Part shown: piece by piece, positions 1 to 64,000 of the stretch | Layout of the letters: each line of letters begins with the position of its first letter | Position numbering within the stretch: position 1 is the stretch's first letter | Source: a virus | Strand: one strand, 5' to 3' | DNA length: 64,000 bases | Virus record (IMG/VR): IMGVR_UViG_3300037424_000479 | Notes under the pieces: generated by a model | Seen by the model: the letters and a program-made list of their open reading frames with translations, nothing else | Told to the model about the DNA's origin: nothing | The model's database searches: none | Made by a program: the position numbers and the translations under genes

Positions 1-938
1 TTAGCTTTCAATTCTGGTATACGTGAGGCCCCCTTAAATTCCCATCCCCACCTCGTTAGAATAGGGTCACAATATTTATGCAAAAAAGAATACTCGTTAG
101 AGAATATCCTTGGTGCAAGCATATGTACCGTCTGGTATAGCTGTGCAGGATATGAAAGGAATGGAGTGCCCGACAGGCATATAACAGCAGGAGACTTAGA
201 GGCGAGATATTGTACAGATTGCGTACGCTTTACAAGGGTCTTGACCGTGACATTCTTCCCTTCCTCTGTAGGAACAGAAACATTTCGATGCTTGTTCGAG
301 GCGTAATGGGACTCGTCTATAATTATGGCGTCATACTCCCACACCTCAATCATATCTATCCAGTGCGTAAGGATATCGTAATTTATTATTAACACCTGAA
401 TGCGCTTATCTATCTGGTACGGAGTACGTCCATACAGCGATTGCGCCCGTAAAGATGACCATTTCTTTACTTCTTGTTCCCATACCAGTTTTGATATGGA
501 GGGGCACACGACGAGGATATGTTGCTTCTTCGCATACAGACACCACGCTAGAGAGGTGAGGGACTTACCAAGACGGGGGGCGAAAGCAAGGAGAGCCTTA
601 CCCTTGAACGTCTCAATGAAGCGTACACCTTCTATCTGATATGAACGTAGCCCCGGCACAAGGAGCGCTTCGTCTATCTGGACTAGATTAACGTCGGATT
701 TCACTACAGCGGGGTATGACGCTTCAAGAGCCGCCTTCAACTCTTCAGAGAGGCTGTATCCATGCTTATGAAGTAAATTTATATTAGCTATACTATAGGG
801 GATTGTCCAGTACTTTTTTACAGGGTCGAACTGTCTGGAAGGGAGGGACTTAATAAAAGCTAACTCTTTACCAAATTCATCCTTTGATACATAAAACGAT
901 ATTACTAACCTATTATTCTGTATATCTACTTTTCGCAC
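1..938 (-). CDS. SNF2-family helicase with N-terminal HARP-like domain (SMARCAL1-like); runs off left edge
   Basis: Absent from ORF track because it has no stop in the window. Manual translation from GTG at 938 (SD AAGGAG): IKSLPSRQFDPVKKYWTIP (HARP-like), LRSYQIEG, AFAPRLGKS (motif I), LVVCP, IIIDESH (motif II), CLSGTP (motif III). Confidence 0.88.
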   Translation of the reverse strand, partial: MRKVDIQNNRLVISFYVSKDEFGKELAFIKSLPSRQFDPVKKYWTIPYSIANINLLHKHGYSLSEELKAALEASYPAVVKSDVNLVQIDEALLVPGLRSYQIEGVRFIETFKGKALLAFAPRLGKSLTSLAWCLYAKKQHILVVCPSISKLVWEQEVKKWSSLRAQSLYGRTPYQIDKRIQVLIINYDILTHWIDMIEVWEYDAIIIDESHYASNKHRNVSVPTEEGKNVTVKTLVKRTQSVQYLASKSPAVICLSGTPFLSYPAQLYQTVHMLAPRIFSNEYSFLHKYCDPILTRWGWEFKGASRIPELKA

Positions 939-1729
939 TGGGGCTCCTTGTCCGAATAAAACTCATTTCTATACAGTTCTAACCATTTAGTAATAAAAGC
1001 ATTTTTGGCTTCTGATGAAGAGGCGTATGGCCCCAATTTATGATGGACATCTCCCCTAGATATTTTACAATAGTAAACACCATTACTACCTGTCCAATTA
1101 CCTCTGAATATTTGGTTCAGATTAGACTGTATTGCCGCCCAAGCATCACTTATTTGTTCATATGACCATAGATAACCCTTATATAATTTAAGAGGTACAA
1201 GATTATTACATATCTGTGAAATGAGTCCTATGCTGAATTTTTTAGATAACTGTGAAAGCGTACTATATTCAGCAACAAGCCTTCCATCCAAATCATACTG
1301 AAATACGGTTCTCTTATCATGCATACACCCTCGTTGTGCCTCAGTCCTTAATTGTGTAATAAAATGCATATTATTTTCCAGCATTGTCACCCATTCAAGA
1401 TTAGAGGCATTATTATTGTGTTTCTTGCCATCTATATGATTAACATATAAAGGTTCATCTGAAAATTTACGTGGACAATATGTGTCTGCTACTAAAGTAT
1501 GCACTAGAAAATGCTTATGCTTCTTTGGGAGCAGTGTAATACTTACAGTTAAGTACCCCTCTTTATGAAATCCAATCTTAGGAGTGTCCTTTCTCAAAAA
1601 ATACGCAGAAGTTGGTGCAACAAAAGAATTATAATATGCCACATCTATTTTAATAATGCCTGTGCTACTAACTAAAATATGGGGATATCTAGGGTGTGCC
1701 TTGAAAGCTCCGTTTATGCTATGCGCCAT
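926..1729 (-). CDS. Free-standing HNH homing endonuclease (HNH_3 plus NUMOD1-like DNA-binding domain)
   Basis: VHTLVADTY...VNHIDGKKHNNNASNLEWVT; RTVFQYDLDGRLVAEY is NUMOD1-like. Confidence 0.88.
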   Translation of the reverse strand: MAHSINGAFKAHPRYPHILVSSTGIIKIDVAYYNSFVAPTSAYFLRKDTPKIGFHKEGYLTVSITLLPKKHKHFLVHTLVADTYCPRKFSDEPLYVNHIDGKKHNNNASNLEWVTMLENNMHFITQLRTEAQRGCMHDKRTVFQYDLDGRLVAEYSTLSQLSKKFSIGLISQICNNLVPLKLYKGYLWSYEQISDAWAAIQSNLNQIFRGNWTGSNGVYYCKISRGDVHHKLGPYASSSEAKNAFITKWLELYRNEFYSDKEPQCEK

Positions 1730-1738
1730 ATATTTCTC

Positions 1739-2674
1739 CTATACCTGTCTCATCCCGGTTATGACGATCAATTCGTCCGTCCTCTTAATGTACAGATAGG
1801 GGCCACCCAGGGCAATAGTATCTCCATCTTTTATAGACTGAAGATGCTTATATAACCCTATAAAAGACCCCTCAAGGGGCATTCCCTCTATGGTCTCTTC
1901 ATACGTTCCTGTACGCTTATCTGATATCACCGTGACACTATTATCTTTGAATGTCAAATGTATCTTAGCAATCCCATCTTCTACAGCGGTATAAAGGGCG
2001 TTCTTCAGCGCCTCTTCTATACCTACAGGCGTCTTCTCAAACGCACCCGTCATCTGTTTAAGAGGTAGGAGCTTATGGACAGGGTATACATCTGCACGGA
2101 GCTTCTTTACCGCAAGGCGACAACCCCCTCCCTGTAATGTGAGATACTCAGGGCCGCTGTGGTACTCCGTGAAAGCGTACTGCTGAATAAGCTTAGCTGA
2201 GGCATCACTAATCCATATCTTGTCCATAGGAGCATCCAGATCACAAAAACACATCTTCTGCCCATCCGTAGCAATCATGTCAAAGTCATCCATATAGATA
2301 CCAGAGTAGGGAGAACGATTCCCGTTGAAGGTACATACCTCTAGCCCTGGATAAAATTTACCCGGAAGGGGAAGAAAGCTGATTATACCCGGAAGGGGTT
2401 TATGTGTATGAGCTATGGGGATGACCGTCAGCCTAGAACGCCCCTTAGAGAATACGACGGCGTTATCCGTCATGGTCACGATACCATCACCAAACTTCTT
2501 GAGCGCGTTATGGATATCCTGTGCCTTAAATGCCATCTTATCTATAGGCACACCACAATTTTCCACCACAAGCACGGCGAATTGCGTCTCTAAATAAAAG
2601 GCACCTTCCTCGAAGTAGCCTACTCCCGTAGCGCTTACGAGAGGCGCTATGAATTTGCTTAAATTCTCTACCAT
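1739..2674 (-). CDS. dnaN: DNA polymerase III beta-clamp-like sliding clamp
   Basis: 311 aa; clamp-like segments (SGIYMDDFDMIATDGQKM, IHLTFKDNSVTVIS); a DnaX-like loader is in the same arm. Confidence 0.7.
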   Translation of the reverse strand: MVENLSKFIAPLVSATGVGYFEEGAFYLETQFAVLVVENCGVPIDKMAFKAQDIHNALKKFGDGIVTMTDNAVVFSKGRSRLTVIPIAHTHKPLPGIISFLPLPGKFYPGLEVCTFNGNRSPYSGIYMDDFDMIATDGQKMCFCDLDAPMDKIWISDASAKLIQQYAFTEYHSGPEYLTLQGGGCRLAVKKLRADVYPVHKLLPLKQMTGAFEKTPVGIEEALKNALYTAVEDGIAKIHLTFKDNSVTVISDKRTGTYEETIEGMPLEGSFIGLYKHLQSIKDGDTIALGGPYLYIKRTDELIVITGMRQV

Positions 2675-3003
2675 ACAGACAAATCTTCGATGACTTTAAT
2701 ATCGTCCATATCTATAGAAATACCATTATCTTTCAATAATGATATAAAATTAGGGGCTTCTTTAATAAGTTCTGGCAGTGTGTTTCCTTTTACTAACCAG
2801 TAATAACGATCCTCTCCCCCATAACATCCATCCCCCGCAGTTGCGTAGGTAATTCCTATTGCGTCCAATTTGTCATTGACAGAAAGGTCATCACCATTAT
2901 CTTCGTTAAGAGCATCTTTGTGGAAATTATTCCAAGCAGTGTATAGCATATCCTCAGTTATCAGGATACCAACACCCCCAACGCCATCGTAATCTACTCC
3001 CAT
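2668..3003 (-). CDS. Hypothetical protein
   Basis: Start trimmed to MGVDYDG after SD AAGGAGG. Confidence 0.7.
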   Translation of the reverse strand: MGVDYDGVGGVGILITEDMLYTAWNNFHKDALNEDNGDDLSVNDKLDAIGITYATAGDGCYGGEDRYYWLVKGNTLPELIKEAPNFISLLKDNGISIDMDDIKVIEDLSVW

Positions 3004-3035
3004 ATTGTCCTCCTTCTGTCTATTATATAGACGAA

Positions 3036-3911
3036 TTATCCAAATGTCAATGCGTGTATTTGTCCCACTTCCTCTTGGGTACAATCCCCCGGATCATGGT
3101 CAAGCCCAATGTCCAATATCTCCACTTCTGTTCCTAAACAAGCCAACTGTTCTGCATACCTTTTGGCTTTCTTCTGTGCTATTTCTTCTGGATCAAATAT
3201 AAATACAACTTTCTTGAATTCACTGAGAGCTATAATCTGCTTCTGTGTCATGGTAGTACCCAGACCACAGACGTAATCATCCCCCATCCTGAATACATCA
3301 TAGGTGCCTTCTAGGACACCTACAATATCTTTATTGCAGTTCTGTATATTAAATAGAATGTCTTTTGGGTTCTGTACACTCTTTACTACTGAGAGGGTCT
3401 TATAACGCTCTTCCTGTTGCCCCGTTATATCTCTACCCTGGTACGTTAATAGCTTACCATTTCTATCATATACAGGGGTTAGAATTCTATAACGCCAATC
3501 CCCTGATATGCCACCATACGTGAGATGATACTTTTGTTCAAGAAATAAAGGATCGAATTTACGACCCTTTAGATAACGTAAAGCCTCAATGGGTAGGGGG
3601 TCTCCTGGCATCTCAAGATGAAGCGCTTCCGCTCTCTTACGCATAATCTGTATACGCGGAGCATCTTCATACTTCTCTTGTACTGCATCAGGATCGAGCT
3701 TAGGAGTGAGCGTATGTATAACACGCCATAGAGACTTGCCTCCGCATTTCCAGCAGAAGCAGTTCGCGGCACTTAGGTTAATTCCAAGGTGATTGCTGTG
3801 ATCCCCGCAGAAAGGGCACTGGACATTGACCCATCCAGGTTGACAGTTCTTGCCAGATGTCCAGTATTGTATATGACTGTCACTGAGATATCGTATAACA
3901 TCAAACGCCAT
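3036..3911 (-). CDS. DNA primase (zinc finger plus Toprim)
   Basis: CPFCGDHSNHLG..C.C..CG zinc finger; YQGRDI; VLEGTYD and FIFDPE Toprim motifs. Confidence 0.9.
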   Translation of the reverse strand: MAFDVIRYLSDSHIQYWTSGKNCQPGWVNVQCPFCGDHSNHLGINLSAANCFCWKCGGKSLWRVIHTLTPKLDPDAVQEKYEDAPRIQIMRKRAEALHLEMPGDPLPIEALRYLKGRKFDPLFLEQKYHLTYGGISGDWRYRILTPVYDRNGKLLTYQGRDITGQQEERYKTLSVVKSVQNPKDILFNIQNCNKDIVGVLEGTYDVFRMGDDYVCGLGTTMTQKQIIALSEFKKVVFIFDPEEIAQKKAKRYAEQLACLGTEVEILDIGLDHDPGDCTQEEVGQIHALTFG

Positions 3912-3926
3912 ACCATGCCTTTAATA

Positions 3927-3952
3927 ATGAGCGGCCAAAAAAGGCCGCTCAT
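3927..3952. terminator. 10-bp GC-rich hairpin, possible terminator
   Basis: ATGAGCGGCC-AAAAAA-GGCCGCTCAT; U-tract weak. Confidence 0.5.
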
Positions 3953-3954
3953 AG

Positions 3955-4128
3955 CTAATCGGTAATTTCTTTGGTGCGAAGAAAGGCTAGTGCTCTGCGA
4001 GCCTCATAGACTTCCTCACTTAGCGTCTCTTTGTCTTTAGCGTCTCGTGTCCACTCGCTGTATAAATTGATGCTATCCAATTCATCGAGCGCTAACTCAA
4101 GGGCGTTAAATGAGGTGTCTATGGTCAT
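3955..4128 (-). CDS. Hypothetical protein, 57 aa
   Basis: Manual translation MTIDTSFNALELALDELDS...; SD GAGG; fills the gap between genes. Confidence 0.6.
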   Translation of the reverse strand: MTIDTSFNALELALDELDSINLYSEWTRDAKDKETLSEEVYEARRALAFLRTKEITD

Positions 4129-4133
4129 ATATT

Positions 4134-4451
4134 TTACCTCTCCGCGAAGTCGATACGGACTTTCTGGTAATCGAAATCCGTGCCATTGTCAAGGTGATAG
4201 ATAGAGGACTGAAGGTGTCCACGGATACGAACGTACTCGCCGACCTTGAAGGTGCCAAACGAATCGAGTACGTTATCCGAAGCTACTGCACTGTACTTGT
4301 AGTGTCCGATGCCGTTCTGGTGACGGCGATGGGTGCAGATGAAAAGGTCTTGATACTTCTTGTCGCCCTGTAGCTTTATCTCACTGGCGAAAACCACTTC
4401 TCCCTCAAGGAGAACCAGGTTAATAGGATTCATGTCATTGTCGTTGCTCAT
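4134..4451 (-). CDS. SSB/PriB-like OB-fold protein
   Basis: INLVLLEGEV...KVGEYVRIRGHLQS pattern of bacterial SSB; no acidic tail. Confidence 0.65.
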   Translation of the reverse strand: MSNDNDMNPINLVLLEGEVVFASEIKLQGDKKYQDLFICTHRRHQNGIGHYKYSAVASDNVLDSFGTFKVGEYVRIRGHLQSSIYHLDNGTDFDYQKVRIDFAER

Positions 4452-4654
4452 TGTTGTACTCCTCTTCTTCCATGTAGTTCTGAGCTTCTTGCATAAGCTC
4501 CCTAGTTTCTGTCTCTTCTACTCGATCCAGTTCCTGATTGTAATAGTTGTACCGCTTTTTGACAGCCCCTACTACTCTGTACGAACGTCCCACTGCTTTT
4601 TCCTCCTGCCAGCACTATGCTATAGAATTATTGTTTGTGTCAAGCACCCCTTGT

Positions 4655-5071
4655 CTATTCCGATCCTCCCTCTATTATCTCAATAACAGCTTCAACATCT
4701 TTATAAGTCATGTCTCTTGCATAAGCCTCTACCCTTTCCCGTAAAGTTCTCTTATATTCACTATCAAATGTCTTCTTCAAAGAAGCATAATCCTTATCGG
4801 TTAGCGTGGGCTTCTCAAAGGTAATGTCCTCTAGGAGGAGTTTTACCACTTCATCGAGTCGGCTTCTCAGTGGTGAATTATCTTTTACTACAAAAGTAGC
4901 GCTCCAAGTTTTGTCTATTCCTAAAGCTGATAGAATAGAGGTCTCTGACGCCTTACTAATATAATTTTTTATATTCTCTTCTACTTTATCTTTAGAGTAG
5001 GAAGCTAACTTAATAGCAACTGTTTCATCCATTACCTTCTTTACTCTTTGCGCCTTGTCTTTATTCGTCAT
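4655..5071 (-). CDS. Hypothetical protein
   Basis: ORF in co-oriented gene run with SD. Confidence 0.7.
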   Translation of the reverse strand: MTNKDKAQRVKKVMDETVAIKLASYSKDKVEENIKNYISKASETSILSALGIDKTWSATFVVKDNSPLRSRLDEVVKLLLEDITFEKPTLTDKDYASLKKTFDSEYKRTLRERVEAYARDMTYKDVEAVIEIIEGGSE

Positions 5072-5084
5072 AGTGCCCTCCTTA

Positions 5085-5282
5085 TTAGTATTGTTCCGTT
5101 CCTGTTCTCAATTTATAATCATCAGCTACTACACGCCAGTATATAGGATTAGTATCTGATGCCAATTCATCACATATTATATTACAAATAGCTTTTACTG
5201 CGGTATCGGATAGTCTAGGTAAGTCAATAAACGCCTCCTTAAAGGTTTCATCATCAAAATTGCTATACATTAGTATCTTCAT
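5085..5282 (-). CDS. Hypothetical protein
   Basis: ATGA overlap with upstream gene. Confidence 0.65.
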   Translation of the reverse strand: MKILMYSNFDDETFKEAFIDLPRLSDTAVKAICNIICDELASDTNPIYWRVVADDYKLRTGTEQY

Positions 5283-5629
5283 TTCGTCCCTCCCAGCAGT
5301 TCAGAATTTTCGTGAGTGTTACCAATTACCTCACATTCAAGATAATCTCTGGGCTTCAAAATATAGCCATGATCGCCTCTAGTAAGCGAATAGCCAATTC
5401 CTACAAACTCAACGTATCCTTTAATAAGACCATAATCGAGTATATCCCCTTCCCATATCTCCTTGCTGTTTTTGTCGCGGAGGCCAGTAAACTGCTCGTT
5501 TATATATGGCTGTCCTCTTCCGGTGAACGGCCCGCTTTGATATGCCCCGCCTTCGTGATTATATATCCCCCAGGTTCCTATATATTTTTTTAACGTCTCA
5601 CTCCATGTCCTAAACTTAATCTCCCTCAC
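5279..5629 (-). CDS. YopX-family protein
   Basis: MREIKFRTW...EQFTGLRDKNSKEIWEGDIL...EVIGNTHENSELL. Confidence 0.9.
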   Translation of the reverse strand: MREIKFRTWSETLKKYIGTWGIYNHEGGAYQSGPFTGRGQPYINEQFTGLRDKNSKEIWEGDILDYGLIKGYVEFVGIGYSLTRGDHGYILKPRDYLECEVIGNTHENSELLGGTK

Positions 5630-5973
5630 TTCGTCCTCCCTTCCGCTTTCATAAGAGCTTCACGTGCAATATCACAAGGCTCTTTATAACCATTATACCA
5701 ATCACAATTATGTATCGCTTCAAGTGCCTCCTGTAACTCCTCTATCTCTGCCTTTAGCGGGGCCTCAATAGAGATATCATGGGCAAGTACAAAAGCTTGA
5801 GCCGCGATCTGCGATTCTACAAGTGTAAACTCGTTTCGGATGTTAAGTACAAGAGCTGATAGCATATCTTCACTTGGGATCATTTCTATCCTCCTTGTAT
5901 TCACTTTCACGGTATATTTTGGCATTGCGATATTCTCGGCCCCACCGCATCGCCGCAAGAGCATGTGTGGCAT
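5626..5973 (-). CDS. Hypothetical protein (true start probably internal)
   Basis: Coupled to YopX by ATGA overlap; contains EAPLKAEIE motif. Confidence 0.6.
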   Translation of the reverse strand: MPHMLLRRCGGAENIAMPKYTVKVNTRRIEMIPSEDMLSALVLNIRNEFTLVESQIAAQAFVLAHDISIEAPLKAEIEELQEALEAIHNCDWYNGYKEPCDIAREALMKAEGRTK

Positions 5974-6058
5974 TACCTATAGTCTCGTATCTTCGGGCGT
6001 TCTCATATTTTACAGTGACCCCGGTACCATCAGCCTTCCAACACCCATGGATCAAACA

Positions 6059-6298
6059 TTATACCCCTTCCTCTCTCGTTGATATAGTTTTTATTTCAAC
6101 TCTGTATGTCTCAGGCGATATCTCAAAAAGACCTAGTATAGTAACCCCACTAGTTGGGGCTAGATTGTACGTTTTTCTTACGTATTCCCTACACTGTCCT
6201 AGATCAATATTTTCACAACGAGAACTAACAAATACGTTACCAGACTGTTGTTCGCATTTATATGCAACTAGCCAAAACGACATTCGTTTCTTTTTCAC
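6059..6298 (-). CDS. Hypothetical protein
   Basis: Coupled to neighbours by start/stop overlap. Confidence 0.6.
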   Translation of the reverse strand: MKKKRMSFWLVAYKCEQQSGNVFVSSRCENIDLGQCREYVRKTYNLAPTSGVTILGLFEISPETYRVEIKTISTREEGV

Positions 6299-6537
6299 TT
6301 CACCCTACCTTCCGCCTTATCCAGAGCCGCAACCGCAAGCCGCCGCCAGTCAGGGTCATCGCAAAGAGCCGACTGTAGCGCGGCGTGCATGTCGGGGGCG
6401 GCGGAGTATAATAAGGCGTCACCCCTATGTTGGACCAGGGCGAGATGTTTTACCCCATCAGTAATTAGATATTGACCCGATGTGCCGTTGACCCGCTCAG
6501 CACTCGTTGGCCTGCGCGTAAATCTCTCTTCGCTCAT
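6295..6537 (-). CDS. Hypothetical protein
   Basis: C-terminal AAPDM..AL.....A..ALDKAEG motif common in phage small proteins. Confidence 0.65.
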   Translation of the reverse strand: MSEERFTRRPTSAERVNGTSGQYLITDGVKHLALVQHRGDALLYSAAPDMHAALQSALCDDPDWRRLAVAALDKAEGRVK

Positions 6538-7160
6538 ATCCCCGACCCTTCCTTTATATGCCCTGGTTCCGCTGGCTTCTCGTTTAGCTCTTCCATGAGC
6601 TGACCATAATCAACCGAATTGAGCCTATGGATAAACTCTTGGTCATCAAAATCTGGATCGTACGACTTAATCGCCGCAACTGCAATTTTTAACTTTTCGC
6701 GTAACGAATAAATCTCTTGCATTAACAGGTCGTCTACCTTTGGCTCCGGTTCCGCTGGCGAGGCAGTGAGGGCTTTATCAATACGCTTTATTATAGATTT
6801 TAGAAGTGGCGTATTTTCCCATCGGCGAATCTTTCGGATAAGTTCACGCACATACATGCACGCTTTTTCCGCCTCCCGTAGACTCTCAATCTCAGCCTTG
6901 AGCGGGGCTTCGGCATTAGATGCCATCTGCATAAATATGCAATCGGCGGCAGAATGGTGTCCGTGCCCGCGATGATTGATAGTGCATCCACATGACGGAC
7001 AGCGCTTTGCGCTATCTTCGAGTTCCTTGATCCTATCATTGAGCGGGGCTTCGATGGAGACGCGGTAGTCGGTTATGTCTTTTATTCCCTTAGCGACATA
7101 GTGCGAGCCTTTTACTTTGCGATATAATGCGTACGCTTCACCCCCTTCATTCGGCGTCAT
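6534..7160 (-). CDS. Hypothetical protein with CPSCG zinc ribbon
   Basis: Start trimmed to MTPNEGG (ATGA overlap, SD GGAGG). Confidence 0.6.
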   Translation of the reverse strand: MTPNEGGEAYALYRKVKGSHYVAKGIKDITDYRVSIEAPLNDRIKELEDSAKRCPSCGCTINHRGHGHHSAADCIFMQMASNAEAPLKAEIESLREAEKACMYVRELIRKIRRWENTPLLKSIIKRIDKALTASPAEPEPKVDDLLMQEIYSLREKLKIAVAAIKSYDPDFDDQEFIHRLNSVDYGQLMEELNEKPAEPGHIKEGSGI

Positions 7161-7351
7161 GGCTGGCCTCCTTGATCTCCGATAAGTATATCCCATGCCT
7201 TTCTAGCCCCGTGCATTGTATTCCGCCGTGGCCCAAGTTTCCCGCAAATGAGACACTTTACTTTGAAAGTATGGTCGCCTGACTTCCGGACTTCTTTTTG
7301 TATTGCCATGTTTTGGTTACAGTGCTTTGGGCAATCAGCCATTTTTTTCAT
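7157..7351 (-). CDS. Lar (restriction alleviation)-like zinc-ribbon protein
   Basis: CPKHC...FKVKCLICGKLGP...ARKAWD. Confidence 0.55.
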   Translation of the reverse strand: MKKMADCPKHCNQNMAIQKEVRKSGDHTFKVKCLICGKLGPRRNTMHGARKAWDILIGDQGGQP

Positions 7352-7992
7352 CCTTCTACCTCCGTGCGCATGATGGCGGCGCGTAAGTCTGCTGGTGTCC
7401 AGTAATCACCTTCCCCCTCATCAACACAATCTTTTAACAGGACAAATCTTGCGGCCCTATCCGCGCACGCCTTCCGCTCTTCAGCCTTTATGCGCTCCCG
7501 GTCGGCGGTTATGAGGGCGTATAGCTTCCCATCATCGAGTAGTTTTAGCGCTGATGATATCGGTAAAATATCGTATATCTGATGACATAGTTTTTCTGCA
7601 TCCTCACCAGGCTCCGTGGCTTTTACTGATATCCATGGGCGCATTGGTATTATATTCCCTTGATCCTCGCTTGCCTCTACGTCTAACAACTTGTGTTTTA
7701 TATCATATTTCCACTGTTCAAGATTAGTGGCAATGGCATGAGTTATTGGATCATTTCGATATAGCATTACTGACTCGTAACGTGCCACCGTACCATTCTG
7801 AATAACGTCAAGCGCGGCATCCCACTGCTTTCCATTCGATTCTGCAACTCGTGAATTGAAGGCGGTCAAAGCTTCCCTCGCTTGTGCCATTTCAGCCCAT
7901 GCAAAATCATTGTCAGTATTTTTGCTATGTATCCTGACGATTGACATTAATTCTTTAAGCGCGTTGCAAAGCGCCTCTATTTTATCGTCCAT
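7348..7992 (-). CDS. Hypothetical protein
   Basis: ORF in co-oriented run with SD. Confidence 0.65.
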   Translation of the reverse strand: MDDKIEALCNALKELMSIVRIHSKNTDNDFAWAEMAQAREALTAFNSRVAESNGKQWDAALDVIQNGTVARYESVMLYRNDPITHAIATNLEQWKYDIKHKLLDVEASEDQGNIIPMRPWISVKATEPGEDAEKLCHQIYDILPISSALKLLDDGKLYALITADRERIKAEERKACADRAARFVLLKDCVDEGEGDYWTPADLRAAIMRTEVEG

Positions 7993-8032
7993 CGTTGACT
8001 CCTTTCTTTACTATTCCATTAGATTGCAGTTG

Positions 8033-8269
8033 TTATACATCCTTAACAGCATACTGTTTACTACATATACACCACAAAGCCTCGTCGCAAACCATTGTTT
8101 CAGCCACCCGTAATGCGCTTGAATGCTCAAAGCTATCGTGTTCAGCCTCGAACATACGGGCCAGCACGCGGAGTTTACCACCCGTACCGCCGTGCAGTAA
8201 TCCAGTTTTTTTCCAGTCAAGTATCTCGGCGGCAAGATCGGACATATTTTCTTTTATGTACTCTTCCAC
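8033..8269 (-). CDS. Hypothetical protein
   Basis: ORF in co-oriented run. Confidence 0.6.
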   Translation of the reverse strand: MEEYIKENMSDLAAEILDWKKTGLLHGGTGGKLRVLARMFEAEHDSFEHSSALRVAETMVCDEALWCICSKQYAVKDV

Positions 8270-8381
8270 TGTTTTACCCCTTTGCGGCTAGGTGTGTGTC
8301 GGCATAGTGCCGAAGGTGGTATGCCGCTAAAACATTCGCATAACATTTGCTTAACCTGCTTTAGTCAGGTTGAAGCAGTTG

Positions 8382-8612
8382 TTAGATGTACGTTATCAAA
8401 TGCTGTGGATGGTATGACTTTACTTGTTTTTCGCCGTCCATTCTTATCCGCAAGTAAGCCCCCATACTTCCAACTATTGTTCCGTAGCCAGAAGCTCCAT
8501 AAATAATACGTCCTCCGCGTTTTGCCGGAACCCCATAAAACTTTCGTATATATTCCATGAATACCTCCGTTCGCAGTCCGTGTTTTGTACTCACAACACG
8601 GCAAGAATCCAT
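8382..8612 (-). CDS. Small conserved phage hypothetical protein
   Basis: IRKFYGVPAKRGGRI...YLRIRMDG...YHP motif; true start probably MEYIRKF. Confidence 0.7.
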   Translation of the reverse strand: MDSCRVVSTKHGLRTEVFMEYIRKFYGVPAKRGGRIIYGASGYGTIVGSMGAYLRIRMDGEKQVKSYHPQHLITYI

Positions 8613-8656
8613 CTAACAAGTATTATACCTTTCGGCATAACTACATATGAAATTTC

Positions 8657-9112
8657 CTATATAAGCTCTACCCGTTCCACGAATTCCACCCCATCTTCTA
8701 CAGCAAAATGGAAGACCTTCCCCCATCCTGTTACACGAAGGCTGTCTCGTGTCTCTTCCCACCAATCCCCGCTTATTAGCGCGAAGTTGCGTATCTTAAC
8801 CCTGTCCGAGCGGTCTATGGCCTTCTTGACGTATAGGGAAGGACGTACCTGATCGGTCAAAAGAGATGCTCTACTCCTGGTTAGGAGGATTAGCTTAGTG
8901 GCTGAGGGCCACATGAGAACATCGTAGATGGGGATATGCACGATGTAGCTCTTATCCTGCCTAATCATCAGATTAGCATTAAATCTCTCCCCAGGGTAAA
9001 CCATATTGGGATGACACCCGCCTGGCACCACCGCCACGATCTTACCCGCCCTGTTCGTCACGGCCCCATTTGAATTCTTCGTCGTCCACTCTACATACTG
9101 TCCTACGCGCAT
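8657..9112 (-). CDS. Hypothetical protein
   Basis: SD GAGG; TTGACA promoter upstream near 9170. Confidence 0.65.
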   Translation of the reverse strand: MRVGQYVEWTTKNSNGAVTNRAGKIVAVVPGGCHPNMVYPGERFNANLMIRQDKSYIVHIPIYDVLMWPSATKLILLTRSRASLLTDQVRPSLYVKKAIDRSDRVKIRNFALISGDWWEETRDSLRVTGWGKVFHFAVEDGVEFVERVELI

Positions 9113-9180
9113 TTGTGCTCCTCTATTAAAAATCTATACACATACTATATCGAAGGAATCCCCGATTGTCAAGCGAATTG

Positions 9181-10593
9181 TTAATCAATATCGGGGGTCA
9201 ATAACTTCCAATCGACATAATTCCACGAACCCGTCTCCTGCGTAATGTAGGGATCATCATAACTCTTAGCTAATACAGGTGCTTGAAGGCTATGATATAC
9301 CCACCGAGCAAACATAAGCCAAGCTCTATTTGATGTATCATAGGGACGTACCTCTGTCCAGAAATTCTTGATCTTAGCGTGTTCAGCATGGCCCTCATGT
9401 ACAAAATCAATCATACGACGAAGGATGATAAACCACTTAGTATAATTTCCTATACCAAGGCGGCTCTGCATCACTTCAGGATATGCCTCATACCACTCCC
9501 ATATATCGTTGGAGACTTTCAAAAGGTTGTTCAGGGATGTGTGACTCCTGGATAGAATCCCATCCCACTCATTCATACGCTTCTTACTCTCTATCCAATC
9601 GGTGATATCCTTCGGAACAGAGAGGGGCTTCGCAGTCTTCTCTTCTTTAATAGGAGGGGTGTTCACAGACGGCGTGGCCTCCTTACGTGCAACAGGGGTA
9701 CTAGATATAGTAGGTGAGGCTTTCTTAACATAAGTCAAAAACATAGAATGCCATTGTTTAGTGGCAAAATTGTAGTTTAAGAAGTAATCGGCCATGCCCA
9801 TCTTACGCCCGTTTAGCCTAACACCAGACATACACTTAACGAGTGTATCTACATTGTATTCTGGTAGCGCCATTCCCTTATACTGTGAAGGAATAAGATC
9901 AGCGTACCGGGTCATAAACGATCCATCAAGGAGGGCGTCAAGATACTCCTGAAGCTGAGAAAGTGCCTTCGTAGGGGCGGAGACGTTAATGCGCGGTGCT
10001 GTAAACGTATCTTGGTTGGCCTCTAGAACAGCCTCTATAAATGAAACCGTAGTAGGGTATATGGCCCCCTCAACCTGGACGGGGGGTTCATCCGGCGTCT
10101 CCTCCGTCCTCTCGAACGCCTCAACAAAAGGGGAGGTACCCATCACTTCCAGATTGGAAATAAGGGTGCCCATGGCTTCTTCTCGGATAGCATAGAACGT
10201 CTGTTTACTCCCTCGGTATCCGGCCTTACTTGCGTTCAGCGTCACCTTCATTAAGGGATAGTCCTCTACCTTGAATTCCTCATATACACCAGTCTCCACC
10301 TCGTATCCACATAGGCGATTGAGATGGTTATGAATTGTCCTTGTAGCGTTGTAGCCATACAGCGCACAGAGAGGGAGTAGTGCGCGAGGGCTTACCCAGT
10401 AGTAAGTGCGCCCCTCATGGGTTACAGAATCGGTACATATGGTATGGAGTTTGAATTCCATAGCCAACTGCGTGAGTAGGTCAAGGTCACAAAGGTTAAG
10501 CCCTAGGGAAAGTGCATAGGGTATATCCTCTATGACGTATTGACATTGCCTGTAGGGAAGTACACCTGTACCCCCCTTGTCATCTTCTACCAT
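9181..10593 (-). CDS. Putative replication initiator (N-terminal winged HTH)
   Basis: EGRTYYWVSPRALL...TIHNHLNRL resembles phage replisome-organizer wHTH; lies next to the repeat array. Confidence 0.55.
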   Translation of the reverse strand: MVEDDKGGTGVLPYRQCQYVIEDIPYALSLGLNLCDLDLLTQLAMEFKLHTICTDSVTHEGRTYYWVSPRALLPLCALYGYNATRTIHNHLNRLCGYEVETGVYEEFKVEDYPLMKVTLNASKAGYRGSKQTFYAIREEAMGTLISNLEVMGTSPFVEAFERTEETPDEPPVQVEGAIYPTTVSFIEAVLEANQDTFTAPRINVSAPTKALSQLQEYLDALLDGSFMTRYADLIPSQYKGMALPEYNVDTLVKCMSGVRLNGRKMGMADYFLNYNFATKQWHSMFLTYVKKASPTISSTPVARKEATPSVNTPPIKEEKTAKPLSVPKDITDWIESKKRMNEWDGILSRSHTSLNNLLKVSNDIWEWYEAYPEVMQSRLGIGNYTKWFIILRRMIDFVHEGHAEHAKIKNFWTEVRPYDTSNRAWLMFARWVYHSLQAPVLAKSYDDPYITQETGSWNYVDWKLLTPDID

Positions 10594-10708
10594 CTTACCG
10601 CCTTTCTTATATATCCAGAGACAAGATGAACCTGCATCTCAAGTCCAATAGTGATAGCCTCAACACCGGATTTCAGTGCCACAGTTCCCGCATATTGATA
10701 GAGGATGG

Positions 10709-10737
10709 ACAATACTAAGTAAAGTCAAAGAAGTCAA
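10709..10737 (-). promoter_or_regulatory. Sigma70-like promoter for putative initiator
   Basis: TTGACT-17 nt-TATTGT on minus strand. Confidence 0.5.
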
Positions 10738-10896
10738 GTACCCCCATGAGTTATTCTGATAGTCTATACAACGGTATACTTACAACTTGAGTTGTAGGTA
10801 TTATTCTGACAACCTCGCACACGTATGCGGAGTCATTCTTACCAACACCTATCAAACATTAGGTAGCCTTATGAAAGTTCATAAGGTAGGATACAC

Positions 10897-11129
10897 TCAC
10901 GCCTTATATAGCATGAGTCACATTGATCTTAGCTGTAATAGCGTATAACTCATGCCTTATATGGCATACATACCCTATAACCCACTGTAACTCATACCGC
11001 ATATAGCAGGATAATGCATCTCTTTTAGGTGAGGATACTGTTCAATCATGCCTCATAAGGCAGGATAATAGTGTATTCAAGCCAAAAAAGGCATGAGAGT
11101 GCCCTGGAATCATGCCGGAAAAGGCTCCT
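10897..11129. repeat. Array of six degenerate palindromes TCATGCC-N6-GGCATGA (iteron/operator-like)
   Basis: Copies start at 10897, 10950, 10992, 11046, 11077, 11110. Confidence 0.8.
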
Positions 11130-11174
11130 ATATAATATATAAAATATAAGAGTAAGAGAAAAGAGAATATAAGA

Positions 11175-11310
11175 AATATAGGACTTCACTTCGTTCAGTC
11201 GATACACTCACTTCGTTCGTGCATCTCCTTTACTTCGTTCGCCTATATTGAGAATGGGCAGTCGTGATACGACTACCTCACTTCGTTCGGTAGCCTTTAT
11301 CACTATGCCC
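11175..11310. repeat. Hairpin cluster with repeated T(C/T)ACTTCGTTC loop
   Basis: Motif at 11186, 11208, 11230, 11278; three copies are closed by different stems. Confidence 0.8.
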
Positions 11311-11457
11311 TAAAACCATATGTTAAATATATTGGCTAATGTAGTCTAATGTATTATATATACATTCATGTTATATTTCACCTAGTACATCTCTTATAGT
11401 ATTCACCTAGATTTGAAAACATTAACCCAAATAACTGGCGGCCCCGCCCGCTCCCGC

Positions 11458-11487
11458 TTGACAAGGGTACTCTAAATCCTATATAGT
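11458..11487 (+). promoter_or_regulatory. Sigma70-like promoter
   Basis: TTGACA-18 nt-TATAGT upstream of 11607. Confidence 0.55.
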
Positions 11488-11606
11488 GCATATCGCTCAC
11501 AAGGGGCTTTCAAACAGCTAGTCCTAGTACACGGACGCTTTTCGCTACAAAATGCGTTGGTGACAATCCTAGGGCCTATAGCGTCGATTTTAAGAAGGAG
11601 TCTACC

Positions 11607-12290
11607 ATGCACCCACCACGAAAATTCCAACAACCAGGCTTAGACCGAGATCATACAGGGGAACGTCTGTTTGCTTATACGGATATGATAAGTCGTGACA
11701 CGTTTGAAACCCAGGATATTGCTAATATGGTGTACCTGCTACATCCTGAGCTTGTATCTAAGTTAGATGTGAAAACCATTGTACGTCATACCTTTGAAGT
11801 CATGGGGTTCTGTACGCGCTATGCGAAGCGCGGTGTGGTGATCCCTTATCTTGGGGTAGTGACTCCTTACTACATTTGGCATAGAGACCCCACACCAGAA
11901 AAGCAGGGGAGAAGGCAGAAGTGGAAATGGCGGGTGAATATGAATAAATGCGTAGGTGGGAGGAAGAAGAATTGGTTAAGGCGATGGGATGATGACCAGG
12001 CACGAGAGATGGGGCATCCTGTTAGGGATTATAGGCAAGACCGTATAGACAAATTTATGATCTTGGTGGAACAATACAAAGGTGTAACAGCAGAAGAGTA
12101 TTGGGCTCTGCCTGAAGAAGAGCGTAAACCACTTGGAAGAGAGGTACGGCAGTTGTACCTTGCAGATAGGAGGCTACAGTATGAAAAAGATCGTCGTGCC
12201 AAAGAGGGAGGAGAAGGGCTTGAGGCCGCAGTCCGATCCCCTGGAAGTGAACCGCCAGTTTGCGGAGAAGAATCTGGACAGGCTCTTTAA
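11607..12290 (+). CDS. Putative HU/IHF-like DNA-binding protein with C-terminal extension
   Basis: SKLDVKTIVRHTFEVM...GVVIPYLGVVTP resembles HU helix 2 and the VxIxGFGxF strand. Confidence 0.45.
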   Translation: MHPPRKFQQPGLDRDHTGERLFAYTDMISRDTFETQDIANMVYLLHPELVSKLDVKTIVRHTFEVMGFCTRYAKRGVVIPYLGVVTPYYIWHRDPTPEKQGRRQKWKWRVNMNKCVGGRKKNWLRRWDDDQAREMGHPVRDYRQDRIDKFMILVEQYKGVTAEEYWALPEEERKPLGREVRQLYLADRRLQYEKDRRAKEGGEGLEAAVRSPGSEPPVCGEESGQAL

Positions 12291-12630
12291 GAAGTATATA
12301 CGCCTTCGGGATGGAAAATGCGTATTGACAGGGGCGCGTCGCTCACTGACTATAGCTTATTATTATCCCCCTGAGACAGCTCCGAATTTGCGATGGGATG
12401 AACGTAATGCTCATGTAATGAGTTTATCCGTGGCAACTCTTTGTAAAGAGGCTGACCGTGAGGTGTTTCCTGTTTATATGTTAGAGAAGTATGGACAGGA
12501 GGAATTGGCACAGATGCGGAATTTGGCTTTAGATAAGCGCTATTATAAATCTATTGACAATTTACTAGACTTAGCTGTATCTTATACGAGAAAGATTTCT
12601 GCTTTACAAACCATAGGAGGTGTAAAATGA
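12181..12630 (+). CDS. NinG/Rap-like protein with degenerate metal ligands
   Basis: FKKYIRLRDGKC...PNLRWDERNAH; start moved to ATG 12181 after AGGAGG. Confidence 0.65.
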   Translation: MKKIVVPKREEKGLRPQSDPLEVNRQFAEKNLDRLFKKYIRLRDGKCVLTGARRSLTIAYYYPPETAPNLRWDERNAHVMSLSVATLCKEADREVFPVYMLEKYGQEELAQMRNLALDKRYYKSIDNLLDLAVSYTRKISALQTIGGVK

Positions 12631-13169
12631 GTACGGAAAAGGAATTAAACAGCGTACAGAAAATTTATGAGCAGGGGAATTGCAGGGAGGTACGCTGTTA
12701 TGAATGCCCCGGATGGGATTTGGACTGTTCTAGCATAAATAAGGGTGGTGCATTTTGGTTGCATTGTCGTGACCTTCTCGTAAAGGCAGGACGCATACCC
12801 GCCTGTGTAACTGAGCCTGTTCATGATTCTTATTTAGCTCCCCTAGAAGCACGGATTACTGCTCTTGAAAATGAACGAATAGAAGAGCATGAAGAAGGTA
12901 ATGGGGGCGAAAAGGAGCCTATCAAAATAGAATATAGTAGGTATAAGTTATACCTTTGTTTTAAGTACAACAATTGGTATATTTTAACTTGCAACAATGA
13001 GGGTGGTGATGCACGTTGGAATAGTTTTGAAAATGGCAATGTTTCACAACAGACGCTGAGTAGTTCATACGATAGTTGTCAAATAGCCATTGATAGTGTT
13101 GGAGAAGGAAAGATTAAGATTTTTGACAATATAAAAGAAGGACTTCTCTTCTTTGCGAATCAGAAGTAG
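12627..13169 (+). CDS. Hypothetical protein with Cys-rich N-terminus
   Basis: ATGA overlap with upstream gene. Confidence 0.65.
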   Translation: MSTEKELNSVQKIYEQGNCREVRCYECPGWDLDCSSINKGGAFWLHCRDLLVKAGRIPACVTEPVHDSYLAPLEARITALENERIEEHEEGNGGEKEPIKIEYSRYKLYLCFKYNNWYILTCNNEGGDARWNSFENGNVSQQTLSSSYDSCQIAIDSVGEGKIKIFDNIKEGLLFFANQK

Positions 13170-13174
13170 GTTAT

Positions 13175-13822
13175 ATGGATATAACAGACAAAGAGATAGA
13201 AGAGGATGTACAGAAGGAGATACAGGAATTTTTACCGGGATATGATAACGCCCTGGTAAAAGACCTGTCCTTAAAGCCAGTTGAGATAAGTTTCATTTAC
13301 TATTACGTCGAAGCGAATTTCAACGAGGGTGAGGCGTATCAGAAGGCGTACCAGTATAGCGATAAGTACAAGGCCAAGTACTACGCCAAGAAGCTACTCA
13401 AGCGCCCCGATATACAGGATGGGCTCAATCGTATCCTTGGGGAAGTGTGGAGGGAATCGGTACGGAAGCTTCCCCATCAAGTCATGGAGTCCTATCAGCG
13501 GGTGCTGAACCTTGATGTTAGCGATTATTATGATGACGATGGAATGGCAATACCGCTATCTAGCATCTCCAAGGAGAAGCGTTCTCTCATAGGGAATGTG
13601 CAGTATGTGATGAACAGTAAGACCGGGGCGGTATACATCCAGTATGACCTCCCGGATAAGAAAGATTCCCTTGCGGCGCTATTCTCTCTCATCAAGCTAC
13701 ATAAGGAACTGATAGGGGATGACGGTAAGGACGAGAACGCAGAGGCTTCTAAGAAGCGTAATGAGATATTCAATTCGGTGGATGATGTAGAGATGAAGCC
13801 TGTAGAGGCTATAGAAGGATAG
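13175..13822 (+). CDS. terS: Terminase small subunit
   Basis: FIYYYVEANFNEGEAYQKAY...AKKLLKRPDIQ HTH; DLPDKKDSLAAL segment. Confidence 0.8.
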   Translation: MDITDKEIEEDVQKEIQEFLPGYDNALVKDLSLKPVEISFIYYYVEANFNEGEAYQKAYQYSDKYKAKYYAKKLLKRPDIQDGLNRILGEVWRESVRKLPHQVMESYQRVLNLDVSDYYDDDGMAIPLSSISKEKRSLIGNVQYVMNSKTGAVYIQYDLPDKKDSLAALFSLIKLHKELIGDDGKDENAEASKKRNEIFNSVDDVEMKPVEAIEG

Positions 13823-13953
13823 AGAAAGGTACCATTGTAGCTACAACAGAATTTTCAATTCCAAATGTGGGGGATAGTAAACTAGTGGCATATTGATTTG
13901 AAATTGATTCGGCCCTTATAGGTATAAGGCAGAAAGATGAAAGAGAGGGTTTT

Positions 13954-14595
13954 ATGACATCAAAAGAGATTGCAGAAGCGGTAGAAAAAGATGAGCGCAC
14001 TATTCAGCGCTGGATAAAAAGAGTGGGTGACAAAGTGTCGTCCATTGGCGACAAAATGTCGTCAAGCTCTCCGATGAAACCAGCGGACTATTCGTTAGAA
14101 GAGTCCATCATTATCATCGAGCACGGTATGGGTAAAAATGCCGCCAGTTTGTTCAGGGAGAATGCTAGGCTACGGGATGCTGTAGCACTAAGACCTCCGG
14201 CGTCTTCGGAGATGGCACCTCTATCCGCTTTCGCAGAGGTTACGCACGAGATGATGCTTATACTACAGCAGATGCGAGAGATGATGAAGAATATTATACA
14301 CTATGTAACATACATAGAAACACAGCATGATACACTCACAAAGGCTCTCCCTATAGAAGCCCCTCAGATGGAGCCCCGAGCGAATATCAACCGAATAGTA
14401 CGTCGCTATGCAGAAATACATAGTGTACCACAGGGTACCGCATGGAATAACCTGTATAGAGAATTCGGTTATCGTATGCACATGAACCCAAAGGTAGCGG
14501 CGGGTAATCGTGGGGTATCTCCTTTGAATTATATTGAGTCTTTGAATCTGATGGGTACTCTAGAGGCGGTAGCTATTGAATGGGGGGATGAGTAA
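13954..14595 (+). CDS. Antirepressor-like DNA-binding protein (N-terminal HTH, ORF6C-like C-terminus)
   Basis: MTSKEIAEAVEKDERTIQRW; RANINRIVRRYA...AWNNLYREF. Confidence 0.65.
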   Translation: MTSKEIAEAVEKDERTIQRWIKRVGDKVSSIGDKMSSSSPMKPADYSLEESIIIIEHGMGKNAASLFRENARLRDAVALRPPASSEMAPLSAFAEVTHEMMLILQQMREMMKNIIHYVTYIETQHDTLTKALPIEAPQMEPRANINRIVRRYAEIHSVPQGTAWNNLYREFGYRMHMNPKVAAGNRGVSPLNYIESLNLMGTLEAVAIEWGDE

Positions 14596-14623
14596 GGGTG
14601 AAGCTAACAATTCTAGAAATGCC

Positions 14624-14652
14624 TTGACATTATTCGATATCATCATTATATT
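14624..14652 (+). promoter_or_regulatory. Sigma70-like promoter
   Basis: TTGACA-17 nt-TATATT. Confidence 0.65.
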
Positions 14653-14700
14653 AAATGTCAGGAGTACAACACATACTCCTGACATTTGTATTAGGAGGCA

Positions 14701-15150
14701 GTGATGAAAAAGATATGGTTGTTGATGCTGATTGTGATTACTTCCTGTTCTCTTGGCTTTGATGTAGAAGAAGAACAGCCTATTGATAAACACTTCAAGA
14801 CGGTACATGAGGCGTGGATTTGGATAGCACGTAACGTAGAGTATGTGTCAGATCGGGATGTGCACGGGAAAGAAGAATACTGGCAGTATCCATGGGAAAC
14901 GTATCAGATGAAGACAGGGGATTGCGAGGATTATGCCATCCTGTTTATGTACTTCATGGAAGACATGGGGATAAAGAGTGAGTTTATAGCCATAGAAATA
15001 GAAGGGTATGGCTTTCATGCCGCTGTGTGTGTGAATGATCAGATACTATCCCCCCAACAATACGGGAGATATCACTACGTTGAGGAAGATGATATTATAA
15101 ATAGATTCTCATATCGGAGAATTTATAATATGATTCGCTATAAGCGATAA
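14701..15150 (+). CDS. Lipoprotein, transglutaminase-like cysteine protease (BTLCP-like)
   Basis: Signal MKKIWLLMLIVITSC; GDCEDYA catalytic Cys; FHAAV His. Confidence 0.8.
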   Translation: MMKKIWLLMLIVITSCSLGFDVEEEQPIDKHFKTVHEAWIWIARNVEYVSDRDVHGKEEYWQYPWETYQMKTGDCEDYAILFMYFMEDMGIKSEFIAIEIEGYGFHAAVCVNDQILSPQQYGRYHYVEEDDIINRFSYRRIYNMIRYKR

Positions 15151-15160
15151 GGAGGCTAAG

Positions 15161-15727
15161 ATGGAAGATAAGCAGAAGATTGAGGAGAAGCTACAGAAGG
15201 CTAAGGTGAAGGCGCGTGAGGCACAGCAGGAGATCACGTCACTCAAGAAGGAGCTATCTAAGAAGGATATCCCTGCTATCAAGCCGGAAGACCTGATAGG
15301 TAAGCTGTGCATGATAACTGAGGGAGGTATATCTCACGTAAAGGTGGTGCGTGGGTACAGGGATGGTAGATTCTTAGTAGATGCCATTATGCAATATGTG
15401 AGTGAGGGTGGGCGGCGGACAGAGCTGTCCCCTGTAGACAGCGCGCGCCCCCTGTCTGTAGAAGAGATAGAGACCATGACATACCATGCGTCGAAGCCTG
15501 TAATGTGGGACTGGGAAGCCATTCGGAAGGTATACCCATGGGCTGCTGTGGCTGTGATGAATAAGGGCGGGTCATGCCATATTGCTCGGGCTACTATAGT
15601 AGAGCCTTTAGGAGAATGGTGGTATCGAAAGGATGGGAAGGGTCATTCCTGGAGCGAGATACCCAGTAAATACCTATTGGAGCGTCCTGACAATTGGAAG
15701 GACAGCGTTGAATACTATAAGGATTAA
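15161..15727 (+). CDS. Hypothetical protein with C-terminal Trp-rich phage domain
   Basis: WDWEAI...YPWAAVAVMNKGG...NWKDSV, paralogous to 22200 and 22584. Confidence 0.7.
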   Translation: MEDKQKIEEKLQKAKVKAREAQQEITSLKKELSKKDIPAIKPEDLIGKLCMITEGGISHVKVVRGYRDGRFLVDAIMQYVSEGGRRTELSPVDSARPLSVEEIETMTYHASKPVMWDWEAIRKVYPWAAVAVMNKGGSCHIARATIVEPLGEWWYRKDGKGHSWSEIPSKYLLERPDNWKDSVEYYKD

Positions 15728-15747
15728 CACAGTATACTAGTGCATTA

Positions 15748-15773
15748 GCCTGCCCTTTGTGGCGGGTTTTTTT
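15748..15773 (+). terminator. Rho-independent terminator
   Basis: GCCTGCC-CTTTGT-GGCGGGT then T run. Confidence 0.8.
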
Positions 15774-15799
15774 ATACCCAAATTTGCACAATCGCAATT

Positions 15800-16330
15800 T
15801 AATGCACGGGTGAGAGAATCGGACGGGTGAGAGAAAAATAATAAAAAGATAATGTAAGAAGTTAATAAAAATAAATAAGAATAAATAAAATGTTAATAAA
15901 AATAAATAAAAAATACAAAAGTAAAATGATACATAATTCTTTATATAGAAAGTAATTGATATTTGATTTTGAATGGGGATTATTTAATTAAATAAAAAAA
16001 GAATTAAATAAATACAAAAACAATGAAGTAATAAAGTAGTAACAAATCGATAAAAAGATAAAGAATATATAACAAAAAAAGAGATAAGATATAATAACAA
16101 ATTGATCGAAATTTGATTTTCCTGGGGAGACAAAATTGATTAAATGGTAAAGAATATATAAGTAAAATATAAAAGAGAATAAGAAGAGAAGGATAATAAG
16201 TGATAAAAATATAAAGAAAAGAATATATAATAGGGAATAATTTATAACAGAAGGGGTAAATAATAAAAAATATTATGGGATAAAAATAGGGGAGACATAA
16301 AATAAAAAACGATAAAAATTTATTATATTT
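15800..16330. other. Non-coding, A-rich, almost C-free block with short direct repeats
   Basis: ACGGGTGAGAGAA x2; GTTAATAAAAATAAATAA x2; no ORFs. Confidence 0.8.
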
Positions 16331-16556
16331 ATTTGTTTCGCGCGTATGTATAAAAAGTGTACTTGTTTCCCTACCCTGTCTGTTTAATATAAGTAAGTAA
16401 GAATAGGATTATCTGAATGTTTGATAGAAGATATATTCAATAGAAGCTATATAGTGGAATCCATACTGTTATATAATTATGTCATATAATAATTATTTAC
16501 ATAATTTAATTATATAATCTAATTACATAGAAATATAGCCTATCGGCGCTTCAAAG

Positions 16557-16652
16557 TTATCCACAGGCAAATTGTGTATAACCTGTTAATATGTGTAAAA
16601 GTACCGTAACTTGTGGATAAAGTCAAGGGAGTTGTGTATAACTTGTGGATAA
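16557..16652. promoter_or_regulatory. Cluster of five DnaA boxes
   Basis: TTATCCACA 16557; TGTGTATAA 16573 and 16633; TGTGGATAA 16612 and 16644; all match TTWTNCACA. Confidence 0.85.
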
Positions 16653-16725
16653 TCTAAATTTGATTGAAATCTTCTATATATACAATAAATTTCGCGCCGA
16701 ACTATCTAGAATAAAAATAAAACGC

Positions 16726-16754
16726 TTGACACTATGGGACGCTATCATTACTAT
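16726..16754 (+). promoter_or_regulatory. Early sigma70-like promoter
   Basis: TTGACA-17 nt-TACTAT; similar promoters near 18327 and 20092. Confidence 0.65.
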
Positions 16755-16784
16755 AGACTTATCTTACGTATAGGAGAGTACACA

Positions 16785-17357
16785 ATGGACGTATCTAAAT
16801 TGGCAACGTTAGGAAGTACGATCGCGATATGGCCGCTACCTAATCCGGCTATGGCCTCCGCGTCCAGGGAATTGGCGCGCCAGTATAGCGACGATGAAAT
16901 AGCACTGGACGCTATTTTAGAACGCCTTACTATATCCGTTACATGTATCGGCGTAGAAACGAGAGACGGCGTTAAGGAGCGGAATTTACGCTATAATGTA
17001 TCGGTCACCTATAATAATAAAACGATAACATTCGAATTCGGTACATCGATAGCGGATACGTCAATTCTACTCGATCGAAGAGTATTGACATTCTACGGAA
17101 AGGAGAAATATAAAGAGCTCAGTTCTAGCGGCTACGGCGCGGCCGTCCGTAAAATCATGGTAGATTGGTTATATAGTGTACTGTGTTGTATGCGTTCCGA
17201 TAGCTATATACCGGAGGAATTCGAAGATTTCTGTTCAGAATTCGGATACGATACCGATAGTAGAAAAGCGGAAACTACGCATAGGGCTTGTATAGCGCAG
17301 TCTCGCAAAATTCATTCGCTTTTTACCGATAGCGAACTAGCCTCTTTCCCGTCGTAA
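16785..17357 (+). CDS. Conserved phage early-region hypothetical protein
   Basis: FEDFCSEFGYDTDSRKA motif; start trimmed to MDVSK after AGGAG. Confidence 0.8.
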   Translation: MDVSKLATLGSTIAIWPLPNPAMASASRELARQYSDDEIALDAILERLTISVTCIGVETRDGVKERNLRYNVSVTYNNKTITFEFGTSIADTSILLDRRVLTFYGKEKYKELSSSGYGAAVRKIMVDWLYSVLCCMRSDSYIPEEFEDFCSEFGYDTDSRKAETTHRACIAQSRKIHSLFTDSELASFPS

Positions 17358-17374
17358 AGAAAGGAGGCACTAAC

Positions 17375-17608
17375 ATGCGATCGATAAAATTCGGCAACTA
17401 TGAATTTAAAATACATAAACGCGCCACGGAAAAGATGCGGTATATAGAAATTCCGATATATAGCCTAGAGATTAAAACGCTAGGCCATTATCCGTTATTC
17501 ATCTATGATATAACATGCAATAAAACGTATACACTCGCCGCTGGCCTGAATAAAGACGAGGCCGATAGGATGCTAGCAGAATTAAAAGCGCTAGCATGGT
17601 CAGAATAA
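17375..17608 (+). CDS. Hypothetical protein
   Basis: SD AAGGAGG. Confidence 0.7.
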   Translation: MRSIKFGNYEFKIHKRATEKMRYIEIPIYSLEIKTLGHYPLFIYDITCNKTYTLAAGLNKDEADRMLAELKALAWSE

Positions 17609-17615
17609 AGGAGGC

Positions 17616-17852
17616 GTGAAAATGAATGGCGATATCATATATCAGTATACGGATATAAAGAATTCACATATTATTATAGCAATCGGAACGCTTGAAAATT
17701 GCTATAATGGTATATATAGCCTAGTCGTATCGATTGATAACGTGAACAAACCTAAACATAAATTGTTCGCAGTCGATAATCAGGAAGCGCTAGACATGAT
17801 AGCCGATATTATGCTAGAATATCTCGATGAATTCGAAAGGGAGGTTATATAA
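17616..17852 (+). CDS. Hypothetical protein
   Basis: SD AAGGAGG. Confidence 0.65.
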   Translation: MKMNGDIIYQYTDIKNSHIIIAIGTLENCYNGIYSLVVSIDNVNKPKHKLFAVDNQEALDMIADIMLEYLDEFEREVI

Positions 17853-18259
17853 TGAAAGTCTACCAAGAAATCGCGCAAGCTATCCGCGTCATCAAAGGGA
17901 AAGGAAAAATGGCCGAGGCATGGGAATGCTATCTTGACGATATTATGGAGAATTGTCTTCCTCGCGGTTCCGGTATTGATAATGGAAATTCTATCAATAT
18001 CGAGCGATCGAATAGTGAACGGATAGTAATAGAATCCGGGTATCATTGTATGAATGGTAACGGATATTACTGCGGATGGTATGAATATACTGTTATAATC
18101 ACGCCGTCCCTACAATTCAAATTTGATATGAAGATAAAAGGGAGAAATGGTAGCCGAGATACTATTGATGTAAGAGATAATCTATACGATCGCTATAGAT
18201 TCGCGTTGAGTAGTGACATAGGCGACGAGACTAGGCTACTACTCGCACAATATCTATAA
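17852..18259 (+). CDS. Conserved phage early-region hypothetical protein
   Basis: LPRGSGIDNG...HCMNGNGYYCGW...VIITPSL motif. Confidence 0.8.
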   Translation: MKVYQEIAQAIRVIKGKGKMAEAWECYLDDIMENCLPRGSGIDNGNSINIERSNSERIVIESGYHCMNGNGYYCGWYEYTVIITPSLQFKFDMKIKGRNGSRDTIDVRDNLYDRYRFALSSDIGDETRLLLAQYL

Positions 18260-18283
18260 TACTATACGCTTGTGCAGTATATC

Positions 18284-18317
18284 AGGGTCGAATTCTAGTG
18301 AATTCGACCCTTTTTTT
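18284..18317 (+). terminator. Rho-independent terminator
   Basis: AGGGTCGAATTC-TAGT-GAATTCGACCCT plus T run. Confidence 0.85.
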
Positions 18318-18377
18318 ATTATAGACTGGACTTGTTTTATATTATGTAGTATACTCTCTAATAAGGAGATTATAGAT

Positions 18378-18524
18378 ATGAATACGACATTAGACGACGC
18401 TTGCAAGGCACTACGGCACGCCATGGTACTTTCCGGCTCTATGGATTCTAATGACGTACAAAAAAAGCAAAAAATATACAATAAAGGAAAGACTCTTTTA
18501 GTCGTACGAGGGTCAAAAAAATGA
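18378..18524 (+). CDS. Hypothetical protein, 48 aa
   Basis: Start trimmed to MNTTLDD after AAGGAG; promoter TGGACT-17-TATACT upstream. Confidence 0.6.
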   Translation: MNTTLDDACKALRHAMVLSGSMDSNDVQKKQKIYNKGKTLLVVRGSKK

Positions 18525-18706
18525 TGATCAAAAAAACGTCGAAATTCTGGTATTATACCTATATACTGGACAATGTAACATATTACGGAATCCATATAGT
18601 CGGTCAAATTTTTAGACTATGCGGCGTCGAAGATTATCGTATATATGAAAAAATGTATACTACTTATTTTCCTTCCATTATTATAAACCGAGGGCGACGC
18701 GCATGA
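18521..18706 (+). CDS. Hypothetical protein
   Basis: Start/stop overlaps on both sides. Confidence 0.55.
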   Translation: MMIKKTSKFWYYTYILDNVTYYGIHIVGQIFRLCGVEDYRIYEKMYTTYFPSIIINRGRRA

Positions 18707-18858
18707 AAGCGGGCAAATTCTCTATTGTTGACCAAAAAGGTATGATTCTATTTACTGGCGATAATGCTAAAAAACTAAACAAGATACTACCGAATTTATG
18801 TATAGACGGAACGGCGCGTCTAGTGTATACTAGGCTATCAAATTCGAGGAAGGTTTAA
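18703..18858 (+). CDS. Hypothetical protein, 51 aa
   Basis: Manual translation MKAGKFSIVDQKG...; ATGA overlap. Confidence 0.5.
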   Translation: MKAGKFSIVDQKGMILFTGDNAKKLNKILPNLCIDGTARLVYTRLSNSRKV

Positions 18859-18860
18859 CT

Positions 18861-19448
18861 ATGCGTGAAATTACCACGGTTACGAAGGTGTACGAATTCG
18901 ACGAATTGGGCAAGAAAGCGCAAGAAAAGGCGCTAGCCGAGCTACACTATATAAACGTCGATTATGAGTGGCATGCTAATAGCATTGGCGATTTCATAAC
19001 CATTCTAGATAATATCGGCGTCGATACGTTGAAGGAAAATCTTCAGTTTTCTGGCTTTTCATCACAAGGCGACGGCCTGAGCTTTACCGGGTATTATTAC
19101 TATTGCAAAGGCGCGTTAGCATGGATAAAAAGCGAATGGCCTAAATGGACGGCGCTCCACAATGCCGTACTATCCTTACAAGAGATTCAACGAAAGCATT
19201 TTTATAGGATATCAGGTAATATAGTACGATATAATCATCGTTATTCTCATTCTAAAACGGTAGAATTCGAAGGTAGCGACTATAGTGAAGAAATCGAGCG
19301 AGAAATAACGGATATACTGCGCGATATCATGGATGCATTCTATAGGCAGTTAGACGAGGAGTACGATTATTTCACTAGCGACGAGTGCATAAAGGAGAGT
19401 ATATTCGCTAACGGATATGAATTCACTATAGAAGGGAAGATGATATGA
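18861..19448 (+). CDS. Conserved mobile-element protein (FSGFxSQGDG family), candidate anti-defence protein
   Basis: VYEFDEL...AQEKAL; FSGFSSQGDG; YRQLDEEYDYFTSDE...NGYEFT. Confidence 0.75.
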   Translation: MREITTVTKVYEFDELGKKAQEKALAELHYINVDYEWHANSIGDFITILDNIGVDTLKENLQFSGFSSQGDGLSFTGYYYYCKGALAWIKSEWPKWTALHNAVLSLQEIQRKHFYRISGNIVRYNHRYSHSKTVEFEGSDYSEEIEREITDILRDIMDAFYRQLDEEYDYFTSDECIKESIFANGYEFTIEGKMI

Positions 19449-19744
19449 TGACAACACAATATTCATATATAAAGGATATGTGTACTCATACACCTAAAGA
19501 AATAAAGAAATTCTATACTCGATATCGTAAGACTGATATTATGATGCTAACGCCGTACGCGCTCGCTTGCGGATATAAAGACGCATACATCAACGGCGCG
19601 TATAGTGTCACGGTATCCGGTATAGCGCCGTATAGAGTAGATATGCTATATAAAGATGATATTATATCATGTTATACTTTCTACTCGAAAAGAATTTCGG
19701 ATATACGAAAAAAGCAAATTCTTTATATCTTGATGATACGATAG
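19445..19744 (+). CDS. Hypothetical protein
   Basis: ATGA overlap. Confidence 0.6.
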   Translation: MMTTQYSYIKDMCTHTPKEIKKFYTRYRKTDIMMLTPYALACGYKDAYINGAYSVTVSGIAPYRVDMLYKDDIISCYTFYSKRISDIRKKQILYILMIR

Positions 19745-19758
19745 GGAGGAACAAGAAC

Positions 19759-20094
19759 ATGAAAGAATTCACCATATTAGACGCGGATAGAGCCGATATC
19801 TATTTTCTATTTGATCCTGAGGACATTCCGGCTCATATCGGCGCTTGTGATGATGATATCGCGGAATTCTACGATCGTCATCATGATATCATCGATACGA
19901 TACCGATAGCCTCGATAAAATCGGCCATAAAACAAATGGGAGCTTTCACGCCTGAAGAATTGGAGGAAAAAAGCGAGCGTTCATCAAGGGAATTCGCTTT
20001 ATGGCTCGCCGCGAATGATGCACTAGAGAATCGAGACAATGCCGAACAGATAGACGAATTCGGCCGTGTTGGTGCTAATCTATCGACGTACTAG
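19759..20094 (+). CDS. Conserved phage early-region hypothetical protein
   Basis: GACDDDIA...GAFTPEEL...LWLAANDALE; start trimmed after GGAGG. Confidence 0.7.
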   Translation: MKEFTILDADRADIYFLFDPEDIPAHIGACDDDIAEFYDRHHDIIDTIPIASIKSAIKQMGAFTPEELEEKSERSSREFALWLAANDALENRDNAEQIDEFGRVGANLSTY

Positions 20095-20141
20095 ACTAAT
20101 CTAGGATATTGTAGTATATTATACGTAAGGAGAGCAAAGCA

Positions 20142-20285
20142 ATGAAGGTAGTCAAGAGCATCAAGGATATCGAGGAAAATCTCGATTTCTACGCGACCCT
20201 CGATACGATACCGATACCGCTATCAAAGGTAGTCAAGTATCGCCGCAAGGGACATCGCCGTAACTATATAAGGGAAAGGAGCTAA
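20142..20285 (+). CDS. Hypothetical protein, 47 aa
   Basis: Promoter TAGACT-17-TATATT and SD AAGGAG upstream. Confidence 0.5.
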   Translation: MKVVKSIKDIEENLDFYATLDTIPIPLSKVVKYRRKGHRRNYIRERS

Positions 20286-20287
20286 TC

Positions 20288-20596
20288 ATGGCGCTCATAA
20301 TCGATCCAGGTCGTATTCGCCGTCAGTATCCAAGGCAGTCTAGCGCACAACCTATCGTAGCCGATTTCTACAATAATGGTATCGTAAGGGTACATTATAA
20401 CCCCGAGGTAGGAAACGCCGTACCATGCGACGTTGTTGAGCGCCTAACGCTCACTAAGGTACATACAAAAAAAGACGCCCAGGCATGGTATCGAAAGTAC
20501 AAATTCTATATCGAGGATATTCTCACCAAAATTAAACACGGCGAGAAATTCGGTGGCGAAATAATGGCATTAGACTATAAAAGTAATGTGATATGA
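20288..20596 (+). CDS. Hypothetical protein
   Basis: SD AAGGAG. Confidence 0.65.
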   Translation: MALIIDPGRIRRQYPRQSSAQPIVADFYNNGIVRVHYNPEVGNAVPCDVVERLTLTKVHTKKDAQAWYRKYKFYIEDILTKIKHGEKFGGEIMALDYKSNVI

Positions 20597-20895
20597 AAGT
20601 ATCCCTTTGTCTTCTACGTAGTAAAAAATTCGGTTCTTGTATTAGTACTACTGTTCAAAGTTTTAAACATAGGTATACGTCAACGAAGATTATAGAATTT
20701 AATCAACGTAAAGATATAAAACATTTAGATGGTAAAGTTTATAATTATAGTCAATCCGCCTATGCCGATCGCATATTCAACGAATTGCACGCGCTTTGGA
20801 TATCGCTAGAGTCTCTATGTATAGAATACCAGCAAGGCGATGATAGCGCATGCGATAGGATCAAAGCATACATTAAGGATATAGATATACGATAG
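20593..20895 (+). CDS. Hypothetical protein
   Basis: ATGA overlap. Confidence 0.55.
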   Translation: MKVSLCLLRSKKFGSCISTTVQSFKHRYTSTKIIEFNQRKDIKHLDGKVYNYSQSAYADRIFNELHALWISLESLCIEYQQGDDSACDRIKAYIKDIDIR

Positions 20896-20907
20896 GAGTA
20901 ATATAGT

Positions 20908-21171
20908 ATGATAGTATCCAAGACGGTATATGAGACTAATGACGGTATAGCGCACGCCACGTATAGGGACGCCACTGCATACATAGAAGATAAAGTACAA
21001 TCCGAGATTGATTGGATGCTAAAGCCCGCGTCCCTATCATCACATAGAGATATAATCACAGTAGTAACGTTTTTAGCCGGAGATATAAATAAGATTAAGC
21101 ATTTATACGATATATTAGGTACATGGCTACGTGGTATAGATAGCGCCGATATAGAGGAGGATACCGAGTAG
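20908..21171 (+). CDS. Hypothetical protein
   Basis: SD AGGAG; followed by terminator. Confidence 0.65.
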   Translation: MIVSKTVYETNDGIAHATYRDATAYIEDKVQSEIDWMLKPASLSSHRDIITVVTFLAGDINKIKHLYDILGTWLRGIDSADIEEDTE

Positions 21172-21196
21172 ACAGTATCCACAATATCTATATAGG

Positions 21197-21227
21197 TACC
21201 CTAGATTTAGTTCTAGGGTATTTTTTT
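21197..21227 (+). terminator. Rho-independent terminator ending the early block
   Basis: TACCCTAGA-TTTAGT-TCTAGGGTA plus T run. Confidence 0.85.
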
Positions 21228-21299
21228 GTATAATACTATTATGATATCAAAGTAATATCATAGGATAGGGAATTCATGCCAGTAAGGTGCAATCCTCTA

Positions 21300-22130
21300 G
21301 TATAATTCATATAGAAGCTAGTGAAGACAGTATATACAGTATATACAGTGGTAGTATATAGAGAAGTAGTAAGAATATGTAGAGTATAGAATATAATATA
21401 TAATAGAGAGGATATATAGTGCCTAACTTACTCTATACCTTTCTATTTTACTCACCTTATACACTTTCTACCTTATAAACTGCCTATATATACCCATATC
21501 TCCCATATAATGCCTTCTATTCTATTTATTTCACCTATATAGTCCCATATCCTCCATACTACCCTATATACTCACATTCCCTACACTATTCTCTATTATA
21601 TAGCCTTTATTCCTATGTATTCCCCATTATTCTCTCTATATACATAATACCGCCAATATACGTACATAGTCCATTATATAAGCGCTATTCTGTTTATCCC
21701 TATATATATCCCTATACTGTACTCTATATGAACTATCCTATGTTATACACTATATATACTGTACAATGCCACTATATAGGGCCGTGGTAGCATGGTAGGG
21801 AGTATAGATAGATGCTATGGGATTGTTTCATTGCGTGCGATGGTGAGATAGGGCGATGGTATAGCGTTGATATATATGATAGGGGAATGGAAAGAGGGGG
21901 GAGGGTATGCCCCTTGGCTACCCCACTGTCCCGTCTGCTCCGTATCGATCTAGTTTGAAACGCATATAGGGGTCTTTTTTCCTATACTGTTCTTTATCTC
22001 CTCTATATACCAAATTCACTCTACATTGTTTCCTATACCTGTATCTCCCAGTCTTTATGCTGTTTTTCACATATAGAATTCCCCCATACCCCTAAATACT
22101 CACTCTAAATTTTTCCAATTTTTTGCTCTT
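21300..22130. other. Non-coding low-complexity block with alternating G/C strand skew and CCTATA/CCATAT-like repeats
   Basis: 5 C in 21301-21420; 7 G in 21421-21660 (hand counts); no ORFs. Confidence 0.8.
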
Positions 22131-22199
22131 ATAGGGGTTGACGCTCAGATTTAATTATAGTACCTTCTATTCATCATACAGCGCATATAGGAGGTTTAT

Positions 22200-22583
22200 A
22201 TGATGATGATGATTCTAGGGTCTATAGAGATTGTTCTTCTGGCGGTGATTCTACTGGCGGTGATGGAGATATTCGCTTATATGAAGTCGTCACCGATTAC
22301 CCTATCGGTAAAGGATTATGAGGTAAAATTCAGGCCGCCCCAGCATTACGTGGATTGGACTCTGATACCTACGAGATATCGATGGGTGGCGATGGACGAA
22401 AATGGTGAGATATGGGGCTATAGTGGAGAAGCACCAAAGATAGATGAAGGGGATAATTACTGGTCTATTAACCTCAATACCGATCATATACAGATGGGTG
22501 ATAATGTAACCAATTCCTCTGCTATTCTCTTCACCCCGATGAATTGGCGTACATCGCTTATAGAGCGACCGGAGGGTATGTAA
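22200..22583 (+). CDS. Membrane-anchored hypothetical protein with Trp-rich phage domain
   Basis: N-terminal TM; VDWTLIP..YRWVAMDENG...WRTSLIERP. Confidence 0.75.
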   Translation: MMMMILGSIEIVLLAVILLAVMEIFAYMKSSPITLSVKDYEVKFRPPQHYVDWTLIPTRYRWVAMDENGEIWGYSGEAPKIDEGDNYWSINLNTDHIQMGDNVTNSSAILFTPMNWRTSLIERPEGM

Positions 22584-22937
22584 ATGATGCAGATAATATT
22601 CATATGGTTTCTATGCAGTGTCAGTTTTATGGGTGGGTTTATCCTATGTAGTCTCATAAAATCGGATAAGGATGCCTCTAAGCCTAAGGATTACATCGAC
22701 TGGTCAAAAGTACCTGAAGAGTATAATTGGGTAGCTGTTCAGCCTAGCGGATCGGTTTTTCAATTTCCCGAAGAACCAAATCATACCGCGAACGAAGATG
22801 ACCCCGATTGGTGGTATAACCCAAAATCGGCCTGTGAGCGGTATCAATTTGCAACACACGTTATTGATGACGCCATTATCGGCCCTCTTCCCCCGTGGAG
22901 AGAATCTTTAAGACATCGCCCAGGAGTGACAGTATGA
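22584..22937 (+). CDS. Paralog of 22200..22583
   Basis: N-terminal TM; IDWSKVP..YNWVAVQPSG...WRESLRHRP. Confidence 0.75.
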   Translation: MMQIIFIWFLCSVSFMGGFILCSLIKSDKDASKPKDYIDWSKVPEEYNWVAVQPSGSVFQFPEEPNHTANEDDPDWWYNPKSACERYQFATHVIDDAIIGPLPPWRESLRHRPGVTV

Positions 22938-23082
22938 AGATCAGCGATTTTATCGTAATTCGCAGAGCGGCAGGGCGTCCTGGGTGGTTCAGGATTCAGA
23001 GGGGTGGATATTGTAGTAATCATAAGCATATCTTCTATTGGGGACAGTGGGCGCTTGAGATAGGGCGTAAGGGGGTATGTAA

Positions 23083-23367
23083 ATGAGCGATTCGTGCGAC
23101 GGTTGTGTGCATGATAATATGGAGTCTCCTTGTAGTGTTTGTTCCGATTACGACAAGTGGGAGGCGCAGGATACTGACGAAGAAGCGTGGTTAGATAAAC
23201 GCGCCCTGGTTGCTATGCAGGGTATATTGAGCAACGTTGAGCATTTCGATTTTAGTAAGTATTTAGGAAGTACATATTATGAAGCGGTTAGTGAGTGTTC
23301 CTATGAATATGCTGAGGCTATGCTTGCAGAGAAAAAGAAGCGAATGAAGAAAGGGGATACTGTATGA
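23083..23367 (+). CDS. Conserved phage hypothetical protein
   Basis: ALVAMQGILSN...SYEYAEAMLAE motif. Confidence 0.7.
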   Translation: MSDSCDGCVHDNMESPCSVCSDYDKWEAQDTDEEAWLDKRALVAMQGILSNVEHFDFSKYLGSTYYEAVSECSYEYAEAMLAEKKKRMKKGDTV

Positions 23368-23741
23368 AGTTGACCAGAAAGCGCGCAAAAGAATTGGCTT
23401 CGATAATTAAGGCGTACGGCGATGGGGCGACAATCGAAGCCCCCTACCAGTTAAACAGGCAGAGGTGGGGGACTGTACGTGAACTATGTCTTATTGATGG
23501 TGATGATACTGTTTTTCGCATTAAGCCCACCCCTAAAATGCGCCAGATGACCCGTGGTGAAGTGCTGTACATAATAACGACTACGCCGGGGATGGTGGTG
23601 AGGTTTGAAGGTGGGGAGGCTTATCTTCCAAGGTCATTTAATTTTAGTGCTAGCATGACCGGCTACGAATACGCCATCATCGACCGCCACGGCAACCCCA
23701 TCGACGGCTGGCACAAATTTGAGATCGAGGATGAGAGCTAA
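23364..23741 (+). CDS. Hypothetical protein, paralog of 54117..54554
   Basis: Shared YAIIDxHGxPIDGWxKF C-terminus. Confidence 0.75.
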   Translation: MKLTRKRAKELASIIKAYGDGATIEAPYQLNRQRWGTVRELCLIDGDDTVFRIKPTPKMRQMTRGEVLYIITTTPGMVVRFEGGEAYLPRSFNFSASMTGYEYAIIDRHGNPIDGWHKFEIEDES

Positions 23742-23910
23742 TGCGCTCCGCTATATTCCTAGGTGCTCTTATGATAGGGCTGGCAATAAACACAGTGCCC
23801 CTAAGTGACGCCTTTTTTCACAGTATGTCAATTATAACTATTGTATTCTTTGTGATGGATGTGCTAGAATTGAGTTACAAAGGCAGAAAGCCTAATAAGG
23901 AGGTCTAAAG

Positions 23911-24357
23911 ATGTGTGATTTTATTTCGTGGATTGAAGTGGGTTCGGGTAAGACTCTCAAGCGCTATTGGCTTGAGGACGACATGATTCAGGCGAAGTGG
24001 CCGGATGCACCCATGTTTGACGAAATAGGTCACTCTGCTATAAAGGAGTACTATGGTGTTGATGGTAAGCACTGGGAATCTACCAAGCGTGTCCCTATTG
24101 AGATAGCAAAGCGTGTTAATGCAGGGAAGATGAGGGAAATGGCTAAGGCAGGGGGTGTATCCACTACCCCACGATTTTCTCTATTGACGGGACGCGCTCT
24201 AGCTGATGTAGAGGGGAATAGGATTAAGCGAGAAGAAAAGAAGAAGTATAAGGCGCTCTTTAAGAAGAATTTGAAATTCTGTAAAGAGGGTGCCTACGTG
24301 GTGCTTGGTGCTCATGAGCGCTTCTTTGTTCATGTGAGAATTGGAATTCTCACATGA
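23911..24357 (+). CDS. Hypothetical protein
   Basis: SD AAGGAGG; MCDFISW...GHSAIKEYY. Confidence 0.7.
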   Translation: MCDFISWIEVGSGKTLKRYWLEDDMIQAKWPDAPMFDEIGHSAIKEYYGVDGKHWESTKRVPIEIAKRVNAGKMREMAKAGGVSTTPRFSLLTGRALADVEGNRIKREEKKKYKALFKKNLKFCKEGAYVVLGAHERFFVHVRIGILT

Positions 24358-24548
24358 ACAAAGAGGTTGGAATGGTTACTATTATCTCTAATGTAGGTGC
24401 GCCAGAATCAGATGAATTTGATGCGTATGTAAAGGTAAAGAATAGTACATGGAATTGGCGCATTATTAACCTTAGGGAGGCTACTCCTGAAGAGATTGCG
24501 AAATACGAGAAGGATAAGAAGAGACGTAAGGCACGCGCAGGGGCGTAA
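24354..24548 (+). CDS. Hypothetical protein
   Basis: ATGA overlap. Confidence 0.55.
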   Translation: MNKEVGMVTIISNVGAPESDEFDAYVKVKNSTWNWRIINLREATPEEIAKYEKDKKRRKARAGA

Positions 24549-24804
24549 AAAGAAATGAGAAAAAGCATACAGCCCACTTGACTTATTGTCTGGTGGGTTG
24601 TATCTTATGTGTAAGAAATGACTGTAGGAGGTCAATATGGTAGGGTTAATAGTAATAAGTGTTTTGATGTTGTGCATGCCTATAGCGGCGGCGGTTCTTG
24701 TAATAAGCGAAATTGATGACTCCTCTGATTATGAAATACACATATCTATGGTGAAGGATGTATGCGATACATAGGCTCCTGGTACGTGGGAGGACTTTCT
24801 CGCC

Positions 24805-25032
24805 ATGTATGCGAAGTTTACGTGGGAGCAAAAGGTAGACTATCCTGAATCGCACTTCGCTACAAAAGATACGTTGCAGGAACGTACGCAAATACACGCC
24901 AGCATTATTCAGTTTAAGGGTGTTGGTATGATTCTAGATAAGAAGTCTTGGAAGAAGTTCCAGGTATGGCGTAAAGAACACCTGCTAATTCCAGGAGCTA
25001 AAAAAGCAGAGATAGATTGGAGCGATCTATGA
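24805..25032 (+). CDS. Hypothetical protein
   Basis: SD GGAGG. Confidence 0.55.
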   Translation: MYAKFTWEQKVDYPESHFATKDTLQERTQIHASIIQFKGVGMILDKKSWKKFQVWRKEHLLIPGAKKAEIDWSDL

Positions 25033-25487
25033 TCCTTGGAGAAACACCGTGTAAAGAAGCTTCATCCGAGAACACTTCAGATGAGGATATGAATTTGCAA
25101 CTGTATGAGAGTATATTGGAAGGGACAGGTCAACCCATACTTTCCTGGGTGTGGGATAGTGATGAGAAGCATAGAGCCCTTGGTTTTGTGCATAGGGTGA
25201 TGGTTTTATATACTACCTATGATGTAAAAAGTATACGTCGAAAGCAGTCAGGAACAAAAAGTGCGATTTGGAAACATGCAATCCCTGTAACGGATAAGGA
25301 ATACAAGTGGCTGTGCATCAAAAGTCTTCGTTTACCCATTGCAGGTCTTTTTGCTATAGGGTTATTGGTGATAATATGGCTTACGACTCTAGATACAGTC
25401 GGTCAACTCATAGGTACTGTTGTGGCGGCTATAGGGTCGATAGGTGCTATGATCCTAACTCTGAAAGGATGGTATAAGAATGACTAA
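25017..25487 (+). CDS. Hypothetical protein with two C-terminal TM helices
   Basis: Hydrophobic stretches near C-terminus. Confidence 0.6.
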   Translation: MERSMILGETPCKEASSENTSDEDMNLQLYESILEGTGQPILSWVWDSDEKHRALGFVHRVMVLYTTYDVKSIRRKQSGTKSAIWKHAIPVTDKEYKWLCIKSLRLPIAGLFAIGLLVIIWLTTLDTVGQLIGTVVAAIGSIGAMILTLKGWYKND

Positions 25488-25788
25488 GAGACAAGCTAAG
25501 AAAGAGACCCTTCTCGTATGGCGTTATTTGGCAGAGAATCCAAAGATAAGGGTTAAAGGAGCACTACCTCTTGAAATATACACTATTATCAAAGATTACT
25601 TTGCAAGGTGTCCTCTATGTGAGTATAAGGTTACAACGTACAGATTTGGCATAGACTGTTCTGGGTGCCCCTTAGAGAATGTAAACGCCTGTGATTGTTA
25701 TCTATACAGTCAATGGGCACATGCTAAAACAAATAAAGAGCGAGCGGAAGCCGCTCAGGTAATAGTAGATAAGGTTTCCGTGTGGTAA
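25480..25788 (+). CDS. Cys-rich hypothetical protein
   Basis: CPLCEY...CSGCPL motif. Confidence 0.7.
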   Translation: MTKRQAKKETLLVWRYLAENPKIRVKGALPLEIYTIIKDYFARCPLCEYKVTTYRFGIDCSGCPLENVNACDCYLYSQWAHAKTNKERAEAAQVIVDKVSVW

Positions 25789-25809
25789 TCCACAGAAAGA
25801 AGGTGAGAG

Positions 25810-26025
25810 ATGACGAGTAGTGATTGGGTTCCTATAGAGGAATATCTACCGGTTGAAGGAGAATCCGTATTGGCTACTGGATGGGATTATGATAAGCCAG
25901 GATATCATAGGCACACAGTAGTATGTCAATTTCGTTCAGGGCAGTTTCTATCCGAGATTATGGAGGAGCGATGTGAGGTCGCGGAATTCATAACTCACTG
26001 GATGCCTATAATTCTTCCTGAATAA
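25810..26025 (+). CDS. DUF551-like protein
   Basis: DWVPIEEYLP...VLATG...ITHWMPI. Confidence 0.8.
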   Translation: MTSSDWVPIEEYLPVEGESVLATGWDYDKPGYHRHTVVCQFRSGQFLSEIMEERCEVAEFITHWMPIILPE

Positions 26026-26073
26026 AGGCTTGACTATTTAGAACACTTTAGAGTATATTATAGGTAAGACAAT

Positions 26074-26313
26074 ATGAAGGAGAGTACAATGGATGTAAAT
26101 GAGGTATTTGCTAATGCAGAATCGAAGTTGGCTTGGGAGACTGCCCGTTCCGAACTATTTAACGCTTTTGACCAGATGTACAAAAACACCCCCATGCCTT
26201 TGATTCTCCCTACCGCGCAGGATGCTATGGCTCATAGTTGTGGTGGAAGACGCTCGGATGCCACGGTAGAGCATTTTTTCAGAGAATGGAAAGACATAAG
26301 AAAATATAACTAG
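26074..26313 (+). CDS. Hypothetical protein
   Basis: Own promoter TTGACT-18-TATATT at 26030-26059. Confidence 0.6.
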   Translation: MKESTMDVNEVFANAESKLAWETARSELFNAFDQMYKNTPMPLILPTAQDAMAHSCGGRRSDATVEHFFREWKDIRKYN

Positions 26314-26319
26314 TCTTAC

Positions 26320-26378
26320 TTGACAAATTCAACAGAGCCCCCATATAATATAGGGATAAACCTATATATGGGGGCTCT
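26320..26378 (+). promoter_or_regulatory. terL promoter overlapped by a 14-bp perfect inverted repeat
   Basis: TTGACA-18-TATAAT; AGAGCCCCCATATA (26334) / TATATGGGGGCTCT (26365). Confidence 0.75.
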
Positions 26379-27692
26379 ATGCGTTATTCTTGGGATATGA
26401 TAAAGAAAATTAGACAGTGGCCACATCTTCTTGGCAAGTTGGCGGGTAAAGATTTACTTACCCCACTGCATAGTGAATGGATTAAATATGTATGGGGACC
26501 AGAAGGTGCAGAAATTCCCCGTACCCTTATGGGACATCGTGGTAGCTATAAGACTACGGCTATTACCGAGATAGGTCCTATCTGGTATCTTGCTTTTAAC
26601 CCCGAGAGGCGTATAGCTGTAATCCGCAAAACCTTTACCGAGTCGGCTGAGGTGCTTCGTAACATATCAAACATCTGTATGCTGGAAGAGGTGCATGACT
26701 TCCTAGGGTTTGTATGGGGTGATCCTAACTGGACGTTCACTACTCGTAAAGCGGGTAAGATTGAATTCTCGGTGAAGCACAGTAAAACGAAAGAGGGAAA
26801 CCTCACCGCCTATGGACTCGACTCTAGTATGACGGGAAGTCACTTTACAGATGTATTAGGAGACGACTGCGAAACCATCATAGATCGTATATCTTCCGCA
26901 GAACGTGAAAAAACTAAGATGATTATGACGGAAGTGCGTACAAACATCCTTGATCCGGGTGGACGCTTCCGTGTAATAGGTACCCCCTGGGCTAAAGATG
27001 GTTTATTCTCTATTCTTCCCCCCGCTCGTAAATATCCTGTTGGTGTTACAGGACTTCTTACCGATGAACAGATAAAGATAAAGCGTGATTCTCAGCCCGC
27101 TCTTCTTTATGCGGTAAACTATGAGTTGGAATTCCAGAACGACGAAGATAACCTCTTCAATGATCCTCACATGGGTATATGGGATTTTACTGCGCGTACA
27201 GATGCTGTAGCTCATCTCGATGCCGCTTATGGAGGTAAAGATACTAATGCTCTTACTATTATGAAGCCCCTCCCTGATAATCGTATAAATGCTGTGGGCT
27301 TCCTGTACCAAGGACACGTAAAAGATTTCATCCCACAAATAGTAGACAAGATGAAATATTATAGAGCCTCTAAATTGTTTATGGAAAATAACTCGGATCG
27401 TGGATTCTCCCTGGAAGCTATTACATCTAATCCTGTTGCTGTAGAGGCTGGTATATGGCCTAAGTCCTATGCCGAATCTATGCAGAAGGAAATGAAGATA
27501 TCTAAATATTTATACGAGGGATGGAAAAGAATACAGTGGGCGAATGAAACAGATATGAATTATCTTGAACAAATTATAGATTGGACAGTTGAAGCAGATG
27601 TTCTCGACGATTCTGCAGATTCTGCGTCTTCCCTTCTTAGAGAGGCGGGTTTCGTAAAGACCCGAAACGTTCGAGACCTCTATCGTTGGTAA
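26379..27692 (+). CDS. terL: Terminase large subunit
   Basis: MGHRGSYKTT Walker A-like; VLGDD Walker B; IGTPW motif III; HLDAAYGG and DDSADS nuclease acidic residues. Confidence 0.93.
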   Translation: MRYSWDMIKKIRQWPHLLGKLAGKDLLTPLHSEWIKYVWGPEGAEIPRTLMGHRGSYKTTAITEIGPIWYLAFNPERRIAVIRKTFTESAEVLRNISNICMLEEVHDFLGFVWGDPNWTFTTRKAGKIEFSVKHSKTKEGNLTAYGLDSSMTGSHFTDVLGDDCETIIDRISSAEREKTKMIMTEVRTNILDPGGRFRVIGTPWAKDGLFSILPPARKYPVGVTGLLTDEQIKIKRDSQPALLYAVNYELEFQNDEDNLFNDPHMGIWDFTARTDAVAHLDAAYGGKDTNALTIMKPLPDNRINAVGFLYQGHVKDFIPQIVDKMKYYRASKLFMENNSDRGFSLEAITSNPVAVEAGIWPKSYAESMQKEMKISKYLYEGWKRIQWANETDMNYLEQIIDWTVEADVLDDSADSASSLLREAGFVKTRNVRDLYRW

Positions 27693-27785
27693 TCAATTTA
27701 TGTTAATGTAACATATCCCCCTTGACGAATACTCTTATATCGTGTATGAGTATAGGATAATTCGTATATAGGGGGATAAATATAT

Positions 27786-29207
27786 ATGGGACAACTAGGC
27801 CGACCCAGGAAAGATGCTGTCAAAGCTGTAATCGCTACACCTACTCCTCTTCCTAACTATAGTCATTTTAAGTCCGATAGTTGGAGCAACGCTCTTACAG
27901 GACTTAATCTAAAACAGGATAAGTCTCAATATACCAAGTACGGTTCCGCTTATATCCTTGACGACGGCACCCTTGCAGAGATGTACGTAGGAGATGGGTT
28001 AGCTTCTCGTATAGTGGATATTATAGCTGATGATATGACCCGTGAGTGGGTATCCCTTGAAGGCCCCCATGCAGACAAGATACTCAAGGATATGGCCGCG
28101 CTGGATGCCGAAGAAAAATTCAATACTGCTATACGCTGGCAGAGGCTTTTCGGTGGAGCTATAATGATTATAGGTGCCATGGATAGTAGAACCCCTGATC
28201 AGCCTCTTGATGAAAAGAATATAAAGGGTATTGAGTACCTCCGCGTGCTTGACCGTACCGCAGTAGAAATCGTAAGTAGTGAATTTGACATGAATCCCAT
28301 GCACTCTACTTTCGGGCAGATAATTCGCTATCATCTTCGCTTTAAGGTTAACACTGAGATTGTGGAAATGAAAATTCACCATACCAGAGTAATCCCCTTT
28401 ATGAACGATCCTATACCTAATAAGCTTTCTGACTATTTTACTCAGGATACTCGCTATTGGGGTATGTCATCTATACAACGTATATATGAAGGTGTGCGCG
28501 ATCTAGGTGGTGTAAGCCAGTCCATAGTGAATATCCTCTATGAGTTCATGCTTGGAACGTATAAATTTGAAGGGCTTGCTGAACTGCTTGCCTCTACCCC
28601 CGATAAAGACGGCAAGAGCGGTGCCTCCCTTTTAGCTGAGCGCCTTAATGCTATCAATACTTCAAAGTCTGTATTGAATGGCATCGTCCTTGATAAAGAA
28701 GAAGATTATTCTCGTCAGTTCGCTACCCTGGCAGGCCTTCCTGAAATTATGGACAGGTTCATGCTCAATCTTTCAGGTTCTACCTCTATTCCCGTTACTC
28801 GCCTATTCGGTCGTTCTCCTGCCGGTCTTAATGCTACTGGCGAGAATGACCTCCGCAACTACTATGACCTTATCGAAGCCAACCAGCGCAACAGGCTCCT
28901 CCCTGCCATACAGCGGATTGTCTCTTTCATACAGTTATGGCGTAAATACAAAGGTGAAGTTGAAGTAACTTTCAATTCTTTATACCAGATGACGGAAAAA
29001 GAGATTGTAGAAGTAACTAAGATCGAGACCGAGACTGAACAGATAAAGGCTAATATGGCGATTAACTTCTGTAAGAATGGTATACGTGATCCTGCTGAAG
29101 TATCGAGGGAATATGGATATGAGCCTCCTGAAGATGTCATCCCTCCCGATGCGGAACCTTTACCTGAAGAGGAAGAGGTAGGAGAGGAAGAGGCTGAGGA
29201 GAAATAA
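27786..29207 (+). CDS. Portal protein (DUF1073/HI1409-like)
   Basis: RIVDIIADDMTREW; WQRLFGGA; IPVTRLFGRSPAGLNATGENDLRNYYD. Confidence 0.93.
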   Translation: MGQLGRPRKDAVKAVIATPTPLPNYSHFKSDSWSNALTGLNLKQDKSQYTKYGSAYILDDGTLAEMYVGDGLASRIVDIIADDMTREWVSLEGPHADKILKDMAALDAEEKFNTAIRWQRLFGGAIMIIGAMDSRTPDQPLDEKNIKGIEYLRVLDRTAVEIVSSEFDMNPMHSTFGQIIRYHLRFKVNTEIVEMKIHHTRVIPFMNDPIPNKLSDYFTQDTRYWGMSSIQRIYEGVRDLGGVSQSIVNILYEFMLGTYKFEGLAELLASTPDKDGKSGASLLAERLNAINTSKSVLNGIVLDKEEDYSRQFATLAGLPEIMDRFMLNLSGSTSIPVTRLFGRSPAGLNATGENDLRNYYDLIEANQRNRLLPAIQRIVSFIQLWRKYKGEVEVTFNSLYQMTEKEIVEVTKIETETEQIKANMAINFCKNGIRDPAEVSREYGYEPPEDVIPPDAEPLPEEEEVGEEEAEEK

Positions 29208-30175
29208 TGACGGAAGTTGAATTCAAATCATGGTTAAAATTATATCGCAAATATATGACCCCTGCCCAGCGGCGTAGGGGTTATCGTCTTGTAAGCAAAG
29301 CGTTCACCTATCCAATAGGAACCGAGCGTGAGTATGCACGTATAATTAGGAAGTATCAAACAGCTCTTGTTCAGTTCGTACAGTCTAGGCTCCCATCTTA
29401 TTTACCTAAGATGATTTCTCAGGCTAAGGGGGATATTCGTTTAGATGGATTAAGCGAAGAATTAGAAGCGTTTATGTCAGAATTAGACATGGAAGTGACT
29501 AAGCTTTATGGGGGGGTTATACTTCGTTCATCTCCCCTTTTTCCTGAATTGGTTGCGATAGCTCATAAGTTGTTTGAAAAATATAAGGTGAAATTCGAGA
29601 AGGAGATAGCTGTCGTTGCCGGGGTTCCGCTGAAGGTTCCTTATCTCTGGTGGGAAAGTACCCGTGATGTATGGTTGAATGAGAATTATCGCATTATAAA
29701 AAGTTTATCTTCTGAATATGTAACGAAGTTGAATACTATCCTCGTTAATGGTTTACAAGCTGGATGGTCTGTGGATGAATTCCAGAGTGCTATACAGCTC
29801 CTTTCTGATAAGATAACGGGATATCGTGCAAGGCTTATAGCCAGAGATCAAATAGGGAAGTTAAACAGTTATATCAATGAAAGGCAGTCCCGTGGTATCG
29901 GAATGGAATTCTATATATGGCGTACGTCACAGGATGAGCGTGTTCGGGGTAATCCTACAGGAAAATACCCCCGTGCTATTCCCGATCATTTTATAATGGA
30001 TGATAAATTTTGTACATGGAATGATTCTACTATTTATTCACCTGATGTAGGAAAGACATGGGTGCCTAGGACAGCACGTATGGAGTTTCTACATCCTGGG
30101 CGTGCTATCTCTTGTCGTTGTTTAGCACTGCCCGCTTGGAATATCTATCTTGAAGATATAGATTCTACCATATAG
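29207..30175 (+). CDS. Head morphogenesis / minor capsid protein (Phage_Mu_F, SPP1 gp7-like)
   Basis: RARLIARDQIGKLN; YIWRTSQDERVR; HPGRAISCRC. Confidence 0.92.
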   Translation: MTEVEFKSWLKLYRKYMTPAQRRRGYRLVSKAFTYPIGTEREYARIIRKYQTALVQFVQSRLPSYLPKMISQAKGDIRLDGLSEELEAFMSELDMEVTKLYGGVILRSSPLFPELVAIAHKLFEKYKVKFEKEIAVVAGVPLKVPYLWWESTRDVWLNENYRIIKSLSSEYVTKLNTILVNGLQAGWSVDEFQSAIQLLSDKITGYRARLIARDQIGKLNSYINERQSRGIGMEFYIWRTSQDERVRGNPTGKYPRAIPDHFIMDDKFCTWNDSTIYSPDVGKTWVPRTARMEFLHPGRAISCRCLALPAWNIYLEDIDSTI

Positions 30176-30184
30176 GAGATAACT

Positions 30185-30352
30185 ATGGAATGTTCAAAAG
30201 AGCTATTACGAGAAATACAGACAGCGGTTGAAGGGGTCGAATATGGTAGTGTCGAAATCACACTAGCAGAGAAAGGCCCATTCGTTGAAATTATAGTTAA
30301 GAATAAGAAACGTATCCAAAAAGAAGAGATACAAGAATATCACAGGGGCTAG
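30185..30352 (+). CDS. DUF2292/YezD-like small protein, 55 aa
   Basis: Manual translation ...AVEGVEYGSVEITLAEKGPFVEIIVKNKKRI; SD AGGAG. Confidence 0.6.
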   Translation: MECSKELLREIQTAVEGVEYGSVEITLAEKGPFVEIIVKNKKRIQKEEIQEYHRG

Positions 30353-30367
30353 TCCCTCTTGACAAAA
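30346..30367 (+). promoter_or_regulatory. Late promoter element, copy 1 of 22-bp repeat
   Basis: GGGCTAGTCCCTCTTGACAAAA, identical at 35523. Confidence 0.75.
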
Positions 30368-30425
30368 CATGGTGTATATGTTACATAAAGTATACATATA
30401 ATTTAGCATATATAGGAGGGCTCCT

Positions 30426-31577
30426 ATGCCTGTGAATAGACTAGATCGTATAGAGGCTCCTTCTTGGATGACTGAGCCTTTTAAGACTACGGATGAAGGT
30501 TATCTAAAGGGGCGCGCCTGTATAACGAATATAGGTGTATTTCCTTATCGTATGTCTGATGGGCGTATTGAGTGGGAGCTAAGGCATCCTGAAGATGTGT
30601 TTAATCTTGAGTCGATGGATTCCTTTAAGTTGAAACCGCTTACGAATGACCATCCTCCTGTATTTGTGGATTCGACAAATATAAAAGACTATCAGGTAGG
30701 TAATCTTGGGGAGAATCCCATTAACGGAGATAATATTCATCTTACGATTGACATGATAATTCAGGACAAAACTACTATAGACGATGTTGTAAATGGAAAG
30801 CGCGAATTGTCCTGTGGCTATTCCTGCGATGTAGTAGATGAGGCTGGTGTTTGGCTCGGTGTTCAATACACTAAGCGCCAGAAGAATATACGGGGCAATC
30901 ACGTAGCCGTGGTGGACGCCGCTCGTGCAGGAGAGGCCGCTCGAATTCGGTTGGATTCTGCTGATGCAATTATGGTTTCTACCGCTGAAAATGCGGTGTT
31001 AGATAATTTAGACAAGGAGGCTACGATGCCTGAACTCAAGAAGATCGTACTTGACTCTATTGAGTATGAAGCGGAAGAGAGCGTGATTCGTGCGCTGAAG
31101 ACCGCATGTGATAGAGCCGATACTGCGGAGAAGGGTGTTGCCGATGCTGGCGTCGCTATGGAAGCGATTAAGGCTGAGCGTGACACGTATAGGGGTAAGG
31201 CCGATGCGCTAGAGCAGGAGCTTGTAGCGGTTAAGGCGAGCAAGGCCGATGAGGATGCCATCAAGGCGGGTGTTGACAAGCGTCTAAAGCTCATTGATGC
31301 CGCCATGAAAGCCGCCATAACTCTCAAGGGTGATGAGACTAACGTGGATATCCAGAAGGCTGTTATTCTATCGGCTTTCCCTGATTCTAAGCTCAATGAT
31401 GCCAGTGATGTTTATCTCGCTGGTATGTTTGATGGTGCACTGGCTTTCCTCTCGGCTAAGAATGACGCTTCTGTAAGGGTCGTCGGGCTGGCTGAGGTTC
31501 ATTCTGATAGTACTGATAAGGTTGCGACTGCTGATGCCGCCTATCGTGCTCGTCTAGCCGCTCAGGGCCGTTCGTAA
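30426..31577 (+). CDS. DUF2213 head maturation protease/scaffold
   Basis: EGYLKGRACITNIGVFPY; KPLTNDHP; ELSCGYSCD; GNHVAVVDAARAG; coiled-coil tail. Confidence 0.92.
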   Translation: MPVNRLDRIEAPSWMTEPFKTTDEGYLKGRACITNIGVFPYRMSDGRIEWELRHPEDVFNLESMDSFKLKPLTNDHPPVFVDSTNIKDYQVGNLGENPINGDNIHLTIDMIIQDKTTIDDVVNGKRELSCGYSCDVVDEAGVWLGVQYTKRQKNIRGNHVAVVDAARAGEAARIRLDSADAIMVSTAENAVLDNLDKEATMPELKKIVLDSIEYEAEESVIRALKTACDRADTAEKGVADAGVAMEAIKAERDTYRGKADALEQELVAVKASKADEDAIKAGVDKRLKLIDAAMKAAITLKGDETNVDIQKAVILSAFPDSKLNDASDVYLAGMFDGALAFLSAKNDASVRVVGLAEVHSDSTDKVATADAAYRARLAAQGRS

Positions 31578-31591
31578 ATAAGGAGGATATA

Positions 31592-32329
31592 ATGAGCGAA
31601 TATGGCACTATGGACGTGGCGTTTCCCGGTATTCTGTACGGGTACAACCACGATGTTATTTCTGGGATAGCGAAGGAAGATATTCCTTTTGGCGCTCCCG
31701 TGTTTGGTTACGAGGGTCGTGAGGATGTAGTTGCTGAGGCGCATACGGATAAGTCCGTTGCTACTCTGAGTGCTGATCTTGTCACTGCCAACGTAATTAC
31801 CTCTGTCATCAATGGTGTGACGATAACCACCACCTTTGCTACCTCTCACACGGCTTCTCTTGCCGCGCACGTTGCCGCAATCAATGCCAATGCTACCCTT
31901 CAGGCCGCTGGTGTGTTCGCCGCTGTTACCGCCGCTCGTGTATTCGCTGTCACCTCTCCTGGCGTGAATATCTCCCTGGCTACTACGATTACCCTTGGTG
32001 CTTCTCAGGCCACCGTTTCGTACGTCACTTCGATATCTGGTATATTCCTTGGTGTCGCTGTGTTTGTTCAGACTGGTGGCCGCGATTATGGTGCTGGTGA
32101 TTCTTGCTGGAAGAACAAGGATTCTGTTTCTATTCTTCGCAGTGGACACATTTGGGTCAGGGCCGAGTCTACTGCTAGGGCGAACGTTAAGGCGTATGTC
32201 GTAACTGGTGGCGTTGGTACTCTGGGGAATTTCTCGGATGTTGCGACGAGCAACTATGATATCGGCGGTTACTTTACCAGTAACGTAGTCGGTGGTCTTG
32301 CCGTGCTTGAAGTGCGCGGGATGAAGTAA
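31592..32329 (+). CDS. Capsid cement/decoration protein
   Basis: Between DUF2213 and capsid genes; IPFGAPV...VSILRSGHIWV. Confidence 0.8.
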   Translation: MSEYGTMDVAFPGILYGYNHDVISGIAKEDIPFGAPVFGYEGREDVVAEAHTDKSVATLSADLVTANVITSVINGVTITTTFATSHTASLAAHVAAINANATLQAAGVFAAVTAARVFAVTSPGVNISLATTITLGASQATVSYVTSISGIFLGVAVFVQTGGRDYGAGDSCWKNKDSVSILRSGHIWVRAESTARANVKAYVVTGGVGTLGNFSDVATSNYDIGGYFTSNVVGGLAVLEVRGMK

Positions 32330-32345
32330 GAAAGGAGGAAATCGC

Positions 32346-33272
32346 ATGCCTACCATTGAGAAGCTAGACGACGGTCAGTCGATTTTCTTTAACCGGGAAC
32401 TCGAAACCATAAGGGCTAAGACCCTTGAGACGAAGTTTGAGGAGACTAAGCTCCTGAACATTCTTCCTATTTCTATGGAGGGTAGTCCCTTCGTAGATAC
32501 CATTACCCATCGTAAGTATACCCGTGTTGGTATAGCTAAGATGGGTGGCAATATGTATGCCACCGATTTCCCGCCCGTGGATGTCTACGGTGAGGAGTTC
32601 TCTGTTAAGGTCAAGCCGGTTCATGCCAGCTATGGTTATAACAAGGACGAGATTGGTGCCGCGATGAAGGAGGGCAAGCCGCTTGAGGCCATGAGGGCTA
32701 ACGCCGCTCGTAAGGCTGTGGATTGGAAGCTGGACGAGATTGCCCGCACTGGTGAAGTGAATACGGGTCTCTATGGTCTGTTCAACTATCCTGGTGTGTC
32801 TGAGTATACGGTTCCTGCTACTGGTACTGGTTCTACGAAAACCTGGTCTACGAAGACCCCCGATCAGATTCTTACCGATCTTTTTGGGATTCAGAACTAT
32901 ATCGTCGAAGGGACGAATGGTATTGAGACCCCGAATGTCATAGCTCTTCCCCTGGATTCGTATCAGCTTATCGCTACTAAGCGGCTCGCTGACAATTCCG
33001 AGGAGACCGTTCTGTCTTACTTCATGCGCGTTTCCCCCTACGTTAAGCAGATAATCTGGATCAACCAGCTGAAGACTGCTGGCGTTGAGGGTGCTCACCG
33101 CATGATCTGTTGGCGCAACGATGCTGAGCATCTCGTGTTCGATATGCCCCTCCCGTTCACTCAGGAGGATATTGACCGTGATGGTCTCCGCTATGTCGTG
33201 CCGTGCAGGGCTAAGACTGCTGGTGTGACCGTGTTCTTCCCGAAGAGTGTTTGTTTCGCTGACGGGCTTTAA
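32346..33272 (+). CDS. Major capsid protein (DUF2184, HK97 fold)
   Basis: SYGYNKDEIGAA; ARKAVDWKLDEIA..G...GLYGLFNYP; AGVTVFFP. Confidence 0.93.
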   Translation: MPTIEKLDDGQSIFFNRELETIRAKTLETKFEETKLLNILPISMEGSPFVDTITHRKYTRVGIAKMGGNMYATDFPPVDVYGEEFSVKVKPVHASYGYNKDEIGAAMKEGKPLEAMRANAARKAVDWKLDEIARTGEVNTGLYGLFNYPGVSEYTVPATGTGSTKTWSTKTPDQILTDLFGIQNYIVEGTNGIETPNVIALPLDSYQLIATKRLADNSEETVLSYFMRVSPYVKQIIWINQLKTAGVEGAHRMICWRNDAEHLVFDMPLPFTQEDIDRDGLRYVVPCRAKTAGVTVFFPKSVCFADGL

Positions 33273-33280
33273 GTAATAAT

Positions 33281-33306
33281 ACCCTCCCTTTAACGGGGGA
33301 GGGTTT
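33281..33306 (+). terminator. Terminator after capsid gene
   Basis: ACCCTCCC...GGGAGGGT hairpin with short T run. Confidence 0.65.
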
Positions 33307-33335
33307 CCATCCTAGACTATCCAAAGGAGTTACCT

Positions 33336-33767
33336 ATGATAGTGTTTAACAGTAAAGATGGTTCTATGGGCGTTCCTCTCAAGGGTTTTGAAAGCTCTCG
33401 CTTTGTAGACCTTCCTCCGGGATATACTGAAGTAGCTGATGAGGATTGGGCTCTTGCCCGTGACTATGTTCTTGACGCGATAGCTAGTGGCGTTCTCAAG
33501 GAAGAGTGGAAGAAAGTCGATAAGATAGAAGCTACTAAGTATGCTATCTCTATTGAGTCTGAAGACGCTCGTGAGTCCGCTAAGGTGCGTGTCCCTGCCA
33601 AGTTGACTGATATAGAGAGGAAGGGTTCACGCCTTTCTGAGATAATCTCCAACACTTATAATATCCCGATTCTCAAAGCCTGGATGGATAGCGATACCCG
33701 CCAGGATATAATTGTCGAAATTCAGAAACAGCTAACCGGAATCGACAACGGTACTATAAAGGGGTAA
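33336..33767 (+). CDS. Hypothetical virion-module protein
   Basis: Position after capsid gene; SD AAGGAG. Confidence 0.7.
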   Translation: MIVFNSKDGSMGVPLKGFESSRFVDLPPGYTEVADEDWALARDYVLDAIASGVLKEEWKKVDKIEATKYAISIESEDARESAKVRVPAKLTDIERKGSRLSEIISNTYNIPILKAWMDSDTRQDIIVEIQKQLTGIDNGTIKG

Positions 33768-33771
33768 TGAT

Positions 33772-34146
33772 ATGACCGCCGAAGAAATAATCGCTATCTA
33801 TGCTCCCGAAATGTCCGCACTTCCTAACCTCTTAAATAGGATTGCGTTAGCTGAGCAACAGACTAGCCTGAGCTTCTTCGGCGGTAACTACACCCTCGCA
33901 GTTGCTTTACGCGCTATGCACCTTTGGGCTTTGAATACTGTACGTGCGGGCAGTGATGCCGGTATTGTTACCTATAAAGCGGAAGGACGCCTCATGCTCT
34001 CCTATGGCGGCACCGGTGTTATCCGCGATGAATTTGAATTAACTAATTTTGGTAGAGAGCTAAAGAAACTTATTCATACAACTGGCCTAGGTATTATGAT
34101 TACTTCCGAAGAGGACTTATATGCTTTTGTAGATGGGGCTTTCTAA
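33772..34146 (+). CDS. Head-tail adaptor (DUF4054-like)
   Basis: AVALRAMHL...LSYG...LTNFGREL. Confidence 0.8.
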   Translation: MTAEEIIAIYAPEMSALPNLLNRIALAEQQTSLSFFGGNYTLAVALRAMHLWALNTVRAGSDAGIVTYKAEGRLMLSYGGTGVIRDEFELTNFGRELKKLIHTTGLGIMITSEEDLYAFVDGAF

Positions 34147-34490
34147 TGCTTTTTCCAGAACATCAAGAAGATTATACAGGTTATCGTGTACCCTTAGCGA
34201 CGGCCGGTGGATGGAGCGATCCCGCCTGGACAGAGGTTGCTACTATTAAGGGACGTGTGGAACCTGTAGCCCCTAATTCAGAGTTACGAAATCATCAGAC
34301 TTTCTCTAACGTGAGTGAAGTCTTATTTACTGATATAGAGAATGCCCTCCTATTTCATGGGGGTGATGGTATCATAGGCGCAGATGGTATACAGAGAAAG
34401 ATAGTGGGGGAACCCGAGATATGGAAAAGCATGGTACCCTATGTTATGTATATGCTAGAGCGCTCACAATGGCTTATCGATGAAATCTAA
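34146..34490 (+). CDS. Head closure protein
   Basis: Synteny; WTEVATIKGRVEP. Confidence 0.65.
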   Translation: MLFPEHQEDYTGYRVPLATAGGWSDPAWTEVATIKGRVEPVAPNSELRNHQTFSNVSEVLFTDIENALLFHGGDGIIGADGIQRKIVGEPEIWKSMVPYVMYMLERSQWLIDEI

Positions 34491-35055
34491 ATCTACAAGT
34501 ATAAAATTGACAGGGGAGATTACACGGGGAGACTGGAATGGGATGTTTGGTAGAGCTATGCAGGGTTGTCTGAATACAACGGGAAAATTAGTTCAGGAGT
34601 ATATGCGTGAACAGACCACCCCGCATGATTCTTCTGGTCGTACTACTGATTCTATTACATGGCAGACAGCAAAGACGGGCGCGGCAGTAGGATCACACGC
34701 ACGGGATGAAGATAAAATAGACAAGCCTTCTGCCAAGAACGAAGTATGGGTAGGGTCACAAGCCTCCTCTGCTCAACCGAGAGAAGAAGGAGCAGGGCAA
34801 CACGTTAATTCAGAGGGCAGTGAAGAATTTATAAAAGAAATGAAAGCTTGGGTAAAACGGGAATTGGGTATTGATCCTGATGGTTCGCCAGAAGAGCGCT
34901 CTCACTTTTGGGCTATTATTACCAATATCCGTAATAAGGGTCTTCCTGCTGTACCCTTTGTTTCTACTTCAAAAGACTACGCTGAAAGCGTCGTGCTCTC
35001 CTCTTGGAAAACAGCTATTAGGAAAGAGTTAAAAGCTCACAGGAAGGGGAAATAA
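34480..35055 (+). CDS. Neck protein (HK97 gp10-like)
   Basis: TPHDSSGRTTDSI...EEG...GLPAVPFV. Confidence 0.65.
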   Translation: MKSKSTSIKLTGEITRGDWNGMFGRAMQGCLNTTGKLVQEYMREQTTPHDSSGRTTDSITWQTAKTGAAVGSHARDEDKIDKPSAKNEVWVGSQASSAQPREEGAGQHVNSEGSEEFIKEMKAWVKRELGIDPDGSPEERSHFWAIITNIRNKGLPAVPFVSTSKDYAESVVLSSWKTAIRKELKAHRKGK

Positions 35056-35057
35056 TT

Positions 35058-35477
35058 ATGATAGAGAAAGATTTACTTATATATCTTCAAGGGCGCACAG
35101 CATTGACTGCGGCTCTGGGAGGGGTTAATAAGATAGTAGTGGCACAGACCCCCCTATCCCCCACTATGAAATTGCCTTGGTTGGTTATCGAAGTGGCCGG
35201 TGGATCACGTAATCAAATTTCTTCCACCAAGCTTGAAGAGTTCCTTCAAGCACGTATTACTGTAGAGTGCGGTGTTAATCAGACGGTAAAGGGTAGGGAA
35301 ATTGCGGAAATGGTATTGCGTGATTTAGAACATTTCCGGGGTGATTTCGGTGATAGCCTCGATTGCTACATTTCCTGCTCTAGCATTAGAAGTTATGCAG
35401 GTGTTATTTCTGTTACTCGCTATCAATTCGATGCTAAGATTAGGCATATTGAATTGTCACAAAAACCTACCCCATAA
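35058..35477 (+). CDS. Tail terminator protein
   Basis: Synteny; LPWLVIE...RITVEC. Confidence 0.65.
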   Translation: MIEKDLLIYLQGRTALTAALGGVNKIVVAQTPLSPTMKLPWLVIEVAGGSRNQISSTKLEEFLQARITVECGVNQTVKGREIAEMVLRDLEHFRGDFGDSLDCYISCSSIRSYAGVISVTRYQFDAKIRHIELSQKPTP

Positions 35478-35522
35478 AATAAACATTATTATATAACTTT
35501 TTTCAGCATTAGAGAGGCTACA

Positions 35523-35544
35523 GGGCTAGTCCCTCTTGACAAAA
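35523..35544 (+). promoter_or_regulatory. Late promoter element, copy 2 of 22-bp repeat
   Basis: Identical to 30346-30367. Confidence 0.75.
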
Positions 35545-35614
35545 TAGGACTTATACTATATAGATATAAGTATATGTTATAAGCATATAGACAACACGAC
35601 ATAGGAGGGATATC

Positions 35615-36268
35615 ATGGCTAAATACGATAGGCTTGTGGGTTCAGATGCTTCTCTTGAGAAGGCTACTTTCGGTTCTCCCTTGGTTACTGGCACGGCCAC
35701 TGCGGGTGCGTGGTATAAGATTGCCGTCAAGGATGGAACTACCGTGTTCCCCGATGGCTATGGTGTGGGAGACCTTTGGCAGGGTGATGGCACGGCTACG
35801 TTCTCTGCTACTAACTCTGCGGCATTGGCTACGTTCGCTACCGTTATGGATGCCAGTTCGTTTGACTTCCAGTTTAGTTCCGACGAGATTGAGGTTACGG
35901 TTCTTGTTGACGGTGTTAAGAAGTATCGTAAGGGTAAGACCGATCTTAGTGGTACCGTTCGTGGCTTGAATCTTATTTCAGAGATGAAGAAGCCTGGCTC
36001 TATTCTTAATAAGTTCCTTCGTGTAGTGACGGGTGATAGCCTATCTGTGGCTGATTCCGTTCTCAATCCTGTAGACAATTCCTCGTATTATATGCGTGCT
36101 ATGTTACAGGATGATACCGCTACCTCGGGAGAGGATCATGTCTTCTTGTTCGGTGAGATAGAGCTTTTTGGGTATTCGTTGGGAGCTGACATGGGTTCTG
36201 CTCAGGAATGGGAGTCTGGTGTCCGCTTTATCGGTGCCGATCCTATAGTTTACGTTATAGCGAACTAA
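35615..36268 (+). CDS. Major tail tube protein
   Basis: SFDFQFSSDEIEVTVL...RKGKTDLSGTV; precedes chaperone and tape measure genes. Confidence 0.8.
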   Translation: MAKYDRLVGSDASLEKATFGSPLVTGTATAGAWYKIAVKDGTTVFPDGYGVGDLWQGDGTATFSATNSAALATFATVMDASSFDFQFSSDEIEVTVLVDGVKKYRKGKTDLSGTVRGLNLISEMKKPGSILNKFLRVVTGDSLSVADSVLNPVDNSSYYMRAMLQDDTATSGEDHVFLFGEIELFGYSLGADMGSAQEWESGVRFIGADPIVYVIAN

Positions 36269-36300
36269 GTAATTTTTATACATAGATAGGAGATACCACT

Positions 36301-36690
36301 ATGAAGATTTCAACCCTAAGCGCTTCTCGCAATCGTGTTTTTATTCCTTCTTTTTGTAACAACAAGGATGCCCCTGTAGGAGACCAGATCAAGGTTCACT
36401 ATAAGGCCCCTACTATTGCTATGAAAGAGAAGCTGTTCCCTCGTCAGATTGATATTATAAATGAAAAGCCCCAGATAAGTATACTTATTAAGCGTGATCA
36501 GGTCATAAAGGAAATGGTCACGAGTATTGAGAATCTTACTTATTCTGATGATGCTGTGGGTGACGAAGATATTAAGGTAGCTACGGTAGATCAGCTTTTT
36601 AAAGCTCCTATAGAGTTTGAGGAGCTGGTAGAAGAGATATATGTGTTTCTGAACGAATGTATAAATACTAGGGTTAGCGAAAAAAACTAA
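36301..36690 (+). CDS. Tail assembly chaperone (gpG-like)
   Basis: Between tail tube and tape measure genes; ends in slippery A AAA AAC. Confidence 0.8.
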   Translation: MKISTLSASRNRVFIPSFCNNKDAPVGDQIKVHYKAPTIAMKEKLFPRQIDIINEKPQISILIKRDQVIKEMVTSIENLTYSDDAVGDEDIKVATVDQLFKAPIEFEELVEEIYVFLNECINTRVSEKN

Positions 36691-37049
36691 GAATTGCGTA
36701 TCGCCTCCTGGCGGGCGGTACGCAAGTGAACGCTCCTTATCGTAAAGAGAAGGGCAATGTCCCGATATTAGCTAAAAAAATAAATGATGAAACAGTAATC
36801 GTAGTAAGAAAAGATGTAAAAAAGTACGTAGACGATCCAGATTTTCTTATGGCTCTACAGTTATATAATATAACAAAAATGTGGGGCCTACCAAACGGAG
36901 CTGAGGGCTGGGTAAACGAACCCTGTGACTTCATAGACGCCATAACCGCCATTGAGTTGGAGGCAAAGCAGATAGAGCAGGAGGCTACACCCACACATGC
37001 CAATAACCCAAGAGAAAGCGGTATTAAAGGTAGTAGTCGAAGGAAGTGA
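36681..37049 (+). CDS. Tail assembly chaperone -1 frameshift extension (gpGT-like)
   Basis: -1 frame is open from the slippery site: KKLRIAYRLLAGGTQVNAPY...; WGLPNG..GWVNEP. Confidence 0.75.
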   Translation, partial: KKLRIAYRLLAGGTQVNAPYRKEKGNVPILAKKINDETVIVVRKDVKKYVDDPDFLMALQLYNITKMWGLPNGAEGWVNEPCDFIDAITAIELEAKQIEQEATPTHANNPRESGIKGSSRRK

Positions 37050-40000
37050 TCAGGCTGTTCGCCTTCTTCGCTCATTTGGACTAGCCGCCGAAAAAGAGAC
37101 TGGAAAAGCTGGGAATGCCTCCGTGAAGAATCTAGCACGGATGGCATCCCAGTTTATAGGTCTCGCCGCAGGAATACGGACCGCTTATAAAACAATAACC
37201 TCTGGTGTAGACTTCAACAAATTCATTGAAGAGCAGACTACTGCCTTCACTGTAATGTTGAAGTCTGCTGATGCCGCTAAAAATAAGATAGCTGAACTAT
37301 ATGATTTTGCGGTTAAATCCCCCCTTACATTTAAAGAAACTGTATCGGGGTCTAAGCAGTTGCTTGCTTACGGCTTCGCCGCTGAAGAGCTTGTACCCAC
37401 TATGAAAACCCTTGGTACTGTAGCAAAGGCTACCGGCCATTCTCTTGATGATATCTCCTACGTGTACGGTACGCTCAGGGCACAGGGTAGAGCATACACC
37501 CGTGACTTAATGCAGTTCGGTATGCGTGGTATTCCTATATATGAAGAATTAGCCGCTGTAATGGGTGTAAACCAAGAAGAATTAAAGAAGATGACAGAGC
37601 AGGGTAAAGTAGGATTTAGGGAAGTAGAAGAAGCATTTAAGAATATGACATCTGAAGGCGGGCGTTTTGCCGGTCTAATGGATCAGTATATGAAAACGCT
37701 GAGTGGTAGACTAAGTATGCTTACCGACATTGCACAGCAAGCCTCTGGTGCTTTATCTAAAGGTATATTTGATGCTCTATCTGATAACATTCCTGCCATT
37801 ATGGATGCTCTTGATGGTAGTAGGGATACCTTACGGGTATTTGGGGAAGAGCTGGGGGTTATAGCGGGGGCACTCGTCAACCTCGTAGCTACTCTGATAA
37901 AAATGCTTCCTCTTATTATTACTATAGGAAAAATAGTTCTTGCAGGGGCCTTTCTTAAATTTATATTATCCCTGCCCGCATTACTAGCTACTGCTACGGC
38001 GGCTGTTGGTGCGTTTACATCCTCACTTGCATGGATGCAAGTGACCATGATGTCCACGTCTATCGCAAGCGGTGTGTCTTCTATGGTGTCTTCCATAGGA
38101 ACGCTCACCAGAGCACTTATAGCATTTGCCGCTAACCCAGCTGTATTGGCTATACTTGCAATAGGGGCGGCTATCGGGGTGGCGTCCTCTTTGGCGGCTA
38201 AAGAATCAACCCGGCGCAAAGACCTAATGGAGAGCGACCCTGGTGCTCTTCTAAGGGAAGATGTATATCGTTCTCAGTTAATCGGGCAATACTCTGGTGG
38301 ACAGGGTGATGTACCTGTGGCTATACCCAAGGGTGTGTCCGATATAAAAAAGATAGCCGAACAATATAAAGTATCTATAACAGAGGCCGCCACTATATTG
38401 AAGGATATGGGACACATATCTGCCTCTACCCTGCGACAAGTACAGGATAGTATGGATGCGTCCGAGTTGAAGAGAGAGATGTCTGACCTCCGTAAGAAAA
38501 AAGATCGTTGGGAGATAGAGGCTGAATGGCTTGCTACATTTGCTCAGGGAGACAAGGGTAAAAAAGAAAGGTATCTAGGTGTAAATGAATCGTATGGGGG
38601 AAGAGCGGCTATTGACTATATAGCTTTATTTGAAAAAGACCGTACAGCTATGAAAGAGGCTTTGGGGTCTGTCTTCAGTAAAGATGATCTAAAAGATAGT
38701 CTAAAAGAAGAGGCAGGGGAGCTAAGACAGAAACTTATAGAAGGGGCGGAAGTTCTTGATTACACTGATCCTACCGTAACATTTGATGATAAACTTCGTG
38801 CCCGTTTAAAAGAAATCGATATCTTATTAGAGGGGCTTTCTAGTGGGGCGGCTGAAAGTGTTAAAAAGGTAGTTAAGGATATATGGTATGTCCGGGAACA
38901 GCAAGTTAAGGCCACCGACAGTCAATTAGATGATCTTGAATTGGCTAGGGACAAAGAACTGGCTGTTGCTCAAAGTAAATATGCACAAGAAGAAATTTCA
39001 TATATGGCTCACTGGAAAGCCGTGCAAGCGATAGATATAAAGTATATGAAAGATATCGAGAAAGAACGCAAGAGCGTCATGGAGAAGATGCGAACCACCA
39101 TAATTGAGGCGTATAATACCATGTTGGAGGGAAGTTCTACTTTCTTCGATAACTTGAAGATTATTGTGGCATCTCTGTATAAGTCACGAATTCCTGGTAC
39201 AGAGGGCGCGGCGGCAGGATACCAAGCGCTCTCAGCTACACAAGGAACGGATACAGGAGCATTGCTAACTGGTGGTGATCCTATGGCCATGTTTATACAA
39301 AAGATGCTAGAGATGATAGTAGCTATCGAGAATGTAAATAAAGTACTGAACTTTATAGGCACCATAGTAGATGCGTCGGGGCTAATTCTTATCCCCCTAA
39401 TAAATTCGGGGTTCTCTGGGTTGGCTTCTGCCTTGGAAGAGATAGGTGTGGTTGTGGGGCAGATACTGGCTCCAATATTCAATACGCTTGGGGTCATTCT
39501 TCAGTTTACGGCTGGTATCTTAAAGACTACACTTATCCCCATTCTTCAGTTAGTTGGGGGTGCTTTTGCCTGGCTCAATGATTATGTAATTGTCCCCTTT
39601 GGTAACGGGGTTATAGACGTATTGAATGTGTTAATTAGAGGTATAAATGCGATATTCGGGACACATATTCAAATACTGGAACATCTAAAGACTACTGCCG
39701 AAGCGTTTGCTCTGTCTATGGAGACTGCTACAGACAGTCTTGGGGCCACTATAAGTTATCTGGAAGCTAAACTAAATAAGCTCATAGATGCTCAAGTAAA
39801 GTCGGCGCAAGAGTATCTTGAAGTGGGTGCAATCTCGGTAGATGAGTATCAGAGGCTAATAGACCAAGCTAATGCGATGCGCCCTAATGAAGATGAGCTT
39901 GTTTCAATAGCAGATAAGCAGTTGACTACTTTACAAGAGATATACGATCGGTTACAGGAGTTATATGCACAAGAGAAAGAAGGCGATAATGCTCTGGTCA

Positions 40001-40212
40001 CTTACGATCCCTACTCCTCTATAAGAGACCTTGGTGATCTCTATCCTGCCGGAGGGGGGGAGGTTATTGATTTTGGTAAAATCACCCCTAAGGCGGGTAT
40101 GAGTCTAAATATATATGTAGCTGGCTCAGTTACTAGTGAACGTGACCTGGCTAAAACAATAAGTGATCAAATATATATCAACAAGGCACGGGGTTTGACC
40201 CCTGCTAGATAA
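36997..40212 (+). CDS. Tape measure protein
   Basis: 1071 aa, helical; FAVKSPLT, YGTLRAQGR, QFGMRGIPIYEELA tape-measure N-terminal domain. Confidence 0.95.
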   Translation: MPITQEKAVLKVVVEGSDQAVRLLRSFGLAAEKETGKAGNASVKNLARMASQFIGLAAGIRTAYKTITSGVDFNKFIEEQTTAFTVMLKSADAAKNKIAELYDFAVKSPLTFKETVSGSKQLLAYGFAAEELVPTMKTLGTVAKATGHSLDDISYVYGTLRAQGRAYTRDLMQFGMRGIPIYEELAAVMGVNQEELKKMTEQGKVGFREVEEAFKNMTSEGGRFAGLMDQYMKTLSGRLSMLTDIAQQASGALSKGIFDALSDNIPAIMDALDGSRDTLRVFGEELGVIAGALVNLVATLIKMLPLIITIGKIVLAGAFLKFILSLPALLATATAAVGAFTSSLAWMQVTMMSTSIASGVSSMVSSIGTLTRALIAFAANPAVLAILAIGAAIGVASSLAAKESTRRKDLMESDPGALLREDVYRSQLIGQYSGGQGDVPVAIPKGVSDIKKIAEQYKVSITEAATILKDMGHISASTLRQVQDSMDASELKREMSDLRKKKDRWEIEAEWLATFAQGDKGKKERYLGVNESYGGRAAIDYIALFEKDRTAMKEALGSVFSKDDLKDSLKEEAGELRQKLIEGAEVLDYTDPTVTFDDKLRARLKEIDILLEGLSSGAAESVKKVVKDIWYVREQQVKATDSQLDDLELARDKELAVAQSKYAQEEISYMAHWKAVQAIDIKYMKDIEKERKSVMEKMRTTIIEAYNTMLEGSSTFFDNLKIIVASLYKSRIPGTEGAAAGYQALSATQGTDTGALLTGGDPMAMFIQKMLEMIVAIENVNKVLNFIGTIVDASGLILIPLINSGFSGLASALEEIGVVVGQILAPIFNTLGVILQFTAGILKTTLIPILQLVGGAFAWLNDYVIVPFGNGVIDVLNVLIRGINAIFGTHIQILEHLKTTAEAFALSMETATDSLGATISYLEAKLNKLIDAQVKSAQEYLEVGAISVDEYQRLIDQANAMRPNEDELVSIADKQLTTLQEIYDRLQELYAQEKEGDNALVTYDPYSSIRDLGDLYPAGGGEVIDFGKITPKAGMSLNIYVAGSVTSERDLAKTISDQIYINKARGLTPAR

Positions 40213-40223
40213 GGAGCAATACT

Positions 40224-42551
40224 ATGACTGATATAAGGATAAGTGAGCTTCCTGCTGTTAGTTCTGCGGGGGGTGTGGATGTACTCCCTGTTGTTCAATC
40301 AGGGGTCACTAAAAAGGCATCTGTTACTCAGATTAACCAGGTGCTTAAAGATGAATTAACGCCTCTTATTAATGCGAAAGCTCCTTTGGAGTCTCCTGCT
40401 TTGACGGGCAACCCTACTGCTCCTACTCCTACTCTTGGGGATAATGATACTTCTATAGCTACGACCGCTTTCGTTAATGCAGAGATTGCGGCGGATACTG
40501 CTCATCTTGCGCCCCTTGCATCCCCCGCCTTAACTGGTACACCGACAGCCCCTACAGCGGCTGTAAATACCAGTACTACTCAGATAGCTACGACCGCTTT
40601 TGTTAACGCTGAAGTAGCGAATGATACTGCTTATCTTGCTGATTTTCGTTCTTATGTATCTTCTCGTACCTACGCTTACAATGACCCTGTATTTTATTTA
40701 GGTGTTCCGTATCGTTCCCTTTCATCAGGAAATACAGGGAATACCCCCGATACCTCTCCTACTTATTGGGAAGTTACGGGGGGTGGCTCTGGTGCAGTTA
40801 ACCCTGGTATCAATTATAAGAATGGACAGATGGATAGTTCTGTTAATGGTTATGTCTCGTATAAAAATGCCGCTCAAGTTACCCCTGTTAATGGTACAGG
40901 TGGATCGCCAGGGATAACCTTCGCTTACTCTGCAATAGCTCCTATTGTTGGTACAGGTTCTGGTGTGCTTACTAAAGATACTGCGAATCGTCAAGGAGAG
41001 GGTGTATCTTATGACTTCACCGTTGATCCTGGCATGCGAAATCAGCCTCTTAAAATAACTTTTAATTACCTGGCCTCTTCTAGTTATGTTGATGGAGATA
41101 TTGGTGTGTATCTATATGACATCACCAACGCCACGGTTCTATCTCCCTCTATTGTGGGCGTTCCTGCTTCTGGTACATCACCTGGAAAATTTGAATGCTC
41201 AACTTGGTTGAATAATAACAGCGGAAGTTACCGACTCATATTCCATATACAGAGTACGTCTGTATTAGCATATACATTCAAAGTGGATAACATACAAATA
41301 CAGCCACTTATTCCTTCTCTTGGTGCCGTCATAAGTGAGTGGCAAAGTTATACTCCCGCTGTTTTTTCTGGAAATGGTTTTACACTTACTCGTGCTGAAT
41401 ATCGTAGGGTTGGTTCCTCGATAGAACTTCGTGGTCTGCTTACATATGGCAGTCCTATAACTGGTTCTCCGGCAATAGGGCTTCCTGCCGGTCTATATGT
41501 AGTTTCTAGCTTAAATAATGAAGCTATTGCGATGGGTACGGCAATTGCACTCGATTTCGGGAGCAATTATTTTGGAAACATTGATTTACGAATACCTTCT
41601 GGTGGTAACTATTTTAGCTTTATAGGAGTATCCTCAACAGTTCCTCATACATGGGCAGTCAATGATACTATTACCTATACTGCTTCTGTCCCCATCGCTC
41701 AATGGTCTGCTAACACTAATTTGGTGGAAGACTTTACGGAGTATGCGAGCTATGATCAGAGCACTGCAATAGCTCCAACAGGGACTGTTAGTGGTGTATA
41801 TGAAGAAGGAATTAATGGCTCATTATTTCCGAATATAACAGCACCTATTTTGGGTGCAGGGTACACATCAATTCCGTTTAGATGGAAGCGCCCTTATCAA
41901 ATAGGAGATTTAGTTCTATTTGAGGAATCTCCTGATAACGGAGCTACTTGGAGAGCGGTAACTAACTATCTTGTGGATGTTGCAGGATCAGCATATTATG
42001 GGCTTTTCCTGGTAGTTAATCCTGGAACTTCTAATGGTTCTGTTAGATTTAATTATGCTGGGCGTAAAGATGCAGGGGTGGGACTCCCATCCTCTTTCGG
42101 TGGTGTAGGCTCCCCATGGGACTCATTACGTTCTATATCATTCAGATGGCGCGTCCGCAAAATCTCAAACGGTAATACTGCTGAAGTACCCCCTGTTGTT
42201 AGAGCGGAGTACACTGGTGGATCGTCTGCGGCAGGAACTATAATAAACTATGTTACAAAAGTAGAAGATACTCATAATGCTGTAACGCCTGGGGTTGGTA
42301 CCTGGAAATTTACCGCTCCTATTTCTGGGATATATTCTGTTGAAGGTATGCTATATGCTTCTGTTGCTGAAAATCTTTTTCTAATAAAGAATGGGGTAAC
42401 TTTTAGAAACCTAAAGTTTGGTGGAGTACAGATGGTTGACTATAGTGTTTCAGTAAGACTATTAGCTGGTGATTATATAGGTATTACTAGTAATTCTATG
42501 TCAACAAACATAGCTGATCCTTGGATAGTTATAACCCGCATCGGTGGCTAA
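40224..42551 (+). CDS. Tail fibre / receptor-binding protein
   Basis: Two 43-aa APLxSPALTGxPTAPT fibre repeats; CBM5/12-like YSRTY...TYWEV; C-terminal C1q-like FTAPISGIY. Confidence 0.8.
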   Translation: MTDIRISELPAVSSAGGVDVLPVVQSGVTKKASVTQINQVLKDELTPLINAKAPLESPALTGNPTAPTPTLGDNDTSIATTAFVNAEIAADTAHLAPLASPALTGTPTAPTAAVNTSTTQIATTAFVNAEVANDTAYLADFRSYVSSRTYAYNDPVFYLGVPYRSLSSGNTGNTPDTSPTYWEVTGGGSGAVNPGINYKNGQMDSSVNGYVSYKNAAQVTPVNGTGGSPGITFAYSAIAPIVGTGSGVLTKDTANRQGEGVSYDFTVDPGMRNQPLKITFNYLASSSYVDGDIGVYLYDITNATVLSPSIVGVPASGTSPGKFECSTWLNNNSGSYRLIFHIQSTSVLAYTFKVDNIQIQPLIPSLGAVISEWQSYTPAVFSGNGFTLTRAEYRRVGSSIELRGLLTYGSPITGSPAIGLPAGLYVVSSLNNEAIAMGTAIALDFGSNYFGNIDLRIPSGGNYFSFIGVSSTVPHTWAVNDTITYTASVPIAQWSANTNLVEDFTEYASYDQSTAIAPTGTVSGVYEEGINGSLFPNITAPILGAGYTSIPFRWKRPYQIGDLVLFEESPDNGATWRAVTNYLVDVAGSAYYGLFLVVNPGTSNGSVRFNYAGRKDAGVGLPSSFGGVGSPWDSLRSISFRWRVRKISNGNTAEVPPVVRAEYTGGSSAAGTIINYVTKVEDTHNAVTPGVGTWKFTAPISGIYSVEGMLYASVAENLFLIKNGVTFRNLKFGGVQMVDYSVSVRLLAGDYIGITSNSMSTNIADPWIVITRIGG

Positions 42552-42559
42552 GTATATAA

Positions 42560-42582
42560 GGGCATTCGTAAGGGTGCCTTTT
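42560..42582 (+). terminator. Terminator
   Basis: GGCATTC-GTAA-GGGTGCC plus TTTT. Confidence 0.6.
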
Positions 42583-42668
42583 AACTATAATAATGGCTTC
42601 AATAGGAGGCAAATAAAATTAGAACTGTGATATATATAACCCATATAAAATCTTAAAAGGAGTACAAA

Positions 42669-43091
42669 ATGGCAGACGATACTGAGATTCGCACCAGGGT
42701 ATACGACACAGAAAAGAATCTTGCTAAGTTATGGACATTCGTCTATGAACTTGCGTCTGTCGTGTGGGGGGATAATACACGAAGGGATAATGGCATTCGT
42801 TCCCGCGTCATAGCTTTAGAGGCCCGTGCTAAAGAAGCTGAAGATGATAGAGACTCCCTTCGTAGAGAGCTTCGTCACTATTTAGACGTAAGTAGAGAAG
42901 AAACGTGTCATGGATTAAAGGCGCTTGCTGAAAGAGAGCAATCCGCCGAAAATGCTGTAAAGGAGGAGATTCCAGTGAAAATAGAAACCATCAAAGCGAA
43001 TAGTGCACAGAAAACACAAATTATTATCTTAGTAGGTGTAATTGTATCTGCCCTTCTAAATACGTTAGGGCTATTAATGAGGGTGTCCTAA
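42669..43091 (+). CDS. Coiled-coil protein with C-terminal TM, holin-like
   Basis: Single C-terminal TM; directly upstream of the peptidase. Confidence 0.5.
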   Translation: MADDTEIRTRVYDTEKNLAKLWTFVYELASVVWGDNTRRDNGIRSRVIALEARAKEAEDDRDSLRRELRHYLDVSREETCHGLKALAEREQSAENAVKEEIPVKIETIKANSAQKTQIIILVGVIVSALLNTLGLLMRVS

Positions 43092-43552
43092 TGATATATA
43101 CCGCACGTTTAGCTCATTTAGAACAGCCTCCCAAATACTCTGTCGGTACTATTATCAAACGAGGGGATGTTGTGGGGCGTATGGGAGATTCGGGTGCCGC
43201 TGATGGGGCACATCTACATCTCGATGTTGTGCGTGGTATGCAGACAGGTAGATATACGCTGGGAGATTTGGCACTGGGAAAACCTGAAGCCGATGCTAAA
43301 CAGGCCACTCTATTTATAGATGATGAACTGTTTGGTGTCCTGCCTCTCATTACTACCTATTATGCCGATCCCCGTTATTATAAAAAGTACGCTAAATTTC
43401 ATTATGGATACGATGTTGTTCCAGAAGATCGCTTATATAGTCAGAAACATTTCGATATTCATTGGAATCGTAGTATGCCTGGTAGAGTTACAAAGGTGTA
43501 TATAAATGATCCCGGATACGGAAACTGTATCCAGATTGCGTTTGAAATATGA
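43091..43552 (+). CDS. M23-family peptidase (endolysin), circularly permuted
   Basis: GDVVGRMGDSGAADGAHLH at N-terminus; HYGYD and GYGNCIQI at C-terminus. Confidence 0.85.
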   Translation: MIYTARLAHLEQPPKYSVGTIIKRGDVVGRMGDSGAADGAHLHLDVVRGMQTGRYTLGDLALGKPEADAKQATLFIDDELFGVLPLITTYYADPRYYKKYAKFHYGYDVVPEDRLYSQKHFDIHWNRSMPGRVTKVYINDPGYGNCIQIAFEI

Positions 43553-44139
43553 GTTTGCTTGATTTATTTCATAAGGCATGTAACAGCGCTGATAAAACAG
43601 CGGGCAATGAAACGCAATATGCTATAACAGAGGATACTTGTAACGTATACCTCGCTATACAAGGTTCAGTTGAATTTGAGGATTGGATATATAATTTTGA
43701 TTTTATAGCTAAACCATATAGAAATATGGGAGATGTGTGGTATACACATAGAGGCTTTGCTAATTGTTGGAAACTAGCTAGGGATCAGATTGTACAAGAG
43801 GTGCTTGACACATTAGGCAATAAAAGGTTAGTAATATTGGGGTATAGTCATGGAGCGGCAATAGCTCTATTAGCCCATGAGTATTTTGTTTATAATGGTT
43901 ATTCCCCTGAGACATATTGCTTCGGTTGCCCCCGTGTATTGTGGATACCTAATAAACGCATACTGTCTCGATTCACTAATGTGCATCTTATTTCACGGCG
44001 TGGGGATCTAGTTACTAAAGTGCCTTTTGCCTGGATGGGATTTAGACATCCAGTAAAGCAAACTTTATTCGGTTCTTCAGCTTTAACATGGTGGCGTCGC
44101 CATCTCATACCAGAATACATAGAAGCATTAGCAGAGTGA
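43549..44139 (+). CDS. Class 3 lipase (alpha/beta hydrolase)
   Basis: YLAIQGS..FEDW; HRGF; GYSHG nucleophile elbow; FGCPRV; DLVTKVP. Confidence 0.9.
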   Translation: MSLLDLFHKACNSADKTAGNETQYAITEDTCNVYLAIQGSVEFEDWIYNFDFIAKPYRNMGDVWYTHRGFANCWKLARDQIVQEVLDTLGNKRLVILGYSHGAAIALLAHEYFVYNGYSPETYCFGCPRVLWIPNKRILSRFTNVHLISRRGDLVTKVPFAWMGFRHPVKQTLFGSSALTWWRRHLIPEYIEALAE

Positions 44140-44146
44140 GGTACAC

Positions 44147-46801
44147 ATGGCACGAATGGTTTACATCGATTTTCAGGATGGAGTAGGTTTCCGAGAGATA
44201 TCCAATCTTGTTAAATTTGACACCTTAGAGATACGCCTTCGTGCCTGTGCCGATAACTGGCATTATGCTCAGAATGAAGCTTTCTTTGATATTATATACG
44301 ATCCCATTATCTATCCCCTACTGTGTCAGGCATCTAAAGAAACTATCATAAAGATAGTAGGGACAGGTGGTGCTAGGATAAATACTGAGGAGTTGAGAAG
44401 CATTCTTACTGAAGATGATCTTTATATAGCCACTGAAGAGGGAAATATAATCCCTATTTTCTATGGCAGGGTGCCCCCTACAAAGGCAAGATCGTTTAAT
44501 GGTATTATCGATAACACCATCTTTCATTGTGAGGCCCTAGATGAGTTGTCTCTACTGAAGGTAAAGACAGGAGACATATGTTTTCGTAATTATTATATAA
44601 TGAACCCCGCAGACAAAGCTCATTCTATTGTACATCAGTTAGCGTATATAGCAGGGTTGTCTGATTATCAAATAGATAACACTATATCTATTATGAATGT
44701 TATAACTGCATTAACTCCCCCTTCACCTGATGATCTAATCCTTGATGTGCTTGATACCCTCCTATTTGAACATGGATACACCCTTAATATGAGTATAGCA
44801 GGACAGCTTTCTCCCATTAAGTGGATGCGCCAGGGTGAAACATATCCTGATGAATTCAATGTTAACAACATAGTGAAGTCTGTTTCGATTGAAGATGCTT
44901 TAAAAACGTATGACGGTTCTGAAGTTATATATTATGAATTAGCTGAGGCTACTACATCCAGTGGTGATACTAATATGCTATTATATCAGGACTCCAATCT
45001 CCCATATGATAGCCGTGGTAACTTTGAGGGTTTCCCTGTCCCCGCTGGACTGCGTTATCCCCCCAATGCCGCTGTTATAGATGAAACCACTGGGGGGTTT
45101 CAAAAGGTATATCAAGATTATGATGACAGGGCTGTAAAATACTGGACAAACGAAGCCATTGTTAAAAAGTTAAATTATAATTACAAAGCGTTCGATTCAG
45201 ATTACTCCGCAATTATAGCTACATCCGATTGGTCTTTGGAATACAAGACCGATTCAGGAATTACTCTTGTGGGTACCCCTGTATATGAGAATAGGCGGGC
45301 AGAGATTGTATTCCTAAATAATACAGTAGACTCCTCTAAGAAGATATATTATATTTTTATATACGGTAAGGTTCTGTATAAATCTACAGAGCGCAAAGCT
45401 ATTGTAAATAACACAGGAGCGGCTGATGCTGAATTAGATTCGTATGTGAGCACGTATCTTTTTAATAAGGCTGACGCGGATGTGTTGGCTAAGGTTATGG
45501 CGGAACAGCATAAATCTAATGACACTTATTTTGTATTTGAGAGCGAACAGGGGGAGCCTGTTGGACAGCTAGTACGTATCGTATTCAATGATGCTTCTGT
45601 ATCCGACACCGTGGGGGTTGACGCTGTTGGTATAATTACCGAGCGATATTATGTAGAGGAAACACAGCTATACAAATATCGTGTAAAGCGTTATTCTACT
45701 GCGGCACTACCTGCTCTTACTAGTCAAGAAGTACACGTAATACCTAACGTACAAGCCAACATGGCCGCGTCTAATAGCTCACAATTAACCCCTGTAGTGG
45801 TTAACGAGTACGCCCCCAAGTACATGGGTAGGTATAATTCTGCACATCCTGCTGTTAGAAATAATGGGGATTGGTGGATGGTGTATGATACAGATGATAC
45901 CCCTATCCAGAGGGGTGTGTGGTATGATAACAATGGAGTTGCTACAAGGATAACTACTGCTTCATCCGCTCTTCTACAGGCCAAATTTGTAGAGGCTTTA
46001 ACTGATGTGGCATGGGCAGAGGCACAGGGAATTTATGGTGTTTCATCTAATTATGGGATAAATACGCTGTTCCAATCACTGGGGGCTGTTGTTGCCTTCT
46101 TTACAAGTGTGTTCGCTCAAGATATAACCGCTACAGGGTCTATAACGGGCTCTATATTAAGAACCTCAGATAAATACGCTCAGTTATCTAATGAAGCGGG
46201 AGATGAAGCAGGCTATAAAGGTGTACTTGTTTCCAGTACCCCTATAAACTCTACAAGCCCCACAGGCAGTATTGCACAACTTGTAAATCTATATAACTTA
46301 TTTGGGGCACGGGTGCCTTCATTAGTGTTCCAGAGTTTTCTAAGCGGGGTGGTACAATTAAGGGCGTATATAACTTTTAATATTGCGACACTTGTAATGA
46401 AGAATGCTTATTCAGGACTGTCTTGGACTTTGGACGGTAGAACAGCTACACTACGTAAGGTGGCAACTACATATAATAGTGATACTACCTCATTACTTAC
46501 AGCAGATTATATCTCTGGGAATCACTCAGGGAACAGACTTACTAATTCATTTAGAAGCCTGCATGGGTCTTATCAAGTCGGGGCGTTGTATAATCAAATG
46601 AGCAATGACATCCCTAATGTGGGAGATATGATTTTAGTAACGGGGGGGTATTATCTCGGAACCCTTTTTCTAACAGTATCCAGAGCGGAGCGACTGAGTT
46701 CTACGACAATACGTTTATATGTAGGCTTTATAGGGGGTGTCACTGCACATGATATTGCCGCCGCAGATACTACAGGGGCGCACTTTAGTCTAGCATGGTA
46801 A
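44147..46801 (+). CDS. Tail tip / hub protein with fibre-like C-terminus
   Basis: 884 aa, beta-rich; VHQLAYIAG, TLNMSIAGQL hub-like segments; PKYMG...GDWW repeat. Confidence 0.65.
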   Translation: MARMVYIDFQDGVGFREISNLVKFDTLEIRLRACADNWHYAQNEAFFDIIYDPIIYPLLCQASKETIIKIVGTGGARINTEELRSILTEDDLYIATEEGNIIPIFYGRVPPTKARSFNGIIDNTIFHCEALDELSLLKVKTGDICFRNYYIMNPADKAHSIVHQLAYIAGLSDYQIDNTISIMNVITALTPPSPDDLILDVLDTLLFEHGYTLNMSIAGQLSPIKWMRQGETYPDEFNVNNIVKSVSIEDALKTYDGSEVIYYELAEATTSSGDTNMLLYQDSNLPYDSRGNFEGFPVPAGLRYPPNAAVIDETTGGFQKVYQDYDDRAVKYWTNEAIVKKLNYNYKAFDSDYSAIIATSDWSLEYKTDSGITLVGTPVYENRRAEIVFLNNTVDSSKKIYYIFIYGKVLYKSTERKAIVNNTGAADAELDSYVSTYLFNKADADVLAKVMAEQHKSNDTYFVFESEQGEPVGQLVRIVFNDASVSDTVGVDAVGIITERYYVEETQLYKYRVKRYSTAALPALTSQEVHVIPNVQANMAASNSSQLTPVVVNEYAPKYMGRYNSAHPAVRNNGDWWMVYDTDDTPIQRGVWYDNNGVATRITTASSALLQAKFVEALTDVAWAEAQGIYGVSSNYGINTLFQSLGAVVAFFTSVFAQDITATGSITGSILRTSDKYAQLSNEAGDEAGYKGVLVSSTPINSTSPTGSIAQLVNLYNLFGARVPSLVFQSFLSGVVQLRAYITFNIATLVMKNAYSGLSWTLDGRTATLRKVATTYNSDTTSLLTADYISGNHSGNRLTNSFRSLHGSYQVGALYNQMSNDIPNVGDMILVTGGYYLGTLFLTVSRAERLSSTTIRLYVGFIGGVTAHDIAAADTTGAHFSLAW

Positions 46802-46842
46802 TTTTTATGTTACAGCACCATTCCTTCGGTGGCACAGATAAC

Positions 46843-46907
46843 AGGTACCCCTAGACAAAAATATAACATTATGTATAATAAAGGTACCTCTATATATGGG
46901 GTACCTT
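46843..46907 (+). promoter_or_regulatory. Promoter with GGTACC-based inverted repeats
   Basis: TAGACA-16-TATAAT; AGGTACCCC (46843) / GGGGTACCT (46898); hairpin 46881-46907. Confidence 0.55.
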
Positions 46908-46932
46908 ATTTTTTACATCAAAGAGGTGCTTA

Positions 46933-47895
46933 ATGCCTGTCGGAAAAACGAGAGTAACAGAAGTAATCGATTATGCGATGCTACATGGGGATAATGAGGC
47001 GGCTACCACATTCGGAATATCGCTGGGAGGAATAGAGCGATATAGGCGTAAATATAAAGAGATATACGGTGAGAGTGCCGATCTTGTTATGGCACTAAAG
47101 AAACAACTTACCGATGTAGAGCTGAAGATGATGCTTAATACGAGTAAGCGGCGTCCAGTTGTTACAGAAAGTAACCCTGTATCTATTGAAGGGGATCGAA
47201 TCAAATTCGGTGTTATAACGGATACGCATATAGGACATAAGGAATTTATACCCGAGTATCTTCGTACTGCGTTTGATATTATAAATAACTTTGGGGCTCA
47301 ATTTACGTTTCATGCAGGTGATGTAGTTGAAGGACTTATGAATCGCCCTGGGCATTTCTTTGAGTGTTCTCATTATGGATATAAAGCTCAAAGGGATGAA
47401 AGTGTTGCTCAGTTATCTTATTATAATAAGCCCCTATATGTTATCAACGGTAACCATGACGCGAGCATCAATAGCAAGTTGGGGGTAGGTATAGATATCG
47501 TAGAAGATATATGTGAGCGCATACCCAACGCTATATACCTTCCTGGTGATCCTGCTGATATTGAGATTAACGGAATTCGTTTTAGACTCTTCCATGGAAG
47601 GGATCGTGGTGGTTCCTACGCAAAGTCGTTTAGACCACAAAAGATACTGGATAGTTTCGGTATAGATATCCCGGACGTGCTTATGATAGGCCATGCTCAT
47701 TCAGCAGACTATTGTAAGTATAAAGGATGCCACCTAATCGATGGTGGGTGCATACAGCGTCTTACAGATTTTCAACGCGGCAATAAACTATCTGCTGATG
47801 TTGGATTCTGGACGGTAGATATGACGGTGCGAAACGGGAAGATCATAGCTATCTCCCCTACATTCTATGATCTAGAGGAGGTTATGAATGGCTAA
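46933..47895 (+). CDS. Calcineurin-like metallophosphoesterase with N-terminal HTH
   Basis: TDTHIG, HAGDVVEG, GNHD, HG, GHAH motifs. Confidence 0.9.
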   Translation: MPVGKTRVTEVIDYAMLHGDNEAATTFGISLGGIERYRRKYKEIYGESADLVMALKKQLTDVELKMMLNTSKRRPVVTESNPVSIEGDRIKFGVITDTHIGHKEFIPEYLRTAFDIINNFGAQFTFHAGDVVEGLMNRPGHFFECSHYGYKAQRDESVAQLSYYNKPLYVINGNHDASINSKLGVGIDIVEDICERIPNAIYLPGDPADIEINGIRFRLFHGRDRGGSYAKSFRPQKILDSFGIDIPDVLMIGHAHSADYCKYKGCHLIDGGCIQRLTDFQRGNKLSADVGFWTVDMTVRNGKIIAISPTFYDLEEVMNG

Positions 47896-48097
47896 CAGTG
47901 CAAAGAAGATATCTCTGGCGGGACAGATACTCATGGCTGTATGGGTGGCCGGGTGGTCTGCCTATATGTTCCTTGGGCCGAAGGTTATACCTATGATGGA
48001 TATAATTACTTCTGGTGTTGCTATTGCGGCGGCTTTTTCTCCTGTATACCTTAGTATATGGATAGATATGTTCAAGAAGAAGTCTGGTAATGAATAA
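47888..48097 (+). CDS. Holin (2 TM)
   Basis: 69 aa, two hydrophobic helices, basic C-terminus. Confidence 0.65.
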   Translation: MANSAKKISLAGQILMAVWVAGWSAYMFLGPKVIPMMDIITSGVAIAAAFSPVYLSIWIDMFKKKSGNE

Positions 48098-48467
48098 TGT
48101 TAAAACGCTGGCTATTAGTGTCGCTATTGGTATTGTCCTTTCCGGTATTGCTTTATTCGCAATCGGACAGAGCTTCTATAGTGGACGGATTGACAAACTT
48201 ACAGATCAAATTGCTCTCCTTGAAACAGGAAATAGAGACCTCACAGAGCAAAATACTAGCCTTAGAGAGCTTAATAGTACAGCTACAGTCGAGCTTGGAC
48301 AGCTCAGAAAGGAGCTACGAGACCAGGCTGAGTACCATAGAAGCGAGCTTGGCAGAATCAAAGGCGATCTTAGCTCTATCTCAGGAGACCTTAGCAAAAC
48401 AGGAGTTGGCATACAAGACGTTATCGACGGAATTGAACGCATTAAAGACATGGTTAAAAATTTATAA
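48090..48467 (+). CDS. i-spanin-like protein (N-terminal TM plus coiled coil)
   Basis: TM then heptad repeats; follows holin. Confidence 0.55.
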   Translation: MNNVKTLAISVAIGIVLSGIALFAIGQSFYSGRIDKLTDQIALLETGNRDLTEQNTSLRELNSTATVELGQLRKELRDQAEYHRSELGRIKGDLSSISGDLSKTGVGIQDVIDGIERIKDMVKNL

Positions 48468-48582
48468 AACAGGTATATACGTTCTCGGCGGCGTAGTCGC
48501 TGTAGAGACGGTATACATCATCATAACATATATCATAGGGGGGAATAATGGTACAACCGACGCACGCAATGACACTTACTAA
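48097..48582 (+). CDS. Spanin-like partner (signal peptide, coiled coil, C-terminal TM)
   Basis: ATG overlaps holin stop (TAATG); heptads; no Cys. Confidence 0.6.
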   Translation: MLKRWLLVSLLVLSFPVLLYSQSDRASIVDGLTNLQIKLLSLKQEIETSQSKILALESLIVQLQSSLDSSERSYETRLSTIEASLAESKAILALSQETLAKQELAYKTLSTELNALKTWLKIYKTGIYVLGGVVAVETVYIIITYIIGGNNGTTDARNDTY

Positions 48583-48859
48583 CTTTGATACTAATGCAGA
48601 ATTCGATGAAACAATAACGGGTGTAGGAGCTGTCTGTATTGTGGAACTTCCTTATTTACATAAGGGGTTTGCTTTACAGATAAACCCTACGGGAGGTACT
48701 TATGAAGCAAGTGCCTCTCTCAATGGAGATGACTGGGAAGCATGGCCTAGTGGGACTATAAGTGCATTAAAAATTGAATATCTGTTACCTGTACGCTATG
48801 TTCGTTTCCGTTCTATCACGGCGACCTCTATGCGTATTACTATGTGGGGGCACGTATGA
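48548..48859 (+). CDS. Small beta-rich putative virion protein
   Basis: YEASASLNGDDW...PVRYVRF. Confidence 0.55.
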   Translation: MVQPTHAMTLTNFDTNAEFDETITGVGAVCIVELPYLHKGFALQINPTGGTYEASASLNGDDWEAWPSGTISALKIEYLLPVRYVRFRSITATSMRITMWGHV

Positions 48860-49188
48860 GCGTATGGGGAAATCCGTGGGCCGGAGATAATACGATTGAA
48901 GAACTGAATAACACCGCATCGAGTGGTTATTTTGACGTGGGGGATATGCGAATCCAGTGGGGATCATCTACCTCAAACACAATTACATTCCCACAGTATT
49001 TCAGAAATACTAGCTATCGATTCGTAGCCACAATAAACAACAGTGGATGGGATACTTATTCTGTCACTATGAGGAACAAGCAAACTAACAGGGTAGACGT
49101 TAGGAAAATGTACATCACCCCAACGGCAACCGGCGAAGTCGCCGACTATTGGGTCGAGTGGGTAGCGATAGGGCTTAAACCATTGTAA
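48844..49188 (+). CDS. gp53-like tail fibre C-terminal domain protein
   Basis: SGYF..GDMRIQWG...TITFPQYF...WVAIG. Confidence 0.75.
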   Translation: MGARMSVWGNPWAGDNTIEELNNTASSGYFDVGDMRIQWGSSTSNTITFPQYFRNTSYRFVATINNSGWDTYSVTMRNKQTNRVDVRKMYITPTATGEVADYWVEWVAIGLKPL

Positions 49189-49207
49189 TATTCGTAATGA
49201 AATTTGC

Positions 49208-49242
49208 GGCACCCATACATATGAATATTATGTATGTGTGCC
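49208..49242. terminator. Hairpin between the convergent late and replication arms
   Basis: GGCAC.CATACATA-7 nt-TATGTATG.GTGCC. Confidence 0.7.
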
Positions 49243-49250
49243 ACTTTTAT

Positions 49251-49430
49251 TTAACAAAATGGAGTATCATATAATAGTTCTTTATATCCTTTTTCTATCC
49301 TATTGAGAGCTTCTAGTGCTTCACTATTACACCTATCACACCCTAGTTTTCCTCCATTTTCAGTATCCCATATTTCAGCCTGACATGCTTCACAATTACA
49401 TCTACGTCTAACTATTTCAAAGTCATCCAT
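49251..49430 (-). CDS. Hypothetical Cys-rich protein, 59 aa
   Basis: Manual translation MDDFEIVRRRCNCEAC...CDRC; SD GGAGG. Confidence 0.55.
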   Translation of the reverse strand: MDDFEIVRRRCNCEACQAEIWDTENGGKLGCDRCNSEALEALNRIEKGYKELLYDTPFC

Positions 49431-49431
49431 C

Positions 49432-49641
49432 TCAACCTCCCATACACTGACGGCCCGTTCTCAATTCAGTATAATTGGGGGTATAATGTATATTACAATA
49501 TTTCCCTGATTGCCTAAATATAGGGATATATCCTTCCCCTTCTTCGTATACCCCTAGTTCAACTACAAGTTCTACACCATGCTTTTTGAGTAACTCTTTA
49601 TATTCTTTTACAAATAATTCTTCTGCATAATTCATTATCAC
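49432..49641 (-). CDS. Hypothetical protein
   Basis: SD AGGAGG. Confidence 0.6.
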   Translation of the reverse strand: MIMNYAEELFVKEYKELLKKHGVELVVELGVYEEGEGYIPIFRQSGKYCNIHYTPNYTELRTGRQCMGG

Positions 49642-49669
49642 CTCCTAATACGCCCTTTATTATGTAAAA

Positions 49670-49694
49670 GCCCCCAATTACGGGGGCCTTTTTT
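49670..49694. terminator. Bidirectional-type terminator
   Basis: AAAA-GCCCCC-AATTAC-GGGGGC-CTTTTTT. Confidence 0.7.
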
Positions 49695-49697
49695 ATC

Positions 49698-50141
49698 TCA
49701 CGGCGTGTCTGAAGTTCCTATCAGCTTTTCGTTTCCCTCAAATAGTATGCACTGGGAATAACAAGACCCAACACAATTATGGGGGTAACTGTTATCTTCT
49801 TTATAATACCCATAAATTCCTGGTTGCCAGTCATCTGCATCATTATCCCTACAAAGTACCCAAGTGAAAGGAGGTATAACCTCTTGGACGATGGCCTCTG
49901 TTACGTCTTCTTTCGTAAGAGCCACAAATACACCCAGAGGTATTATGCTTCCTACCGTCGTTGATCCAGAAGTAATAGCACCATCACAGTTAAACTGTAT
50001 ATGTGCGCTATCCAGTTCATCTTTTTTTATATTATATTTGTCCTTATATCCAAGCTCAATTCCCTTCTGCACAATAGAGGGGTGCAGTAGGGAGCGTCCT
50101 GACGGGGGGTACATTCCAATATCTACGGTAAATTCTTTCAT
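49698..50141 (-). CDS. Conserved phage hypothetical protein
   Basis: FTWVLCRD...W......YP..C.G..YSQCI.FEGNE. Confidence 0.7.
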   Translation of the reverse strand: MKEFTVDIGMYPPSGRSLLHPSIVQKGIELGYKDKYNIKKDELDSAHIQFNCDGAITSGSTTVGSIIPLGVFVALTKEDVTEAIVQEVIPPFTWVLCRDNDADDWQPGIYGYYKEDNSYPHNCVGSCYSQCILFEGNEKLIGTSDTP

Positions 50142-50153
50142 TGTATACCTCTT

Positions 50154-50789
50154 TCATTCTTCATAGGCTATCTGTGATACCCTATATGACCGCCCGTTTA
50201 TCTTCTCTTTCACCCTCGATACCTCAATCACCCTATCAGCAACCTCAATAATTTCGGGTATATGACTTGCAAAGATAAACTGTAAATTCAGGGAGTGCGA
50301 CAGCTCACGAATAATCTGTGCCCCTCTCTGCTGAAAGTCCCTAGAAAGCCATTTAAGTGATTCATCAAAGATCATTACATTACGTGTACCGCTTATAGTC
50401 CAGGTAGCTATACGCAGACCTAGAACGGCAATGTCTATCAGCCCCCCTCCTTCTGCCTCCATAGGATCGGTTTCTTCGTCATCCACAAAAAACTTCAAGC
50501 CAATCTCGGTTTTCCCTCTGGATATCCCGAAATCCATACGGAAAGTATACTCATCTGGGAACACAGAGTCGAGGCATTTTTGTACGATATCTTCAAGATG
50601 TACACGTACCTGTTCTTGCGTCTCCATAGCGACCTTCTGTATAAGCGCCTGGACAAGCTCTATGGCTTCTTGACGCTTGATAAGGATATCGCGTTTATTT
50701 CGTAGATCGTCCAGTTGGCTTGTTACTGCTTCTCTCTTACCCTTAGCCCTCTCTAGGAGAGAAGCATATGGGGCTATACGAGATTCCAA
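50154..50789 (-). CDS. SbcC/Rad50 C-terminal half
   Basis: EGGGLID ABC signature variant; VMIFDES Walker B; IFASH H-loop; no Walker A. Confidence 0.88.
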   Translation of the reverse strand: MESRIAPYASLLERAKGKREAVTSQLDDLRNKRDILIKRQEAIELVQALIQKVAMETQEQVRVHLEDIVQKCLDSVFPDEYTFRMDFGISRGKTEIGLKFFVDDEETDPMEAEGGGLIDIAVLGLRIATWTISGTRNVMIFDESLKWLSRDFQQRGAQIIRELSHSLNLQFIFASHIPEIIEVADRVIEVSRVKEKINGRSYRVSQIAYEE

Positions 50790-51016
50790 TTAGTAACCCC
50801 CTTGAGACGAGTGAACTGCTCATCCAACTTCGCAGATACGCGGTCTATCGTCTCATCATACTCGGATACCTTCAACTGTAGCTTGGCGGTATCATCCGTT
50901 CCAAATTGCTCGATAGCAGAGGCACTTAGGGATTCCAGCGCCCCCTGTGTCTTACTATACTTATCTCGAAGGGAGACGATCTTACCCTTTATAGTCTCGA
51001 ATTCCTTTGCGTCCAT
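50774..51016 (-). CDS. Small coiled-coil protein
   Basis: 80 aa heptads; overlaps the start of SbcC-C. Confidence 0.7.
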   Translation of the reverse strand: MDAKEFETIKGKIVSLRDKYSKTQGALESLSASAIEQFGTDDTAKLQLKVSEYDETIDRVSAKLDEQFTRLKGVTNWNLV

Positions 51017-51167
51017 TTAAACCCCCCCGGCCATTATCTCTTGGACTATGTTAACAAGACCTCGCATAGCCCATAGCATGCCCCACATAGCCGCCGCAAG
51101 AAACATAAGAGCAAGCGCGGCTGACGTTACCATATTTATTACATCAGTGACTTTCTTGGTCATTTCA

Positions 51168-51446
51168 TTAGGATTCAGCATCAACCGCTCCTGCCGCGTA
51201 TCCATCGGAATACCCCTCCTCATATCCAGCGGAAAGGCCCTCATTACGCCCCTCCCTAAATCCCTCCTGATAATCTTCAGTATTGGGGGAATAATCATCA
51301 TCCTCTGTGTGCTCTTCCACACCGATTTCATCAAGGGCTATGAAGCGCCCGCTACAGTTCTCGTCTATGAGAACGCCTTCCTCACCCATAACCATGAATT
51401 CATGCTCGTTAAAATCGGTGTCAATAATGCGTACCCTAAATGCCAT
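51168..51446 (-). CDS. Acidic hypothetical protein
   Basis: YxEGxxxG repeats at C-terminus; SD GAGG. Confidence 0.6.
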   Translation of the reverse strand: MAFRVRIIDTDFNEHEFMVMGEEGVLIDENCSGRFIALDEIGVEEHTEDDDYSPNTEDYQEGFREGRNEGLSAGYEEGYSDGYAAGAVDAES

Positions 51447-51448
51447 AA

Positions 51449-52384
51449 TTACCTCCTCTGTTCCAGCTCAAGTTTTATAGTATCCATCATCGGTGTAGCC
51501 TTTACACTGGCATACGCTGTGTCTAAATTTGCTTTGAAAGAGAGATGAAGCTCCTTTCCTGTAACGATGGTCACGACAAAGGCACTAAGGCGATCGTCTC
51601 GTTCCTTGTTCTTGTCAAGATGATTGCGTGTAAGCATCGTAGGATCATTGTGTATCGGTATAAATTTAATCTCCGATTTGGTGGTACGATATACAGGCTT
51701 TTTATCTTTAAGCGTTCTAACGTCTATTTTATTTCCTGTATCAATATAATATACCCCAGGAGTGTAGTCAAGCTCATCTGCCACCTGAATGGTCATACAG
51801 CCGGGATTTATTACATGACGTTCATCCCTCGTCGCCACGAAATTATGGTGCATATCCCCCGTAAATATCCACTGCGTATCATACTTATCAAATAGATAAT
51901 CTGCTGTAACGCCTTTACACGCAAAGGGAATGGCATCGTCATCAGGAAACACCAGAGTATGTACAAGGGTAACATCTTCGTTAAGGACGTATGAGTGCTC
52001 AAAACGTCCCCCGATATTCTCCTCCGTACAAGGATAGTATCGTATCTTTCCTGTGTTATCTCCCGCAATAGCTTTGATGACACCTATGGAAGACTCAAAC
52101 GCCAGGGCTTCCCTGTGATACTTAAGTGCGTGATTCCCTCCTATGATATGACAGACACCAATAAGGGGGGAAACAGCTTCAATGAAAAGGGAAATGATTT
52201 GTGTATGTACAAGATAAGCGTCGAATAGATCACCTGCTATCACAAGATCAGCCTCATACGTATTCGCTAAATCTACTATGTCACATAGCGCTTTACGCTG
52301 GAAGGCAAGCCAGTCTTCATCTAGGCGACATACAGGGGGATCATAGCGAAGATGATTATCTGCCGAAACGATGTATCTAGCCAA
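51449..52384 (-). CDS. SbcD/Mre11-like nuclease
   Basis: ADNH, AGDLFD, GGNH, GDMH motifs; start moved to TTG 52384 after AAGGAGG. Confidence 0.9.
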   Translation of the reverse strand: MARYIVSADNHLRYDPPVCRLDEDWLAFQRKALCDIVDLANTYEADLVIAGDLFDAYLVHTQIISLFIEAVSPLIGVCHIIGGNHALKYHREALAFESSIGVIKAIAGDNTGKIRYYPCTEENIGGRFEHSYVLNEDVTLVHTLVFPDDDAIPFACKGVTADYLFDKYDTQWIFTGDMHHNFVATRDERHVINPGCMTIQVADELDYTPGVYYIDTGNKIDVRTLKDKKPVYRTTKSEIKFIPIHNDPTMLTRNHLDKNKERDDRLSAFVVTIVTGKELHLSFKANLDTAYASVKATPMMDTIKLELEQRR

Positions 52385-53072
52385 TCTGCACCTCCTTAGA
52401 TTGCGAACGATCCAGGAGGTAGAATAGGTCAGCCAATTCACCAGAACACTCTTTCATATCCTCTGGTAACAACCCCAAGTCTACAGCATCCAACTGATTT
52501 TTGAAATCCTGATACCCATCAAAACCACGTGAAACAATGGCAGTTAAAATCTTTAGGACTTCAGCAACGTATTGCTTACCCGCAAATTCTCCCCTCCTCT
52601 CATACTTTATGAGGCGTATAAGACTGGATAAAGGATACTTCGATCCAGTGTAGAAGGAGGATTGAATAAGATGTGCCTGTTCCCAATCAGGTGAGTATTG
52701 TACATCGGTAATTACATCTTTCCAAGCAGTACATCCTACCTGAACATGAGCAAAGTCAAAAGAGAGTATGAGTTCTAATAAAGAGGGATGATAATAATTA
52801 CAGAACTGAAGGATATCTCCTTTGTAAGAACAGGTGAGGGCGTTCATCGTACGTGAGAGTACCTTCAGCCCCTTAGATGCACAATAAGCGTCTATTCGTA
52901 GCGGATCAAATTGTCCTGGAAATGAAGGGAATATATCAAGATCATTAGGGGCGTTCCTATTACAACTATTCCCCCCAATATACACCCTCTCAGTGAAAAT
53001 AGAAGAAAGCAACTCAAATGGAATTCGCTTCTTCATGCGTAGCGTTATAATTTCTTCAACAGTCATCATCAC
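52377..53072 (-). CDS. Putative pol-beta-superfamily nucleotidyltransferase
   Basis: YIGGNS...NDLDIF; ILQF; SFDFAH resemble the NTase/CCA-type head. Confidence 0.55.
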   Translation of the reverse strand: MMMTVEEIITLRMKKRIPFELLSSIFTERVYIGGNSCNRNAPNDLDIFPSFPGQFDPLRIDAYCASKGLKVLSRTMNALTCSYKGDILQFCNYYHPSLLELILSFDFAHVQVGCTAWKDVITDVQYSPDWEQAHLIQSSFYTGSKYPLSSLIRLIKYERRGEFAGKQYVAEVLKILTAIVSRGFDGYQDFKNQLDAVDLGLLPEDMKECSGELADLFYLLDRSQSKEVQIG

Positions 53073-54120
53073 TTAGCTCCTTTCCACAGATAGGGCACAC
53101 GGTAGGCAGTGTTGCCTCTAGCTTCTGTATTGCATCATCTATTTCTAGTAGAGCATCTGACATATCCCTGTGGCTAGAGATAATGTTCTCTAGCACACAC
53201 CGCTCCTCAATCGCTCGCGCCTTCTTCTGCTGTAGAAGCCCTACCATCTCGGCTACTTCTTCCGCTTCCGTTATAATATTTTTATCTATCAGCGCCTCCT
53301 TAGCATCCTCTAATCTGCCGCACATGAGGCTAAGTGTGGCGGCTCTCTGCTTGATGGAAATGTACTCCTCTTGAAGTGCACCCATGCCCTTTACAATAGC
53401 CTCCGCATCAGCATAGATACTGTAACGCTCTAGCTTCTCCTCTAACTCCTGCTTATCTGTTATGAGGGTACGTAGCACCTTAACAGTGGCTTCGGATACT
53501 CCCTTCTCTGTCTCTAAAGAAGAGCAGAGAGCTATAAGCTCTTCTGCCCCCTCTATCCAGGTAAAGGTTTTAAGTGACTCCTCTACAAGCGGTATCTGTT
53601 CATCAAGTGCTTTCGTATCAGCATTACCCTTACGGCGCTTACCTTCTATAGCAGACTGGTATTCATCTGCTTCCTCCAACCGTAAGATACGATTAAAGAA
53701 TTTGGATACTTCACCAGAGGAGGCCGAGAGAAGGAAAGGCGCATCCATCTGCTTCTGGATATTCACTTCAGATATACGGTGAGCCTTACTTATTTGTTCA
53801 GGTACAGTAGACTCCACAGCATCCATGGGGGTATCGTCATTCAACTGATAACTATTTGTATCTCCACGGATACGAGCGATCTTACAGTCATCGAATTGAA
53901 GGGTTACACGACACTCCTCCAATATATTCTTCTTGTCTTTTGCCCACCATGATATATGTCGCATCCCTGCGGGTTTATTATTTATAGCGTAATTAAGGGC
54001 ACGGAGGATAGCAGACTTACCGTCCCTGGATGATCCCCTAATTACGTTTACCCCCGGATGGAATTCTATCTTGGTATTACGGTGAGACTGAAAGTTCTTT
54101 ATCTCAACAGATTGTATCAC
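53056..54120 (-). CDS. SbcC/Rad50 N-terminal half ending at the zinc hook
   Basis: IKNFQSH; GSSRDGKS Walker A; QKQMD Q-loop; coiled coil; terminal CPICG; start moved to GTG 54120. Confidence 0.9.
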   Translation of the reverse strand: MIQSVEIKNFQSHRNTKIEFHPGVNVIRGSSRDGKSAILRALNYAINNKPAGMRHISWWAKDKKNILEECRVTLQFDDCKIARIRGDTNSYQLNDDTPMDAVESTVPEQISKAHRISEVNIQKQMDAPFLLSASSGEVSKFFNRILRLEEADEYQSAIEGKRRKGNADTKALDEQIPLVEESLKTFTWIEGAEELIALCSSLETEKGVSEATVKVLRTLITDKQELEEKLERYSIYADAEAIVKGMGALQEEYISIKQRAATLSLMCGRLEDAKEALIDKNIITEAEEVAEMVGLLQQKKARAIEERCVLENIISSHRDMSDALLEIDDAIQKLEATLPTVCPICGKELSDDDC

Positions 54121-54554
54121 TTCTCCTCCTCTATGATGAATTTCTTCCAACCATCAATAGGCTTGCCATGAGAATCTATGATGGCGTAAGAATAGTGTGT
54201 TAAATCTACCAATAAATTCTCAAAGGTAAAAGGATTTTTAGCACAAGTTTCGTCTGATGGAAAGCTGGAAATAAAAGGCTCAGATTCCAGAAAACGTATT
54301 ACACAATGAGGAGTAGTTACAATATACTGTACCTCTTCTGGAAGCATTGGGCGTGAAATAGTCTCTTTGATCTTCCAATCTATACCTTCCCAAATTGTAT
54401 GTAGAACATAATTTAATTGCCCCCTTACACTCCCATATCTAAAAGGATATTCAGGGTATCTAATCGGGTCATAAAAAGCAGTTTCACCTTCAGAAGATAC
54501 AAGTATCTTCCCATCAACCATCGCCTTTACCAATTCCGGTTTCATCTTATTCAT
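54117..54554 (-). CDS. Hypothetical protein, paralog of 23364..23741
   Basis: YAIIDSHGKPIDGWKKF. Confidence 0.75.
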   Translation of the reverse strand: MNKMKPELVKAMVDGKILVSSEGETAFYDPIRYPEYPFRYGSVRGQLNYVLHTIWEGIDWKIKETISRPMLPEEVQYIVTTPHCVIRFLESEPFISSFPSDETCAKNPFTFENLLVDLTHYSYAIIDSHGKPIDGWKKFIIEEEK

Positions 54555-55527
54555 CCTCCTTTAAGAACAGCCCTATAGCCACACCAAGGGGGGCTATAAT
54601 GTCGATCCATATACTAGGAATTATACTTATGATGAATTCCACCATAGCTGAATTCCAGCCAAATATAGCACTTATCCACACGTAGAATGTGGGGGCTTCC
54701 GTTTCTTTTATAATACTACCTTCTTCGAGGAGAGTCAAGCGTTTTGTACGTACAGCGCTGAGGGATTTACTCGCTTTCTCAATATCCAAATTTGCTTGAT
54801 ATATGGCGGATGCTAAAGCATTATACGACTTCCTATCTGCATCTCTTTTCTCTATGGTGTCATACGCGGCAATAAGGGTATTATATCGCGCCAAGTCTTT
54901 TTGCTTTGATTCTATCTGTGCTTCTATGGTACGCTCTTCTGCGGCGTATAAAGCATCTTTACCCTTCGCCCCCTCAGTGATTTCTCGTATTCCACTTCCT
55001 TGAACGAACATCTCCCTACGAGCGTTGTATTGTCCTATCACGGTACTTCCCATAGAATATACGGCCACTATTATCCATAAAATCCCAAATGTAATAGCTA
55101 AAGCATGGTGCTTCTTCTGAAAGAATATAACTACCATCTGAAAAGCCATAACAGAAAACACGATCATAATACCAGAAAGAAACCACGCCCAAAATACCGG
55201 AAGCACTTCAAGTAGGTATATAGCAGTATATCGTACAGAGAGGATAGACGCCGCAATGCCTATCACCTCTAGTACATATCGGATTATTGGTATGTAGGAA
55301 ATCTGCTTTGCCTTTTGCTTTATAGGTTTCTTTTTCTTTGGTGTAATCTTTTTTATCCCTGTATACTTTCCATCGACTAACATAATGCGGCCATCCTGCC
55401 TTAATATGGTGAGAAGCTTTTCAACCTGTGGTTCCTCTAGCCACATGGTATCCGCTATCTCTTTTTTAGACAACGGGGTGTCTAGGAGAAGGGTGTATAG
55501 CATTTCTAACGTAGTGGCTTTGTCCAT
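54547..55527 (-). CDS. Membrane protein with N-terminal winged HTH and coiled coil
   Basis: LSKKEIADTMWLEEPQVEKLLTILRQDG; three TM; heptads; C-terminal TM. Confidence 0.7.
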   Translation of the reverse strand: MDKATTLEMLYTLLLDTPLSKKEIADTMWLEEPQVEKLLTILRQDGRIMLVDGKYTGIKKITPKKKKPIKQKAKQISYIPIIRYVLEVIGIAASILSVRYTAIYLLEVLPVFWAWFLSGIMIVFSVMAFQMVVIFFQKKHHALAITFGILWIIVAVYSMGSTVIGQYNARREMFVQGSGIREITEGAKGKDALYAAEERTIEAQIESKQKDLARYNTLIAAYDTIEKRDADRKSYNALASAIYQANLDIEKASKSLSAVRTKRLTLLEEGSIIKETEAPTFYVWISAIFGWNSAMVEFIISIIPSIWIDIIAPLGVAIGLFLKEDE

Positions 55528-55544
55528 AGGTTATCTAAACTCCT

Positions 55545-55967
55545 TTACCACGGAATGAACGTATCGCTTCCCTTATATGGGAAAAACTCTTCTACTATTT
55601 TAGCCAATTTGGCATACAAGACAGATATATTTTTGTAACGAAGTATATCGTGGCATGTAGTGTGACATAGACTACACACTGTTATAATCTCACCAGGTAA
55701 CTCATGTCCTGCGTGCGCGTAGGTTACATGGTGACAAGAGAAGCGCAATACTCGCTTCCACTGTTCCTTCCTGGTAAGCCATTTCCAGCGAGGTCTTCCA
55801 CATACAGCGCACACACACGACTTGTTTTCAAGTAGTTCCGATGATGTGCGCCTCCACCAAGGACTTACTTCATATTCCCTGATGGAAGTGCAATGTTCAG
55901 GAAAGGATACTTCCTTTTTTGATCCCTTCCTCCCCATTACTCCTCTACCTCGTCTACTAGGTACCAA
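55545..55967 (-). CDS. HNH-type Zn-binding nuclease-like protein
   Basis: CAVCG...CHHVTY...VCSLCH. Confidence 0.7.
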   Translation of the reverse strand: MVPSRRGRGVMGRKGSKKEVSFPEHCTSIREYEVSPWWRRTSSELLENKSCVCAVCGRPRWKWLTRKEQWKRVLRFSCHHVTYAHAGHELPGEIITVCSLCHTTCHDILRYKNISVLYAKLAKIVEEFFPYKGSDTFIPW

Positions 55968-56212
55968 TTCTCATGCTTACACTCGTCATAATCCTGCATA
56001 TCTCGTATGAAGAAGATGAACTTCTTCGTAAGTGTAACACCAGGAAATTCCAGATTTTCAGCCTCAAATTCACGAAGAGACTCATCACATACATAATGGC
56101 CTTCTCGATTGTTTATTTTATCCCACATCTCCCCGAGGCCACCAATTTCATTAACCTCTTCTTCAAAATCGTAGGTACAATAGGGTTCGCCAAATACGTG
56201 TATTACCCTCAT
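55937..56212 (-). CDS. Hypothetical acidic protein
   Basis: ORF in co-oriented run. Confidence 0.6.
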   Translation of the reverse strand: MRVIHVFGEPYCTYDFEEEVNEIGGLGEMWDKINNREGHYVCDESLREFEAENLEFPGVTLTKKFIFFIRDMQDYDECKHENWYLVDEVEE

Positions 56213-56214
56213 GC

Positions 56215-56733
56215 TTAGTCCTCCTCTGGTAAAGGATTTAATCGCGCAAATTCTTTGAATAGCACTTGCGCTCTGTTATTATATGTTCGGGCCGCCAAGA
56301 TTATATCTGTAAAATAACCTAAATGCTCTGAAACACCCTTGTGCGTAATTGTTACTTTCCATTTCCCTGTCTTAGCATCAAGAGTCACCCCTTTATAGGG
56401 GGAACTTTTACCTGTCATTTTCCTGGCGTTAGATGTATTTTGAGAAGTAGTGCATCGTCTTAAATTTGTCTTACAATTGTTCAAAGTATCCCCATCACGA
56501 TGATCTATAACGATGCCGTCTTTATGAAAGCCCCCTGCAATTAAACGATGCAATAATACCTCCTTTCTAGTGGTGTGGCTTCCTGTAGTATAACTTCTGA
56601 AGTAAATTAACCAGGGCTGATCCTTAATTTTATGTGCACGCCAGGTAAAGCCTTCTACTTTAGCTAAGTCTTCTTCATCTATTATGACAGGGTACCCTTT
56701 AATTATTATCGTTTTAGTAAGGCTACTCATCAA
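56215..56733 (-). CDS. HNH-AP2 homing endonuclease
   Basis: LHRLIAG...IDHRDGDTLNNCKTNLR; SSPYKGV...WKVTI...HLGYF AP2 domain. Confidence 0.9.
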   Translation of the reverse strand: MMSSLTKTIIIKGYPVIIDEEDLAKVEGFTWRAHKIKDQPWLIYFRSYTTGSHTTRKEVLLHRLIAGGFHKDGIVIDHRDGDTLNNCKTNLRRCTTSQNTSNARKMTGKSSPYKGVTLDAKTGKWKVTITHKGVSEHLGYFTDIILAARTYNNRAQVLFKEFARLNPLPEED

Positions 56734-57985
56734 TGTATGAAAACTGCCTAGGGCGCTTGGTGGCTATACTGTCCTCAAAAGCATCCCACTTAGCTATGAC
56801 ACGCTTCTTGAGTTCCTTCTGCAAGTGGTTATCTTCTATGTACTGTATAAGCTCATCACGACTCATAGTCTTCCCGAAGCGTTCCTCAAACAGCGCTTTA
56901 AGTTCATCATTAGCTTCGATCCACGCTTTGACATTCTTAATCGCATTATACTTCTTCTTCAGCTCGTGCATACACGTATCCAGAACACCCTGTTCATCAA
57001 GGAAGGCTTCTATAGACTCTTCCGTGACAGGCTCACCACCACCCCAGGAGATTGCATCGGCCCTCTTGAGTAGGTTGCCTATGTCTGACCTAAGATCAAA
57101 AAGATAATCCACGGAGGCACCTGTATTGTCTATTCCATAATCGAATATCACAGGGAACTGGCATGTCCTAAAGGGCTTGGGGTGTCGTGTCTTTTCTGAA
57201 CGTATAATGACCTGTACGCTGGTAGGAACACCCCCATCTGCATCCTTTGCCATGGCCTTACTCTGGATACGAACAGATTCAGCAAACTTTATAGCCTTAC
57301 CCCCATTTACACGTAAAGCCGGGCCTTGCATTACTCCTATGTTATCTCTCGCCTGTGATATGACGTAGAGAAGTGCATTAGCCTTTCCTAGATCGGCTTG
57401 CATCCCCCTGAACATCTCTTGAGAGAGGAATTTCTGTGCGTCCATTCCATACGTGCCGCCTTCAAGCTCCTTGCCACTATCCCCGGCCTTTATACGCTTA
57501 TCCTTCCTGTCTTCCGTAGCATTAGAGGAGAGGGAGTCAAGGCTGTCCAGGATATATACACCATACTCATCCGGCTTCAGCGATTCCAGGAATTTAGTAA
57601 CGTCATAGAACCAGTCTTCTACCGTGCGTACTTCCTTTGGCCCCTTAAAGGAATTCGCAAAGATATCGAACCCATAGAGCTTCATAGTGTCTATAGTATT
57701 GCCGTGCTCTACATCCTGGATACACCACTTGAGCTTATCCTTGTATTTGTAATAATTGGCGGCTATGAACTGACACGCCTTAAACGTCTTAGAGGAAGAG
57801 GAGTCCCCCCAGTCGCGTACTATTGATCCTGCCAGGTATCCCATGCCATACCCACAAGTCTCTCCTGCTCCAACCACAAGATCAAGAATATCTACCCCTG
57901 TACTAAAGTACACAGGCTCACTAGTAATCACAGGTTTCTTCGCCATTATCGCTCCTTCTATGGAATTCAGTAACTGCTTATTCAT
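56723..57985 (-). CDS. recA: RecA/UvsX-like recombinase
   Basis: FSTGVDILDLVVG; GDSSSSKT variant Walker A; YILDSLDSL; YVISQAR; GGKAIKF. Confidence 0.9.
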   Translation of the reverse strand: MNKQLLNSIEGAIMAKKPVITSEPVYFSTGVDILDLVVGAGETCGYGMGYLAGSIVRDWGDSSSSKTFKACQFIAANYYKYKDKLKWCIQDVEHGNTIDTMKLYGFDIFANSFKGPKEVRTVEDWFYDVTKFLESLKPDEYGVYILDSLDSLSSNATEDRKDKRIKAGDSGKELEGGTYGMDAQKFLSQEMFRGMQADLGKANALLYVISQARDNIGVMQGPALRVNGGKAIKFAESVRIQSKAMAKDADGGVPTSVQVIIRSEKTRHPKPFRTCQFPVIFDYGIDNTGASVDYLFDLRSDIGNLLKRADAISWGGGEPVTEESIEAFLDEQGVLDTCMHELKKKYNAIKNVKAWIEANDELKALFEERFGKTMSRDELIQYIEDNHLQKELKKRVIAKWDAFEDSIATKRPRQFSYIDE

Positions 57986-58017
57986 AATAGTAAGGGGGCC
58001 TTTCAGCCCCCTTTACC

Positions 58018-58947
58018 TTAGTCCTTCAGAGACTCTTTAAGACAGGCACGGTATTCAGAGCACTTAGCGCACTCCTTATGATTATCGTTATCCTTTCCGA
58101 ACACGCCACCAGGAGCAGGACACCTGGACTCTTCCTTCTCCTCTACGGGAGGCTTCTTGGCAGGAGGAGCATCGTCCTCATCCTTAACCTGACGAGACAC
58201 CCTCGGAGCAGGCTCATCATCGTCATCATCGTCATCACTTATCGCCGCACCATGCAGAAGGGCCTCAAGCTCCTCGTACGTGTGGACAACGAGGTACTTG
58301 TCAAAAGCGATAGCATCATCCGCAAGAGCGGCTATACTCTCATCCCTCTCAAGGAATTTGAAGTTGGCGAACTGTACAAAGTCCTTACCCTCAAACTTCT
58401 CCTTCTCACCCATGAACTTCACAATCTTTCCCTTCTTCAGATCGGGGAAATTAATGAAGGCGGTACCATCATCCGTGTCCCGCGCCAGGGAGCGGAGGGG
58501 CTTCTCGAAGTACTTAAAGTTAGTCTCGAAAAGCTGAACACCATCTCCCGGCTTCAGCACATCCTGGATGCTATAGTACATCTTCTTCTTGGCCCACAGC
58601 GCCTCAGACTCCTTAGTCTTACCCGCATCCTTGTACTCCTGAGACTGCTCGCAAATGGGACAAGGGGTACCGTAAGTCTTCTTGGGGCATATCACCGTAG
58701 CGTTGGAAGGCCCTATATAGGTATGGACGAATATCTCTAGGTTATAATCGTTATCTCCCTTATTAAGATCACCTGAATGGACAAGGGGGTGATTCTTACT
58801 CGAAACAACATAGGGGAGGATGTTAATCTTATTTACACCCTCCTTCTGCTTCCAGAACTTTACGTCTCCGAGCTTCGAGAAATCGAAAATGCTCTTACCA
58901 CCACTCGCCTTAGCCGCCGCATTGAACCTCTTGTTAAAATCGCTCAT
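58018..58947 (-). CDS. T4 gp32-like single-stranded DNA-binding protein
   Basis: INILPY; VHTYIG...ICPKKTYGTPCPICE; acidic C-terminus. Confidence 0.8.
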   Translation of the reverse strand: MSDFNKRFNAAAKASGGKSIFDFSKLGDVKFWKQKEGVNKINILPYVVSSKNHPLVHSGDLNKGDNDYNLEIFVHTYIGPSNATVICPKKTYGTPCPICEQSQEYKDAGKTKESEALWAKKKMYYSIQDVLKPGDGVQLFETNFKYFEKPLRSLARDTDDGTAFINFPDLKKGKIVKFMGEKEKFEGKDFVQFANFKFLERDESIAALADDAIAFDKYLVVHTYEELEALLHGAAISDDDDDDDEPAPRVSRQVKDEDDAPPAKKPPVEEKEESRCPAPGGVFGKDNDNHKECAKCSEYRACLKESLKD

Positions 58948-59396
58948 TAGCCCCTCCTGTTGAGTCCGGCGCGTATATCGTCGCCGGTATCACTAGTGCC
59001 CTGATAATAGCTGGACACCTGTAGCTTCACTAGGTTGTCAAGCATCGACTTACGCTGTTCCAGCGCGTTGACGGCGCTATACAGTGCTGATACGGTCTTC
59101 GTAGCTACGGCATAAGCCTCCTTAACAGTATTCACTTCAGTGTCACTAGCCACAAGGGCGCTTATGACAGCTTCCGTCACCTTGATACCATCGGGGGGAT
59201 TACTACGAATAGCAATCTCACGCTTCCCAAGGGTATACTCCATCTGCATCTTAGCTCGATCCTGCTCGGCCCGTGCATCCGAAAGCTGACTGCTATAGTG
59301 GTAATACATAGCCGCCTGGACTTCGCACTCCCCATCCAGATGTAGCTTGTTTATCTCTACATCATCCTTAAAATCGATCCCAAATACTTTACTCAC
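58947..59396 (-). CDS. UvsY-like recombination mediator
   Basis: KVTEAVISALV...ALEQRKSMLDNLVKL; next to SSB and RecA; start moved to GTG 59396. Confidence 0.7.
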   Translation of the reverse strand: MSKVFGIDFKDDVEINKLHLDGECEVQAAMYYHYSSQLSDARAEQDRAKMQMEYTLGKREIAIRSNPPDGIKVTEAVISALVASDTEVNTVKEAYAVATKTVSALYSAVNALEQRKSMLDNLVKLQVSSYYQGTSDTGDDIRAGLNRRG

Positions 59397-59856
59397 TCTT
59401 AGCCTCCTCTTCAGTATGTAATATCTGTACCTTGTCCACAAAACGCCTCATAACACGAATAAACGTCTCACCTCCTACCGCCCCAAGAATGGTTAAAACA
59501 CTGATTGCTATGTGCCCCGTAAAAACACTCACAAGTATAAGAGCGCCATTTCGTATCCATCCCCAAATACGCCCCTCAGAGCTAAGGACAGGTAAAGATG
59601 GTATAGTGAGTATCTTAGCTATATCAATGGCCCCCATACAGGAATAGGCGATATAACCTAGAATACTGAACCCCCATATCAAAGCAACAGCAAATACATT
59701 ATATATGATGTATATAATCTCCATCACCGTAAATGCTGTTTGGAAGAAAGACACTTCACTATAGAAATGAAGCCCTAACATCAGAAACACTACACTATAA
59801 TCTAGTGTGGAAATGCACCAACCAGATATAGTCCTTTTAACCTCCTGTTCACTCAC
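59389..59856 (-). CDS. Hypothetical membrane protein
   Basis: Several hydrophobic helices. Confidence 0.6.
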   Translation of the reverse strand: MSEQEVKRTISGWCISTLDYSVVFLMLGLHFYSEVSFFQTAFTVMEIIYIIYNVFAVALIWGFSILGYIAYSCMGAIDIAKILTIPSLPVLSSEGRIWGWIRNGALILVSVFTGHIAISVLTILGAVGGETFIRVMRRFVDKVQILHTEEEAKSE

Positions 59857-59858
59857 GT

Positions 59859-60758
59859 TTACCTCCCAAGTGTATAGACTTTATAAGCGGCAAGGGCAAG
59901 CCCGGCTCTACCGCTATCATAAAAAGGATTCTTGAATTCCGCTATGATTCGTGCGGGCCGATCCTGAGGCGACTTAACCAAGACGGAATACATATATGAG
60001 AGAACCATCTGCCGTACCGACTCAACCTCCACGGCAGGTATGTCTTTCAAGATGGCACCATACGCCGACCACCCACTCTGATTTAGCATACAGCGACACA
60101 GCTCGAACGCCGGATGCGTCTCCTCATTTCCACTCTTTAATACCTCTAGTGCCTCCTCTTCTGAAAGACCTAAACACCCCTCCAACTTTACAAGCGCTTC
60201 TCTCGCAGAACCATGCGCCATCTCTGCAATCGCGTCAAGTACCTCTAGGGAAATTTTAGCCTTCTCCTTACCAACCACATCTCGAAGAAGTGTCACAGTA
60301 TCCCTATATGATAAGGGTGTCAAGGTGGTCAGGTGACACCGTGATTTTAGCGCCTCCTTGAGCTTCTCAGGGTTCGTGGTGCAGAGGGCAAAATACACCT
60401 GATCGGGAGTATCCTGCATAATTTTAAGTAAAGCTTCCTGAGCGGGTATAGTTAGCTGATGACACTCATCGAAAATATACAGGACAGGGTTTCCTATCTG
60501 GTACTGGCATTGTTCTATAACACCCCGTATCGTGTCAATACCCCTATCATCAGAAGTATTGATTTCTACTATATCAGCACGAAGTACGGCGGCGAGAAGC
60601 CGAGCAGAAAGGGTCTTCCCTGTACCCTTCTCCCCAGTGAAAAGAAAGGAATGAATATGATCAGGCTTAGCAAGTACACTAGCAAGCGCCTTAACGGCTG
60701 TCGCGTTACCATACATCGACATAAAAGAATCAGGGGCGTACTTCGTATAGAGACTCAT
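59859..60758 (-). CDS. dnaX: DNA polymerase III gamma/tau-like clamp loader subunit
   Basis: GEKGTGKT; GIDTIR; IFDECHQL; ALLK; SRC motif. Confidence 0.9.
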   Translation of the reverse strand: MSLYTKYAPDSFMSMYGNATAVKALASVLAKPDHIHSFLFTGEKGTGKTLSARLLAAVLRADIVEINTSDDRGIDTIRGVIEQCQYQIGNPVLYIFDECHQLTIPAQEALLKIMQDTPDQVYFALCTTNPEKLKEALKSRCHLTTLTPLSYRDTVTLLRDVVGKEKAKISLEVLDAIAEMAHGSAREALVKLEGCLGLSEEEALEVLKSGNEETHPAFELCRCMLNQSGWSAYGAILKDIPAVEVESVRQMVLSYMYSVLVKSPQDRPARIIAEFKNPFYDSGRAGLALAAYKVYTLGR

Positions 60759-61333
60759 ACCAACCCCTCCATAACCATAGGAAAGTGCTGTTGAAGAATA
60801 GTATATATAGCACGAGCATACTCTTGCATCTCTTCCTGGGCGTGTGAATCCAATCGGAGCTTGAGCATTTTTCTAGCGTTATTCATATCCATACGCACGT
60901 AAAATTCCGTGAACATCCCCTGAGGGAGCACAATACGCGCCAACTCCTTCGGTACACCAAGCTCCAATAGGCGAGCGTAATGGTTCTTACACTGAGTATA
61001 TGCTATAGCAATCTCATCGATGACCTCAGGAGAATCATGCCGAGTGGGCATGAAGAAGTCCACATCGGTGAGGTCGTTGTACCTACCTGACTTCTCCACA
61101 TAAGAAAAAGTGCGCGTTCGCTGGAATTGTCTGAGAATGAAAAGGGGCATCTTAATCAGGAATATAGCCTGACCGAATTCCAGCGGAACCATATGTCCCC
61201 AATCCACGAGCTTACCAGTGCCAGGCCCCCTGTCATTATTATGGGAAATCCCAGCATACCGACTTATAGATTCATCGTCTCCCATGCTATCTACCAGGGC
61301 TACAAAGCCATCACCTATGTCTATCTTATTCAC
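60755..61333 (-). CDS. thyX: Flavin-dependent thymidylate synthase
   Basis: RQFQRTRTFSYVEKSGRY; ELARIVLP; LRLDSHAQEEM. Confidence 0.92.
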   Translation of the reverse strand: MNKIDIGDGFVALVDSMGDDESISRYAGISHNNDRGPGTGKLVDWGHMVPLEFGQAIFLIKMPLFILRQFQRTRTFSYVEKSGRYNDLTDVDFFMPTRHDSPEVIDEIAIAYTQCKNHYARLLELGVPKELARIVLPQGMFTEFYVRMDMNNARKMLKLRLDSHAQEEMQEYARAIYTILQQHFPMVMEGLV

Positions 61334-61643
61334 CTTTCACCCCCATAAGGTCAAGCCATAGAAGGAATATCAGATTACCTATTGCATAAGCAAGATGATG
61401 CCTTCCATGATCTTCGAGATTGTACAGCTCTCCACTACGCCACTTCTCTATATGTCGCATCGTGGAATTGTAAAACGTCTTCCTTGGATTACCCACCTTC
61501 TGCCAATTGGTATCACTTCCATGATCCTTGGCACCTTCAGTAAGCACCCATGCAATCTGCTCTAATACGTTCGGTGGAATTTGTGAGTATTCTACTTTCC
61601 CCTCAGTAATTTTGAATCCCTCACCCTTAATGTTTTTACTCAT
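61326..61643 (-). CDS. dATP/dGTP diphosphohydrolase domain (DUF5664)
   Basis: VLTEGAKDHG..NWQK...MRHI..W..GE......HHLAYA..NL.FL. Confidence 0.8.
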   Translation of the reverse strand: MSKNIKGEGFKITEGKVEYSQIPPNVLEQIAWVLTEGAKDHGSDTNWQKVGNPRKTFYNSTMRHIEKWRSGELYNLEDHGRHHLAYAIGNLIFLLWLDLMGVKGE

Positions 61644-61837
61644 CTAGCCCTTTCTAGATCACCTTCCAGGAATAAATCATTATGCCCTAGAATTGATTCG
61701 ACGAGGATTACTCCACAAGGGAATATGCGTGCTACTCTACACGCATGCCCTCGCAAAACATCCTCCCATATAATACTCTCTTTCAGGTGACCCCCAATCG
61801 TTTTACGGACGGGACGAACTATGTCACCTATGTACAT
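61640..61837 (-). CDS. Hypothetical protein
   Basis: Start/stop overlaps on both sides. Confidence 0.55.
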   Translation of the reverse strand: MYIGDIVRPVRKTIGGHLKESIIWEDVLRGHACRVARIFPCGVILVESILGHNDLFLEGDLERAR

Positions 61838-62169
61838 TAGCGATTGTCCCCTGAGCCACCCAGGACGCCACGTTCCTTTCTGGAAGCGAGCTTATCCAAA
61901 TTACCTTGGGCAGTCTCTTCCAAAGAAAAACCTAGGAACTTTGAAATTACAGCAACATCCCATAGAACGTCCCCCACCTCCTTTATCATTTCTATTCGAT
62001 CCGTTTCGGATATCTTTTTATCCTTATCCCGGATTATCTTAGCATACTTCCCACATAGCTCCCCTACCTCAGATGCCATAGCATTAGTCAGGTAATCCAG
62101 CGCATTCTCCTTAGAGAAGATAATCGTAGATAGAGCCTGTTCCTGGTACTCGTTAAAATTCATATACAC
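61837..62169 (-). CDS. MazG-like NTP pyrophosphohydrolase
   Basis: FNEYQ...SEVGEL..K..K..RD...EVGDVLW...NLDKLASR. Confidence 0.9.
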   Translation of the reverse strand: MYMNFNEYQEQALSTIIFSKENALDYLTNAMASEVGELCGKYAKIIRDKDKKISETDRIEMIKEVGDVLWDVAVISKFLGFSLEETAQGNLDKLASRKERGVLGGSGDNR

Positions 62170-62208
62170 TCCTTATCAGGATTAAAATTAACGGTGATAA
62201 TATAGCAT

Positions 62209-62391
62209 TTAGAATACATACATTCCCAATGTGGTCTCTTCTACTGGCCCATCGTCAATCTCTCTATCTCCACACGCCTTTTCCCTGTCAATATATTCTT
62301 GCGCTTGTTCTCGCGTAAAGAATACCCCTCTCTTACATCTATCCGAATATGGGCCAGAATAAACATAATAAACCGTTTCACCCGATTGCAT
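62209..62391 (-). CDS. Hypothetical protein
   Basis: VYYVYSG.YSD...GVFFTREQA motif. Confidence 0.6.
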   Translation of the reverse strand: MQSGETVYYVYSGPYSDRCKRGVFFTREQAQEYIDREKACGDREIDDGPVEETTLGMYVF

Positions 62392-62407
62392 CTTCGACCT
62401 CCTTTGA

Positions 62408-63010
62408 CTACTCTACTATCGCCGCTATATTCGACGGCTCCCATGACAAAATTATCTTATTGTCACGGATGTATTCATTTAGTTTTTCTATCCTGTCATA
62501 CAACTCAGGAGCTACTGTTGCTAGATCGCAGTCTTGTGCTAAGTCGTCTCCGTAGTAATCGTCGTCTATCTCTCGTGCATAAATTGGCTTACACCAGACG
62601 AGACACAAAGATGAAGGCTTAACATCATACTCCTCACAGTACATATCAAGGTCTTCCCTACAGAAGAAATACTCATCACCATTATATAGGCATATCGGTG
62701 TCTCTTCATCCCACCCTTGTTTTTTATAACTCTCAAATAGCTCTCTGTCTGACTTTTCTCGGCATTTCTCACATTGCATATAACCTGATATTTTCTCAAC
62801 GGGTGTTCCACAGTCAACACAGAACCTATGTGTGCATCCATCATAGCGCGCTATGCGTTCATCATTACCCCAAAATTTACCGCTTCGGGAAACCCAACCA
62901 GATAGATTCGTTACAAACTGCGCCGCTTCATTGGACGTACTTAATATCATCTCTTCAGGTTTCATAGCCATGGTCTCCCTTCCACGTAGTTCTCTGCTAA
63001 TACACCCCAA
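62408..63010 (-). CDS. Conserved phage hypothetical protein
   Basis: GWVSRSGKFWG.DERIARYDGCTH..C..CG motif; true start probably MAMKPEE. Confidence 0.7.
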   Translation of the reverse strand: MGCISRELRGRETMAMKPEEMILSTSNEAAQFVTNLSGWVSRSGKFWGNDERIARYDGCTHRFCVDCGTPVEKISGYMQCEKCREKSDRELFESYKKQGWDEETPICLYNGDEYFFCREDLDMYCEEYDVKPSSLCLVWCKPIYAREIDDDYYGDDLAQDCDLATVAPELYDRIEKLNEYIRDNKIILSWEPSNIAAIVE

Positions 63011-63327
63011 TCAGCCGAAAGGGGGAACCACGCATCAGGCTGATCCAGCTCTATATACGGAACAGGCCCGCCAGCCGCATTAAACTCCATAAGAGCGTCA
63101 TCGATCTTACAGGCAGACACAGCGAAGAGCCTACCATGATCGATGTATACCGCCCATATAGGCACACCCTCCGGGATAGCCCCACAGGTGATGGGCGGGG
63201 TTACTACATTCCCCTCCTTGTGCCCCTGCTTTAGTCCGCTCTCATAAGCACAAGAATATAGTATAGCGCAACTAAGAATCACGGCAAGAACAAGTAAAAG
63301 CCCCCAAGTCCATGGCATCCTCTTCAT
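62962..63327 (-). CDS. Hypothetical membrane-anchored protein
   Basis: N-terminal TM; SD AGGAGG. Confidence 0.55.
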   Translation of the reverse strand: MKRMPWTWGLLLVLAVILSCAILYSCAYESGLKQGHKEGNVVTPPITCGAIPEGVPIWAVYIDHGRLFAVSACKIDDALMEFNAAGGPVPYIELDQPDAWFPLSADWGVLAENYVEGRPWL

Positions 63328-63391
63328 AAGACCTCCTGTTATATTGACTATAGGTAAGATACACGAAGTACCTACCTATAGTCAAGTGTTT

Positions 63392-64000
63392 TTATTCTAT
63401 AGAGCAATGCTCCCCGTCACAAAATTTAGAACCTATAGGTGTACTCGTCATAATATCAAAACAGGGGCGGGATATTCCTTTAGACATCTGTTCCCACCTC
63501 TCTTTGGTAATCTGCTCATAAGGAGCCTGTACATACCCATGCTCCGTAAGAGGTAGGAATGATATAGTCTTGAGAGAATCTTCGTAAGCCTCTAAAACGC
63601 TGACAATCTCAGCTTTCTCTTTAGGCTTAAACGTTACCGTAACAGATACATTATTGTCAGCCCACCAACGCTGGTAGTCAACCACATCCTTAACTTGCTC
63701 CCATATGGATACATCTTCCTTCCTCTTGGAAAAGAACTTCTCACATACAGGGAAGTTAATAACCTTTGTATTAACATCACCATAATGGTCATCTTCTATC
63801 TCATATCCCACTGTACGCATAATAAGCACTAGGGGGGATTGTGCTGAAACGCGCACTCTCCTAATATAATACTCTGCATGAGGATAGTGTATCCCTGCAC
63901 TTACCCCAGGGAGAAGACTCACACTACCGGATGGCTTTACTGAAGTGGTTTTCTTAGAGCGAGGGACACACAACCAATCAGAATATAACTCATCCAACGC
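63392..64000 (-). CDS. nrdJ: Class II (B12-dependent) ribonucleotide reductase, C-terminal part; starts beyond right edge
   Basis: TTSVKPSGSVSLL; YYIRRVR; WADNNVSVTV; YVQAPYEQIT; C-terminal CDGEHC. Confidence 0.92.
   Translation of the reverse strand, partial: ALDELYSDWLCVPRSKKTTSVKPSGSVSLLPGVSAGIHYPHAEYYIRRVRVSAQSPLVLIMRTVGYEIEDDHYGDVNTKVINFPVCEKFFSKRKEDVSIWEQVKDVVDYQRWWADNNVSVTVTFKPKEKAEIVSVLEAYEDSLKTISFLPLTEHGYVQAPYEQITKERWEQMSKGISRPCFDIMTSTPIGSKFCDGEHCSIE

Follow-up and report, generated by a model that had tools for sequence, protein, structure and literature searches.

The main gene-free gap in a phage genome contains a cluster of three intact hairpins and one decayed copy, formed by one DNA strand and sharing an 11-base tip, and the same tip caps unrelated hairpins in many phages, bacteria and archaea. 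The rules of this tip match those of a known ultra-stable DNA mini-hairpin, and it therefore probably marks a site that works as single-stranded DNA, most likely at the replication origin, although this function is inferred and rests on sequence analysis alone. The analyzed stretch, here called the window, comprises 64 kb of a roughly 79-kb phage contig from a sediment metagenome. A preliminary description had reported one 11-nt word on different stems in this window and had interpreted it as a single-stranded structure, possibly a primase or single-strand initiation signal next to the putative origin, or else an undescribed non-coding RNA or protein-decoy motif. The observation could be confirmed in all its coordinates. 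The interpretation is only partly supported, as the inferred selection on a single-stranded fold holds, whereas the strand and the open loop that were assumed need correction and the proposed function remains an inference by analogy.

The hairpin cluster and its surroundings

The word TCACTTCGTTC occurs exactly at 11186, 11208 and 11278 and with one change at 11230, with no further exact copy in the 64 kb. Allowing one mismatch, 6 matches are found in the window against 0.60 expected, which none of 100 shuffles reaches, and four of the six lie within 103 nt. In the first hairpin (11182-11200), the copy at 11186-11196 is flanked by GACT (11182-11185) paired to AGTC (11197-11200), and on the minus strand this four-base-pair stem carries the cap GAACGAAGTGA. 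The second hairpin (11201-11225) has an exact cap at 11208-11218 on a stem of seven positions, GATaCAC (11201-11207) paired to GTGcATC (11219-11225). The third copy (11230-11240) is the degenerate TTACTTCGTTC, which reads GAACGAAGTAA on the minus strand; its change breaks one of the two G.A pairs of the cap, and it has no stem of its own but lies within an outer helix of ATATAGG (11176-11182) and CCTATAT (11242-11248) that encloses copies 1 to 3 (11176-11248) and is present in the minimum-energy folds of both strands. The fourth copy, at 11278-11288, is flanked by CTACC (11273-11277) and GGTAG (11289-11293), a stem that extends over seven positions with a G.U on the minus strand. It sits on an interrupted outer stem in which GGGCA (11256-11260) and GTGATA (11264-11269) face TATCAC (11298-11303) and TGCCC (11306-11310), and this domain (11256-11310) is the centroid structure on both strands. 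The predicted folds contain all of these helices.

While the preliminary description wrote the element on the plus strand, it is the minus strand that folds in this window. The A.C mismatches of the two imperfect stems on the plus strand are G.U or G.T wobbles on the minus strand, and as RNA the 146-nt region gives -52.6 kcal/mol on the minus strand (z -6.2, 0 of 200 shuffles as good), against -31.6 kcal/mol (z -1.8) on the plus strand. With DNA parameters, which carry no term for the particular stability of mini-hairpins, z is -2.0 against -0.2. The whole 501-nt core of the gap behaves in the same way, with z -6.0 on the minus strand against -2.5 on the plus strand.

The cluster lies in a gap of 1013 nt (10594-11606) between divergent gene blocks, at the minimum of cumulative GC skew, and no gene is called there in the public contig. 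To the left is a leftward block of small early genes and replication genes, including a DnaG-like primase (3036-3911), and to the right is a rightward block that reaches the small terminase gene (13175-13822). The phage also encodes UvsX, UvsY, a gp32-like SSB and a clamp loader. An A+T-rich tract that is purine-rich on the plus strand (11125-11182) adjoins the hairpins and is a candidate unwinding element, inferred from the sequence only, and the gap further holds six TCATGCC-N6-GGCATGA palindromes (10897-11125). On the minus strand, a leftward sigma-70-like promoter match (11353-11381, GTGAAA-17-TATAAT, 10 of 12 positions) would transcribe the hairpins as minus-sense RNA, and a terminator-like hairpin, GGCATGA..TCATGCC followed by TTTTTT, is found at 11082-11117. 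Both rest on consensus matching, in the latter case together with folding, and the number of such matches in the region is not above that in shuffles.

The first leftward gene (9181-10593) encodes an orphan protein of 470 residues without any Pfam or PHROG hit, and only two remote homologues were found among 1.8 billion representatives. Language-model feature comparison gave hits to HTH_36, Phage_rep_O and DnaD-like clusters at scores of 0.92-0.94 but with few shared features, so that a role as replication initiator is merely a weak lead. A BLAST search of the gap and of this protein against 50,697 phage records gave no match. Relatives were also sought through the 470-aa, a 227-aa and the small-terminase proteins, but only the source contig and two remote homologues on short contigs were returned, which precluded a comparison at the level of the locus. 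The only informative remote homologue of the 470-aa protein is encoded on a 1.5-kb contig (L268), which has upstream of that gene GNA-capped hairpins, one tipped TCGCTACGCTC and one reading GGGACTC-GAA-GAGTCCC, and three 12-bp direct repeats. Four sediment metagenome DNA runs contain the stretch, with all compared pieces identical to the window and thus without natural variants, and no RNA data set containing it is listed.

The same tip on unrelated hairpins

A scan of IMG/VR for two copies of the 10-mer spaced 8-38 nt apart returned at least 119 loci. About half of those retrieved belong to one family, the SSU5/pHCM2-type phage-plasmids of E. coli, Salmonella and Klebsiella, in which twin hairpins lie in the long non-coding region upstream of the RNase H gene, and the rest are unrelated contigs with 22-64% G+C. 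In many of these the word is directly flanked by inverted repeats of quite different sequence. A second scan, of one genome per prokaryotic species, returned at least 120 loci from Bacteroidota, Clostridia, Actinomycetota, Chloroflexota, candidate phyla, haloarchaea, Methanosarcinales, Woesearchaeota and others. The word is thus not special to this phage or its primase.

Whether homologs keep the word but lose the pairing, and whether the element matches an already characterized family, had been named beforehand as conditions that would refute the structural reading, and both came out in its favor. In 71 non-redundant contexts from other genomes, the six pairs flanking the word are 57.3% paired, against 40.9 +/- 2.0% in shuffles (0 of 500 as high) and 27-37% when the partner is slid, and all pair types are used. 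A control scan with the reversed word gave only 26 loci, all of them tandem repeats, and just 3 of its 69 contexts have a stem of 4 bp or more, against 25 of 124 for the real word. Rfam contained no relevant match at E up to 10 in the window region, at E up to 1 in the SSU5-type region, or at gathering score in 13 carrier loci. A covariance model, as had been suggested in the preliminary description, was built from 28 hairpins of other genomes and none from the window, and it finds on the minus strand hairpin 4 (11295-11271, 30.2 bits, E 1.1e-7), hairpin 2 (29.3 bits, E 2.3e-7) and hairpin 1 (11200-11182, 19.3 bits, E 9e-4), but not the degenerate third copy; the next hit in 64 kb is at E 0.41. 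A constant tip on changing but still paired stems indeed shows selection on a single-stranded fold rather than on a double-stranded DNA site.

A folded cap rather than an open loop

The pattern of variation indicates that the 11-mer is not an open loop displayed for a reader, as had been supposed, but a structured cap. In about 2.2 Mb of retrieved loci, positions 3 and 9 of the hairpin-flanked copies are A:T in 72 cases, G:C in 5 and C:G in 3, with no other combination. Single substitutions in hairpin-flanked copies fall at position 6 in 11 of 13 cases, namely in 4 of 6 for the A:T form and in 7 of 7 for the G:C form, and G5 and A7 of the purine strand never change. C4 and G8 are invariant and never swap in the two alignments that were made, and the stem pair adjoining the word is pyrimidine (5') to purine (3') in 91 of 97 cases (94%). 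Read on the purine strand, this gives Y-GA-RC-GNA-GY-GA-R, with a G-N-A triloop whose middle base is free, a C:G closing pair, one further Watson-Crick pair and two G.A/A.G positions, each in a 5'-YGAR-3' setting, in which tandem G.A pairs are sheared. In the window the cap reads GA-AC-GAA-GT-GA on the minus strand, that is, a GAA triloop closed by C:G, an A:T pair where other genomes can have G:C, and two stacked G.A/A.G mismatches on a pyrimidine:purine stem pair.

The first three of these features are the published rules of the DNA mini-hairpin d(GCGNAGC) described by Hirao and co-workers, also studied as d(GCGNNAGC) (PMC13037366), and of GNA triloops, which need a C:G closing pair (PMC3201870). 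The G:C form found in other genomes, GAGCGAAGCGA, contains GCGAAGC letter for letter. The window, however, has the A:T variant ACGAAGT, in which the second pair differs from the G:C of the canonical heptamer and for which we found no measured stability, and the natural cap is 11 nt long, always carries the two flanking G.A/A.G positions and sits on a longer, variable stem. On the pyrimidine strand the same positions have no structural meaning that we know of. The mini-hairpin is exceptionally stable as DNA and much less so as RNA, as r(GCGAAAGC) melts at 39 C against 76.5 C for the DNA form (PMC13037366), which points to selection at the level of single-stranded DNA.

Genomic context in phages and in cells

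In 14 of 15 carrier phage records that were checked, the degenerate word TCRCTNCGYTC occurs in one cluster only, and the fifteenth has two clusters 3 kb apart; the clusters comprise 2-13 copies, and the records include a complete genome of 139 kb, SSU5 (103 kb) and a complete T7-like genome of 41.7 kb. The clusters often sit beside replication genes. In T4-like contigs (L024/L030/L037, L055/L100/L119, L071 and L087) the neighbors are uvsY, uvsW and the late sigma factor gene gp55, and the clusters recur at equivalent places in related phages, as for example between uvsW and gp55. The contig sharing most genes with the window (L005) has a primase and helicases next to the cluster, another contig (L070) a family-B DNA polymerase, and SSU5 the RNase H gene, whereas in T7-like contigs the twin hairpins lie immediately after the 3' end of the large terminase gene. 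In L024, two pairs sit on opposite strands around a 140-bp center, and the purine caps lie on the strands that would template outward leading-strand synthesis.

Cellular copies are dispersed or lie in short tandem arrays beside ordinary genes such as those for two-component regulators, ABC transporters and methyltransferases, and they show neither a shared neighboring gene nor an orientation bias relative to genes. A shared partner gene was likewise not found in the phage loci, where only ordinary gene families were seen. In haloarchaea and actinobacteria, one arm of the hairpin can be the 3' end of a tRNA gene, as if the other arm had been copied from it. The cap thus is a general module, and its job in a phage need not be its job in a chromosome.

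A possible role at a replication origin

What the analysis itself establishes are the capped hairpins with their strand specificity, their uniqueness in the window and their place in the divergent gap next to an A+T-rich tract and a palindrome array, whereas the origin, the unwinding, the effect on single-strand binding protein and any helicase loading or priming are inferred. Our preferred, though tentative, reading is that the gap is the replication and early-control region of the phage, the origin being inferred only from GC skew, gene divergence, the A+T tract and the palindromes. When the A+T-rich tract opens, by initiator binding or by an R-loop from the leftward promoter-like site as at T4 oriF/oriG (PMC3016281), the minus strand would become single-stranded and snap into the capped hairpins. 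These would resist coating by single-strand binding protein, hold the bubble open and give the T4-type primase-helicase machinery of the phage a fixed place for landing and priming, and a primer made on the minus strand would be extended rightward, away from the A+T tract, as the leading strand.

The precedents are single-strand initiation (ssi) signals, namely the complementary-strand origins of the phages G4, St-1 and alpha3, with the mini-hairpin-containing hairpin I of G4, and ssiA/ssiB of plasmid RSF1010, which are read by the primase RepB' (PMC13037366, PMC8567376). These are hairpins on single-stranded template DNA with a GNA-type mini-hairpin that lie in or next to an origin, are exposed by unwinding and then primed, bind single-strand binding protein poorly and mark where a primer starts. 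The window differs in having three to four tandem copies on one strand instead of one site per strand as in RSF1010, an arrangement that is found in the T4-like contigs L024/L030/L037. Moreover, the conserved part here is the tip, while RepB' reads the 5' flank and the base of the stem, and the word is shared far beyond any one primase family. The T4-type primase word 5'-GYT-3' is present on the pyrimidine strand of the cap, but it cannot explain an 11-nt invariant shared with archaea. T4 origins consist of a promoter and an A+T-rich unwinding element (PMC3016281), which resembles the minus-strand order of promoter-like site, hairpins and A+T-rich tract in the window, but they are not described as needing hairpins. 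The early promoters of phage N4 are DNA hairpins with a short stem and a purine triloop of mini-hairpin type (GCGGAGC) on one strand, present in a few copies at one genome location and read as start signals by the virion RNA polymerase (PMC13037366). No gene for such a giant polymerase lies in the 64 kb, where the largest frame has 1071 residues, about 15 kb of the contig being outside the window, and the cap also occurs in cells and in phages of quite different types.

Several findings weaken the origin reading. GC skew in phages largely follows the direction of transcription, so the origin call is soft. Across the family, wobbles and A.C mismatches in the stems show no strand bias (G.T 10 against A.C 8), and in SSU5-type phage-plasmids the better-folding strand of the whole region carries the pyrimidine form. 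In some T4-like contigs the hairpin pairs are followed by T-runs and a promoter, which looks like terminators. As the same cap occurs as dispersed or tandem repeats beside ordinary genes in cells, it cannot be an origin signal everywhere.

Alternative explanations

The main alternative, which we consider less likely but which is not excluded, is an RNA element that folds in a leftward transcript starting at 11381-11353, either a small non-coding RNA of about 265 nt ending at the terminator-like hairpin 11117-11082 or the leader of the early leftward operon, and serving as a processing, stability, termination or antitermination signal or as a protein-docking platform. The strong minus-strand RNA fold, which no shuffle matched, the bracketing promoter- and terminator-like sites, the T-runs behind some pairs, a conserved region of about 250 nt with compensatory changes next to the hairpins of T4-like contigs and the conserved structured region adjoining those of SSU5-type carriers would agree with this. 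The match of the cap to a motif that is far more stable as DNA than as RNA, the lack of orientation bias in cells and the absence of an Rfam match speak against it, as does the fact that the caps would appear in opposite chemical forms in the putative RNAs, purine in the window and pyrimidine in SSU5. It is also rather unlikely that the hairpins are REP-like selfish or generic repeats of a pan-prokaryotic family, in which a stable cap nucleates the fold and the stems are free to vary, that spread or arise repeatedly and merely accumulate in the largest gene-free gap of the phage without a dedicated role there. The cellular distribution, with at least 120 loci in many bacterial phyla and in archaea, and the arms shared with tRNA genes would fit, but a spreading repeat would not be expected to be confined to a single cluster in 14 of 15 phage records. 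The clusters also recur at equivalent places in related phages, and the window copies are embedded in larger helices. REP/BIME/REPIN repeats mobilized by RAYT transposases are likewise small intergenic hairpins, dispersed or clustered, that fold as single strands, but there the stem and a 5' GTAG foot are conserved within a genome, whereas here the tip is conserved across domains of life, the window stems are unrelated and no transposase gene accompanies the copies.

A packaging or genome-end signal, acting in concatemer processing or end replication near the start of the packaging module, seems still less probable. The small terminase gene lies 1.9 kb to the right, the hairpins of T7-like contigs lie where T7-type genomes end, and several clusters (in the records G005, G003, G009 and G008) are within about 0.05-1.1 kb of contig ends. 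Yet three genes separate the cluster from the terminase gene in the window, the neighbors in SSU5, L005, L070 and the T4-like contigs are replication or transcription genes, and contig ends may simply reflect assembly breaks. Very unlikely, finally, are double-stranded iterons bound by an initiator or repressor. The spacing of 22, 22 and 48 bp, in the first cases two helical turns, the single orientation and a contig (L002) with seven successive copies 33 bp apart and only 2-bp flanking complementarity could suggest them, but the flanks covary across genomes, spacing in other phages runs from 18 to 27 bp and tracks stem length, and the 3/9 covariation and free position 6 have no reason under a duplex-reading model. 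An identical word across bacteria, archaea and phages would also require one conserved DNA-binding protein, and none co-occurs. An IHF site, a DnaA box, a tRNA T-loop mimic, a likeness to 5S rRNA loop C, a UUCG tetraloop, type III antitoxin repeats, CRISPR-repeat mimics and sequencing-adapter artifacts were dismissed, because the pattern of conserved and free positions does not fit or because the element occurs in finished genomes of cultured phage-plasmids.

Significance

Beyond the preliminary description, the structure of the cap and its wide distribution are new. Text searches for the word and its variants returned only primers and unrelated sequences, and in the library searched we found no paper describing the element. 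The finding links the ultra-stable GNA mini-hairpin, a chemically well-studied oddity so far tied to a handful of model replicons (G4, RSF1010, N4), with a very large natural family of hairpins in phages, bacteria and archaea. A far-reaching view, which we regard as unlikely, would be that the cap GA-RC-GNA-GY-GA is a universal single-strand DNA punctuation mark of Bacteria, Archaea and their viruses, read through some shared property or factor, whose single cluster in phage genomes marks the origin or another unique site that works as single-stranded DNA; origins of uncultured phages could then be read directly from sequence. Such sites are almost impossible to find in uncultured phages, and a short word with clear structural rules that occurs in one cluster in 14 of 15 carrier phage records, often next to replication genes, would be a practical marker if its role is confirmed.

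In the window, six degenerate palindromes of the form TCATGCC-N6-GGCATGA lie to the left of the A+T tract, at 10897-11125, and the last of these is followed on the minus strand by TTTTTT, so that it looks like a terminator. Two sigma-70-like promoter matches are arranged back to back about 70 bp apart, namely TTGACA-18-TATAGT at 11458-11487 on the plus strand, with 11 of 12 positions matching, and GTGAAA-17-TATAAT at 11381-11353 on the minus strand, with 10 of 12 positions matching. The rightward first gene has an AAGGAG ribosome-binding site, and these features together point to a host with standard promoters and Shine-Dalgarno use. In the leftward block, an HNH/NUMOD1 homing-endonuclease-like gene is found between replication genes (926-1729, minus strand).

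In T4-like viral contigs, a conserved non-coding element of about 250 nt is located between uvsW.1 and the late sigma factor gene (9250-9620 in contig L024 and 130-480 in contig L055). This element shows compensatory changes, for example GAATG/CATTC against GGTTG/CAACC, and CCTTG/CAAGG against CCTGG/CCAGG, and has no match in Rfam. It is a candidate structured RNA or origin element of T4-like phages. In the SSU5-type phage-plasmid L017, the long structured non-coding region upstream of rnhA (5840-6275) ends in the twin capped hairpins. Here it is the plus strand that folds better (z -3.9 against -3.0), and the hairpin module is almost invariant over 24 sequence variants, with one C/T polymorphism that is A.C on the plus strand and G.T on the minus strand. 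The viral contig L002 carries 13 copies of the cap in 1.06 kb of non-coding DNA (about 1060-2100). Seven successive copies are 33 bp apart and have almost no flanking stems. In a further contig with a hairpin cluster, L090, a pistol ribozyme (Rfam RF02679, 60.2 bits) is present at 13088-13158, about 2 kb from that cluster.

In haloarchaea and actinobacteria, capped hairpins start exactly at the 3' end of tRNA genes, as found in the loci L185 (4293-4434), L163 (about 1672-1842), L167 and L229. These hairpins use the acceptor and T-stem strand of the tRNA as one arm and an inverted copy of it as the other. In Bacteroidales, Clostridia and other phyla (loci L153, L184, L192, L257, L263 and others), tandem arrays with a period of 34-48 nt are built from a longer conserved unit, in which ..GATTCT or GATTGC is followed by the cap and then by AGAATGACAG or GCAATGACAG, and this unit is shared across phyla.

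The contig L268 contains a remote homologue of the 470-aa gene of the window. Upstream of this homologue, at 60-180, lie a hairpin tipped TCGCTACGCTC, a perfect GGGACTC-GAA-GAGTCCC hairpin and three direct repeats of ATCTCTTAGCTA, an arrangement that looks like an origin.

Follow-up and report, generated by a model that had tools for sequence, protein, structure and literature searches.

Between the terS and terL genes of an uncultivated lytic phage lie 14 small genes, all on the + strand (16786-21171), bordered on either side by noncoding DNA. The window, which here means the whole 64-kb stretch of DNA that was analysed, belongs to a genome of about 79 kb that encodes its own primase, clamp loader, UvsX, and gp32-like proteins. 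No DNA similarity to known phages, near or distant, was found for the window; tRNA and Rfam scans of it returned no matches, and skewed words of the Chi or KOPS type were not found. A first-pass annotation had described a self-contained block of about 14 small genes in the terS-terL interval, a description borne out by the ORFs, their coordinates, and the promoters and terminators that the block has for itself. The features of the locus are the following, with G002 denoting a related phage considered further below.

Upstream operon: genes for a NinG-like protein, terS, an HTH protein, a transglutaminase-like protease, and a 188-aa protein
13175-13822: terS (Pfam Terminase_2, E=7e-13)
15747-15768, +: intrinsic terminator ending the upstream operon (8-bp stem, 5 GC pairs, T run)
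15769-16725: block A, the left noncoding flank, about 0.96 kb, GC 0.18-0.31, purine-rich and low in complexity
15830-16315, +: A-rich/purine-rich low-complexity stretch of degenerate tandem units of 10-34 nt
16318-16380: short GC-containing patch, TTGTTTCGCGCG...GTGTACTTGTTTCC, partly kept in G002 as GTTTGATGCACACGCGCG...GGTGTACTGGTTCC (alignment)
16440-16535: stretch of almost nothing but A+T, in which a 13-nt unit is present in 3.2 copies (16489-16529), resembling a DNA-unwinding element
16500-21200: compositional island, CpG o/e 1.6-2.0, TpA 1.2-1.4, CA/TG 0.70
16557-16652: six DnaA boxes (TTWTNCACA), 1 on the + strand and 5 on the - strand, starts 16-21 bp apart plus one 11-bp tandem pair
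16726-16754, +: promoter P1, TTGACA-17-TACTAT; its -35 context CGCTTGACAC is kept in G002
16786-18259, +: operon 1, g1-g4
16786-17357, +: g1, 190 aa from the RBS-supported ATG at 16786 (longest ORF begins at 16734), phrog_4273
17375-17608, +: g2, operon 1
17616-17852, +: g3, operon 1
17852-18259, +: g4, operon 1
18284-18311, +: internal terminator, 12-bp stem
18327-18355, +: promoter P2, TGGACT-17-TATACT, directly after the internal terminator
18380-21171, +: operon 2, g5-g14
18380-18526, +: g5, operon 2, start set by ribosome-binding site
18521-18706, +: g6, operon 2
18703-18858, +: g7, operon 2
18861-19448, +: g8, operon 2, 195 aa, phrog_5162, a plasmid/phage family labelled 'antitoxin'
19445-19744, +: g9, operon 2, 99 aa, conserved in the G002 lineage
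19759-20094, +: g10, operon 2, start set by ribosome-binding site
20142-20285, +: g11, operon 2
20288-20596, +: g12, operon 2
20593-20895, +: g13, operon 2
20908-21171, +: g14, operon 2
21194-21223, +: terminator ending the cassette, 12-bp stem
21224-22199: block B, the right noncoding flank, TATA-rich, CpG o/e 0.5-0.6, TpA o/e 1.6-1.8
26379-27692: terL, assigned from its position directly upstream of the portal gene and from tblastn to annotated phage large terminases (best E=1e-58); its sole Pfam match falls below threshold
27786-29207: portal, just after terL

Transcription units and genes of the cassette

The cassette has its own transcription units, two in number, which start at P1 (16726) and P2 (18327). 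The starts of g1, g5, and g10 were corrected by ribosome-binding site. Both strong terminators of the first-pass annotation are present, each with a 12-bp stem (18284-18311 and 21194-21223), and two of its three sigma-70 promoters, P1 and P2, stand as well; the third is less clear, one candidate (17791) lying inside g3 and the other, a TTGACG at 22138, having no well-spaced -10 element. The two units would be transcribed by host RNA polymerase, with the terminators insulating them on both sides. Sigma-70-like promoters are found outside the block too: terL is preceded by a perfect one at 26320, and their overall count equals the shuffled expectation. As late genes, terL among them, have promoters of this kind, promoter type cannot date the cassette. 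Family searches (Pfam, PHROG, NCBIfam) came back empty for 12 of the 14 cassette proteins, the scan for A1/A2/dmp-type matches covering g1-g4, g6-g10, and g12-g14.

Noncoding flanks and DnaA boxes

Just two stretches of at least 350 bp in the window are free of any ORF of at least 50 aa in all six frames, 15798-16733 and 21183-21917; once small spurious ORFs are discounted, they become the noncoding blocks 15769-16725 and 21224-22199. The six-frame scan, with the GC and dinucleotide profile, thus upholds the earlier description of two ORF-free, low-complexity flanks in otherwise gene-dense DNA.

The DnaA-box array of the left flank sits beside the AT-rich stretch and 75 bp upstream of P1. Six of the nine matches in the window fall within these 96 bp, against an expectation of 4.6 in the entire 64 kb. 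The homologous left flanks of three relatives (G002, L106, and L107) lack the cluster; that of G002 has a shorter counterpart of the A-rich stretch. With an A-rich stretch, an AT-rich stretch of the unwinding type, and six phased boxes all just ahead of P1, the left flank in the window is probably regulatory or origin-like. It is a likely binding site of host DnaA, and binding would make cassette expression, local unwinding, or DNA entry depend on the initiator of the host. The boxes are lineage-specific and a strong promoter lies 75 bp downstream of them, so they might equally well serve regulation or the titration of DnaA.

The right flank contains 20 of the 102 TATATA words in the window. 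It also has degenerate repeats of the form CCTATATA..CCCATAT, strand segments that alternate between purine and pyrimidine, and a G-rich patch at 21770-21910. A structured RNA was rejected for lack of a fold signal (z = -0.06), and the block may best be described as a TATA-rich spacer. Helical periodicity of A-tracts and TATA in the two flanks was at most weak.

A compositional island

Between sharp edges at about 16.5 and 21.2 kb, the cassette has a composition unique in the window, with a CpG o/e of 1.6-2.0 as against 0.7-1.0 outside. Its Karlin delta* to the backbone is about 205, whereas values within the backbone are 22-51 and the maximum among 18 equal-sized backbone pieces is 71; a delta* of this size is the typical distance between unrelated genomes. 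The CpG count of the cassette is 297, compared with 235 +/- 6.6 under synonymous-codon shuffling. Palindromic hexamers, scored under a first-order Markov model, give z = -1.0 in the cassette and -3.0 to -3.7 in other regions, so that the palindrome avoidance of the backbone is missing here. An enrichment of palindromes as such was rejected, as the same model (z = -1.0) attributes it to dinucleotide bias; what is special is the missing avoidance. The cassette thus appears to be under a sequence regime distinct from that of the backbone, with an excess of CpG, TpA, ApT, and GpC and no avoidance of restriction sites. This compositional result holds by itself. Taken with its persistence in relatives and the similar shift in T5, both described below, it suggests that the DNA (or RNA) of very early phage genes is under a constraint not recognised so far.

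Conservation among relatives

In G002, whose terL is 47% identical, about 10 small genes form a cassette that runs from a promoter to a terminator. It lies at a delta* of 80 from the cassette of the window and of about 190 from its own backbone, and it contains a homologue of g9 with 42% identity. Two more contigs of this lineage have the same succession of AT-rich flank, CpG-rich cassette, and TpA-rich flank; the right flank in the lineage is CpG-poor as well. Because signature and module both occur at a terL identity of 47%, with a cassette protein similarly diverged (42%), both are old, and the signature has not ameliorated. Within the lineage, the cassette is 86% identical and terS-terL 96% (14% versus 4% divergence).

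The terS-terL interval ranges from 0 to 14 kb among relatives, and contigs from other samples part from the window at 15628, 16492/16525, and 23679. A word-based search with g9 recovered only g9 itself, and a metagenome scan found no further lineage. The IMG/VR 'DTR' flags on relatives were rejected as real repeats; they stem from a tandem array or from overlaps in the assembly, 127 and 74 nt long.

The g8 family

Homologues of g8 occur in 99 plasmid records. In the one plasmid context inspected, on a conjugative MOBP/MPF_T alphaproteobacterial plasmid, the homologue adjoins genes for an ArdC-like zincin, a DUF2493 protein, and an SSB. In an SU10-like contig of an unrelated lytic phage it is the fourth gene of the first operon, after a 1.1-kb noncoding region and a strong promoter, and in the Caulobacter phage CcrPW it lies inside an 18.4-kb terminal repeat. 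The predicted structure of g8 is confident (pLDDT 94.8) and matches no known fold; no solved structure or characterised relative was found. The family name 'antitoxin' is an automatic annotation, and the label 'RNA polymerase binding protein' of an Acinetobacter phage homologue was disregarded, the names in that record being plainly unreliable.

Plasmid leading regions enter the recipient as single strands and bear genes for anti-defence and establishment, ArdC and SSB among them. Their small genes, like those of phage early cassettes, are thought to act immediately on entry. The g8 family, found near such genes on a conjugative plasmid, links the two kinds of region by gene context; one of the 14 cassette genes is common to both.

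Interpretation of the cassette

The reading we favour, with a probability of roughly 55%, takes the block as a conserved and self-contained cassette of early genes in a lytic phage of about 79 kb, most likely devoted to host takeover or anti-defence. Early timing and an anti-defence function are suggested by circumstantial evidence in line with the first-pass proposal of such a role: the block has its own transcription unit, a compositional shift like that of T5, the contexts of g8, and faster divergence. Against this stand the 12 proteins without a family match, the lack of a known fold for g8, the absence of the DnaA boxes from the relative lineage, and a promoter type that late genes have as well.

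A different reading, which we regard as unlikely, takes the 6.4-kb segment, or most of it, as a long direct terminal repeat that enters first as in T5, with the genome ends in the flanks and the DnaA array as an injection stop. The T5 repeat has the same anatomy, in that it combines small pre-early genes with large untranslated regions of repeats and an iss that bears DnaA boxes; its counterparts here would be a small-gene cluster under host-type promoters, insulated from its surroundings, and a repeat-rich untranslated boundary with six boxes in a 0.96-kb block. It too is a sharply bounded, CpG-rich island, which ends at the DnaA-box-bearing iss and lies at a delta* of about 190 from its own backbone; the shifts of repeat and cassette, each taken relative to its own backbone, are correlated (r = 0.78). 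The segment makes up 8.1% of the 79.03-kb genome and the T5 repeat 8.4% of its own. Terminal repeats can house the g8 family, as CcrPW shows, and a collapsed repeat would yield a circular assembly. The Logan contig is indeed a 79,063-bp circle with a 30-nt overlap (a genome of 79,033 bp), which fits a collapsed repeat and permuted ends alike. In a second sample, X2, however, per-contig depth is about 2 to the left of 18.5 kb and about 4-5 from 18.5 to 28.5 kb, with no doubling confined to 15.8-22.2 kb, a weak counterargument at a coverage of 2-5x. Runs X4 and X5, with small shares of the stretch, were left out of account. Homologues of A1, A2, and dmp were not found among the cassette proteins scanned (Pfam, PHROG, NCBIfam; g1-g4, g6-g10, and g12-g14), and the virion and replication genes are unrelated to those of T5. 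The cassette has excess TpA and ApT and no palindrome avoidance, whereas the T5 repeat has the strongest avoidance in its genome (z = -5.7). The DnaA boxes, moreover, are not kept in the homologous flank of relatives, and the DnaA stop in T5 is itself a preprint hypothesis. The terminal redundancy and two-step entry of T5 are known; the cassette is likened to it from sequence alone. Mimicry of the host was rejected as a cause of the T5 island, the repeat being no nearer to E. coli than the backbone is (30 kb of E. coli sampled).

Long terminal repeats densely packed with small early genes also occur in SPO1, as its host-takeover module, and in phiCbK-type phages such as CcrPW. The CcrPW repeat is compositionally shifted (delta* 161), but that of SPO1 is not an island (delta* 60), which weighs against the terminal-repeat reading, and no homology of cassette genes to SPO1 genes was detected. 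The nearest characterised relatives of terL (Lactococcus Q33/BM13 and Enterococcus phiFL) are 33-35% identical, too distant for a prediction of the packaging type. That the flanks might act as cut sites or as an injection-pause signal is only an analogy. Broader still, and rather improbable, is the proposal that a family of environmental phages unrelated to T5 has a T5-like staged entry, in which a first-entering and possibly terminally repeated cassette of about 6 kb is held at a DnaA-box array; a CpG-rich dialect would then be a general, computable hallmark of first-step-transfer DNA.

Block A could instead be a host-DnaA-dependent origin activated by transcription from P1, with the cassette as the adjoining operon and block B as an unrelated spacer; this too we consider doubtful. 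Six phased consensus boxes beside an A+T stretch of about 95 bp with 13-nt repeats reproduce the layout of oriC and of DnaA-dependent plasmid or phage origins, and the phage has replication genes of its own; a 470-aa candidate initiator gene matched no Pfam family. Yet the array, set in a phage with its own replisome genes, is lineage-specific, being missing in relatives that retain the rest of the flank, and an iteron and palindrome region between divergent gene arms (10594-11606) is at least an equal origin candidate; the compositional island and block B would also be left unexplained. Recent acquisition of the cassette as a foreign island, a moron or mobile cassette with the composition of its donor, would account for a delta* as large as that between unrelated genomes, and both the variable terS-terL interval and the points of contig divergence, which suggest mosaic joints, are in keeping with it. 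It is nevertheless very improbable: the signature and a homologous gene persist in the G002 lineage, with the cassette protein about as diverged as terL, and searches turned up neither an integrase or transposase nor flanking direct repeats for the cassette.

Implications of a probable early-gene cassette

What is new here comprises the compositional island, the DnaA-box array, the layout in the G002 lineage, the g8 contexts, and the recognition of the T5 repeat as a comparable island. If the conserved cassette is early or first-entering, its 14 genes, most of them orphans, rank as prime candidates for new functions in host takeover or anti-defence, and g8 ties phage early regions to plasmid leading regions. 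A signature that differs from its own genome as much as unrelated organisms differ among themselves, persisting across terminases 47% identical and paralleled in the first-step-transfer DNA of T5, offers a cheap, sequence-only route to locating such modules; were the staged-entry reading true, first-step-transfer modules could be found in metagenomic phages in this way. The DnaA-box array offers a direct connection, open to testing, from an early region of a phage to the initiator of host replication.

Dinucleotide composition of the cassette

The main new result is that the cassette, 14 small plus-strand genes (g1 to g14, 16786-21171) between terS and terL, is a compositional island. Across about 16.5-21.2 kb the observed/expected ratio (o/e) of CpG is 1.6-2.0, as against 0.5-1.1 on either side, and the edges are sharp. 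Symmetrised dinucleotide abundances (rho*) in the cassette are CG 1.72, TA 1.28, AT 1.35, GC 1.28, and CA/TG 0.70, with all four self-complementary dinucleotides in excess. The Karlin dinucleotide distance (delta*) of the cassette from the backbone, the genome outside the cassette, is 201-209, whereas backbone regions differ among themselves by 22-51, and the maximum for 18 backbone pieces of cassette size (4.4 kb) is 71. Compared with neighboring plus-strand genes, the cassette is depleted 3- to 100-fold in GGGG, CCCC, CTG/CAG, GCTG, and like words; the depletion is equal on both strands, and the bias therefore acts at the DNA level. Amino-acid and codon usage do not account for all of the CpG excess (297 observed versus 235 +/- 6.6 under synonymous shuffling), and codon junctions hold most of the CpGs.

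Because of this dinucleotide bias, palindromic hexamers are numerous (106-108 in the 4.4-kb cassette versus 30-65 in backbone windows). With a first-order Markov model as reference, z is -1.0 for the cassette, whereas it lies between -3.0 and -3.7 for every other window region tested. The special feature of the cassette is therefore that the restriction-type palindrome avoidance of the backbone is missing from it.

Genome organization and cassette anatomy

The 64-kb window derives from an uncultivated lytic phage of sediment metagenomes, for which no nucleotide similarity to deposited phages was found. Its main features are as follows.

Features of the window (coordinates, strand, description)
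1-10.6 kb and 50-64 kb, minus: arms with a T4-style replication and recombination gene set (SNF2 helicase, primase, UvsX-like RecA, gp32-like SSB, clamp-loader ATPase, SbcCD-like nuclease, ThyX)
10594-11606: non-coding region separating the divergent arms
11.6-48.6 kb, plus: arm with terS, cassette, more small genes, terL, portal, head, and tail
13175-13822, plus: terS
15747: terminator closing the terS operon upstream of the cassette
15769-16725: block A, the non-coding left flank
16726, plus: promoter TTGACA-17-TACTAT, opening the cassette
18284: terminator with a 12-bp stem, inside the cassette
18327, plus: promoter inside the cassette
18380-18526, plus: g5, start corrected
18861-19448, plus: g8, 195 aa
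19759-20094, plus: g10, start corrected
21194: second 12-bp-stem terminator, closing the cassette
21224-22199: block B, the non-coding right flank
26379-27692, plus: terL

The first-pass annotation had described a block of about 14 small genes between two ORF-free flanks, and both elements hold: 14 plus-strand genes were found, and the stretches on either side (15798-16733 and 21183-21917) are the only ones in the window of at least 350 bp without an ORF of at least 50 aa in six frames. Three gene starts (g1, g5, and g10) were corrected by their ribosome-binding sites; that of g1 was placed at 16786 because a longer ORF would start within the gene's own promoter. The terminator at 18284 and the promoter at 18327 divide the cassette into two operons. 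The three sigma70 promoters originally counted were recovered only in part, as those at 16726 and 18327. Sigma-70-like promoters are not peculiar to the cassette, since a perfect consensus lies ahead of terL and their overall count equals the shuffled expectation.

The terL promoter (TTGACA-18-TATAAT) and, behind it, an inverted repeat in the 5'UTR, CCCCCATATA..TATATGGGGG, lie at 26320-26378; an element resembling this arrangement lies at 46852-46901, ahead of a gene at 46933. A 33-nt element, GGGCTAGTCCCTCTTGACAAAA..., which includes the -35 hexamer TTGACA, occurs twice in the structural arm (30346-30378 and 35523-35555; 85% identical). In the region between the divergent arms, a third non-coding stretch of about 1 kb, there are TCATGCC..GGCATGA palindromes, and CACTTCGTTCG occurs four times; the region could serve as an origin or as a regulatory hub.

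The flanking regions

Block A has four parts: about 490 bp of A-rich, purine-rich, low-complexity sequence with a GC content near 0.2; a short GC patch; about 95 bp of nearly pure A+T in which a 13-nt unit occurs in 3.2 copies; and a 96-bp array of six DnaA boxes (TTWTNCACA), at 16-21 bp spacing. The box array, which ends 75 bp from the -35 hexamer of the cassette promoter, holds six of the nine matches in the window (expected number in 64 kb, 4.6). Block B has a TpA o/e of 1.6-1.8 and a CpG o/e of about 0.5; it carries 20 of the window's 102 TATATA words, degenerate CCTATATA..CCCATAT repeats, and alternating purine-rich and pyrimidine-rich segments. No RNA-fold signal was detected in block B.

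Gene content

Twelve of the 14 cassette proteins have no family match; g1 matches phrog_4273 and g8 matches phrog_5162. The predicted model of g8, of very high confidence (pLDDT 94.8), has no fold match in the PDB or among Swiss-Prot models. The g8 family is common to phages and plasmids (99 plasmid records, mostly alphaproteobacterial), and the plasmid homologues are automatically labeled "antitoxin of toxin-antitoxin stability system". In the one plasmid context inspected, the homologue lies between an ArdC-like zincin and an SSB on a MOBP/MPF_T conjugative plasmid. Caulobacter phage CcrPW carries another homologue, inside its terminal repeat of 18.4 kb. In an unrelated SU10-like contig, the homologue comes fourth among the genes that follow 1.1 kb of non-coding sequence and a strong promoter. 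Judged from these contexts, g8 would fit a gene acting on entry.

Conservation among terL relatives

The distance between terS and terL varies among the terL relatives: 0 kb in G002 (IMGVR_UViG_3300027719_000003, 73.6 kb; terL 47% identical), 5.3 kb in G003, 12.6 kb in the window, and about 14 kb in G001. G002 has a promoter-to-terminator cassette of about 10 small genes, 4 kb upstream of terS-terL, with CpG 1.59 and TpA 1.37; the delta* separating it from the window cassette is 80, and that from the G002 backbone about 190. This cassette includes a g9 homologue (42% identical), and its left flank is AT-rich and A-rich, with a GC patch and promoter -35 context that align with the window. Two further contigs of the G002 lineage, from other samples, show the same succession of low-GC flank, CpG-rich cassette, and TpA-rich, CpG-poor flank, and a smaller island surrounds a g10 homologue in another terL relative (L010; 47% identical). 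DnaA boxes are absent from the G002-lineage relatives examined. Identity within the G002 lineage is 86% for the cassette and 96% for terS-terL; the cassette thus evolves faster.

The cassette structure is real, unusual, and conserved. Since both layout and signature are kept in relatives, the module and its compositional "dialect" are old and maintained, which argues against a recent foreign insertion; the independent assemblies argue against a chimera.

Other features of the relatives concern their ends and composition. The "direct terminal repeats" flagged in relatives prove to be overlaps left by assembly (127 and 74 nt), except in G001, where the flag stems from a tandem array with a 12-nt unit. 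This array, (CTAGGGCAGAGC)n, belongs to a 75-kb relative (L002 4700-4890; L003 1-110; ends of G001), where it sits in an 800-bp non-coding terS-terL gap 5.2 kb upstream of terL, a position corresponding to block B; contigs from at least three samples break at it. In two contigs with terL about 39% identical (L050 and L052; IMGVR_UViG_3300028832_000793 and _000152), CpG avoidance is near-total (median o/e about 0.05 over 18-21 kb), and in L023 and L030 the CpG o/e is about 0.3.

Comparison with T5 and interpretation

The best-supported reading, with a probability of roughly 0.55, is an early host-takeover or anti-defence cassette. To its left would lie a predicted DnaA-binding, origin-like control region, and to its right a putative TATA-rich spacer. 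For block A alone, a DnaA-dependent origin is an alternative that overlaps with this reading. The first-pass annotation had gone further, proposing a T5-type long terminal repeat that enters first, with a pause signal in its flanks. The left terminal repeat of T5 includes three repeat regions that are untranslated, as well as an injection stop signal (iss) whose DnaA boxes are "reminiscent of oriC"; a DnaA-mediated stop was proposed there as a hypothesis. The boxes of block A recall those of the iss and lend circumstantial support to the T5-type model, as does a CpG-rich island common to cassette and T5 repeat. In T5 (NC_005859, 1-10219) rho* values over the coding part of the repeat are 1.36 for CpG and 1.57 for GpC (backbone 0.75 and 1.09), the delta* of this part from the backbone is 186-192 (27 within the T5 backbone), and the island stops at 9.5-10 kb, exactly where the iss and the repeat boundary lie. 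A literature search on this T5 island found no paper, and host mimicry fails to explain it: judged against 30 kb of E. coli sequence, the repeat lies no nearer to the host in composition than the T5 backbone does. Subtracting each backbone from its module gives shift vectors that correlate at r = 0.78 between window and T5, and at r = 0.94 between window and G002. A shift is also seen in the CcrPW repeat (delta* 161), but there is hardly any in the SPO1 repeat (60) or in the early region of T7 (61-70).

Two T5 features failed to appear in the cassette. T5 carries A1, A2, and dmp, whereas no homologues were found among the cassette proteins searched (g1 to g4, g6 to g10, and g12 to g14); and the T5 repeat avoids palindromes strongly (z = -5.7, the strongest avoidance among the T5 regions tested), unlike the cassette. 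On balance, a terminal repeat with first-step transfer and a pause at the flanks appears unlikely, and an early host-takeover or anti-defence cassette is preferred.

Genome ends and strain variation

A Logan contig of 79,063 bp from the likely source run, uniform in depth, has a 30-nt overlap of its two ends, so that the genome closes on assembly into a circle of about 79,033 bp, as expected from both a collapsed repeat and a permuted genome. In a second metagenome sample (X2), the k-mer depths of individual contigs are about 2 up to a point near 18.5 kb and about 4-5 beyond it, as far as at least 28.5 kb, a profile unlike the plateau expected of a 15.8-22.2 kb repeat, though weak evidence at such low coverage. 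One X2 contig over block B (21284-22073) has a k-mer depth of 11.9, versus 3.5-5.3 in its neighbors. Mixed strains, an element that is conserved or present in several copies, or artefacts of low complexity could account for these oddities. Sediment contigs of X2 and a further sample (X3) leave the window at 15628, 16492/16525, and 23679, continuing for 43 to 255 nt in unlike sequence, which suggests that in related strains the module may be bordered by mosaic or recombination joints.

Follow-up and report, generated by a model that had tools for sequence, protein, structure and literature searches.

The open reading frame at 43091-43552 encodes a protein of the M23 family whose two halves stand in swapped order, and we explain the evidence as a whole by a circularly permuted, catalytically competent M23 enzyme of the LytM/lysostaphin type that acts most likely as an endolysin, a reading to which we give a probability of about 0.7. 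The frame lies in a stretch of 64,000 nucleotides (the window) from a phage contig of ~79 kb. The parts of this reading differ in strength: we have hardly any doubt that the circular permutation is real, an active zinc metallopeptidase is highly probable from the sequence, and the role as an endolysin is likely, if less firmly so. The permuted M23 family is previously undescribed and occurs almost exclusively in lysis cassettes of uncultured phages.

The translation of the frame agrees exactly with the layout of motifs that an earlier note on this DNA had claimed. The protein begins with M-I-Y-T-A-R-L-A-H-L, carries G-A-H-L-H-L-D at residues 39-45 and F-H-Y-G-Y-D at 103-108, and has G-Y-G-N-C-I-Q-I-A-F-E-I, at 142-153, as its C-terminus; its tail reads ...FHYGYD...GRVTKV...GYGNCIQIAFEI and holds H104, D108 and G142-N145. 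The motifs follow each other as YxHL, HxH, linker, HxxxD and GYGN, and since all of them are present but the test for the canonical order failed, we class the protein as a permuted form and not with the standard members. By mapping from published LytM and lysostaphin chemistry, we take H104, D108 and H43 to be the zinc ligands and H9 and H41 to be the catalytic histidines (Table 1). Four residues of the linker (F75, D77, L80 and F81) are nearly invariant in the family, and the part behind it, residues 84-153, runs from a lead strand (ITTYYADP.Y) through HxxxD and a family-specific W125-N-R-S to the GYGN strand, which comes last. Sequence analysis of the 153 residues found no signal peptide and no transmembrane (TM) segment. 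With an in-frame stop 30 codons upstream of the ATG, nothing M23-like before that ATG and overlaps with the genes on both sides, no missing half can be concealed by a miscalled start.

Table 1. Position of the permuted M23 gene, its segments and putative active-site residues, and the surrounding genes in the window
Feature	Position	Strand	Remarks
Small-terminase gene	13175-13822	+	
Large-terminase gene	26379-27692	+	
Tape measure	36997-40212		
Tail-fibre-like gene	40224-42551		
Coiled-coil protein, 140 aa	42669..43091	+	C-terminal TM; stop overlaps M23 start (TAATG)
Circularly permuted M23 metallopeptidase ORF (predicted)	43091..43552	+	153 aa + stop
M23 C-half equivalent, residues 1-48	43091..43234	+	PF01551 positions, profile and model matches
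H9 on YxHL-type strand	43115-43117	+	Putative catalytic residue
H41 of HxH motif	43211-43213	+	Putative catalytic residue
H43 of HxH motif	43217-43219	+	Putative Zn ligand
Linker, residues 49-83	43235..43339	+	Conserved, mainly helical; old C-terminus joined to old N-terminus
M23 N-half equivalent, residues 84-153	43340..43549	+	Profile alignments and model matches
H104 of HxxxD	43400-43402	+	Putative Zn ligand
D108 of HxxxD	43412-43414	+	Putative Zn ligand
GYGN strand ending the protein	43514-43525	+	
Class-3 lipase (GYSHG)	43549..44139	+	Pfam Lipase_3, E 1e-17; start overlaps M23 stop (ATGA)
884-aa ORF	44147-46801	+	Between lipase and metallophosphoesterase
Calcineurin-like metallophosphoesterase	46933-47895	+	End lies 8 nt inside holin-like gene
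Small membrane protein, 69 aa, holin-like	47888..48097	+	Hydropathy only; 4.3 kb downstream of M23
Two overlapping spanin-like frames	48090..48582	+	By architecture
Spanin-like frame, 125 aa	48090-48467	+	N-terminal TM and coiled coil
Spanin-like frame, 161 aa	48097-48582	+	Signal-like N-terminus, coiled coil, C-terminal TM

The swapped order is shared by a whole family. A word-indexed search returned 35 homologs that are full length (148-174 aa) and 43-66% identical, and an exhaustive search 214 representatives at E < 1e-3, with 92 below 1e-10; among the proteins that were fetched, 142 cluster representatives hold the entire permuted domain in one stretch and in the same order, so that the search for other permuted homologs proposed in the earlier note was answered by 35 close and 142 wider ones. 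In 33 of the 142, the domain sits inside a longer protein, at either end, and for these a miscalled start is no explanation for the order. The fusion partners, a GH25 muramidase domain with two LysM repeats (P0149), an NAGPA phosphodiester glycosidase and a C-terminal fragment of a subtilase, indicate cell-wall substrates and imply the role of a peptidoglycan hydrolase. Fused proteins include P0084, P0106, P0110, P0123, P0135, P0142, P0083 and P0149, NAGPA being the commonest partner, and the NAGPA fusions suggest action on phosphodiester-linked wall polymers. Outside the uncultured phages, a tblastn search of 50,697 phage records (INPHARED) gave only C-half matches in tape-measure proteins, BFVD holds no family member, and an alignment-based scan of species-representative cellular genomes found no permuted M23 relative.

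Several comparisons with canonical M23 proteins, each made in a different way, agree on the inversion. The Pfam profile PF01551 matches residues 3-48 with positions 45-89 of its 96 only, at 30.5 bits against a cut-off of 28.7, and relatives of the family score 26.6-49.9 bits; residues 75-153 and 95-153, scanned alone, gave no Pfam match. Thus, of the earlier proposal to align each half to this profile, the first half succeeded, whereas the C-terminal part alone falls below Pfam detection. Canonical proteins, when aligned directly, pair with the two halves the other way round: in P0150, target residues 146-197 correspond to query residues 96-149 (i-E 0.02) and 208-253 to 4-49, and in P0179, 186-231 correspond to 101-150 (i-E 4e-4) and 243-287 to 6-50, with the same inverted pairing in P0177, P0183 and P0184. 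The family profile reaches ShyA, TagE and Csd3 at E of ~4e-9, lysostaphin at 1.5e-7 and LytM at 3e-6, and it pairs with ShyA in like manner (133-150 with 286-303, then 2-76 with 307-379, starting only three residues on), as it does with TagE and Csd3, the inverted first domains against 4rny, TagE and ShyA being below threshold. In these alignments, H9, H41 and H43 fall on the equivalent motifs of ShyA, TagE, Csd3, lysostaphin and LytM, and H104 and D108 on the HxxxD of the canonical proteins.

The order was also restored computationally. From the family alignment, we built HMMs with the columns in native and in re-permuted order and compared both with 15 canonical M23 targets. The re-permuted HMM produced a single contiguous alignment in 15/15 targets, ~110 residues long for targets such as P0179, P0150 and P0184, and a higher best-domain score in every one; the gains ranged from 5 to 32 bits and averaged 19, and for P0179 the score went from 43.2 to 75.6. 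The old termini (...GYGN.....FEx / MxYT.R.AHL...) cause no break in these alignments, and at the junction canonical P0179 and P0150 carry 3-4 extra loop residues and canonical P0184 is two residues shorter, without a loop insertion. As a control, every cut point along the protein was tried: the mean score was 42.7 bits for the native order and 27-32 for cuts within the C-half block, and it rose to a plateau of 61-62 bits only where a new N-terminus at residues 53-89 restored the canonical order, which puts the canonical N-terminus in the linker and the present termini at the GYGN/YxHL hairpin. The homologous segments are swapped, the re-joined alignment is contiguous and the gain is confined to one cut region, the marks of a circular permutant. 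Together with the 35 close and 142 wider homologs, which keep both the order and the catalytic residues, the cut-point scan excludes a chance resemblance. The swap of halves first noticed by eye is thus borne out by the half match to PF01551, the inverted alignments, the re-permuted HMM and the cut-point scan, as well as by the half-by-half superposition described below.

In the mechanism that we propose, the chain would begin at the YxHL-type histidine strand and continue with HxH, pass through a conserved linker of ~35 residues made up of the old C-terminal tail and the old N-terminal lead, and then reach HxxxD, with the GYGN strand last. The new termini would lie where canonical M23 enzymes have a short beta-hairpin loop, and with the termini at this hairpin, the strands at the two ends of the chain should come to pair in the canonical manner; H104, D108 and H43 would then form one zinc site again, and the catalytic histidines would be H9 and H41. 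The enzyme would be a cytoplasmic endolysin released through the holin, the absence of a signal peptide and of TM segments making holin dependence most likely, and it would cut the peptide cross-links of a diderm host's peptidoglycan, with a spanin-like protein working alongside and a class-3 lipase as a further partner in some of the phages.

The case for an endolysin comes mainly from the relatives. Across the loci compared (20 IMG/VR viral loci and L001-L004), holin-like and spanin-like membrane proteins flank the permuted M23 gene in ~17 of the 20, and likewise in L001, L002 and L004, which makes the endolysin the most likely role. The usual 5' neighbour, in about two thirds of the loci, is a single-TM protein of 100-135 aa; on the 3' side come a TM protein of 61-98 aa and then a protein of 150-170 aa that, with its N-terminal signal or lipobox and C-terminal TM, resembles a unimolecular spanin, sometimes with a GxSxG lipase in between. 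Homologs of the window's lipase occupy this place within the cassette, between the holin-like and spanin-like genes, in three loci (L012:4698-5285, L019:4664-5254 and L004:8647-9264). The L004 lipase is apparently split over two ORFs, and in L016 a GxSxG ORF (1669-2217) stands in the lipase position with no BLASTP match to the lipase.

The arrangement in the window itself is less tidy. The lipase gene and the gene for the 140-aa coiled-coil protein are each translationally coupled to the M23 gene; a weak homolog of the latter, with the same architecture, precedes the M23-like gene of L002 (L002:7490-7999, E 4e-4), and the protein may serve to regulate lysis, as a partner of the holin or as an anchor. 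The two coiled-coil proteins have a GDNG[IL]R motif in common. Downstream, the 884-aa ORF, which matched nothing in Pfam or PHROG, probably encodes a tail or receptor-binding protein and interrupts the lysis genes of this phage. We considered it, together with a 775-aa neighbour, as part of a conserved unit and rejected this, since no homolog of either accompanies the M23-like gene in other loci. The 161-aa spanin-like frame has the same architecture as the 150-170-aa proteins downstream of the M23-like gene in relatives, and the 125-aa frame weakly matches (E 3e-4) an alternative frame of the equivalent gene in L009; the two-frame arrangement may thus be conserved. The L009 frames lie at 4660-5118 and 4662-4994. 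The metallophosphoesterase, too, has homologs after M23 cassettes (L006:5234-6229, L009:5336-6313 and L001:8062-9048, at 34-37% identity and E 1e-56) and is a recurrent, unexplained neighbour of lysis genes. The endolysin label of the earlier note thus stands on the conserved cassette of the relatives, and it fits the window less well, the holin-like and spanin-like genes being at a distance from the M23 gene.

The main rival, a virion-associated peptidoglycan hydrolase of the tail or ejection stage, used at infection rather than lysis, owes its place to this position of the gene among tail genes, between the tape-measure and tail-fibre-like genes on one side and the 884-aa protein on the other. 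M23 domains are common in tape-measure proteins and tail lysins, phi29 gp13 being a tail enzyme of this kind; among the PHROG matches to the C-half motif are M23-bearing tape-measure and minor-head proteins, and the M23-like gene of L002 follows homologs of the P22 ejection proteins. The protein is, however, small and stands alone, without a structural or fibre domain, its relatives are immediately flanked by holin-like and spanin-like genes in the proportion given above, and no other cell-wall hydrolase, and hence no other endolysin candidate, was found among the ~33 ORFs scanned in the window, though another lysin may lie in the part of the ~79-kb contig beyond the window's 64 kb. We therefore consider a virion lysin unlikely and keep to the endolysin. 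As to the rest of the window, its phage nature is seen in the two terminases and a Mu-F-like head protein, the large terminase being at ~35% identity to its nearest cultured relative, which is not close. The two terminase genes are ~12.5 kb apart, with a block of small genes between them; just after the small terminase lies a transglutaminase-like cysteine protease of 149 aa (14701-15150, plus strand; Peptidase_C93 / Transglut_core, E ~3e-7), and an HNH endonuclease ORF is found at 926-1729 on the minus strand.

The predicted structure fits a single, rebuilt M23 domain. AlphaFold2, run on an alignment of 35 sequences, gave one compact domain with a mean pLDDT of 97.3 and a pTM of 0.91, the terminal strands reaching ~97-98. 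Foldseek, which depends on the order of the chain, found no M23 protein in PDB, BFVD or AFDB Swiss-Prot and returned only weak pieces of RNAP flap, NusG and GatB; a second look at its list with VIA gave no M23 protein either. All structure aligners used were order dependent, and we read the miss as a consequence of the permutation. A new fold was considered as the explanation and rejected because VIA-align, in a search that does not depend on Foldseek, and the ESM Atlas recover M23 half by half. With VIA-align, model residues 70-153 superpose on residues 2-70 of EnpA (6smk_A; Z 2.8, 2.9 A over 69 residues, 22% identity), and the front half on the opposite part of other solved structures: residues 1-78 on EnvC (8tzl_E 323-382; Z 2.8, 2.2 A, 60 residues) and DipM (7qrl_C 544-609; Z 2.5, 3.9 A, 65), 1-83 on 3nyy_A (196-274; Z 2.5, 3.5 A, 70) and 1-94 on phi29 gp13 (3csq_A 239-325; Z 2.5, 4.2 A, 83); the Z scores of these half-domain matches are all low (2.5-2.8). 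In the ESM Atlas, residues 1-153 find a match at TM 0.90 in the cluster of the family itself (51 members, 82% viral), and canonical M23 clusters cover either 1-85 or 73-153 at TM ~0.4. AFDB holds one family member, A0A523Z1Q5 (157 aa), with TM 0.94 over the whole length. The comparison of a predicted model with M23 structures, another of the checks proposed beforehand, thus ended with a confident single domain, each half of which superposes by itself on the opposite half of solved enzymes.

From the pairing of the termini as the two strands of the canonical hairpin, with a loop insertion of 0-4 residues, and from their high pLDDT, we infer that the native N- and C-termini are adjacent in space. 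The compact and confident model, the hairpin termini and the joint invariance of residues in both halves together strongly imply, as far as a predicted model can, a single zinc site assembled from both halves. A chain that runs from C-half to N-half could in principle complement another chain, and folding might then require domain swapping in a dimer or higher oligomer, two chains contributing one half each to every active site; we find this improbable, as the monomer model is compact and very confident up to its terminal strands and the junction is a simple hairpin, favouring pairing within the chain.

Conservation within the family supports a working enzyme. H104 and D108 occur without exception (142/142 representatives), H41 and H43 are each missing once (141/142), and H9 is present in 139/142, gaps at truncated N-termini accounting for the other three; the observation that all zinc ligands are kept, made on one sequence, thus extends to the family. 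W125, Y96, Y143 and F75 are further conserved positions, specific to the family. Many LytM domains are noncatalytic activators, and degenerate factors such as EnvC and NlpD have lost the metal ligands. That EnvC and DipM are among the structural matches might place the protein with such factors, as a regulator or activator of hydrolases like EnvC, NlpD and DipM, but with five active-site residues essentially invariant in the 142 representatives, we regard a degenerate protein as very improbable.

The DNA itself is sound. An independent JGI contig of 1.4 kb carries the identical ORF with the same upstream gene, and the window's DNA is present in sediment metagenomes: in three other runs, contigs match with 0 differences and bridge both ends of the gene, and neither joints nor loose ends are reported. 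Two contigs of run X2 leave 10 nt (43281-43290) uncovered between them, and the entire stretch is spanned only by the probable source run, at a depth of 36. Misassembly, named beforehand as what would undo the finding, is excluded by the 1.4-kb contig, the three runs and the same architecture in 20 viral loci. Tandem M23 domains are common and the C-half of one copy joined to the N-half of the next would give the same order, but we put almost no weight on an artefact of assembly or a dead fragment across such a junction, given that contigs assembled independently from other samples are identical, that 142 diverged clusters share the boundaries and keep the catalytic residues essentially invariant, that the ORF is tightly packed and overlaps both neighbours, and that the model forms a confident single domain.

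A tandem arrangement may lie at the origin of the family. Tandem M23 domains are frequent among the canonical matches (P0144, P0157, P0162, P0163, P0166, P0170, P0177 and P0181). The beginning of the linker shows a weak alignment to the tail behind HxH in ShyA and Csd3, and residues 86-108 correspond to the canonical stretch that leads into HxxxD, as fits duplication followed by truncation; we infer that the permuted form originated in this way. One protein, P0145, was considered as an intermediate of the duplication and rejected, its Pfam matches showing it to be a piece of a canonical protein that has tandem M23 domains and RHS repeats.

The earlier note knew of no described permuted M23 endolysin, and this agrees with our look-ups in the literature and in Pfam, NCBIfam, PHROGs, INPHARED and BFVD. 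The permuted form is described neither in the Pfam, NCBIfam or PHROG models, the latter two having no dedicated model for it, nor in deposited phage genomes, and the full-text literature searched holds no description; subscription journals lie mostly outside that literature, and an earlier mention is possible. Canonical M23 enzymes (PF01551, MEROPS M23: LytM, lysostaphin, ShyA, MepM, EnpA, zoocin A and phi29 gp13) have the same motifs; unlike them, the permuted protein has its halves swapped, its termini in the GYGN/YxHL hairpin and a linker of ~35 residues, and it is without a signal peptide, a cell-wall-binding domain or an occluding N-terminal segment. The same permuted fold is present in A0A523Z1Q5 and in the ESM Atlas cluster of 51 members, and names and literature are silent on the permutation: the former is called just "Peptidase M23 domain-containing protein", a name given automatically from a half-domain Pfam match.

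Permutation as such has precedents. PMC6403190, citing Anantharaman and Aravind 2003, describes the NlpC/P60 families YaeF/poxvirus G6R and LRAT-like as circularly permuted with the order of catalytic residues swapped, a precedent for a permuted catalytic domain of a peptidoglycan hydrolase; the fold is unrelated, however, its chemistry is that of a papain-like Cys/His enzyme and not of a zinc metallopeptidase, and these are not families of phage lysis cassettes. Within the HABAS or barrel-sandwich-hybrid superfold (RNAP beta flap, NusG, biotinyl/lipoyl), where M23 is placed, permutations are known (PMC11515920). The order-dependent fold searches with the permuted M23 protein gave their weak matches to two of these, the RNAP flap and NusG. 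Those permutations, however, separate distant domain families of different function, whereas the one described here took place inside a single enzyme family and retained the active site.

Few cell-wall hydrolases have been studied as much as M23 peptidases such as lysostaphin, LytM, ShyA and MepM, which are under development as enzybiotics. A natural and widespread permutant means that the M23 fold tolerates termini moved to the GYGN/YxHL hairpin, which opens new fusion points at both ends, and both are used in nature, as the GH25-LysM, NAGPA and subtilase fusions attest. With a half-domain Pfam match at a marginal score, no PHROG or NCBIfam model and a miss by Foldseek, such lysins are under-annotated in viromes. 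That the new termini alter groove access or specificity, as the earlier note suggested, is speculation. It is a rather doubtful further step to see the permutation as adaptive rather than neutral, and the enzyme, the upstream coiled-coil membrane protein and the lipase as a lysis system of their own for sediment-dwelling diderm hosts; if the permutation were adaptive, the family would offer a minimal M23 lysin of 150 residues that lacks a binding domain and has a substrate groove or activation unlike those of canonical M23. Overall, the family marks a recurrent cassette of uncultured phages, consisting of a TM protein, the permuted M23, a holin-like protein, an optional lipase and a spanin-like protein, and is of relevance to research on cell-wall hydrolases, phage lysis and protein topology.

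Follow-up and report, generated by a model that had tools for sequence, protein, structure and literature searches.

Two ATG codons seven nucleotides apart open different reading frames in a virus genome (IMG/VR record IMGVR_UViG_3300037424_000479). An earlier note, made from the letters alone, took both frames for coiled-coil membrane proteins and proposed a spanin pair free of lipoproteins. The questions raised by the locus are whether both frames are genes and, if they are, what such a pair does. The window referred to below is the whole stretch of DNA analysed (64,000 nt); it represents most of a tailed-phage genome, for which the matching contig is 79 kb (Logan SRR12684511).

The pair and its locus

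The pair is located at the end of the late-gene arm, where the gene order is M23 peptidase, lipase, an 884-aa gene without an assigned family, metallophosphoesterase, a two-transmembrane (TM) gene and the two overlapping frames, here called A and B. The arrangement described in the earlier note was borne out: A (48090–48467, +; 125 aa) starts at 48090, B (48097–48582, +; 161 aa) starts at 48097 in the +1 frame of A, and 371 nt (48097–48467, +) encode both, A's TM lying over B's signal and the two coiled coils following. A, predicted to be a type II inner-membrane subunit resembling an i-spanin, has an N-terminal TM at about residues 7–26 and then an uninterrupted heptad helix, as had been proposed. 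B carries a signal of the signal peptidase I (SPase I) type, predicted to be cut after about residue 21, and a heptad helix of about 100 residues, also as proposed. The C-terminal TM claimed for B stood less well, being only marginally hydrophobic and containing Glu; the bases for this helix (about residues 126–147) lie outside the overlap, just 3′ of A's stop (48472–48537, +). Neither protein contains Cys, in agreement with the note. The hydrophobic periodicity of A (3.54) and of B (3.50) was matched by none of 2000 shuffles each, and AlphaFold2 predicted one long helix per protein (pLDDT 95 for A and 91 for B), that of B comprising residues 2–149.

Both genes start behind one ribosome-binding region (48074–48099, +), which contains a weak purine-rich stretch, A's ATG and a TAATG coupling the stop of the upstream gene to B's ATG; A's ATG falls inside the last codons of that gene. 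The upstream gene (47888–48097, +) encodes 69 aa with two TMs and belongs to a family of at least 43 clusters, whose members adjoin endolysins and classical spanins. Its position in front of the pair was correctly noted, and its description as a holin derives from shape and neighbours, the protein having no Pfam or PHROG match.

A Peptidase M23 gene (43091–43552, +), 4.3 kb upstream of the holin-like gene, is a candidate endolysin, and an M23 gene stands directly 5′ of the pair in two relatives (L190 and L181). It is followed in the window by a class 3 lipase gene (43549–44139, +) with a homologue in L190 (E 1.3e-19), a Treponema-family prophage with a lipase–M23–pair cassette, both genes (L190:356-1493) being directly 5′ of the pair. 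The lipase may be a lysis accessory.

Several other features of the region were recorded. Just 5′ of the M23 gene, positions 42669–43091 of the window encode a 140-aa coiled-coil protein with a C-terminal TM, and many relatives have small coiled-coil membrane genes of this kind next to the pair. The interval 46852–46907 contains a terminator-like hairpin and an 11/12 sigma-70-like match, and lies 5′ of the phosphoesterase, holin-like and pair genes. These genes are possibly a separate transcription unit; the promoter matches were not above chance. Beyond the window, the same contig (L191:2240-9936) encodes a DNA polymerase A that contains an intein and an HNH domain, and a ribonucleotide reductase carrying a LAGLIDADG insert.

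A spirochete is the probable host, given that most of the named genomes in which the holin-like gene occurs belong to Treponema or other Spirochaetia and that the nearest ESM Atlas clusters of A and B are mostly from Spirochaetota (scores 0.86–0.91, a lead only).

Relatives of the pair

Direct searches with A or B gave no relatives in IMG/VR, a 90%-cluster collection or cultured phages. The two-TM holin-like gene had 43 relatives, the loci around which yielded the first pairs, and more were found via profiles. Altogether, 42 pairs were compiled, making 29 clusters at 50% B identity, with Spirochaetia or Treponema as the named hosts. The closest pair (L082) is 31% identical in A, without gaps, and 38% in B. 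Against profiles of the large Treponema clade built with the window pair excluded, B matched at E 2.7e-6 and A at E 2.7e-5; each was the top match among 243 window ORFs, and A's E value equals that of the best reversed decoy. The sequence link of the window to this clade is thus judged moderate. Pfam and PHROG matches to A and B were of a generic coiled-coil kind and below the cut-off, and no evidential weight was given to Rz-like PHROGs (E 0.03 and 0.08).

B lies in the +1 frame of A in all 42 pairs, under screens that accepted either phase. The starts are within −8 to +13 nt of each other in 40 of the 42, a count partly built in by start picking that favoured near pairs, and the twin starts of relatives are mostly ATGTG or ATGnATG behind one Shine-Dalgarno sequence. 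An independent test gave the same picture: 301 Treponema-family genomes were searched with one B protein, and in all 19 genomes with a hit (E<1e-5) the A frame was open and encoded a hydrophobic segment at the N-terminus.

Two of the loci are unusual in other respects. In L129 (32-679; P0071), a 91-nt deletion relative to L044 leaves one open frame in which the TM-bearing N-terminal half of A runs into the C-terminal half of B; this is either a natural variant or an assembly artefact. In L100 (603-1610), a reverse transcriptase lies beside an Mtd-like gene just upstream of the lysis cassette with the pair, a probable diversity-generating retroelement.

Dual-frame coding

It could be argued that the locus holds a single gene, the other frame being open since coiled-coil codons happen to avoid stops in a shifted frame. 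Gene callers do choose one frame per locus (A in one annotation, B in others), the window's own pair is known from its sequence, and A's frame stayed open in 3.4% of trials in which B's real codons were permuted. When synonymous codons were redrawn from the phage's own usage, however, B's frame acquired a mean of 11.7 stops when A was recoded, and A's frame 10.8 when B was recoded, the other frame being open in 0 of 20,000 trials in either direction. No open +1 or +2 frame was found among 5121 equal-length stretches from 14 other phage genes. Codon adaptation is lowered in both frames (0.60 and 0.52, compared with 0.68–0.73). The family argues against the one-gene explanation as well, with its single phase and paired starts across 42 pairs and with a TM or lipobox kept at A's N-terminus throughout.

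Selection was estimated from isolated changes in 10 independent close pairs. Changes altering both proteins were less frequent than changes silent in A (omega A 0.66, p 0.015) and less frequent than changes silent in B (omega B 0.51, p 6e-5). In addition, the order of variability among B's codon positions differs inside and outside the overlap: variation is lowest at its first position (the second of A) where the frames overlap, and at its second position in the tail outside the overlap. On both grounds, the two frames are under purifying selection, and an accidental second frame is highly improbable. The earlier note had named constraint on synonymous sites in homologues as a check and conservation of one frame alone as the outcome that would count against it; purifying selection was found on both frames, and both are conserved in the L082 homologues and in the genomes found with B. 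That both frames are genuine genes, and the dual coding real, is as good as certain.

Position in the lysis cassette

The loci reached via the holin-like gene include 11 with the pair and about 44 with an overlapped i-spanin and LxxC lipoprotein o-spanin (30 recognised by a script whose filter recovers about 70% of true pairs, and 14 by eye). The pair and a classical spanin occurred together in none of them within flanks of 1.5–4 kb. One apparent carrier of both systems, L133, was an artefact of the filter, which had counted the holin and A itself. The same filter, with its recovery of about 70%, detected no classical spanin pair in the window, and no N-terminal-TM ORF was found in 10 further kb of the contig, about 74 of whose 79 kb were thereby covered. 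The gene in front of the pair is holin-like or an endolysin, with nearly all loci co-oriented, and endolysins of the M15, M23, CHAP and Amidase_2 families stand directly 5′ of the pair or its holin. This replacement of classical spanins in their slot, together with the endolysin neighbours, supports the spanin-like role proposed in the earlier note.

The same context bears on a different possibility, in which A, through its N-terminus, and B, through its C-terminus, would both remain in the inner membrane and serve as a lysis accessory, either regulating the holin or forming a rod that weakens the envelope with no membrane fusion, the outer membrane being breached otherwise, for example by the lipase. 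Proteins with a signal peptide and a C-terminal hydrophobic helix normally adopt the type I topology in the inner membrane, the endolysin has a lipase beside it both in the window and in L190, and B's start is coupled to the holin-like stop. Yet it is the classical spanin that the pair stands in for, not the holin, and among the fetched loci the window's lipase matched that of L190 only. In eleven pairs, moreover, A is a lipoprotein and B is firmly anchored, a spanin-like topology. A role confined to the inner membrane is therefore considered unlikely, and a spanin role is preferred.

The slot is also filled in other ways. In L112 (reverse strand, after a holin-like gene) and L122 (1825-2509), an i-spanin-like gene in the spanin slot overlaps a second gene, whose product has a cleavable signal, a helical part and, at the C-terminus, a beta-strand region that closes with an aromatic residue; this product is possibly an o-spanin of the outer-membrane-protein type. 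A third variant, in L111 (1962-2357) and L117 (reverse strand, after a holin-like gene), has an i-spanin-like gene followed by one whose product is not a lipoprotein but bears a signal peptide and a hydrophobic tail rich in Gly. The two genes overlap partially in L117, and the second product has no detectable homology to B. DUF261 genes occupy the endolysin position beside a holin-like gene or the pair in L110 (1003-1476), L100 (3571-3987) and L003 (3494-3997), which suggests that DUF261 is an endolysin family. In the window, two lipobox ORFs (14701–15150, +; 62962–63327, −) lie outside the late region, without an i-spanin-like partner.

Membrane anchors

The description of the pair as free of lipoproteins applies to the window's pair and to about three quarters of the family; it does not extend to the family as a whole, in which 11 of the 42 pairs have a clear lipobox on A, never on B (a twelfth call, L133, is doubtful). 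The tail of B differs accordingly between the two types. By a rough approximation of the insertion score, B's tail has a median of −1.1, a firm TM, in the 12 pairs where A was called lipobox-bearing (one doubtful), mostly followed by three or more basic residues. In the 30 pairs with an uncleaved TM on A, the window's included, the median is +0.8, a marginal value (+1.4 in the window), and the tail often contains Glu and has more basic residues before than after it. The signal peptide of the window's B was judged by pattern.

The B proteins of the lipobox-A pairs are expected to be type I inner-membrane proteins. This covariation of the B-tail score with A's lipobox or TM suggests that usually one subunit would be firmly anchored in the inner membrane and the other free to face outward, a pattern that rests on about two contrasts, the second of them weak: the tree is poorly resolved and places the lipobox type in two clades. 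L124 and L127 depart from the pattern. In 12 of the 42 pairs both soluble parts are without Cys, and the window's is among the Cys-free pairs. A SAR-like reading of A's Gly/Ala-rich TM was dropped, the composition not being kept in relatives.

Comparison with known spanins

Like Rz/Rz1, which are embedded in lambda and T7 and overlapped in P2 and LambdaSo, the pair consists of two same-strand genes that share DNA in a lysis cassette, the second in the +1 frame, and one subunit (here A, by prediction) combines an N-terminal TM with a periplasmic coiled coil. The location agrees too, with a shifted-frame second gene behind a holin-like gene and with endolysin neighbours in relatives. The partner in Rz/Rz1, however, is a short lipoprotein whose gene starts about 0.4–0.5 of the way into the i-spanin gene (PMC6139136), whereas B is longer, of the SPase I type and all-helical, with a C-terminal hydrophobic helix and a start at A's start. 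In the window it is the i-spanin-like gene, A, that is the embedded one, and there is no lipobox o-spanin. The lambda spanin forms disulfide-linked dimers, which the window pair, having no Cys in A or B, cannot do. The nested Rz/Rz1 of LambdaSo (bioRxiv 10.1101/2024.01.23.576932) was considered as a precedent and set aside as a classical lipoprotein spanin.

The u-spanin gp11 of phage T1 resembles B in its N-terminal export signal and periplasmic domain, and perhaps in its C-terminal TM, which in B is marginal in the window and firm in the lipobox-A subtype. It differs in having a lipobox, in being mainly beta-sheet and in working alone, while B has no lipobox, is modelled as one long helix and is always found with A. 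By context, then, the pair is spanin-like, but in lipoprotein, Cys and start position it departs from Rz/Rz1, and it is not a u-spanin either. To our knowledge, every spanin characterised so far uses a lipoprotein to reach the outer membrane. We know of no established route to that membrane for a single C-terminal alpha-helix, so A and B may both be confined to the inner membrane.

Some hypothetical topologies were set out by Kongari et al. (2018), with a type I inner-membrane protein or an inner-membrane lipoprotein as i-spanin, or an outer-membrane protein as o-spanin. B matches the proposed type I architecture, which the lipobox-A subtype fits directly; these topologies were given without an example or a search, and the lipid-free subtype with a TM on A goes beyond them. 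No description of such a pair was found in a literature search whose scope excluded most subscription papers.

A copy in Treponema pallidum

TP0222 of T. pallidum (L147:1501-1947), annotated as a hypothetical protein, is a homologue of B (E 3e-27 to a B profile excluding it), and it hides an intact A frame of 123 aa (L147:1503-1874; E 1.7e-18 to an A profile excluding it) that starts 2 nt after the TP0222 start, with the ATGTG twin start of other relatives. The pair shares its B family and A frame with that of the window but is chromosomal, lying between vanY (TP0221) and an aminotransferase gene. No holin or phage genes were found in the 20 kb examined around it. The A frame is absent from the neighbouring annotations shown and, as an exact sequence, from the protein collection. 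TP0222 has been detected by mass spectrometry (supplement of PMC10600179), which shows that one organism does produce a B protein. The base change of a Nichols variant, E46D in TP0222 (PMC10013896), is also conservative in the hidden frame, as I46L.

A B hit was obtained in four of 41 genomes around T. pallidum, and the pair was present in none of 11 vanY loci of relatives. TP0221 was rejected as a remnant endolysin, vanY being a housekeeping gene present in 38 of the 41 genomes. Taken with vanY's housekeeping status, the scarcity of B hits and the 11 vanY loci without the pair suggest that the copy in T. pallidum is a captured module.

This copy supports the idea that the pair has an envelope function other than lysis, for example in superinfection exclusion, vesicle formation or membrane tethering, and rides with lysis cassettes as a cargo module: T. 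pallidum keeps both frames, with no holin or phage genes in the surrounding 20 kb, and makes TP0222. Nearly all other loci, however, are co-oriented and directly behind a holin-like or endolysin gene, with the classical spanin excluded there, and the few B hits around T. pallidum and the vanY loci of its relatives argue against the idea as well. Known spanins are, moreover, harmless while the peptidoglycan is intact. Such a cargo role is accordingly thought improbable, somewhat more so than an action within the inner membrane, and we return to the spanin reading.

Proposed function and mechanism

A and B probably form a non-canonical two-component spanin of a spirochete phage, a reading based mainly on cassette context, in which the pair takes the classical spanin's slot. 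A would be held in the inner membrane by its N-terminal TM as a type II rod, while B, after Sec export and removal of its signal by signal peptidase I, would pair with A as a periplasmic coiled-coil rod. ESMFold2 modelling of the two soluble helices gave a complex score of 0.38 against 0.00 for the best control (pLDDT 86), with contacts agreeing at 97% or more between runs and the orientation not given. The mark for this score was reached by 58 of 80 solved complexes and two of 110 mismatched ones; at 0.60 or below, only seven solved complexes and both mismatches were found. The model therefore offers weak support for the formation of an A–B complex.

In the window's subtype, B's C-terminal helix may be too weak to act as a firm inner-membrane stop, which makes it a candidate contact with the outer membrane; that the tail resides in the outer membrane is a tentative suggestion, with the chances somewhat against it. 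Once holin and endolysin had removed the peptidoglycan, the complex would rearrange and join or rupture both membranes. In the sister subtype the anchors would be swapped, with A a lipoprotein on the outer-membrane side and B a type I inner-membrane protein. The fullest version of this proposal would be a lipid-free two-helix fusion device with an undescribed outer-membrane route for the B helix, evolutionarily swappable anchors and coiled coils kept in register by shared bases, domesticated in T. pallidum as TP0222 and a hidden partner. As a whole, this is speculative and rather doubtful.

Whatever its function, the locus clearly exemplifies selection for two structured coiled-coil proteins on one set of bases; gene callers usually report one of the two. 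The T. pallidum copy means that existing spectra can be re-searched for the hidden frame, and the presence of B there outside a phage context leaves room for a non-lysis role. Among phages, 91 of 677 surveyed genomes were without a recognisable spanin (PMC6139136), and the pair is a concrete candidate for part of this gap, filling a topology that the authors of the survey had predicted.
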